The notes: generated from the letters alone by a model not told the origin. A DNA stretch of 26,908 nucleotides from a virus (IMGVR_UViG_3300009602_000068:1-26908), one strand, 5' to 3'. Counted from the stretch's first letter, positions 1 to 26,908 are shown. Made by a program: numbers and translations.

Positions 1-290
1 GGCGTAACGCTCACGCTGCCAAGGGTCACGCCTGGGGCAACGCTAGAAGCCACAGCTACAGCTGCTGCTGGCGTAACGGTGACGCTGCCAAGGGTCACGC
101 CTGGGGCAACGCTAGAAGCGATAGCTACAGCTGCTGCTGGCGTAACGGTGACGCTGCCAAGGGTCACGCCTGGGGCAACGCTAGAAGCCACAGCAACGGC
201 TGCGGCTGGCGTAACGGTGACGCTGCCAAGGGTCACGCCTGGGGCAACACTAGAAGCCACAGCTACAGCCGGGTCTGGCGTCACGGTAAC
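1..290. repeat. 69-bp coding tandem repeat (4 full units plus a partial; 23-aa unit TPAAAVAVASSVAPGVTLGSVTV)
   Basis: Units start at 1, 70, 139 and 208 (ggcgtaacggtgacgctgccaagggtcacgcctggggcaacgctagaagc...), with a degenerate start at 277. Confidence 0.95.
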
Positions 291-356
291 ATCTACAGCA
301 GCAGCAGCTGCAGCTGTGCTAAATGGTAGACTTGAATAAGGAGCTACCGAAAACAT
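1..356 (-). CDS. Ala/Val/Thr-rich tandem-repeat protein, probable fibre/virion protein (runs off the left edge; absent from ORF track)
   Basis: ATG at 356 preceded by AAGGAG just after the stop of the 368..868 gene. Reads MFSVAPYSSLPFSTAAAAAAVDVTVTPDPAVAVASSVAPGVTLGSVTVTPAAAVAVASSVAPGVTLGSV... with no stop to position 1. Same strand as its neighbours. Confidence 0.8.
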   Translation of the reverse strand, partial: MFSVAPYSSLPFSTAAAAAAVDVTVTPDPAVAVASSVAPGVTLGSVTVTPAAAVAVASSVAPGVTLGSVTVTPAAAVAIASSVAPGVTLGSVTVTPAAAVAVASSVAPGVTLGSVSVT

Positions 357-367
357 AGAAGCTCCTT

Positions 368-868
368 TTAATTAGGAATAGCTAACGCGCCCTCAACCGT
401 TACGCCTGGATCGCTTGCCCGCAATGCGTCAAAGTCTATAGCAACGTTCTTTATTGTTTCGCGGGTTGTGGCTGCGGCTACTTCTGCCTCTGCTTGTATC
501 TGGTGCGCCACAATTAGCTTTAGCCAATCTAGCAGGGTTCTGATATATGCGGCCCGGTTGGTAAGGTTATCTAACAAGCACTCTGTCAACAGCATATGTA
601 GCGCGTCACGCCTGCCCTGTGCATACCTGCCCAGGCTAAAAGCCAGAGATAGGTTGTAGAGATGCAACTTTTTCCTGTCTCGCATAGGTGCCAGAACGTG
701 CGTTTCCTCGTCTGCTTCATACGCTGCGGCTGCTGCTTCTAGTTCCGCTTGCCCTACAGCGCCTATCGTTAGCTCACCGGATGCTATGCTACACTCTGCC
801 CCGGTATTGCCCAGGATCAATAAGAGGCTTTGCAGGTTTTCGCCAGCTGCCCACGGTATGCTTGCCAT
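368..868 (-). CDS. hypothetical protein, possible tail fibre assembly/chaperone-like
   Basis: 166-aa helical ORF tightly packed downstream of a fibre-like gene. Function inferred from position only. Confidence 0.55.
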   Translation of the reverse strand: MASIPWAAGENLQSLLLILGNTGAECSIASGELTIGAVGQAELEAAAAAYEADEETHVLAPMRDRKKLHLYNLSLAFSLGRYAQGRRDALHMLLTECLLDNLTNRAAYIRTLLDWLKLIVAHQIQAEAEVAAATTRETIKNVAIDFDALRASDPGVTVEGALAIPN

Positions 869-875
869 AGAGTTA

Positions 876-1658
876 CTACCTTATAAGAGCCGCACTAAAT
901 TTAGGCTGGAAGCGTCCATCACTAACGAGCGTCGAGTAGCTGCTAGTCCCGTCGGCTGCTGATGCGTAAACGTTGAAATAAATATCATCATCTGGTGACG
1001 CGCAGTAATAAAGACCACTGACAACGCCATAGGTTGTATCTTCGTTGTTATCTACGAATTCCACCTGAACAAAAGCAGACGCTGCTGTGGTGCCCGTCGC
1101 TAGCATTGGCCATATGCGCGCATGGCCCATAGCGTCGTCATTCTCAGCACCGATACTGGCACTTATAAAATAAAGCCCGGTCTGTTTTAGGGTTATTTTG
1201 TTGTTTGTTGTGTCAAGCACAACAGCAGAGCCAACAGCGGCAAAGCCTGGGGCTGCTGTAGAATCAAAAGTGATTTGATTCATTGCGCCAGCCGTTAGGC
1301 TCTGGCTACTGGTCTGGACCATTTTGCCGCCGCTGCCGATACCGTGCAGCGATTCGCCAGCTGGATAAGTACAGAACACGGTAGACGTGCCAGCAAGCGT
1401 TATCTTGCCTGGGCCAACGACCGTTGAATCCAAGACGGTGTCGCGTGACAGCGTTGTTCCGCTGTGCGTATAGGTGCCGACGCCGACCTCCCACGAGGTG
1501 CCTGATTCAATCGCGTAATAGGTCGTGTTACCGTCGCCAATATCCGCAAAAGTCTGAAAGCCACTTACAGCAGACCCTAGCGTTATCGTGCCAGTGCCTG
1601 TGGTCGCGGTTTCGACTTTTATGCGGTCATAAACAGCTGTGACGTTATGCGCTGGCAA
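876..1658 (-). CDS. virion/tail-fibre-like protein with possible C-terminal C1q/TNF-like beta-sandwich
   Basis: N-terminus [27 protein letters not shown] resembles common phage structural domains. C-terminal ITFD...[15 protein letters not shown]...FSAALI pattern resembles C1q-like heads. Confidence 0.6.
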
Positions 1659-1661
1659 GGT

Positions 1662-2117
1662 TTAGCTTTCTGATATTTTAATTTCGCAGTCGGCTAAAGT
1701 AATGGACTGCCCGCTTGACACTGACCTGTCACTGGTTAAATCCCAGTATATCCAGATTTCACGATCTGCCACGGTGCCGTCATCGTCTACTAAACACGCA
1801 TACCGGGCACCGCCCCCGCTAGCAGGGATCGAACCACCGTCAGCCAAAAAAACAACGTCTTTAATTTTCAGGCTGCCAAAGTTGCCGCTATCGTCCTCGC
1901 TGATAGTGTCAAAGTCTGTAGCGTTTTTGGTCAGCGAATAGCCGCCCGTTGTATAGCCATTGCCTGCGGCTATCTCTGTTAAATCGCTAGCAACGTTGCT
2001 ATCACTGTCGGGGCTGCTGGCGTCAGTAAAAAGCATTAAATAAAAATTGGTTGGCAAAGATACCCCGCGCAACGTCTCCAAAAGTCTCATTTTCCCCTTG
2101 TTGGTCCAGCCTGCCAT
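1662..2117 (-). CDS. phage virion structural protein (minor tail/fibre-associated)
   Basis: 151 aa with YLMLFT...EIAAGNGYTTGG...DLTSDRSVSSGQSITL pattern typical of small beta-rich phage tail-associated proteins. First gene of the left structural block, with AGGGG RBS. Confidence 0.6.
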   Translation of the reverse strand: MAGWTNKGKMRLLETLRGVSLPTNFYLMLFTDASSPDSDSNVASDLTEIAAGNGYTTGGYSLTKNATDFDTISEDDSGNFGSLKIKDVVFLADGGSIPASGGGARYACLVDDDGTVADREIWIYWDLTSDRSVSSGQSITLADCEIKISES

Positions 2118-2231
2118 AAGTTTATACCCCTATAGAAAAAGGTTTTTGTTTGCTGTGGCTCATTGTTACGATAGCCGCTTACAATGTAAAGACCGATTGC
2201 CGGGGCGGGCAACCGTAAATGCCGGGGCTTT
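2118..2231. promoter_or_regulatory. divergent intergenic region with overlapping promoter-like elements
   Basis: Minus strand TTTACA(2190-2185)-17bp-AACAAT(2167-2162). Plus strand TGtTACGAT and TACAAT -10-like boxes. Inverted repeat cattgt...acaatg at 2161-2186. Confidence 0.4.
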
Positions 2232-2498
2232 ATGCGTCATAAGATCGCAGGCAAAAACTATAAAATCGTCATCGACGCCCGCCTAAAAGACGCGCACGGT
2301 ATTTGCACGGACCCCGCACGGCCCAGGCCAACGATTAAAGTAACACGCGGGCTATCTGAAGCCGTCTTTTTGGAGACAGTCTTACACGAAGCCTTGCACG
2401 CCTCAGCCTACCAGCTGCTAAGTGAAGGGTTCGTCTCTGAATGCGCCGCAGACTTAGCGGGGCTGCTCTTGAAGCTGGGGTATAGTCGCAATGGCTAG
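2232..2498 (+). CDS. small HExxH zinc-metallopeptidase-like protein (SprT/ImmA-like motif)
   Basis: HGIC...IKV...LETVLHEALHA motif. 88 aa, overlapping the start of the next gene. Confidence 0.65.
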   Translation: MRHKIAGKNYKIVIDARLKDAHGICTDPARPRPTIKVTRGLSEAVFLETVLHEALHASAYQLLSEGFVSECAADLAGLLLKLGYSRNG

Positions 2499-3168
2499 AG
2501 TTCTGGTAATTGGCGATACTCACTGTCCCGCAATGCGGGACGATTACGTTGACTTTTTGCGTGCCCAGCGTAAGGCCTGGAAAACCAATGTAACGGTTCA
2601 TATCGGTGACCTTGTAGACTGGAATATGCTAAGTTTTCATGAGCGAGACCCCGCAAGCGACTCTGCCGGGCTGGAATATAAAAAAGCATTGGCACAGGTT
2701 AAGACACTGACTAAGGCTTTTCCAAAGGCCGTTTGCATGACTGGCAATCACGACTGCCTGCCACAAAGACAAGCGGTAGCTAATCAAATACCGTCTATGT
2801 TAATCAAGGCACCCGGCAAGATATGGGAAACGCCCGGTTGGAATTGGCGGCCCCGCTATAGCACCTATGATATCGACGGCGTTAAGTATTGCCACGGCGA
2901 CAGAGGCAAAGGCGGCATTATGGCAGGCCTCAAAAATGCCAAAGAAAACTTCCACAGCTGGGTGCAAGGCCATACGCACTCGCAAGCGGGCGTCTGGTGG
3001 TTTGCTAACGAGTCCGCGTGTGTCTTTGGCATGAATACCGGAACGGGCGTAGACCAAAAGAAGGGTATGTTTTACGGACAAAAGTACAACGCCCGCAGCA
3101 TCGTTGGCTGTGGCGTTGTACTAGAAGGGGGCAAAGAAGGGGCCTTCTTTGAGCCTATGCAATTGTGA
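2491..3168 (+). CDS. calcineurin-like metallophosphoesterase
   Basis: All five motifs present: GDTH, GDLVD, GNHD, HGD and GHTH. Confidence 0.9.
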   Translation: MARVLVIGDTHCPAMRDDYVDFLRAQRKAWKTNVTVHIGDLVDWNMLSFHERDPASDSAGLEYKKALAQVKTLTKAFPKAVCMTGNHDCLPQRQAVANQIPSMLIKAPGKIWETPGWNWRPRYSTYDIDGVKYCHGDRGKGGIMAGLKNAKENFHSWVQGHTHSQAGVWWFANESACVFGMNTGTGVDQKKGMFYGQKYNARSIVGCGVVLEGGKEGAFFEPMQL

Positions 3169-3355
3169 CAAAAGCGTTAAGCCCTACAGCTGCTGCCATC
3201 TTTAAGACTGTATCCCATGTAGTGTCTGTTTTCTCGTTTTCGGCATGACTCCATGCCGCCTGGGTTATGCCTGCCTTATCAGCTGCCGCCTGTTGCGTCA
3301 TGCCTGCGGCTAGTCGGTAGCCTGTAATCTTTTTTACTGCTTGGCGTTTTGTCAT
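3155..3355 (-). CDS. XRE/Cro-family helix-turn-helix protein
   Basis: RLAAGMTQQAAADKAGITQAAWSHAEN is a canonical HTH_3 pattern. Start overlaps the PolX stop (TAATG). Confidence 0.88.
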   Translation of the reverse strand: MTKRQAVKKITGYRLAAGMTQQAAADKAGITQAAWSHAENEKTDTTWDTVLKMAAAVGLNAFVTIA

Positions 3356-3885
3356 TACATGCCCCAGTGTAACACGGTGTCGGTACGGTCAGTTGGTTCA
3401 ACGAATTCTAACCCCAGGGCTGCGAATATGCTTTTCTCTTGCGTTGCCTTACAGATACGTTCGTCACGGTTTTCACGTTCCCATAGACCATACTGATTCA
3501 ATAAGTACCCGCGACGTTTGGCAATGCAACGCATCATAATGTTAAACTGCCCGCTACCAGTGCAGAACAATAGAGCCGCGCCCATTGACTGGGGCAGCAC
3601 GTCAAAAACGTTTATCTGCACGCCCTCGAATTCTCCGAACCGCTTAGCGCGATCAGGGCGAGTAGAGCACCACCCGAACAACGCGCCAAGCTGCTGATTA
3701 AGCTGCTCTTGGCTTCTGCGGCTGCTGCAACGAACAGCCATATCTATGTCCCCTACGGTTTCCTTTTCGCGTCTGATGCTGCCGCCTATGACACAGCGTA
3801 AGCCGCTGTTAGCTTGCAGCTGGTCGATTAAACGGGCGGCTATCGCTTCTGCTTTTTCTCTGGGGATTCGTTTGCCTTTACTCAT
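3355..3885 (-). CDS. polX: minimal DNA polymerase X family protein (palm and thumb only)
   Basis: GGSIRREKETVGDIDMAV nucleotidyltransferase motif, GAALLFCTGS..FN..MR..AKRRGYLLNQYGL and EKSIFAALGLEFVEP.DR are PolX/Pol beta signatures. Confidence 0.9.
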   Translation of the reverse strand: MSKGKRIPREKAEAIAARLIDQLQANSGLRCVIGGSIRREKETVGDIDMAVRCSSRRSQEQLNQQLGALFGWCSTRPDRAKRFGEFEGVQINVFDVLPQSMGAALLFCTGSGQFNIMMRCIAKRRGYLLNQYGLWERENRDERICKATQEKSIFAALGLEFVEPTDRTDTVLHWGM

Positions 3886-4267
3886 TGGTTTGCCTTTCTG
3901 TTTCCAATATTACTGCCGGTAATCCCTTTAACACTTTCAGCTCGCTGCCGCGTCGCGGCTCAATGCCCTCCTCCACCATTCTCACGATAGAGTCGACTTG
4001 CCAGAGTGCTGGAAGCTCGTAACACCACGAACAATAATCAGCTAGCGTCATAGCCGCGACAACTCTAGACATATCGCCCGCCGTAACCCGTCGCCGGTAG
4101 TCTTTAACAACGTCGTCCGGCGCGTCGGCGTGCCTTTCTATTAAATACTTGTTTCCGTCTTCGTCTTCGCCGTCTTTTAGTCGGCGGAATATAAGCCCGT
4201 TTTCGTCTTCTGGGTATGTTCCAAGACGTTCTATAGCTGTTCGCAATTGTTTGTAACTTCTGGTCAT
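3878..4267 (-). CDS. hypothetical early protein (start revised to MTRSYKQ at 4267)
   Basis: ATG directly behind the repeated CAGGAGATCGAGACC leader. Confidence 0.7.
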   Translation of the reverse strand: MTRSYKQLRTAIERLGTYPEDENGLIFRRLKDGEDEDGNKYLIERHADAPDDVVKDYRRRVTAGDMSRVVAAMTLADYCSWCYELPALWQVDSIVRMVEEGIEPRRGSELKVLKGLPAVILETERQTNE

Positions 4268-4286
4268 GGTCTCGATCTCCTGTTGG

Positions 4287-4592
4287 TTAGTGGTGTTGGT
4301 TAGACAACGCGGCAGCATGACGCGCCGTTGCGTATTGTTCCAGTTCTTCGGTCAGGAGCAGCCGTTGCTTCCAAGATGAACCGAGCAAACAGCGATAAAA
4401 GAACTTGCGTTGTTTAACCATGAAACGCCATCTCTTTTTAAGGTCTTTTTCGACTTTAAAATATTCCCTGATTCGCGGCCCGTACCGCTGGTCCCAAAGT
4501 TTAGAGCCTTGATTGCCTGTAATCCATTTAGGGAAAACTGTACGAATATGAAAATCGTCAGGCGGCTGTAATATTCGTTTGCCTTTACTCAT
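4287..4592 (-). CDS. hypothetical basic early protein (start revised to MSKGKRILQ at 4592)
   Basis: ATG directly behind the repeated leader. First 20 nt identical to the polX 5' end. Confidence 0.65.
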   Translation of the reverse strand: MSKGKRILQPPDDFHIRTVFPKWITGNQGSKLWDQRYGPRIREYFKVEKDLKKRWRFMVKQRKFFYRCLLGSSWKQRLLLTEELEQYATARHAAALSNQHH

Positions 4593-4620
4593 GGTCTCGA
4601 TCTCCTGTTGGTTAGGGGTT

Positions 4621-4968
4621 TTAAGATTGCAAAAAATACTCGCGGTTAACCGTTCCGTCTGCGCGCAACCATTGCCGCGCGCCGCCAATGCCTAGGATTC
4701 CTTGCCGCGTAGCAACAGCCATAACCTGAACGTCGGCGGGTATTTGGTCCGGGTCAGCATGGTCGATAAGTGTAAACTTATGGCTACCATAACTGTTCGC
4801 GATATACCTTGGCTGACCATCTCCAACAGTCGCCAAAGACTCTTTACAAAACGCCTCTAATGCTTGGTAGTAAGGTTCGCGGTCTGTCATTGTTTTTGCC
4901 TTTCGGTTAGGGTTGCTGGTTAGTTGGTCGGCTTCTATGCGTTGTTGCGTTTTCGTTACTTTACTCAT
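4621..4968 (-). CDS. hypothetical early protein with two in-frame leader-associated starts (4968 MSKVTK; 4890 MTDREP)
   Basis: Type A leader before ATG 4968 and type B leader before in-frame ATG 4890. Confidence 0.65.
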   Translation of the reverse strand: MSKVTKTQQRIEADQLTSNPNRKAKTMTDREPYYQALEAFCKESLATVGDGQPRYIANSYGSHKFTLIDHADPDQIPADVQVMAVATRQGILGIGGARQWLRADGTVNREYFLQS

Positions 4969-4994
4969 GGTCTCGATCTCCAAAAAAAGGGGGG

Positions 4995-5192
4995 TTATTC
5001 GTTAATTTTAAGGTCGTCTAAGTCTGGGCAAATCGTTTCGTTCGGCGCTATTACAATCGCGCCTTTTTTAACGTGGTGTTTCACCCACTGGCGCGCCGTT
5101 TCTAGTAGTTCGGTGCTTCGCGTGATTTCTTCGACGTTAAAAAGTCGGCTAACGGCGTGGTCGACTGTTACGAAAGTTAAGTCGTTGGGCAT
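4995..5192 (-). CDS. hypothetical early protein (65 aa)
   Basis: ATG behind leader variant CAGGAGACCGAGACC. Confidence 0.7.
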   Translation of the reverse strand: MPNDLTFVTVDHAVSRLFNVEEITRSTELLETARQWVKHHVKKGAIVIAPNETICPDLDDLKINE

Positions 5193-5243
5193 GGTCTCGG
5201 TCTCCTGTGTTTTTGTTTAGTGCTTGTTTTTTGCTTATCATGT

Positions 5244-5531
5244 TTACGCAATATCCAGGCTAGCCACTTCACTAGAAAACGCGGCGATGATTTCAAAAGC
5301 AGCTTTGGCAAAATGCTCACTATACGCCCCTTGCATCTTGCCCACAGCCCTTGCCCCCTGGCAATCTGTGGCAGAATCAAAAACAAAAGAGAACTTCTGC
5401 CATTTCGTTTTCTGGCCGCTCTTGATAGCCACCTTGCAATTGAGGAAGCCACCATTGAAACTAGCTATGATTCGCTCATCATTTAGATGCTCTATTAACT
5501 GTTTTTGTAACGCTGTCCGATTTTTACTCAT
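5244..5531 (-). CDS. hypothetical early protein (95 aa)
   Basis: ATG behind leader CCAGGAGATCGAGACC. Confidence 0.7.
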   Translation of the reverse strand: MSKNRTALQKQLIEHLNDERIIASFNGGFLNCKVAIKSGQKTKWQKFSFVFDSATDCQGARAVGKMQGAYSEHFAKAAFEIIAAFSSEVASLDIA

Positions 5532-5561
5532 GGTCTCGATCTCCTGGGTTAGGGGTGTTGG

Positions 5562-5873
5562 TTAGCTGCTTAGCTGCCCGTTGCTATCAATCGTTAACGA
5601 TTGGCCAATAAAATGGTCTTTGCTTTTTTTCGCTGCGTTAAAGATTGCAATCTTCGCTTCCCTCTTAGTGCGAACTATCGCTACTTCCGTACCGTTCGCT
5701 AGATAAACAATAAAACCAGTGACGTGATAAGCGCTGTCTTTGGTACGCATTGAACAGCGCCCCAAACGCCCTAGCTTTTGGCTGCTTCCCTCGCCTTTTA
5801 GACTTATGGTGGCGAACCAGGGCAGAAGGTTTTCATCGGATTCGCTGATAACGATTCTTTTTTTTCCGTACAT
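5562..5873 (-). CDS. hypothetical early protein, first of the array (start likely MYGKK at 5873; alternative ATG at 5906)
   Basis: ATG behind type B leader CTAACCGAAAGGCAAAAACC, immediately downstream of a promoter. Confidence 0.65.
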   Translation of the reverse strand: MYGKKRIVISESDENLLPWFATISLKGEGSSQKLGRLGRCSMRTKDSAYHVTGFIVYLANGTEVAIVRTKREAKIAIFNAAKKSKDHFIGQSLTIDSNGQLSS

Positions 5874-5916
5874 GGTTTTTGCCTTTCGGTTAGTGTTGTG
5901 TCTCATAACTTCACTT

Positions 5917-5944
5917 ATTGTAACAACATCGGCTACCCATGCAA
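5917..5944 (-). promoter_or_regulatory. sigma70-type promoter driving the small-gene array
   Basis: TTGCAT(5944-5939)-16bp-TACAAT(5922-5917) with extended -10 TGn and an AT-rich upstream tract. Confidence 0.65.
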
Positions 5945-6062
5945 GATAAATCTACTTATTATGAGAAAAAAACCCAAAGTTTTCACACTACAAAACAAGG
6001 GGTTTTGTTGAGATGCCGAGAATTGGCCCGGTTTTTGTTCGGACAAACCGACAGATAGCCCG

Positions 6063-6635
6063 TTAGTTACCAGGGGGCTTCTCTGCTTCCATAATCCGTT
6101 TATGCCTGCGCCGCAGCTGGGCGGGCGTCATACTTGGCCCCGTGTGGTAATGGCCCAGCGGCACAGCTGCCGGGGGCTGCGTGTGATACCGTCGCCAGTA
6201 TTCACAGATAAGCAAAGCGTCGGCTATGGCGTGCGTGATTTTAAGGTCGGGCCATAGCTCCTGGGCCTTGGCTTTGTGCTGGTTCTTCTTCTTCGTCTTG
6301 GTTACTTCTTTTGACGTAATCAAGCCTAGCGGCTGCTGCCATTTACGAGGTAAGACGCGCTCTAAGGGGATGCCATGACAGACTACGGCAGACTCTGCGT
6401 TACCATAAGCCCGGCCAAACGTGAAACAACTAGCCACGCCCTGCCCTGGGCGACTGGCTACCTTTTCAAGTGCGCAGCTTTTTAGCTTGCTAAGGCTTGC
6501 CAGTTCTGCGAGTAGGTCTGATAAGTCAGTAAGGGTAGCGGGCATTTTTACGGCTTCAGTCTTTCGCTGTTGCCCGTCGTCTAGCGTCCAAGCAATACCG
6601 CCGTTCACGCCTGGGTCTATGCCGATGTAAAGCAT
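6063..6635 (-). CDS. RuvC-like Holliday junction resolvase (phage type)
   Basis: YIGIDPG..GGIA, ALEKV..RPGQGVAS.F.FG..YG, PRKWQ and ADALLI motifs. Confidence 0.88.
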   Translation of the reverse strand: MLYIGIDPGVNGGIAWTLDDGQQRKTEAVKMPATLTDLSDLLAELASLSKLKSCALEKVASRPGQGVASCFTFGRAYGNAESAVVCHGIPLERVLPRKWQQPLGLITSKEVTKTKKKNQHKAKAQELWPDLKITHAIADALLICEYWRRYHTQPPAAVPLGHYHTGPSMTPAQLRRRHKRIMEAEKPPGN

Positions 6636-7612
6636 TAGAAAAGCACCTTCTGAGTAAATCGTTTTACTGCTAACTGTAGATATTCCTCGTTTAACTCAAT
6701 GCCGATAAACTTGCAGCCGTTTTTCTGGGCGACTGCTCCCGTGGTGCCGCTACCTAGAAACGGGTCTAGAACCGTTCCACCTTCAGGGCAGCCTGCCATG
6801 ATGCAAGGTTCTATTAGCTTGGGTGGAAAGGTGGCAAAGTGTGCGCCTGGGTAGGGTGCGGTTGGAATTGTCCAGACGCTTCGCCGGTTGCGGGTTTCAG
6901 GGCCAATAACTACACTTCCTTTTTCGTTTCCGCTTGGCAGCCTGTTAGCCGCTGCTGCGCGGCTTGCCTTTTTCTGATTACCCCACTTTCCTTGAACCTG
7001 CCCAACGCGGTTAATGTCTGCCGCTTCTTTTATGGCGTCTGCATCGTAGTGATACTTGGCTGCCTTAGTTAGGAGAAAGATATATTCATGGGCTTTTGTG
7101 CAGCGATCTGTAACGCTTTCGGGCATTGGGTTGGGTTTGTACCAGATAATATCTTGACGCAGCCACCAGCCGTCTGCTTGCAGGGCAAAGGCTACCCGCC
7201 AGGGTATACCGCAAAGGTCTTTAGGTTTTAGGCCGGGGACTAGCGTGTTGCGGCCTTTTACCCGCCCGCGCACTTTATCGCCCGGCGTTGTCTTGCGACC
7301 ATCGGTGCGAACGTCGACGGCTCCACCGCCGCCGCTGCTGCTGTTGGCGTAACAATCTCCGTAGTTGATCCATAACGTACCGTCTGTTCTAAGCACGCGC
7401 CGCACTTCGCTAAACACTTCCACCATTTTTGATACGTGTTGTTCTGGTGTTTCTTCTAGTCCTAACTGGCCGTCTGTCCCATAATCCCGCAGTCCCCAGT
7501 AGGGCGGGCTAGTCACGACACAATGCACGCTCTCGGCTGGTAGCTCTTTGAGTACCTGCAAGCAGTCGCCGTGATATAGCTCTATATCTTGGCTTGTATG
7601 GTAGGCTTTCAA
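6635..7612 (-). CDS. beta-class DNA amino-methyltransferase (N4-C/N6-A)
   Basis: VTSPPYWGLRDY catalytic motif N-terminal to VLDPFLGSGTT SAM-binding motif, plus HFATFPPKL. Confidence 0.93.
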   Translation of the reverse strand: MKAYHTSQDIELYHGDCLQVLKELPAESVHCVVTSPPYWGLRDYGTDGQLGLEETPEQHVSKMVEVFSEVRRVLRTDGTLWINYGDCYANSSSGGGGAVDVRTDGRKTTPGDKVRGRVKGRNTLVPGLKPKDLCGIPWRVAFALQADGWWLRQDIIWYKPNPMPESVTDRCTKAHEYIFLLTKAAKYHYDADAIKEAADINRVGQVQGKWGNQKKASRAAAANRLPSGNEKGSVVIGPETRNRRSVWTIPTAPYPGAHFATFPPKLIEPCIMAGCPEGGTVLDPFLGSGTTGAVAQKNGCKFIGIELNEEYLQLAVKRFTQKVLF

Positions 7613-8553
7613 GCCGTTACCCCTTCCGCAATAGCGTTTTCTCTCGCCTGGAATACCGCGTCTAGCTGACGCTGGCGTGCGTTGCGCTGGTCGTCTGTTG
7701 TGGCTGTTTGTACTAGCCGCCTTAGCTCTTTGATCTTGCTGGTAAAGCCTAGCTCCCGCTGTAGCTTTGCGTCTTTTGGCACCCCGCCGGGTAAAGGTTC
7801 GGGCCGCCCGTGGTCTGTCTTGGTCGGGTAAAACGTGCTCCAGTTTTTGCCGCTGTCGATGGCTTCAAAGGCAAGGCTTAGCCCCTCGCAGACCTGGGCC
7901 TCTGTGTGCTTGCTGATCCTCTTGAGCAAGTCACGCGGGCCGTTAATGGTCCTGTAAGGGTCTGGGCTGGTCTCTTTCCAAGCCAGCCAACGCTGCAAGG
8001 CTGCCCGTAGGCGTTTGGTCTTGAGGTGCTGCGGTAGTCCAATCTCCGTTTCAATGACTTCCAAAGTACAAACAAAGACAGGCGGCACAGCCGCCGCTGT
8101 TTTTTTGTTTACCTTATTAACCTTGTTTCCTTGTTTATATGTGCTACTTGCTGGTTCGTTGCTTGTTCGTTGCTGCGCCGTTGCTGGCTCTATTGCCTGT
8201 TCTGTGTCCTGTTCTGTGTGCTGGTAACTACTCCAGTTACAGACTGTTACGATTGAATAATGGCTGCTTGCTTGGATGCTGATATTTCCCAGCTGTTCTA
8301 ACTTCTTCATGCGCCGCGCCACGGTGCTAGGTGGGCACTTTAGTTCCCTTGCTGCCGTGTGCCTGCCAAAGACAAATTGCCCAGGTTCAACGTTTACTGT
8401 CGTGAAGCCCCGCCCGGTTTCCATAGGGAAACTTTGTTTTTTCCAGACTGCCCGCATTAGTACCCAGGACCACAGCCGCCAAAGTTCAGCACTGGCGAAA
8501 ACCTGAGAATCTAGGCTTTTTCTGTGTAGCAAAATATAGTTTGTTCTGTCCAT
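7609..8553 (-). CDS. phage replication initiator / replisome organiser
   Basis: N-terminal YILLHRK...LWSWVLMRA...GQFVFGR..AARELK..PSTV.RRMKKLEQLG.I wHTH, low-complexity linker, position after recT. Confidence 0.8.
   Translation of the reverse strand: MDRTNYILLHRKSLDSQVFASAELWRLWSWVLMRAVWKKQSFPMETGRGFTTVNVEPGQFVFGRHTAARELKCPPSTVARRMKKLEQLGNISIQASSHYSIVTVCNWSSYQHTEQDTEQAIEPATAQQRTSNEPASSTYKQGNKVNKVNKKTAAAVPPVFVCTLEVIETEIGLPQHLKTKRLRAALQRWLAWKETSPDPYRTINGPRDLLKRISKHTEAQVCEGLSLAFEAIDSGKNWSTFYPTKTDHGRPEPLPGGVPKDAKLQRELGFTSKIKELRRLVQTATTDDQRNARQRQLDAVFQARENAIAEGVTA
8100..8190. promoter_or_regulatory. putative replication origin inside the initiator gene
   Basis: Four 11-bp tandem units at 8147-8190 (minus strand GAGCCAGCAAC GGCGCAGCAAC GAACAAGCAAC GAACCAGCAAG) next to an AT-rich tract with 9-bp AA(C/T)AAGG repeats at 8100-8140. 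Confidence 0.55.
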
Positions 8554-8566
8554 TTTGTCGCCTTAA

Positions 8567-8631
8567 AGACGGCACGGCGCGACCTGTAGAGCCAGAGACC
8601 GTAAGCCCCAGGCCGCGCGCATGCCGCGCCT
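8567..8631 (-). promoter_or_regulatory. long GC-rich RNA hairpin between recT and the initiator
   Basis: Minus strand CGGCAUG/CGUGCCG, GCGCGGCCUG/CAGGUCGCGC and GGGC/GCUC nested pairings. Confidence 0.6.
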
Positions 8632-8637
8632 CATGAG

Positions 8638-9276
8638 TTACGCTAGGTAGGGAATACGCCCGCTATTAAAGAATCTCTTTATCACTGTTTTTTGTGCCAT
8701 CTGTTGCCAGCTGTCAGCACGCCAGCCACCCTTTACGTGGTCTTTAACGTGCTGGTCTAGCTGTGCCTTGCTTAGGCACTCGAAAGCCTTGGTATCACAG
8801 GGCAGCGTAGCCACGGCGTAGACGTAACGCACCGCGCCCTGCTCTCGCTGCGGGTCGTCGCTTGGCTGGTGCTCAATATTCTCATTGCCGCCCTGGTAGT
8901 AGGTAAAAATATCATCTCCAAAAACTGTGCGGGCGTACATATCTTTAAGCTGCCCGTTGCGCTTAGCCAGTGCTATCAGCCCTTTGTAGCCAAGATCGCA
9001 TTTAAGCACCCCGGAACGTGGCACAAAGTAGAATAAATCCTGCCCAGGTTCTAGGCCGGTTGTTGCTGCTTCGTAGACAGCAGACAGCAAAGATTGCGGG
9101 GCACACTTTAAAAGGTCTGGCTGTGCTTCAAAGATGCCGCAGATACCGCCCGCCCATTGCTCAAAGTGCACGCCAGCAGGAAGCCGCCCTTTTACGTCGT
9201 CATAGTAGCGAGACAGCAGCCCGTCTCTAAACTTCGCCAGGGTTGTGACTGGTTGTTGTGTGGTTGCTGTGCTCAT
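8638..9276 (-). CDS. recT: RecT-family single-strand annealing recombinase
   Basis: LLKCAPQSLL.AV..AA..GLEP...YFVP...LGYKGLIALA.R.G, YVYAVA.L and MAQKTVIKR motifs. Confidence 0.9.
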   Translation of the reverse strand: MSTATTQQPVTTLAKFRDGLLSRYYDDVKGRLPAGVHFEQWAGGICGIFEAQPDLLKCAPQSLLSAVYEAATTGLEPGQDLFYFVPRSGVLKCDLGYKGLIALAKRNGQLKDMYARTVFGDDIFTYYQGGNENIEHQPSDDPQREQGAVRYVYAVATLPCDTKAFECLSKAQLDQHVKDHVKGGWRADSWQQMAQKTVIKRFFNSGRIPYLA

Positions 9277-9285
9277 ATTTCCCCC

Positions 9286-9558
9286 TTAAAAAAGCCGTTG
9301 TTGGCTACCCGGTAACAGTAAACGATATTCAAACATTCTGTGCCCTACGCTAGACAGGCGTTTTTCAATTGTGAAACCATGCGCCCGCAGCGCCCGCAGG
9401 CGTCGTAGCCCTTCGCTGCCGCCTGCCTCTAGTCTTATCCTGTCTGCGGTGTGCCATAAGCCGTCACACAGCAGGCGGTAGACCCGTTGTTCTGCTGCGC
9501 TAAAATCTGCTAAGTCTCTGGTTGTCAGCAGTTCCACAATCGCCCCCTTTTTTGCCAA
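9286..9558 (-). CDS. winged-helix DNA-binding protein (putative)
   Basis: RVYRLL.DG.WHT...I....GG.EGLRRLR.LR..G..IEKR.....FEYRL pattern. Confidence 0.6.
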   Translation of the reverse strand: MAKKGAIVELLTTRDLADFSAAEQRVYRLLCDGLWHTADRIRLEAGGSEGLRRLRALRAHGFTIEKRLSSVGHRMFEYRLLLPGSQQRLF

Positions 9559-9806
9559 AGGCTTTTAAACCATGCCGCGCCGTGCTGCTGGGCGTCTAGT
9601 TCGTTTTGCCGCTGACTGCGGGTTAGCTCACATTTTAAGCACGTGCGCCGCCTCAAGATTAAGCCGCCGCAGATAAAGCACCGTTTAGCCGTTCGCTGTA
9701 TCACTTTTGTAAAACCTCCAACCAATAAGAAGCCCTGCGAACAGGGACGAAAAAAAACAGCTGGCGACTGTATCAATAACAAACACGCCAACCCAGAATA
9801 AGACAC
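9525..9806 (-). CDS. hypothetical protein with CxxC-x9-CxxC motif
   Basis: CFIC...CLKC; fills the gap between co-oriented genes. Start uncertain. Confidence 0.4.
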   Translation of the reverse strand: MSYSGLACLLLIQSPAVFFRPCSQGFLLVGGFTKVIQRTAKRCFICGGLILRRRTCLKCELTRSQRQNELDAQQHGAAWFKSLWQKRGRLWNC

Positions 9807-10030
9807 TAACCGCCGCCGCTGTTGCTAGGTTGTTTACGCTCATCTATAAAAGCCTCCAAGTCTGCGACAGGCACGCGGTAAATTTTATATGTACCGCTGC
9901 CGATATTAACCACCGCCAGCCTGCCCGCACCTATTAACCGCCGCACCGTACTGACAGACACTTGTAGCCTGTCGGCTACCTGTCGAATGCGCAAGAGAGC
10001 AGGTTCTAGCCCTGTTGAGTCAGTCGCCAT
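9806..10030 (-). CDS. excisionase-like HTH_17 DNA-binding protein (start revised to 10030)
   Basis: LLRIRQVADRLQVSVSTVRRLI..GRL....IG....YRV...DLEAFI; GAAGGGGGA RBS before ATG 10030. Confidence 0.85.
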   Translation of the reverse strand: MATDSTGLEPALLRIRQVADRLQVSVSTVRRLIGAGRLAVVNIGSGTYKIYRVPVADLEAFIDERKQPSNSGGG

Positions 10031-10074
10031 TATTCCCCCTTCCGCTTTAATCAAAAGTGTTCAACTTATGGCAA

Positions 10075-10102
10075 ATCATACAGAAGTAGATAATAGCGTC
10101 AA
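10075..10102 (-). promoter_or_regulatory. sigma70-type promoter for the replication operon
   Basis: TTGACG(10102-10097)-16bp-TATGAT(10080-10075). Confidence 0.7.
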
Positions 10103-10259
10103 TACCAATAATTCCGCAGCTGTCCCCCGGTGCCCTGGTTGCGATTCTAACGCACTCTGGGCGGCTTGGTATTGGATAGACGCCAGCAATTCTAAACGGC
10201 TTAGGGTGCCGCTGGTTTGCTCTGCGTGCAAGGTGTGGTCGTGGTGGATTTACTCGGCT

Positions 10260-10379
10260 TTAGAGCCACTTCCACAGCACACGCAAAACAGCGAAGTGCA
10301 TAGCAAGGCCGCTGACAACATAGGCAAGTGCTAGCACTAGGCCAAAGACACAGGACCAGCGTAAACAAAAGTCTGTCAC
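10260..10379 (-). CDS. possible 39-aa membrane peptide (below ORF-track cutoff)
   Basis: GTG...TAA reading MTDFCLRWSCVFGLVLALAYVVSGLAMHFAVLRVLWKWL, directly after 10391..10783. No clear RBS. Confidence 0.35.
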   Translation of the reverse strand: MTDFCLRWSCVFGLVLALAYVVSGLAMHFAVLRVLWKWL

Positions 10380-10390
10380 TATATTTTTTT

Positions 10391-10783
10391 TCATCGTCTG
10401 AACTGCTTTCTTTGGTTCATGGGGAACAGTGCCCGGTTTTCTACTTCCGGGTCATGGATCGAATAGGTTTCTAAGTAGGCCGGGGCTGTGACGCGCACGG
10501 CTTGCAGGCTTCTATCTAACCAGCTGGCACGCCATACCCTGTTGTCGTGGTCGTACCTGGGCGGCTTTGCATCTTTGAGCATGCGCCAGTCACGCACGTA
10601 AAACTCGCCGTCTGCGTGCAGCTGCCAGAATATAAGCTGCGACAGGTGAACACTTGCAACCGTTGAGCCGTCGCTGTGCTCCGTGAAGCTGACAACATGG
10701 TTTAGCTCTATGACGCTAACGCTGTAATCGTCAACTGAATCAGGAACAGTAGAGCAGAAAAGAAGCGACAGCAGAGCAAACAC
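10391..10783 (-). CDS. hypothetical exported protein
   Basis: Hydrophobic N-terminus followed by a beta-rich domain (VIELNH...QLIFW...VRDWR). Confidence 0.65.
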   Translation of the reverse strand: MFALLSLLFCSTVPDSVDDYSVSVIELNHVVSFTEHSDGSTVASVHLSQLIFWQLHADGEFYVRDWRMLKDAKPPRYDHDNRVWRASWLDRSLQAVRVTAPAYLETYSIHDPEVENRALFPMNQRKQFRR

Positions 10784-10818
10784 GATAAACCGACCTTAAA
10801 CCGCTCTGCCTTATTGTA

Positions 10819-11079
10819 TCAAATACCGTCGCCCTCACGCTGCAAACCTTTTTCAACGGTACTGCTTAAACACTCTATTAGGTGGGTTTGTTTCGTTAGG
10901 GCTTCTGTCTGGTGCTCCTGATGTTCTTTAGTGTGCTTTATAAAGTCAATGTGCTCATTAACTACCGCGCGGCCTAGAGGGGCGAAGTATCGGCAGACGC
11001 GCCACAGGAACAACAGTAAGATAAGCACGATTGCAGCGGGAAAACCTACGGCGTTTATTAGTTCTGCGGCCTGTTGCAT
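10819..11079 (-). CDS. holin-like single-TM membrane protein
   Basis: ELINAVGFPAAIVLILLLFLW TM segment plus coiled-coil tail, BhlA/YvrJ-like architecture, in lysis position. Confidence 0.55.
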   Translation of the reverse strand: MQQAAELINAVGFPAAIVLILLLFLWRVCRYFAPLGRAVVNEHIDFIKHTKEHQEHQTEALTKQTHLIECLSSTVEKGLQREGDGI

Positions 11080-11330
11080 TGTTTGCCTTTTCTAAACAGC
11101 CTCTTTAATAGTTGCCGACGTGACGGCGGCAAGTGCGGAGCGGGTAACAACTCACCGCCGCCCGTCGGCGCGTGCACCGGAGGAAGCGCACGCTTTTTCT
11201 CTAGCTCTATTGTTGCAAAACAATAAGAACTTGCTACCGCAATTCTAGCGCGGGCTTTGTCAAGCCCCCCGGCTGGCTGAGTCTGGCAACCTGCGCAAGT
11301 CAGCAGGCATAAAAGAAGTAATCTTTTCAC
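11058..11330 (-). CDS. putative lipoprotein (spanin-like position; start revised to GTG 11330)
   Basis: GTGA overlap with the protease stop. MKRLLLLCLLTCAG-C signal/lipobox and Pro-rich C-terminus. Confidence 0.6.
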   Translation of the reverse strand: MKRLLLLCLLTCAGCQTQPAGGLDKARARIAVASSYCFATIELEKKRALPPVHAPTGGGELLPAPHLPPSRRQLLKRLFRKGKQCNRPQN

Positions 11331-12283
11331 CACCCCAAACGGCTCCAATCGTAACGTTCTGTAAAACCCTCGAAGTCAGCCACGGCGAAACAATCACCAC
11401 TTTCAAGCGCGGTTTGTAGGTCGTCCAGTTCAATAAAGTAAGCCCCGCGTGGCTGGTCGTCACAAAATAGCCCGCCACTTTGCCAACGGTTGCCCCAGCT
11501 GTTTTGAAGCAGTACCCCGCGCCGCGTCTTGCGGTTCTTTTTAATTGCAACGTATCCTAGCCCCCCTACCTGGGCGTGACTCCAACCGGGCCGCACACGC
11601 CGGGCAAAGCCGTCATCGTCGCGTTTTGTATGCCAACCCAGGCCGCAGCATATCATAAAGCCGTAGCCGTTTTGAGTCAGTGCTATTGCCTGCTCCACGT
11701 TTTCGATTCTTACAGTCGTTAAGAACTGGTGCTTCAGGGCTTCTTCTTTTAGTGGCTCTGGTATGCCAGCAGCTGCCCATTTTTTACACTTGGCGATAGA
11801 ATAAGTAGACAAGTCAAACCGCCCGTATTTAGTCTGATGGATTGCCCCGTAAAGCCTCAGAGCCTTTGCTACGGCTGCCCCGTAACTGCCCTGGTAGCGA
11901 CCGAGGTTGCCGCTGATGTCCCGGCTGGCTCCGTAGCAGTAGTCCGGGGCGGTTATGATTGGCCGCCCGTCGCCGTTCCTGGGCCACTTCTCAGCCTCTT
12001 GACGCCATAGAATATCACAAGCCGCGGTAATATCAGCAGCCCGTGAACCTGCAAACCCTGTGCAGCTGCCGTAGCTGCCTTGGTTTAGTGCGTTAAGCCT
12101 GCCCGCTGTTACGTGCTGGCTGCCGCGTAGTACCTGCGTCAGTGCTCTAAAGGGGAAAGCGCTCTTATCTAAGTCAAAAGGCAGGGCGTCAAGCTGCGTC
12201 TTATACTTAGCCGGGATAGTGGAAGCGTAGAGTTCTGTTGCCGCTGGCTGTGGCTTCCAGCCTGTTTTGTTATTTCCAAACAT
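11327..12283 (-). CDS. papain-like (C1 family) cysteine peptidase
   Basis: NQGSYGSCTGFA (oxyanion Gln and catalytic Cys), WSHAQ (His) and LLQNSWG.RW (Asn) in papain order. Confidence 0.88.
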   Translation of the reverse strand: MFGNNKTGWKPQPAATELYASTIPAKYKTQLDALPFDLDKSAFPFRALTQVLRGSQHVTAGRLNALNQGSYGSCTGFAGSRAADITAACDILWRQEAEKWPRNGDGRPIITAPDYCYGASRDISGNLGRYQGSYGAAVAKALRLYGAIHQTKYGRFDLSTYSIAKCKKWAAAGIPEPLKEEALKHQFLTTVRIENVEQAIALTQNGYGFMICCGLGWHTKRDDDGFARRVRPGWSHAQVGGLGYVAIKKNRKTRRGVLLQNSWGNRWQSGGLFCDDQPRGAYFIELDDLQTALESGDCFAVADFEGFTERYDWSRLGW

Positions 12284-12285
12284 AG

Positions 12286-12678
12286 CTACCGCAGCCTGTC
12301 GGCATGGTTTCGGAAAATAGCAACCAACGCTGCGCGGGTTTCGTCTGTTAGCGGCAGCGCGTCGGCCTCCCTGCCAACGCTAGCCGCCGCTTCCAGTTCC
12401 CGCCCTAACTCCTCGAACACCTGGGGAAACGCTGCCCGGTAGCTTTGCCCATAAGTGCTACACCGCCCAAAGTCATCGAATAAAAAGCCAACCCTGCCAA
12501 CCGTTCTAACTACGGGCCGCTCTATCGTGCCGTCGTGCTCCAAGTTCCACGCAAAGGCTGTGAGAATCTCAGCTAGTACAGCCCGCCGGGGCTGCGTCTT
12601 TTGGTCTGGGGATGTTAGCCGTATTGAACCGACTAGCACCACAGCTAGAAGCACCACAAGCAGGTGTTTGTTTTTCAT
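12286..12678 (-). CDS. hypothetical exported/membrane-anchored helical protein
   Basis: MKNKHLLVVLLAVVLVG signal-like N-terminus; translationally coupled. Confidence 0.7.
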   Translation of the reverse strand: MKNKHLLVVLLAVVLVGSIRLTSPDQKTQPRRAVLAEILTAFAWNLEHDGTIERPVVRTVGRVGFLFDDFGRCSTYGQSYRAAFPQVFEELGRELEAAASVGREADALPLTDETRAALVAIFRNHADRLR

Positions 12679-12872
12679 TTATTTAACAGCGTCAACAGGC
12701 CGCTGCCGTTCAGGAACAAATATAGAAGCCCCCCGGCTAACAACAGCCACTTAATTAGCCCGGCTGAGTTCTTAACCAAGTCATTTAAGGGGCGCGGCTT
12801 TATTAGTTTCCACTCGCGCCGCTCTCTTTTTCGGTCGTCGCGCCGGTCTTTTTTGTCGTCGCGTTTGTTCAT
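12675..12872 (-). CDS. small membrane protein with highly charged N-terminus
   Basis: DDKKDRRDDRKRERRE followed by the TM segment LIKWLLLAGGLLYLFL; ATGA-type overlaps on both sides. Confidence 0.65.
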   Translation of the reverse strand: MNKRDDKKDRRDDRKRERREWKLIKPRPLNDLVKNSAGLIKWLLLAGGLLYLFLNGSGLLTLLNK

Positions 12873-13168
12873 TTTTTAGGGGGTTCTTTAATGACTGCTG
12901 GGAGTGCGCCAAGCAGCTGGTCTGCCTGTAAGTCGTCCCCGCATTTGCGGCAATGCTCGCTAAGGCCAACAAGTGCTTTTGCCCTGTCGCTTTTTAGGTT
13001 CTCAATATCGACGGGGGCAGGGGTGTTAAGCAGCTGTTGTAGGATACTCATAAGAATGTTTGATAGCTGCCCGTCTTTATTGTTTCGAGCAAGTAGCAAA
13101 ATGATAATACCAGCAGCGATATAGAGCCACGGGCCGCCGTCTAGTAGTTGCGCTATGTCAAAATCCAT
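12869..13168 (-). CDS. small single-TM protein (start revised to MDFDIA)
   Basis: AAGGGG RBS before ATG 13168; PWLYIAAGIIILLLA TM segment. Confidence 0.65.
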   Translation of the reverse strand: MDFDIAQLLDGGPWLYIAAGIIILLLARNNKDGQLSNILMSILQQLLNTPAPVDIENLKSDRAKALVGLSEHCRKCGDDLQADQLLGALPAVIKEPPKK

Positions 13169-13178
13169 AACCGCCCCT

Positions 13179-14405
13179 TTATGCAAAGTTAGAATTGTCG
13201 ATTCGCTCGTAGAACTGCACCGTCATCGTCGCCATTTGTTCTATTGTGTGTGTGTGCGCGTCGCCCGGTACTGTATGCGTGTGTGCGTCAGCCGTGCCGG
13301 TAAAGGTGCCTGTAACCGTATGCGTGTGCCCAGGGTCTGTAATGCCGTGGCTGTGGCTTAGGTCGTCGCCGCCGGTAATATCCTCGACAACTGTTGTCGG
13401 GTTCATATCTTCGCCTTCGACCTGTATATAGCTGCTAACTTCAACAGTTCCCGCGCTGGTTGAGTTTGTGCTTTCGATGTTGGTCGTCGCGCTGCCAGTG
13501 GTAGCCGACGAACCGCTAATATTAACGCTAACGCCTGTACTGCTCGTTGTCACTGTGTCCGGGGTTGTAGAGCCTGTTGTAGTGCTGGGGCTAACAGTGC
13601 CCGCTGCTGTGCCTGGGGTGCCGTCTAGCGGCACTCTGCCTGTAAAGTTGATTGCTGTCCCCGTCGCTGTCTTTGTGTCGTCCTGGGTGCCGTCCATCGC
13701 GGCCCAGCCGTGCGCCGCTGTTGGCAGGTTGCCAGTCATCATCTTCACGCTACCAACTGCAAGGTCTGACGTATCGCTGATAGCCGACCAGCTAGCAGCA
13801 CTATCGCTCTGATCCTCGAATTCCGCAGCTGCAATAACTTGATCAACAACTACGTTTGGGTCCATATGGGGCGGGCAGGGTAAATAGCAGTCAAAGGCGG
13901 CCCCGGTTTCGTTGGTCCCGTCTTGATCGCACTTCTTAACGCTTACCCAGGCCGTAGCACCGCCCGCACTGGGCAACGTCCCGCCGTGCTGCCAGTACTC
14001 TTGGGCCTTTACATAGGCAATATCTACCGTAGCACCACCACCACCGGCACCACCTGCGCGGCATACCCAACGGGCACTCTTATAGTCGCGCTCTATTGGT
14101 ACATAATCACCGCTAGAGATTGCAGAATCTCCAACGTTGAAAACGGTGTGGCTTTTGGCTGTGTCAGTCATCACGCCCGCGCCGTCAATAGCTTGTACCG
14201 TAAAGTCACCGCTGGCAGCTGTCGCCCCGCTACGTGCAGCAACCGCCCCGGCTGCCTTTGCTATCAGCAAGTCGTCACGCTGCGGGGTTCTGTTGTTGTA
14301 TCTAAGCCGCGATTCTTCGAGGTTCTGCAATTCCGTTCTGAGCTGCTGATGGTCAGCGCGTAGGCTGCGAACTGCTGCGCGGGTTAGTGTATAGCTGTTT
14401 GCCAT
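13179..14405 (-). CDS. tail fibre protein with tail-collar-like domain and HxH repeats
   Basis: VGSVKMMTG..P....GWAAMDG collar-like motif and C-terminal HSH/HTH/HTH/HTH metal-binding repeats. Confidence 0.7.
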   Translation of the reverse strand: MANSYTLTRAAVRSLRADHQQLRTELQNLEESRLRYNNRTPQRDDLLIAKAAGAVAARSGATAASGDFTVQAIDGAGVMTDTAKSHTVFNVGDSAISSGDYVPIERDYKSARWVCRAGGAGGGGATVDIAYVKAQEYWQHGGTLPSAGGATAWVSVKKCDQDGTNETGAAFDCYLPCPPHMDPNVVVDQVIAAAEFEDQSDSAASWSAISDTSDLAVGSVKMMTGNLPTAAHGWAAMDGTQDDTKTATGTAINFTGRVPLDGTPGTAAGTVSPSTTTGSTTPDTVTTSSTGVSVNISGSSATTGSATTNIESTNSTSAGTVEVSSYIQVEGEDMNPTTVVEDITGGDDLSHSHGITDPGHTHTVTGTFTGTADAHTHTVPGDAHTHTIEQMATMTVQFYERIDNSNFA

Positions 14406-14408
14406 GGT

Positions 14409-15224
14409 TTAGAGATCGCTGGTTGTTATCCTGATGGGCGCGTCTGCTTCGCTGATTGTGGAAAGTGTTACTGCGTCTGGATCGTAGCTAATGCCCCCGC
14501 CTGGGTTCATATTAACCGTTGTTATTGTGCGTGCTGAACCGCTGCGGCTAAGGTCAACTTCTCCGCCGTTAATGTTGGCGGTTGTTATCGTGCCTGTGCT
14601 ATTAGCGACACAAACCCCGCGCTCTATCGTCAGGGTTGTTATCGTGCCCTGTTCGCCAGTGGTAAGCGTGGCTCCGTACAGGTTCGCGTTTGTCATATTG
14701 CACAAAACGGTAGCACTCCCCCCGTAGCCGCTGTAAGTAGTAAGCGTTGTTCCCTGCCCTATGCGGCAGTCCCCGGCCCGCTGGCGTATCGTGGCAACTG
14801 TGCTTGTTGTGCCGTGAACAGCCGCAACGCCTACGCTGCCGCTTTCGATGCTTAGGGTTGTTAATGCGCTGCCGATTAAATAGAGACCATATAGCCCCGT
14901 TCCTGGGCTGGCTGCTGTCGAGACAACACGCGGGGCAATACTTGACGCGCTTAAATCTATATAGCTAACCCCTTCCCCGGCAAACTCGAAGAACGTGCAA
15001 GTTAACTGCAAGTCGCCCGTCTTGGTGCCCATTGTCGCGTTATAGCCCTTTTCGACTACTACGTCGGCAAGTGCAGTTCCCGAAAAGTCGTAGGCTGCAA
15101 TCGGGTTCGAATAGCTGGCAACGAACCTGATAGAATCGCTGGCACTTGGCACGCTGCCCCCGCTCCAGTTTGCTGCCGTGTTAAATGCTGTTGATGTTGT
15201 ACCCAGCCAGATTAAGTTTGCCAT
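14409..15224 (-). CDS. minor tail protein, beta-helix-like
   Basis: IWLG......NTAANWSGGSVP...D start and repeated G.ITT..I.GG units; lies in the tail-tip region. Confidence 0.6.
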   Translation of the reverse strand: MANLIWLGTTSTAFNTAANWSGGSVPSASDSIRFVASYSNPIAAYDFSGTALADVVVEKGYNATMGTKTGDLQLTCTFFEFAGEGVSYIDLSASSIAPRVVSTAASPGTGLYGLYLIGSALTTLSIESGSVGVAAVHGTTSTVATIRQRAGDCRIGQGTTLTTYSGYGGSATVLCNMTNANLYGATLTTGEQGTITTLTIERGVCVANSTGTITTANINGGEVDLSRSGSARTITTVNMNPGGGISYDPDAVTLSTISEADAPIRITTSDL

Positions 15225-16321
15225 TATATCATTACTCCCTGTCCGTTTAGTTTAAGCGGTGCCCAGTCCGTTTCTTTGTAAACTCCGTAAACCAGATAAA
15301 TAGGCGAGTGTCCTGCTTTTAGCGGCATCCCGTTTCCGTCCAGATTGACTGGTTCGCTAGGCGTGAAGCCCGTTTCCGTGTTTACTATTGGCTGTGCTTG
15401 CCCGACAGCTTCCGGTATTGCAGATGTATTTCTGAATACCTGGGCCAGAGGATCCCACTCTGTCGTCATACCGTAGCCCCTGTCTAGCATTTCAGCACGC
15501 CAGCCAAACGTTGTGTCTACGTGAAACTCATAATTGACGCGCCAATAGATAACGCCCTCTTTGATTCTTCGAGTTGCCCCAATGGTTTGCATTTTGGCAG
15601 CAAAGGCTGGCACGTCCATATTGAAGCCGCGAAAAGCTACCTGAAAAGCGTTAAGGTTCACTGTGTCGTTATAGGCAAACACCTTGTTTGCATTGAAGGC
15701 TAATTCATTTCGCGACAGGTTAACAGAAACGCGGCTATAGTCGATTTCCGGGGGTGGATCGAAAGCAACGTTACAGCTATTGGTTACAGGGCTACCAGTG
15801 GACAGCCCTGCGATAGTTCCAAGTTTTTGCGCGTCATTTTGTACCGCAGGCCCAGACCTAAAACCCTGCTGTTGTAGGCCCAAACCTACGCCAGACTGTA
15901 TCTTACCCAGGTAAGCCGCCCTCACAGCTGGCCGCGACATTTGAACAAGGCTGATCTGGACGTCAATCCCTTCGTGGTCAACTTCTTCTACCGGGTTTCC
16001 CTCATCGTCTACCGCTGCGTCTTTGGCTTCTTGATCTTCTTTGCTGGTCTTGGAGCCATAGGTGGCGGTAGCGCGCCAGACGTTTTCTCCCAGGGGCGTA
16101 ACGCTCACACTTTTGCAAACGGCTGCCGGGTGCGAATCGTTACCAGCTGTATATAAAGACCCCTTTAAGGGTAGCCCGCAATCCTCAAGTATAAAGCGCG
16201 GGCCGTCTTGCTTGTCATCTACCCTGATAACGTACTGTACCGAAAAGTCATCTACTAACGTTCCCTTGGTTTTTGTGCCCGTCCAGCCGTCGTGAATAAT
16301 TGCAGAGTCTACAAACGCCAT
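15224..16321 (-). CDS. tail tip/hub protein (follows tape measure)
   Basis: Synteny; beta-rich 365-aa ORF coupled to the TMP stop (TAATG). Confidence 0.6.
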   Translation of the reverse strand: MAFVDSAIIHDGWTGTKTKGTLVDDFSVQYVIRVDDKQDGPRFILEDCGLPLKGSLYTAGNDSHPAAVCKSVSVTPLGENVWRATATYGSKTSKEDQEAKDAAVDDEGNPVEEVDHEGIDVQISLVQMSRPAVRAAYLGKIQSGVGLGLQQQGFRSGPAVQNDAQKLGTIAGLSTGSPVTNSCNVAFDPPPEIDYSRVSVNLSRNELAFNANKVFAYNDTVNLNAFQVAFRGFNMDVPAFAAKMQTIGATRRIKEGVIYWRVNYEFHVDTTFGWRAEMLDRGYGMTTEWDPLAQVFRNTSAIPEAVGQAQPIVNTETGFTPSEPVNLDGNGMPLKAGHSPIYLVYGVYKETDWAPLKLNGQGVMI

Positions 16322-17655
16322 TAGATATTTACCGCGACAGCAGCGGCCCCCGGTTCTGTTTTGCGGTCGATAGATGCCAAGATAACGTTAGTCTGCCGCT
16401 GTTCGTCAACTTGCCGCTTTTGTGCGTCTTTCATTTCTTTCATGTGACGGTCACTAGAACGGATCGCACTAAAGGCGGCACTGGTGCCGCGTCTTACACC
16501 GCCAACAGCCCCGCGCGGCTTGGCTAGTTTGTCGGTTTGCTTGTTTGCTTCTTTGAGGTCTTTGACTGCGCCGCCCAGGGCTTTGTTATACGTTCCCCAA
16601 CTAATGGCCCCGGCTTCTATTAGTCGGTTAAGGTCTGCTACCTTTTCTTTAAACTTCTCCTGGGGCGTCATAAATTCCCGCGTCAACGCTTCCCCCTGCT
16701 TTTTGATTGCGTCGACAGCCTTGGCTTTTTCGTCTGCTATGGCCTTCTCTTTTTCTAGCTGGTTTTCTAGCAGGGGCGTGATTTCCTTTTGCTTCTCTAA
16801 TCCTTCAATGCGCCACTTATCCTTTTTCTTCTTTCCAAAAATCATATTCCAGATTTTCTTAGGCCAGCTCAGAAGGCCTTTTGCAATTTTCACCACCCAG
16901 GTAAACACGTTCGCTAGCCCTTTAAGTACCGGGGCAATCGAAATGGTGAATTGCCGCCACGCCCCTTTAATTGCTATCTTTGTATCTGTCCAGGCGTCAT
17001 TAGCTGCCTCAATTGCTGCTATATCCGCGCGACCCATTACGCCGTTAAGTTCGTCGAACTTTTTGCCCTGTTCTTCTATGGCTTCGCTGCCCTGTCCTAG
17101 CATGTTTATCATGTTGACGCCCTCTCGCCCAAATATCTGGTAGGCAACGCGGGCCTTTTCTGCGGGGTTCTGAATCTTTTTAATTGCGTCAGCCAATACC
17201 ATCATTTGTTTATCGGGGGATTGCTGGGCCAACTCTGCCGCGCTAATGCCTAAGTCGTCCAGGGCTAGTTTAGCGGTTCCCATACCGTGGGCGGCTTCAG
17301 ATAACCCCCGCTGCATTTTTTCTAGTGACTTGTCAAATCCAGCAGCCTCAACGCCCGCAAGTGAAGCCGAGTAACGCAGCCGCTCCAGTTCTTGCACGCC
17401 GATTCCCAGCTTGTCGGCTGTCTTGCCGAGTTTGTCAAGTTCTGCCATCTGGTCTTTGACGCCTGCTAGTGCCTTAGCAAACGCCATAGCAGCCCCGGCT
17501 GCCAAGGCCATCTTGCCTAACATGCTCTTGAGGCTAAACTTTTTAGCACTCTGCTGCATCTTACCCATGTCACCGCCCGCCGTTTTCATGCCCTTGGAAA
17601 AAGGTTTAGTGTTGGCGGTTATGTTGGCAACTAAAGAGCCGAGATTTGCAGCCAT
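16321..17655 (-). CDS. tail tape measure protein (short, 444 aa)
   Basis: LGSLVANITANT.PFSKGM N-terminus, Ala/Lys-rich helical sequence, directly after the chaperone pair. Confidence 0.88.
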   Translation of the reverse strand: MAANLGSLVANITANTKPFSKGMKTAGGDMGKMQQSAKKFSLKSMLGKMALAAGAAMAFAKALAGVKDQMAELDKLGKTADKLGIGVQELERLRYSASLAGVEAAGFDKSLEKMQRGLSEAAHGMGTAKLALDDLGISAAELAQQSPDKQMMVLADAIKKIQNPAEKARVAYQIFGREGVNMINMLGQGSEAIEEQGKKFDELNGVMGRADIAAIEAANDAWTDTKIAIKGAWRQFTISIAPVLKGLANVFTWVVKIAKGLLSWPKKIWNMIFGKKKKDKWRIEGLEKQKEITPLLENQLEKEKAIADEKAKAVDAIKKQGEALTREFMTPQEKFKEKVADLNRLIEAGAISWGTYNKALGGAVKDLKEANKQTDKLAKPRGAVGGVRRGTSAAFSAIRSSDRHMKEMKDAQKRQVDEQRQTNVILASIDRKTEPGAAAVAVNI

Positions 17656-17985
17656 TTACTTCTTCCCAAACATTGCAGCCATCTGTGATTCATGCGCGGC
17701 TGCGTCAAACTGTTTTGTTTTTTTATGTCCTGTCCCGAAGTCGGGTACGAAATGGTCCAAGTCTACCAGTTCGCTTTCGCGGGTTGCTACCAGATTACGA
17801 ACTATCGCGCACAGGTAGCTGGTTTGTAGCCACTCATCCCCAAACGGTTCTAAACGGTAGTAAGCAATCCATTCTGTGAACAACTCCGCTGGTATTTCTT
17901 CAAGTAACTTATCAACGTCCCAGGTGCCGACAGTAACCGCTAGGCGGAAGGCGAACCGCCTTTTTTCGTCGGCCTGGAGTTTTTT
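17656..17985 (-). CDS. tail assembly chaperone, -1 frameshift extension (gpT-like)
   Basis: The -1 frame is open from the slippery site: KLQADEKRRFAFRLAVTVGTWDVDKLLEEIPAELFTEWIAYYRLEPFG... Confidence 0.8.
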   Translation of the reverse strand, partial: KKLQADEKRRFAFRLAVTVGTWDVDKLLEEIPAELFTEWIAYYRLEPFGDEWLQTSYLCAIVRNLVATRESELVDLDHFVPDFGTGHKKTKQFDAAAHESQMAAMFGKK

Positions 17986-18320
17986 TCCAGTACCTCTATT
18001 TCGTTATCTGCAAAGCCAACGTGCGACATTGCTGCGTCAAATAGCTGGCTAGTAACCGCGCCGTCCAGTTCTCCAAGTTCGCCAATGTCGTAATCATCCA
18101 GCAGCGGCTTGTGCGTTTCTCCGTCAACTAGCGTAGCAATCAACAACAATCTACGGCTGTTGTCTTTAACGTTTCCGTCTTTGTTCAGAACTTGCTTTTC
18201 AAAGTTGCTTTTCTCTGCTTCGCTTAGGCTTTGAAACGTGAATTCTAAGCCTCCAACCTTGACGGTTGTGTAACGCCTGCTCTTGCATTTAAAAAGGCTC
18301 TCTTTTGTTGCTGCGCTCAC
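17940..18320 (-). CDS. tail assembly chaperone (gpG-like)
   Basis: Position between tube and TMP; ends EKN at the slippery sequence GAA AAA AAC. Confidence 0.82.
   Translation of the reverse strand: MSAATKESLFKCKSRRYTTVKVGGLEFTFQSLSEAEKSNFEKQVLNKDGNVKDNSRRLLLIATLVDGETHKPLLDDYDIGELGELDGAVTSQLFDAAMSHVGFADNEIEVLEKNSRPTKKGGSPSA
17979..17985 (-). other. programmed -1 ribosomal frameshift heptamer A AAA AAC
   Basis: In-frame X XXY YYZ; the -1 frame joins the 17656..17883 ORF. Confidence 0.82.
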
Positions 18321-18571
18321 TGGTATTCCTCCGGGCTTGGTGGTTGTGTAATAGAGCTAGGCCGCCCGTAACGGGTTGTCACTTCGTCCCTGACTCTAAG
18401 GATAATGCCTTCTCCGTAGTGTCGAATCATTGAAACGGGCCGCCCCGCAGTCGTCCCGCAATACCCGGCGTGTAAGCCGTCAAGCCTGATCATACGTTGA
18501 TCGGGCACAGCTGGCACCATTTCGCCGTCAACGCAAACCCGCGCCGGGTGGTCGTCAAAGGTAATTTTCAT
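18317..18571 (-). CDS. hypothetical protein between tail tube and chaperone
   Basis: 84-aa ORF with start/stop overlaps on both sides. Confidence 0.65.
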   Translation of the reverse strand: MKITFDDHPARVCVDGEMVPAVPDQRMIRLDGLHAGYCGTTAGRPVSMIRHYGEGIILRVRDEVTTRYGRPSSITQPPSPEEYQ

Positions 18572-18993
18572 TAGCTGCCAGCCGTGAAAGCAAAGCCACT
18601 GGAAACGCCTGTACCCTTTATTGTCATCTCTACTTGCATAATCTCGCCCATTTCTGCATCGGCTGCCTTAACGCTAACCACACGCCCGCCAAAAACTACA
18701 GTCCCGCCGGTACTGCCGCCGGGCTTAATTGGGTAGGTAATGGTAACAACCTCATCAATCGACGCGCCGTAGTCGTGTGCAATATCAGGCAGGGCAGCGT
18801 CAGAGTACGCCACAATGCTGATTTCGCCAATCTCGGCTAAGTCATCGACCATAAAACGCTTTCGCCCTGTGTGCGCCAACTCTGTAATCTCTATCACGTC
18901 TTTTGTTACTTCCAAGCCGCCAATAGAGATTATATCGCCGGTAAAGCTGGTTGTTCCAAAGGTTACTGTAGCGCCATTGCCTGTGTCTGCCAT
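18571..18993 (-). CDS. major tail (tube) protein
   Basis: MADTGNGATVTFG...IEITEL...FM..DL.E.GEI pattern; synteny after the tail terminator. Confidence 0.78.
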   Translation of the reverse strand: MADTGNGATVTFGTTSFTGDIISIGGLEVTKDVIEITELAHTGRKRFMVDDLAEIGEISIVAYSDAALPDIAHDYGASIDEVVTITYPIKPGGSTGGTVVFGGRVVSVKAADAEMGEIMQVEMTIKGTGVSSGFAFTAGS

Positions 18994-19005
18994 ATCTAAG
19001 TTCCC

Positions 19006-19428
19006 TTAAAAAGTTGGTATTGTTTCTATAACGTGAATTCTGAACCTTAGCGTCGTTATATGTTTGCCGCTGTCGCTGTCGTCTGTCGGGTGCTCGTAGC
19101 TGTGCCCCGTGTCGTCTAGTGTGCTGCTTATTACTTCAACGCTTCCAGCGGTCCCCCGGTAGCCTTGTAGCTGCTGCCTTACCAAGTCGGCTAGGCTGTC
19201 GGCTTCTACCCTGGTTTCACTGTAGCAGGCGAATTCTAGCATACACTCCTCAATGCCAGCCGCTGCCGCTAAAGTATGCACATGACTCGTATATAATTCA
19301 AGGTAAACCATAGCGGGCAAGCTATCGCCCTGGGCTAAAACGTCTGGCCTAATGCGAGTGGCTACAACATCGGTGATTGCCGATTTCGTCAACAGGTAGG
19401 TTCGTATGTTGCTGCCAGTGTTTGCCAT
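19006..19428 (-). CDS. tail terminator/completion protein (DUF3168-like)
   Basis: I...V.TRI.P..L.Q...LPA.VY and A..LA..VR..L.GY motifs; synteny. Confidence 0.8.
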   Translation of the reverse strand: MANTGSNIRTYLLTKSAITDVVATRIRPDVLAQGDSLPAMVYLELYTSHVHTLAAAAGIEECMLEFACYSETRVEADSLADLVRQQLQGYRGTAGSVEVISSTLDDTGHSYEHPTDDSDSGKHITTLRFRIHVIETIPTF

Positions 19429-19429
19429 A

Positions 19430-19960
19430 TTATTTTCTTTGTTTCTCGACTGCCTCAGCTAGTGCAGCGCGGGCTTTTGTCGTAACCTTGCTTCTAACTG
19501 CTGCTGTAGCGTTTTCGATGCCCTTTTGAAAATAGTTAGTCCCGGCTACCCGTTCACCGCTTGACGTTTTTGACCAGTAAAAACCCCGGTGCCCGTAGTT
19601 TACCAGCCAACTATGCGGGGCTATTAACCAGTCATGCCCAATAGTGACGCCAATAATACCCGCAGCACTAGCCGCCCGGCTGCTTTTCCACTTGCTAGAG
19701 GGCTTCTTTTTAATTGCCCGGCGTAGCGGGTCTTTGCCTTTGCTCTCTCGCTGGGCGCGCGTTTTAGCACTCCAACCGGCTGCCGTTCCTGTGGTTCTAC
19801 TGCGCGGGGTTACTTTCCTAATAGAACTGACTAGGGCCGTGCCGCCTGCTGCTACGGCTTTGCGCAGTACATTGCGCTGTAGGCTGTCGGTTAGCCCGTT
19901 GAACTCTTTGAACAGTTCTTCAATTCCCATAAATTGCAGGGCGTCTTTTTTCAGTGCCAT
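19430..19960 (-). CDS. HK97 gp10-like neck/tail component
   Basis: G.EEL...F..L.....RNVLRKAV.AG and WLVNYGH motifs; synteny. Confidence 0.78.
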   Translation of the reverse strand: MALKKDALQFMGIEELFKEFNGLTDSLQRNVLRKAVAAGGTALVSSIRKVTPRSRTTGTAAGWSAKTRAQRESKGKDPLRRAIKKKPSSKWKSSRAASAAGIIGVTIGHDWLIAPHSWLVNYGHRGFYWSKTSSGERVAGTNYFQKGIENATAAVRSKVTTKARAALAEAVEKQRK

Positions 19961-19962
19961 TG

Positions 19963-20304
19963 TTAGCTATCCTCTGTACAGTGCAGCCAGACTTCTGTCT
20001 GCCGTTCGTCACGCCGCTGCACTTTTTCAATGTTTAGCGTGCGGGTTGTGTCGCCGTCGCGGTAGACAACGCGCATAGCTGAATCAGGAAACGGGCCTGA
20101 GTGCGGGTAGCGTACAATTACCAGCGTTGTTGTTGTTGATTCGATTTGAGAGCCGCTAAAAGTCTCGCTTGCTGATACGTCAAGCACACGCGCTGAACAC
20201 TCACGCACACTAGCCCAGGAGTCTGTTAGCTGCCCGCTGGCGTCTGCGGTTTGCGTGCTTTGCTCTATGTCGATTCTCTGCCTTAGCTGCCCGGCGCGTA
20301 CCAT
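19963..20304 (-). CDS. head closure / head-tail adaptor (SPP1 gp16-like)
   Basis: RAGQLRQRIDIEQ.....DASG.....W motif. Confidence 0.88.
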   Translation of the reverse strand: MVRAGQLRQRIDIEQSTQTADASGQLTDSWASVRECSARVLDVSASETFSGSQIESTTTTLVIVRYPHSGPFPDSAMRVVYRDGDTTRTLNIEKVQRRDERQTEVWLHCTEDS

Positions 20305-20903
20305 TGGAACGAATCCCCCAGTTTGAACGGTGCCAGAAGTGCCCCGGCTGCCTGCGGTATTTCCATAGCCATAACGCCAATCGTCGTCTGTTCTCGGTTG
20401 TTGAAGTAGTGACCGATCAACAACAACATTGCGTGCTTGATAGCCTGGGGGACTGCTGACGCTGCCCCGTAGCCGCAGATAAAACGGATTGTCGCCGCCT
20501 CTTGCTGTGCGCGGGCTGCGGGCCAGACTTCGCCGTAGGCGGGCCGCACGGTGCCCGGTTCGCGGGCTATGCTTACGTCATAATCGCCACTAGAAAAGGT
20601 CTGTGTGGCCCCTGCTGTGTCTGTGTAGGTAATGCTCGTAATGCTTTGCAGTTGCCCGAAGGGTAGATAAAGCGTTTCTATGCCCGCTGGCAGCTGGTCT
20701 GTTGTCATATCATAGGTAGCTGTAACAAGCTGCCTGTGAGTTTCTGCTTCAACTGTCGCGCGGGTTACTTCTATTAGGCTGCTGAGGTAGTCGTCATAGA
20801 ACGAATCGTCTAGCGACAGATGCCGCCGTACTTCGCTAACTTGCAACGGTTCTGCTGTCGGGGCTGTTACTTCTGCCGTGCTGTAGCTGCTAACTAAGTG
20901 CAT
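20283..20903 (-). CDS. head-tail connector (gp6/phiE125 gp8-like)
   Basis: P.AEPL...EVRRHL and VPQAIKHAMLLLIGHYFNNRE motifs. Confidence 0.9.
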   Translation of the reverse strand: MHLVSSYSTAEVTAPTAEPLQVSEVRRHLSLDDSFYDDYLSSLIEVTRATVEAETHRQLVTATYDMTTDQLPAGIETLYLPFGQLQSITSITYTDTAGATQTFSSGDYDVSIAREPGTVRPAYGEVWPAARAQQEAATIRFICGYGAASAVPQAIKHAMLLLIGHYFNNREQTTIGVMAMEIPQAAGALLAPFKLGDSFQWYAPGS

Positions 20904-21116
20904 TTAGCGGGGCCCCTTTTTATTTGCTTTACGTTTCTTTGCTTCTGGGCGCGTCGCGCGCAGGGGCGGTTCTACGGTAGCCGTTTCTGGCTGCGGTAGT
21001 TCCGCCCAGCTGCGCTTTATGTAACGCTCTGCGGTTGCGTCGTCGAGTTCGACGATGTCGCCGCAGTCATGAGAAAACCCAGTTCCCACGATACTCGTTA
21101 ACAATCGAACTTTCAT
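20904..21116 (-). CDS. small conserved post-capsid phage protein
   Basis: MKVRLL.....GDIVELDD..AERYI...WAE pattern; typical position after the MCP. Confidence 0.7.
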   Translation of the reverse strand: MKVRLLTSIVGTGFSHDCGDIVELDDATAERYIKRSWAELPQPETATVEPPLRATRPEAKKRKANKKGPR

Positions 21117-21118
21117 TA

Positions 21119-22435
21119 TTAGGCTTGAATCAGATGTTTGATTGCATCGGAATTTAGCACTTTACTATCAAAGCGGGCGAAGGCCACGAAGCCAGTTTGA
21201 TCGTTATCACGATAGCGCTCTTCTAATCGGAACATCCGAATAGGCCCAGCGTCGCGGATAATGAAGCGTGAAAAGTCACCGACCAAGACGGTTTTTTCGG
21301 CGGTTGCCACGCTGCTCTGCATATCCTGATTGATCGTAATCGGATAACCAAGCAGTCTGTCGGGTTCGCCAACTGACATTCCCTCTTGCCACAGATAGTG
21401 GTTGTTGTCGTCTTTTAACTTTCGCAGAGCAAGCAGGATGTTGTCGTGCATCATCCAGCCAAAGCTGCTGCTGTTACGATATGCCGGGTCTACGCTGTGG
21501 AGCAAATCAAAAAGTTCGTCGGAAGCAATGGCATCGGCCGCTGCTGCCGTCTTACCGAGGCCAGAGCCAACAACCACGCCCTGTGGTTCTGAACTGCCAG
21601 AGCCGGTGGAACTGTACTGCGCTTCAATGCGTCCAAGCCGCTCGCCTAACATCGCGCCAACTTCTGCGCCAAGATCAAAAAAGCTATCCTGAAGAAGCTC
21701 CGCTGACACGAGGATTGACTTGCTCGTTAATTTATAGGCATTGAGAGTTTTGACGCCAAACGTGGCAGCCTGCTCGCTGATAGCAGCGTTTTCTGCCAAC
21801 AGTGCGCCCTTGTTGCCGGTGTCGTCGCTAGTCGGCCACGGTACATCATTACCGGTTGAGGTGCGAATAACACGCGAGACGCTACGAGGACCGCCAAAAC
21901 TCAGCAGGCTTTTCTCTAGCTCGTTTGAAAATCCTTCGGGAACCAGATATCCACCGGCAGAATCAGTGCCTACGCTCTGTGCTCTGACTTCTTTTCCCCA
22001 GCCGTCATGGCTCATGACGGGGGCGTGCTTAGCAAGTCGCACATCCAAAAAGCTAGATTTAGGATCTAAGCCCAAACGCTGGGCGGCTTCGACGTGTGTA
22101 TCGTCCAAGCCAAAACCATTTTGTTGACGCGCCCAGGCTGCGAAAGCCAGGGTTCTAGTTTCGTCGGTAATCTCTGGGCGGGTTTCTGCCGTGCGTTGCC
22201 GCTTCTCTCTAAAAGAAACTTCCTCTTTTGCGGCTTCGACCTCAGCCAGTCGCGCTGCTACGTTCGCTTTTTCGCGTGCCTGGGTAAGTTCTTCTGCGTT
22301 TGCGTTGTAGGCTTCGTTGAGTGCTTCCCACTTTGCGCGGTCCTCGTCTGCCCAGCTGTCTTGACTTTCGCCGTGGGTCTTGATTTGTGCCGCGAGTTGT
22401 TCGCGCTGCTCTTGTAACTTTTTGAAGTCTGCCAT
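21119..22435 (-). CDS. major capsid protein, HK97 family (with N-terminal delta/scaffold domain)
   Basis: Coiled-coil N-terminus, GGYLVPE, VSAELLQDS, LRKLKD..N.YLWQ, LLGYPI and GDFS motifs; GGAG RBS. Confidence 0.96.
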   Translation of the reverse strand: MADFKKLQEQREQLAAQIKTHGESQDSWADEDRAKWEALNEAYNANAEELTQAREKANVAARLAEVEAAKEEVSFREKRQRTAETRPEITDETRTLAFAAWARQQNGFGLDDTHVEAAQRLGLDPKSSFLDVRLAKHAPVMSHDGWGKEVRAQSVGTDSAGGYLVPEGFSNELEKSLLSFGGPRSVSRVIRTSTGNDVPWPTSDDTGNKGALLAENAAISEQAATFGVKTLNAYKLTSKSILVSAELLQDSFFDLGAEVGAMLGERLGRIEAQYSSTGSGSSEPQGVVVGSGLGKTAAAADAIASDELFDLLHSVDPAYRNSSSFGWMMHDNILLALRKLKDDNNHYLWQEGMSVGEPDRLLGYPITINQDMQSSVATAEKTVLVGDFSRFIIRDAGPIRMFRLEERYRDNDQTGFVAFARFDSKVLNSDAIKHLIQA

Positions 22436-22448
22436 GGTTCTAAATCTC

Positions 22449-22556
22449 CAGTTTGAAAGCTGCCAGCTTTCAGACTGCGCAAAAAAAAGCGCGGCCCTGT
22501 TGCTGGCATTTACTAATGTTTCGTAAATGTTGCAAACAATTACCGCGCTTTGTGCG
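22449..22556 (-). promoter_or_regulatory. structured RNA leader (two hairpins) upstream of the major capsid gene
   Basis: Nested pairings AAAGCGCGG/CCGCGCUUU, UGUU-UGC/GCAACA and CAUUUAC/GUAAAUG, then CAGU-UGAAAGCU/AGCUUUCA-ACUG abutting the GGAG RBS. Confidence 0.65.
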
Positions 22557-22588
22557 TTTGGTTGTTCTGTTGTTGGTATTGTTACAGA

Positions 22589-23206
22589 TTAGCTGTCGGT
22601 ATCAATAGCAATTATCCTAAGCCGTACTTCTACCGATTCCTGATCAATATAGAACTGTTCAAAGGCTAGGCGTGCTTCTTTAATGCCGTCAGCTGCCCGT
22701 ATACCTGTTGTGGTTGCTTCATATGCGGGGTAGGTAACAGGGCCAACGTCGTAAAGTGCTACGCCGTTAATCTCTCGCACTGTATTTTTCCCGTCTTTGC
22801 GTATCTCGCTGCCGCCCTCACTAATTGAAAAGGCAAAGCTAGACCCTGTAACGTCGCCCCGTTCTATGCTGGTTGCTACGTCGCGGCCTACCTGGGTATC
22901 AGGAACGTCTATTTCATAGCGCAGCCCGGTGTCATCTTCAGATAGCGAAAGCGTGCCCGCCTGGGCGCGCCCCAGTATGGCGCTAGGCTCATGATTGAAC
23001 AGCCCGCGCACGTCGTCGTTTTCTCCCAGAGCACGGGTAAACGCGCCCGGCTGGATTCGCTCAAAGTGCCCGCTATACAGTTCGTACTGCGTGCCTGGGT
23101 CGTCGTCCCGGTAGAAAACGGCAGCATATCCCACAATCTTGGACGGCTGCCCGTCTCGTTTTTCGATTCTTACTCTCTGGTTGTTATTACGTCGTTCGGT
23201 ATTCAT
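22589..23206 (-). CDS. prohead maturation protease, HK97 family
   Basis: GYAAVF, ERIQPGAF, LFNH...ILGR, GL.YEID, RGDV.GSSFAF and DVGPVTYPAY motifs. Confidence 0.95.
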   Translation of the reverse strand: MNTERRNNNQRVRIEKRDGQPSKIVGYAAVFYRDDDPGTQYELYSGHFERIQPGAFTRALGENDDVRGLFNHEPSAILGRAQAGTLSLSEDDTGLRYEIDVPDTQVGRDVATSIERGDVTGSSFAFSISEGGSEIRKDGKNTVREINGVALYDVGPVTYPAYEATTTGIRAADGIKEARLAFEQFYIDQESVEVRLRIIAIDTDS

Positions 23207-24893
23207 TGATTAGATTCCATAAGGTTAAGTTTTCGCTTAGTAATTGCTTGCACTTTTGCTCTATTGCGGCCTCTAGTTCGTCAGCTGTGGCGTGTTCAAG
23301 GGTATCATTAACAGACTTTCGCACTATTTCGAGCCAGCTACAGCCCACCTTTTGCCCTATTTCGTCCCCACTGGCACCATTAAGAGCCGCAAAAACGCTT
23401 AAACTGTCCCCGATTCTAGCTAGAAACGGTTCTAGCTGTTCGGTTAATCGGTTGTCGACGTGATTTAGAAACGCGGTTGCTGTCTTTTGGCGTGCCCAGC
23501 GTTTGATGGTTGCAAGTGTTTTTTGCATTGCTGCGTCTAAGCTATTGCCCAGGGCAACGCGGGCGGCTTCCTGGGCGGCTTCGCTGTCGTCGTCGGCTGG
23601 TTCTTCTGCTGGTTCGTCGTCAACTGGCACAGGGGCAACAGGGGCGGCTGGCTCTGGTTCTGGCTCTGGTAGCTCATCGGCAAAGCTCATGTTAAGGGGC
23701 TTTAAGAATTTCCCCCCTAGCCCGTCGTCGCGCGGGTTCTGGTTTTGCATTGCGCGGAACTCGTCGGGGGACAATACGCCCATTTCGATACCCAGGCGGC
23801 CCACTTCGTACTGTGTTTTTATGTCTGCCTGTATCAGTGCCCCGGTATTGTGCTCAATAAAGTGGCTGTTTTCGTCTTGCTGCTGTTGGGTTAGTAGCTT
23901 TAAGTAGCATTCGCTGGCGATCGTGTGCAGCCAAGCAGATAAACAGCTGTCAAGATAAGACCTGTTTTCCTGTTCGAGTGACGCATAAGAAACGTTTACA
24001 GGCGATCCCAGCTTATGGGGCGGCAGGTTGTACCAGCGGGCTACCTCTCTAACCTGCTCTTGCCGTGCCCCGGCAAGCTGGCTTTGCTCTGGAGTAAATT
24101 GTGCTTCGTGGAATTTTGCCCCGTCTCTTAATATGACAGTACGGAAACTGTTATCAACGCCCTCGTACGTCTTTCGGAAGCCAGTCTCTAAGTTGTCAGC
24201 CGCTGGTTTGCTCATCCCTGCGGGCACTTCCAGCACGCCCCCGATTCTAGCCCCGTTCTTGAAGAAGCGGCTGGCGAATTTTTCAGCCGCTAGGCCAAGG
24301 GCTATCGCGTTTCGCATTTCGTAAATAAGCTCGCAGTCGGCGTCACCGTATACGCTGATCCCTTCAAAGTGCAACACCTGGGAAGCGTCGAAACCATGCA
24401 ACGCGCCGCCAACTTCTGTAACGTAAATAATGCTGCCGTCTTGCTGTATCTCTGGGCGCGTCCTGTCGGGTAGCAGCGGCAACAGGCCAACCGGCACGCC
24501 TTGCCGCCCGTAGTCAATCAACGCATAAGCGTTATTCCATATGAGAAGGTGTGTGAGCATGCGCCGCCAGAACTTGAAGCTGTGTATTGTCGGATTGCAC
24601 TTGCGCCGAATCAGGAACTGGGCCGGGTGCATTGTGTCAATTTCCCTACCGTTGTTTGGCAGCCGCTTGTATACGTCCAGGGGCAGCTTTGCAACGTCGC
24701 CGCTAATCAAGTTGACAGCCTGCCAAACGGGGGAGTAGGTAAGTGCCCGGCGCGGGCCGACTGCTTCCCCTGCTTCTGTGGAAGCGTCACCAAAAACAGA
24801 TTGCCAGACCTCAGGGCTACCAAGCGGAATATTAGGGTTCTCTAAAGATCGTGGCTCTGCTTCCCGCTGCGGGTCTATCATGTTTTCGCTCAT
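23187..24893 (-). CDS. portal protein, HK97 family, with C-terminal extension
   Basis: V..AV.LIS.DVAKLP, NAYA.I, FFKNGA..GGVL, EVARWYNLPPHKLG and EQ.N..YL...L..W motifs. Confidence 0.95.
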   Translation of the reverse strand: MSENMIDPQREAEPRSLENPNIPLGSPEVWQSVFGDASTEAGEAVGPRRALTYSPVWQAVNLISGDVAKLPLDVYKRLPNNGREIDTMHPAQFLIRRKCNPTIHSFKFWRRMLTHLLIWNNAYALIDYGRQGVPVGLLPLLPDRTRPEIQQDGSIIYVTEVGGALHGFDASQVLHFEGISVYGDADCELIYEMRNAIALGLAAEKFASRFFKNGARIGGVLEVPAGMSKPAADNLETGFRKTYEGVDNSFRTVILRDGAKFHEAQFTPEQSQLAGARQEQVREVARWYNLPPHKLGSPVNVSYASLEQENRSYLDSCLSAWLHTIASECYLKLLTQQQQDENSHFIEHNTGALIQADIKTQYEVGRLGIEMGVLSPDEFRAMQNQNPRDDGLGGKFLKPLNMSFADELPEPEPEPAAPVAPVPVDDEPAEEPADDDSEAAQEAARVALGNSLDAAMQKTLATIKRWARQKTATAFLNHVDNRLTEQLEPFLARIGDSLSVFAALNGASGDEIGQKVGCSWLEIVRKSVNDTLEHATADELEAAIEQKCKQLLSENLTLWNLINEYRTT

Positions 24894-24896
24894 GGT

Positions 24897-26537
24897 TTAG
24901 GCCAATTCTATCTCGTTGTTTTCGTAATATGAAAGCGGCCCCTGCTCACTGATAGCCCTACTAAGAGCCATCACAGCCGCGATTATGCCGTCGATTTTCT
25001 TAGGGTTTGCGTTTGGCGGTTTGACTGGTCGGTAGTTGTTGTTGTTGTCGCTCTTGGTTTGCGTGTGCAAGGCTTGCCAAGTTAGCACCGGGTGGCGCGG
25101 GTGCGTTAAGTTCTGGTTTAATACTAGCCTTTCCATTTCGGCAGTCGGGGCGGCAAAGTTGCTAATTGTCTGCTTGAATTGTGTACGCGGGATATAGTGT
25201 TCTAACTCTAGCCGCTGGGTTAGTTCTTCTGCACTCCACGGGTCGTAAACTAGTTCTACAATGTCGAACTGTTCAGATAGTTCAGCCACCTTTTTCTCTA
25301 TCACAGCATAATCTAAAACGTTGCCCGCTGTTAATTGCAAAAAGCCTCTATCGTGCCACTGTTGATAACTGGCTTGGTTCGCATGATCTTTAACAGTTTC
25401 CTCTGGTAGAAAGAAGTAAGGCAATAGCTTGTAGTTGTCGTCGTCCCTGAACACACAGACTATAGCGGTCATATCTCGCGTGCGGGACAAATCCAAACCA
25501 ACGAAGCAACGTTGCCCGGTTAAATCGGCTGCTGTGAAGTCGTCCCCGCACTTATCCCAGTCGGTTTTCCGTAGCCACGGGTTAGCGGCACTCTGCCAGA
25601 TGTTAAGCCGTAACTGCTTCCAGCTGGTAAAATCGGCGACGCTACGCTTAGCCCGCTTGTAGCTTGTCTCGAATTCTGCGCGTTTAATCGTTACGCCTAA
25701 CCCTGGGTTCGCCTTTTTCCAAGTTCCAACCTTGCCGCACTCGTGATCTGTTGCCGTCTGGGGTGCTGAATAGTTGATAAATAAGAATGAATCGTCGTAG
25801 ATCATGCCCTCAGAGACGGCCTGCCCATAGTCAAACTGTTTTTTGGCGTACCCTTCCGGGTTGTTTCCTGCTGTGCTGGCTTCAAATTGGAGCGGTTCAG
25901 AGCGACTCGCGCCCATATATTCAAGCACCCGCGCCAATCGCTCATCTACAACGTGCACTTCGTCAATGATTACAGAACCATTTAGCCCATGCTGGCCCCT
26001 GATGTTGTCCCCTGCCAGTACTTCGTAGGTGCTGCGGCTTAGCTCATGGTATATTCTGCCCGTTGCCTTGTTAATCTTTAGCTCTTTGGATAGTACCGGC
26101 GACTGTTCGACCATGTGCCTAGCGTGTGCGTGCATGATGCCCGCCTGCCTGCCGTCTTTAGCAGCTGAGAAAACCTTCTGCCCTGGTTCGCCGTCTGCGA
26201 TTAAAAGATACAGGCCCAGCATTGCACAGGTAGGGCTTTTTCCGTTCTTCTTTGGCACCCATAACCCGCAGCGGGTAAACCGTCTGACGTACCTATTCCA
26301 ATCTTTCGACCACTTCACCCAGCCGAACAGCCTGGAAAACAAATCTATTTGCCACTTCATTAGCTGCACTGGTTGCCCGGCGTATTCCCCTTCATAGAGC
26401 CGCAGGTGTTCTGTCATGAATTCGATTACATGCTCTACCCGCTGCGGGTCGTACAGGCAGCCGTCAGCCTTTGCGCGTTCATCGGCTGCGTCTTGAATCA
26501 TCCGGGCCGGGGGTTTTTTGGGTTTGTGGTTTGTCAT
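24897..26537 (-). CDS. terL: terminase large subunit
   Basis: Walker A VPKKNGKS, Walker B IIDEVH, STAG, nuclease GLDLS..RDMTA and KIDGIIA.VMA motifs. Confidence 0.96.
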   Translation of the reverse strand: MTNHKPKKPPARMIQDAADERAKADGCLYDPQRVEHVIEFMTEHLRLYEGEYAGQPVQLMKWQIDLFSRLFGWVKWSKDWNRYVRRFTRCGLWVPKKNGKSPTCAMLGLYLLIADGEPGQKVFSAAKDGRQAGIMHAHARHMVEQSPVLSKELKINKATGRIYHELSRSTYEVLAGDNIRGQHGLNGSVIIDEVHVVDERLARVLEYMGASRSEPLQFEASTAGNNPEGYAKKQFDYGQAVSEGMIYDDSFLFINYSAPQTATDHECGKVGTWKKANPGLGVTIKRAEFETSYKRAKRSVADFTSWKQLRLNIWQSAANPWLRKTDWDKCGDDFTAADLTGQRCFVGLDLSRTRDMTAIVCVFRDDDNYKLLPYFFLPEETVKDHANQASYQQWHDRGFLQLTAGNVLDYAVIEKKVAELSEQFDIVELVYDPWSAEELTQRLELEHYIPRTQFKQTISNFAAPTAEMERLVLNQNLTHPRHPVLTWQALHTQTKSDNNNNYRPVKPPNANPKKIDGIIAAVMALSRAISEQGPLSYYENNEIELA

Positions 26538-26908
26538 GATCTAGCGCGGGTTTTTATTTCGGTTACAGTTTCCCCGTTAAACTCCAGGCGGGTTCTCTCG
26601 ACTGGCCCCAGGGCTAACTTACTCGACAGCTGCACGTAGCGGTCGGTTGCCCTTGCCATTGCTACGTCATCCCCGCGCCGCTGGGCTTCTTTATACATAC
26701 ACCACCAATCACAAGCCTGATGCAACAACGCGCTATCGCATTTTCCATAGACGCCCGGCGGCATACTGTCGACGGTTTGCTTCCACCACCACCGCGCGTC
26801 TTTGCACATCCCGCGCGGCTTAGTTGGCGGGCCGGTTGCCAGTGCCAGTTGTTCGTCTGTGATTTTTCCTTGTCTATCTGGCCTGTAGGTGCCAGATAGC
26901 TTTAGGAC
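26534..26908 (-). CDS. terS: terminase small subunit (P27-like; 5' end beyond the window)
   Basis: Frame is open to the window edge: VLKLSGTYRPDRQ...P.KPRGMCKDARWWW...D...L...C...LALGPVER.RL. Confidence 0.85.
   Translation of the reverse strand, partial: VLKLSGTYRPDRQGKITDEQLALATGPPTKPRGMCKDARWWWKQTVDSMPPGVYGKCDSALLHQACDWWCMYKEAQRRGDDVAMARATDRYVQLSSKLALGPVERTRLEFNGETVTEIKTRARS

Follow-up and report, generated by a model that had tools for sequence, protein, structure and literature searches.

Repeated ribosome-site leaders of an uncultured marine phage, likely doubling as joints for the gain and loss of accessory genes

In the literature searched on ribosome-site cassettes or planctomycete phages, most subscription papers lying outside that search, nothing closer to the locus presented here was found than two phage systems. 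In the T4-type phages, repeated intergenic regulatory units known as PeSL (promoter-early stem-loop) cassettes flank small orphan genes, and relatives are described as differing by gain, loss and replacement at these units, with one chimeric unit remaining (PMC2839356, PMC4122927). Start-associated sequences (SAS/ESAS) are known from the cluster K mycobacteriophages (PMC3203893) and the cluster EF Microbacterium phages (PMC7302621). The recombinases related to Rad52, including the RecT family, are reported to use short diverged homology, 23-27 bp in the case of Red-beta (PMC3945230). The array described below is a natural case in which the ribosome-binding region itself, free of promoter or hairpin, appears to mark the points where accessory genes are exchanged.

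The window, i.e. the whole stretch of DNA that was analysed (IMGVR_UViG_3300009602_000068), is a single linear virus record 26,908 bases long, for which CheckV estimates a completeness of about 40%. Its source is an uncultured marine tailed phage; all 11 runs containing at least half of the stretch originate from marine metagenomes, and none of the listed runs containing it is an RNA run. The genes, almost all on the - strand, comprise terminase, portal, protease, HK97-type capsid and long-tail genes in addition to RecT, a DnaD-like protein, a methylase and RuvC. With head genes of the Lambda/HK97 kind and tail genes of the long-tail kind, this is a siphovirus-type genome equipped with RecT. 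No RecE-like exonuclease was identified among the 47 ORFs of this contig, and no PF00589 match that would denote a tyrosine recombinase or an integron integrase was obtained in the 40% of the genome that it represents. Against the GenBank phages, the window gave nothing beyond 23-nt chance matches. The capsid is 47% identical to a capsid in a Gemmataceae assembly, the sole confirmed match among 396 candidates. The terminase finds matches of 32-36% in 9 of 301 genomes of Planctomycetota, no better than the 34-37% reached with phages of gut Firmicutes and streptococci, and these similarities point weakly to a Planctomycetota host.

The array and its surroundings are listed in Table 1. The hexamers of the promoter that heads it (TTGCAT and TACAAT) are kept in all five alleles compared below; a consensus promoter scan missed this 5944-5917 site and called a weaker neighbour at 5986-5958. 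On the - strand, no promoter-like site was called between 5950 and 3880, and no terminator at any leader. One early promoter would drive the cargo genes, the PolX gene and the HTH gene. An assembly artefact was considered and rejected: in a comparison of four of the 20 runs containing the stretch, contigs of the independent runs X4, X7 and X8 match the window at about 100% and jointly bridge all eight junctions.

Table 1. Features of the array, its flanks and the related terL stretch (window coordinates)
Feature	Position	Strand	Remarks
RecT-family single-strand annealing protein	8638..9276	-	Pfam RecT, E 1.9e-27
RuvC-like resolvase	6063..6635	-	phrog_1770; upstream flank of array
Likely sigma-70-type promoter heading the array	5917..5944	-	TTGCAT, 16 nt, TG-n-TACAAT; read by eye, putative
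First leader, CTAACC box + type B	5874..5893	-	left boundary of variable block
Cargo g1, 103 aa	5562..5873	-	no assigned function; homologue P0021, 85 aa
24-nt in-frame insertion in g1	5811..5834	-	equals antisense of own terL, E 1.8e-7
Leader, two CTAACC boxes + type A	5532..5565	-	first box is the g1 stop
Cargo g2, 95 aa	5244..5531	-
A/C-rich spacer + type A leader (ACC variant)	5193..5243	-	without CTAACC
Cargo g3, 65 aa	4995..5192	-
Type A leader + ATG 4968 + 26 codons	4891..4981	-	reads into g4 across two CTAACC boxes and a type B leader
Cargo g4, 89 aa	4621..4890	-	homologues at 83-98%
Leader of g5, CTAACC + type A	4593..4615	-
Cargo g5, 101 aa	4287..4592	-
Leader of g6, two CTAACC boxes + type A	4268..4303	-	second box is the g5 stop
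Cargo g6, 129 aa	3878..4267	-	3' end overlaps PolX type B leader and ATG
PolX type B leader	3886..3899	-	right boundary of variable block
PolX-like gene (DNA polymerase beta palm and thumb)	3355..3885	-	Pfam PF14791, PF14792; fixed last member
HTH regulator gene coupled to PolX	3155..3355	-	probable transcript end
terL stretch matching the g1 insertion	26169..26192	+

Two leader types precede the genes of the array. Type A, GGAGAYCGAGACC-ATG, is present in five copies on the - strand (ATG at 5531, 5192, 4968, 4592 and 4267), and the type B core, GAAAGGCAAA, in three (before the ATG at 5873, 4890 and 3885); a search of both strands of the 26.9-kb window found no further copy of either. A second-order Markov model fitted to the window predicts, for the whole strand, 3e-6 chance sites of type A and 0.11 of GAAAGGCAAA; for the hexamer CTAACC it predicts 0.59 sites in 2.1 kb, where 8 are seen. 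The leader unit, 20-45 nt long, runs from a stop through an A/C-rich spacer to the ribosome site and the start; its motif has no palindromic form and its upstream boxes are direct repeats. None of the 38 other gene starts of the contig, some of which are the uncurated first start given by the ORF finder, bears either leader, and one (11079) bears a near type B. A generic Shine-Dalgarno placed before all genes is thereby ruled out for this contig.

An earlier note, made from the sequence alone, had described eight such leaders, two of them identical over 26 nt, and had not found the motif before structural or replication genes. This description is borne out by the motif search, the longest exact identity between two leaders of the window amounting to 27 nt (those at 4592 and 4267, of g5 and g6). 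Its statement that CTAACC precedes most of the starts and sometimes gives the upstream stop is to be corrected to five starts out of eight, three leaders being without a box; the stop is indeed supplied for two genes, g1 and g5. The count of eight genes has to be lowered. The eight leader-ATG sites are real, but ATG 4968 lies in the same frame as ATG 4890 with zero stops between them, and the g4 homologues found in two other clusters are mostly 87-89 aa long and mostly start at the position equivalent to 4890, so that seven genes are to be counted. The 4891..4981 stretch, whose 3' part matches the tail of a gene of the relatives (gX), is likely, judging from its sequence, the relic of a deleted cassette. 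One g4 homologue (P0025) reads on into a different downstream gene. Likewise, the view that all the genes are accessory holds for the six cargo genes, whereas ATG 3885 opens a PolX-like core gene, kept by all relatives.

That the leaders act as translation signals, as had been proposed, is supported by computation. Type A contains AGGAG or GGAG and type B contains (A)GAAAGG, two registers of the same 16S tail. With the 16S end GAUCACCUCCUUUCU, taken from the 24 of 41 Planctomycetota genomes that carry it (the phylum being a weak host guess), both cores pair, and the mean duplex energy is -7.7 kcal/mol at the 8 array starts and -5.0 at the 26 other ATG/GTG starts compared (p 0.006). Folding of the start region is weaker in the array (-1.9 vs -7.1 at other starts, p 2e-4), no hairpin is present on either strand, shuffled sequences fold as well as the five leaders examined (z -0.3 to +1.7), and Rfam returned no match to the leaders at E up to 1. 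The type A 16-mer has one match each in 9 of 201 Planctomycetota genomes, several within reading frames (the reversed control gave 3); it is thus not a generic signal of the Planctomycetota, a test that leans on the weak host guess. The possibility raised earlier that the motif is simply the host's extended Shine-Dalgarno finds no support in these genomes or in the contig.

Relatives of the window were sought in a viral scan (122 stretches) and in a metagenome scan (12 stretches, 2 of which are the window's own contig). Only five full alleles were found, namely the window, L123, L130, L135 and L137. Between the promoter and PolX, the window has g1-g6, L123 has gX, L130 gX-gY, L135 gZ-gX-gV and L137 gX-gW, which corresponds to 6, 1, 2, 3 and 2 cargo genes and to 11 different genes in total. 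The flanks are nearly constant. PolX is 95.3-98.1% identical at the DNA level across the five alleles, the 700 bases upstream are 95.7-100% identical in four of them and 65-66% for L137, which bears an insertion there, and the RecT, DnaD and RuvC proteins of the relatives are 97-100% identical. None of the six cargo proteins of the window has a match in the other loci at E 0.001. Identical gene order in the relatives had been named as the outcome that would speak against a cassette system; the opposite is seen, with 0 of 6 window cargo genes in the other four alleles. The relatives keep the promoter and the leaders with different genes between them, which makes it likely, from these comparisons, that recombination uses the leaders as joints when genes are gained or lost.

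Other viral scans, anchored on RuvC, PolX, the boxed leader or the promoter, returned only the contig of L123, plus L124, and a 9-mer scan of 21 loci of distant PolX relatives (30-40% identity) revealed no such leader array. Four runs with a low share of the window were examined. X14 holds pieces of the window's allele, and X17, X19 and X20 hold the flanks and, inside the block, mostly leaders; X19 matches L137. In X20, behind the gV tail come a leader, 238 letters of other sequence, a second leader resembling 4268..4303 and then PolX, at a place where in L135 PolX stands instead of a further gene. X17 contains the spacer of 5193..5243 and a 92% copy of g3, both with other neighbours, as well as a pair of unlike junctions following the gX tail, at depths of 12.9 and 7.6, from which we infer the presence and absence of a cassette within one sample.

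The boundaries between shared and different sequence fall within the leaders or at most 20-26 bases into the coding sequence. Directly after the first CTAACC, each of the four relatives departs from the window and has a type A leader there instead of the window's type B; the same replacement is seen at the PolX leader position (type A in the four relatives, type B in the window), where three leader forms occur across the alleles, and the 5532..5565 leader, with 2 changes, precedes PolX in L123. Behind gX, L123, L130 and L137 part directly after CTAACC, L135 having a shortened form of the same tail, and before PolX the same three share exactly 21 bases beginning at CTAACC; L130 and L137 can hence be read as L123 plus one cassette bounded by CTAACC boxes. 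The g5 and PolX genes have the same first 20 nt from the ATG, a repeat which brackets the g5-g6 block, and g2 has the same first 26 nt as the otherwise different gW of L137. Two L135 leaders have a stretch of 45 bases in common without a mismatch, and this stretch includes a variant that is missing from the same tails in other alleles. A three-base variant in the spacer tends to be common to the leaders of one genome. For the type A leaders of the window, L130 and L135, a small and non-independent set of 10-12, this clustering has p 0.003 when the gX leader is set aside and 10 leaders remain, and p 0.05 when it is counted; the type B leaders and those of L123 and L137, shared by descent, were left out. 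Not every change involves a leader. In L123 and L130 the content of the methylase slot has been exchanged at ordinary stop/start borders; L137 shows an insertion of about 820 bp after RuvC and a diverged stretch of about 200 bp, both without leader. Several junctions share just 6-19 exact bases, under the Red-beta minimum. No joint inside the array was found in the four runs holding the window's allele, and contigs drop rare variants. Across the five alleles compared, the cassette behaviour that had been suspected is therefore found, as relatives differ in gene content with boundaries within leaders; of the gain, loss or reordering then envisaged, gain and loss are seen, along with replacement, and only these three in this phage group.

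As in the PeSL cassettes, small orphan genes are here gained, lost or replaced at repeated units in close relatives. In the PeSL descriptions available, however, each unit has a sigma-70-like promoter and a terminator stem-loop, whereas here no promoter was called from 5950 to 3880 on the - strand and the leaders have neither hairpin nor terminator; PeSLs belong to T4-type myoviruses, whereas this siphovirus-type genome has a single block with one likely promoter and RecT; and mini-circles are a PeSL feature, the present array being known from assembled contigs alone (PMC2839356, PMC4122927). The array works like PeSL shuffling but, with no promoter or hairpin in each unit, it is not a PeSL system. 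The general principle is already known from the T4-type PeSLs, of which a ribosome-site unit free of promoter and hairpin is a variant.

The likeness to SAS/ESAS lies in the element itself, an asymmetric, over-conserved repeat a few bases before the ATG with a Shine-Dalgarno core (AGGAG or GAAAGG) and an upstream extension, and in its confinement to non-structural genes (here 0 of 38 other starts in a contig about 40% complete). SAS/ESAS are also described as rare in putative host genomes, to be compared with one match in each of the 9 Planctomycetota genomes above. The sequences are nevertheless different, the published consensus being GGGATAGGAGCCC for cluster K and GGGAAAGGACCCC for cluster EF (PMC3203893, PMC7302621). 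The cluster K extension is made of inverted repeats, unlike the direct boxes without hairpin seen here, and SAS are spread over a genome arm, unlike this tight block. In the available text of PMC3203893, gene exchange at the repeats is put forward as a proposal, whereas it is seen here between relatives, which provides comparative evidence for that role. The traces of homology at the borders of exchanged pieces and the RecT-family gene recall the relaxed recombination of Rad52-like enzymes, but the homologies of the array do not exceed the minimum reported for such enzymes and form part of every gene start (PMC3945230). From the known junctions of the five alleles one can predict the chimeric leaders and the circles to be expected, and such leaders offer a possible way to find accessory-gene hotspots in uncultured phages.

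Integron arrays are composed of single small genes that stand in one direction behind one promoter, and their repeated site often supplies the stop. They are recognised by the attC hairpin, with its core and inverse core, and by an integrase next to attI. The unidirectional row of small genes behind one promoter and the site that often gives the stop are found here as well. In contrast, no attC-like hairpin exists on either strand, nor any Rfam match at E up to 1; no integrase was found in the contig, about 40% complete; RuvC lies upstream of the array; and the boundaries are not confined to one base. By the hairpin test, the array is not an integron.

We consider it probable (about 0.7) that the leaders are strong translation leaders with a likely second use as joints of short homology, on which the phage's own RecT would probably act. 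They would most likely have been selected first as strong start regions of early accessory genes and, because they are repeated, would then serve as substrates for RecT annealing. The annealing of one leader to another, within one genome or between co-infecting relatives, would yield a chimeric leader; since each product of exchange would retain a stop, a ribosome site and a start, it would be expressed at once and the leader would spread to each new gene. RecT, which is 98.6-100% identical between the window and its relatives, is the candidate recombinase, and would add, drop or replace genes at short imperfect leader homologies. Boundaries also come to lie at gene borders when selection favours intact genes, as the methylase slot and the leaderless changes of L137 illustrate, and this counts against the joint reading. 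Such selection is the core of an explanation that we regard as unlikely, in which the leaders are only optimised translation signals, illegitimate events and recombination in the flanks bring the genes, and selection keeps the boundaries that fall at gene borders. The Shine-Dalgarno matches of both cores, the unstructured leaders, the existence of like leaders in phages with no detected shared protein and the swaps at plain borders nearby all agree with it; yet ribosome-binding selection does not explain identities of 27-45 nt, and the common first 20-26 coding bases of unrelated genes, the genome-specific spacer variants and the three leader forms before PolX are left unexplained as well.

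It is distinctly improbable that a site-specific recombinase uses CTAACC as its crossover core and that the block is an integron-like array with hairpin-free sites, even if the exact shared boundary stretch is, or ends at, this hexamer in L123 vs L130, in L123 vs L137 and in the window vs all, and even if the box often supplies the stop in the manner of integron inverse cores. An 18-nt identity adjoins the hexamer in L130, three of the eight window leaders have no box, further boundaries are found at the ATG itself or 20-26 nt inside the genes, and the hairpin and the tyrosine recombinase are both missing from the sequence at hand, about 40% of the genome. Moreover, annealing across the whole imperfect repeat of 19-26 bases would yield identical products, apparent hexamer crossovers included, which makes a site-specific enzyme unnecessary. 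A dedicated, hairpin-free gene capture, with CTAACC as the true crossover, a leader shared across a cassette pool of unrelated marine and freshwater phage lineages and PolX as a source of cargo diversity through templated insertions like the 24 nt of terL in g1, is a correspondingly doubtful proposition. The spacer between the Shine-Dalgarno core and the ATG is conserved beyond pairing needs, an argument made for SAS (PMC3203893), and an HTH gene closes the operon; the leader might on these grounds be mainly the site where a regulator of phage or host origin (e.g. this HTH protein or one that binds RNA) attaches to control the genes of the block together, with recombination as a by-product. 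Two unlike leader types are nevertheless interchangeable at one position and the motif is neither palindromic nor matched in Rfam, and this possibility appears highly improbable.

Like arrays were also encountered outside the phage group. Eight loci of a high-GC group share sequence (L025, L026, L034, L036, L058, L073, L091 and L093), as do three loci of another group (L127, L132 and L138). Nine loci of the two groups were displayed, with small genes behind A/C-rich, GGAG-containing leaders, standing in rows except in the short L127. L034 and L058 are 89-98% identical in shared blocks, and the genes change at leaders and gene borders. The core proteins of the window have no match in these loci (12 kb at most) at E 1e-8. 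One cargo of these groups is an ArdC anti-restriction protein (Pfam ArdcN), which would support, purely by analogy, a counter-defence role for the cargo.

None of the 11 cargo proteins of the five alleles matched Pfam or PHROGs under E 0.01, and PADLOC gave nothing at E 0.01; a sequence search of the PDB with g4 gave nothing either. On the basis of their predicted structures (pLDDT 85.6 for g4 and 88.5 for g6) and of their homologues, which are 8 and distant in the case of g6, both look like real folded proteins. At E 0.001, Foldseek gave no match for either model, the best Z values being 4.0 and 4.8, a result which implies neither a new fold nor an absent family.

The 24-nt block of g1 looks like a templated in-frame insertion, judging from its identity with terL; the involvement of the neighbouring PolX is speculation. 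A second insertion of 10 codons has no source in the loci compared, and its 20-nt match in an unrelated holin-like gene was treated as chance. The flanks of the 24-nt identity are unrelated in g1 and terL, and the homologue P0021 is devoid of exactly those 8 codons and of the second block of 10. A contig of run X7 bridges the g1 insertion site.

The first cargo gene of the array, g1, carries in frame a 24-nt copy of terL in antisense orientation, detected by sequence comparison within the window as a perfect inverted match. Exactly the eight codons of g1 that match terL are missing from its 85-aa protein homologue P0021, as are 10 further codons of the same gene that form a second block. The conserved last gene behind the array encodes a stand-alone PolX-like protein of 176 aa, consisting of just palm and thumb, none of whose 16 homologues is named; relatives of PolX were found in 21 distant viral loci.

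Coordinates of the features in the window and in related loci
Locus	Position	Feature
Window	1-345	69-bp tandem repeats
Window	3355-3885	PolX-like protein
Window	5811-5834 and 26169-26192	Inverted match, g1 and terL
Window	6635-7612	Methylase slot
Window	11079-11090	Near type B leader
L123	8775-9041	88-aa gene in methylase slot
L135	about 4866-4895	Element with complementary arms
L135	9234-10096	69-bp repeats
L137	about 1099-1268	Diverged stretch in excisionase-like gene
L137	about 5297-6120	Insertion of ~820 bp

The methylase slot differs among the relatives: methylases are found there in L135 (86% identity) and L137 (79%), and an unrelated 88-aa gene takes their place in L123 and L130. With the window as reference, L137 also displays an insertion after the RuvC-like resolvase gene and a diverged stretch in its excisionase-like gene (62% identity). 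The tandem repeats lie within an Ala/Val/Thr/Pro-rich gene truncated by the end of the window, and their copies are more numerous in L135. In this same locus, the stop of the cargo gene gZ and the next leader are separated by a small element in which complementary arms occur in two pairs; judged by eye from its sequence, the element resembles a pseudoknot.

Outside the array, a near type B leader precedes an 86-aa ORF. Small genes behind similar leaders were observed in two further phage groups, one comprising L025, L026, L034, L036, L058, L073, L091 and L093, and the other L127, L132 and L138. The cargo of L073 includes ArdC, and its gene row is preceded by an integrase gene and an AAA_24 gene and followed downstream by a Prim-Pol gene.
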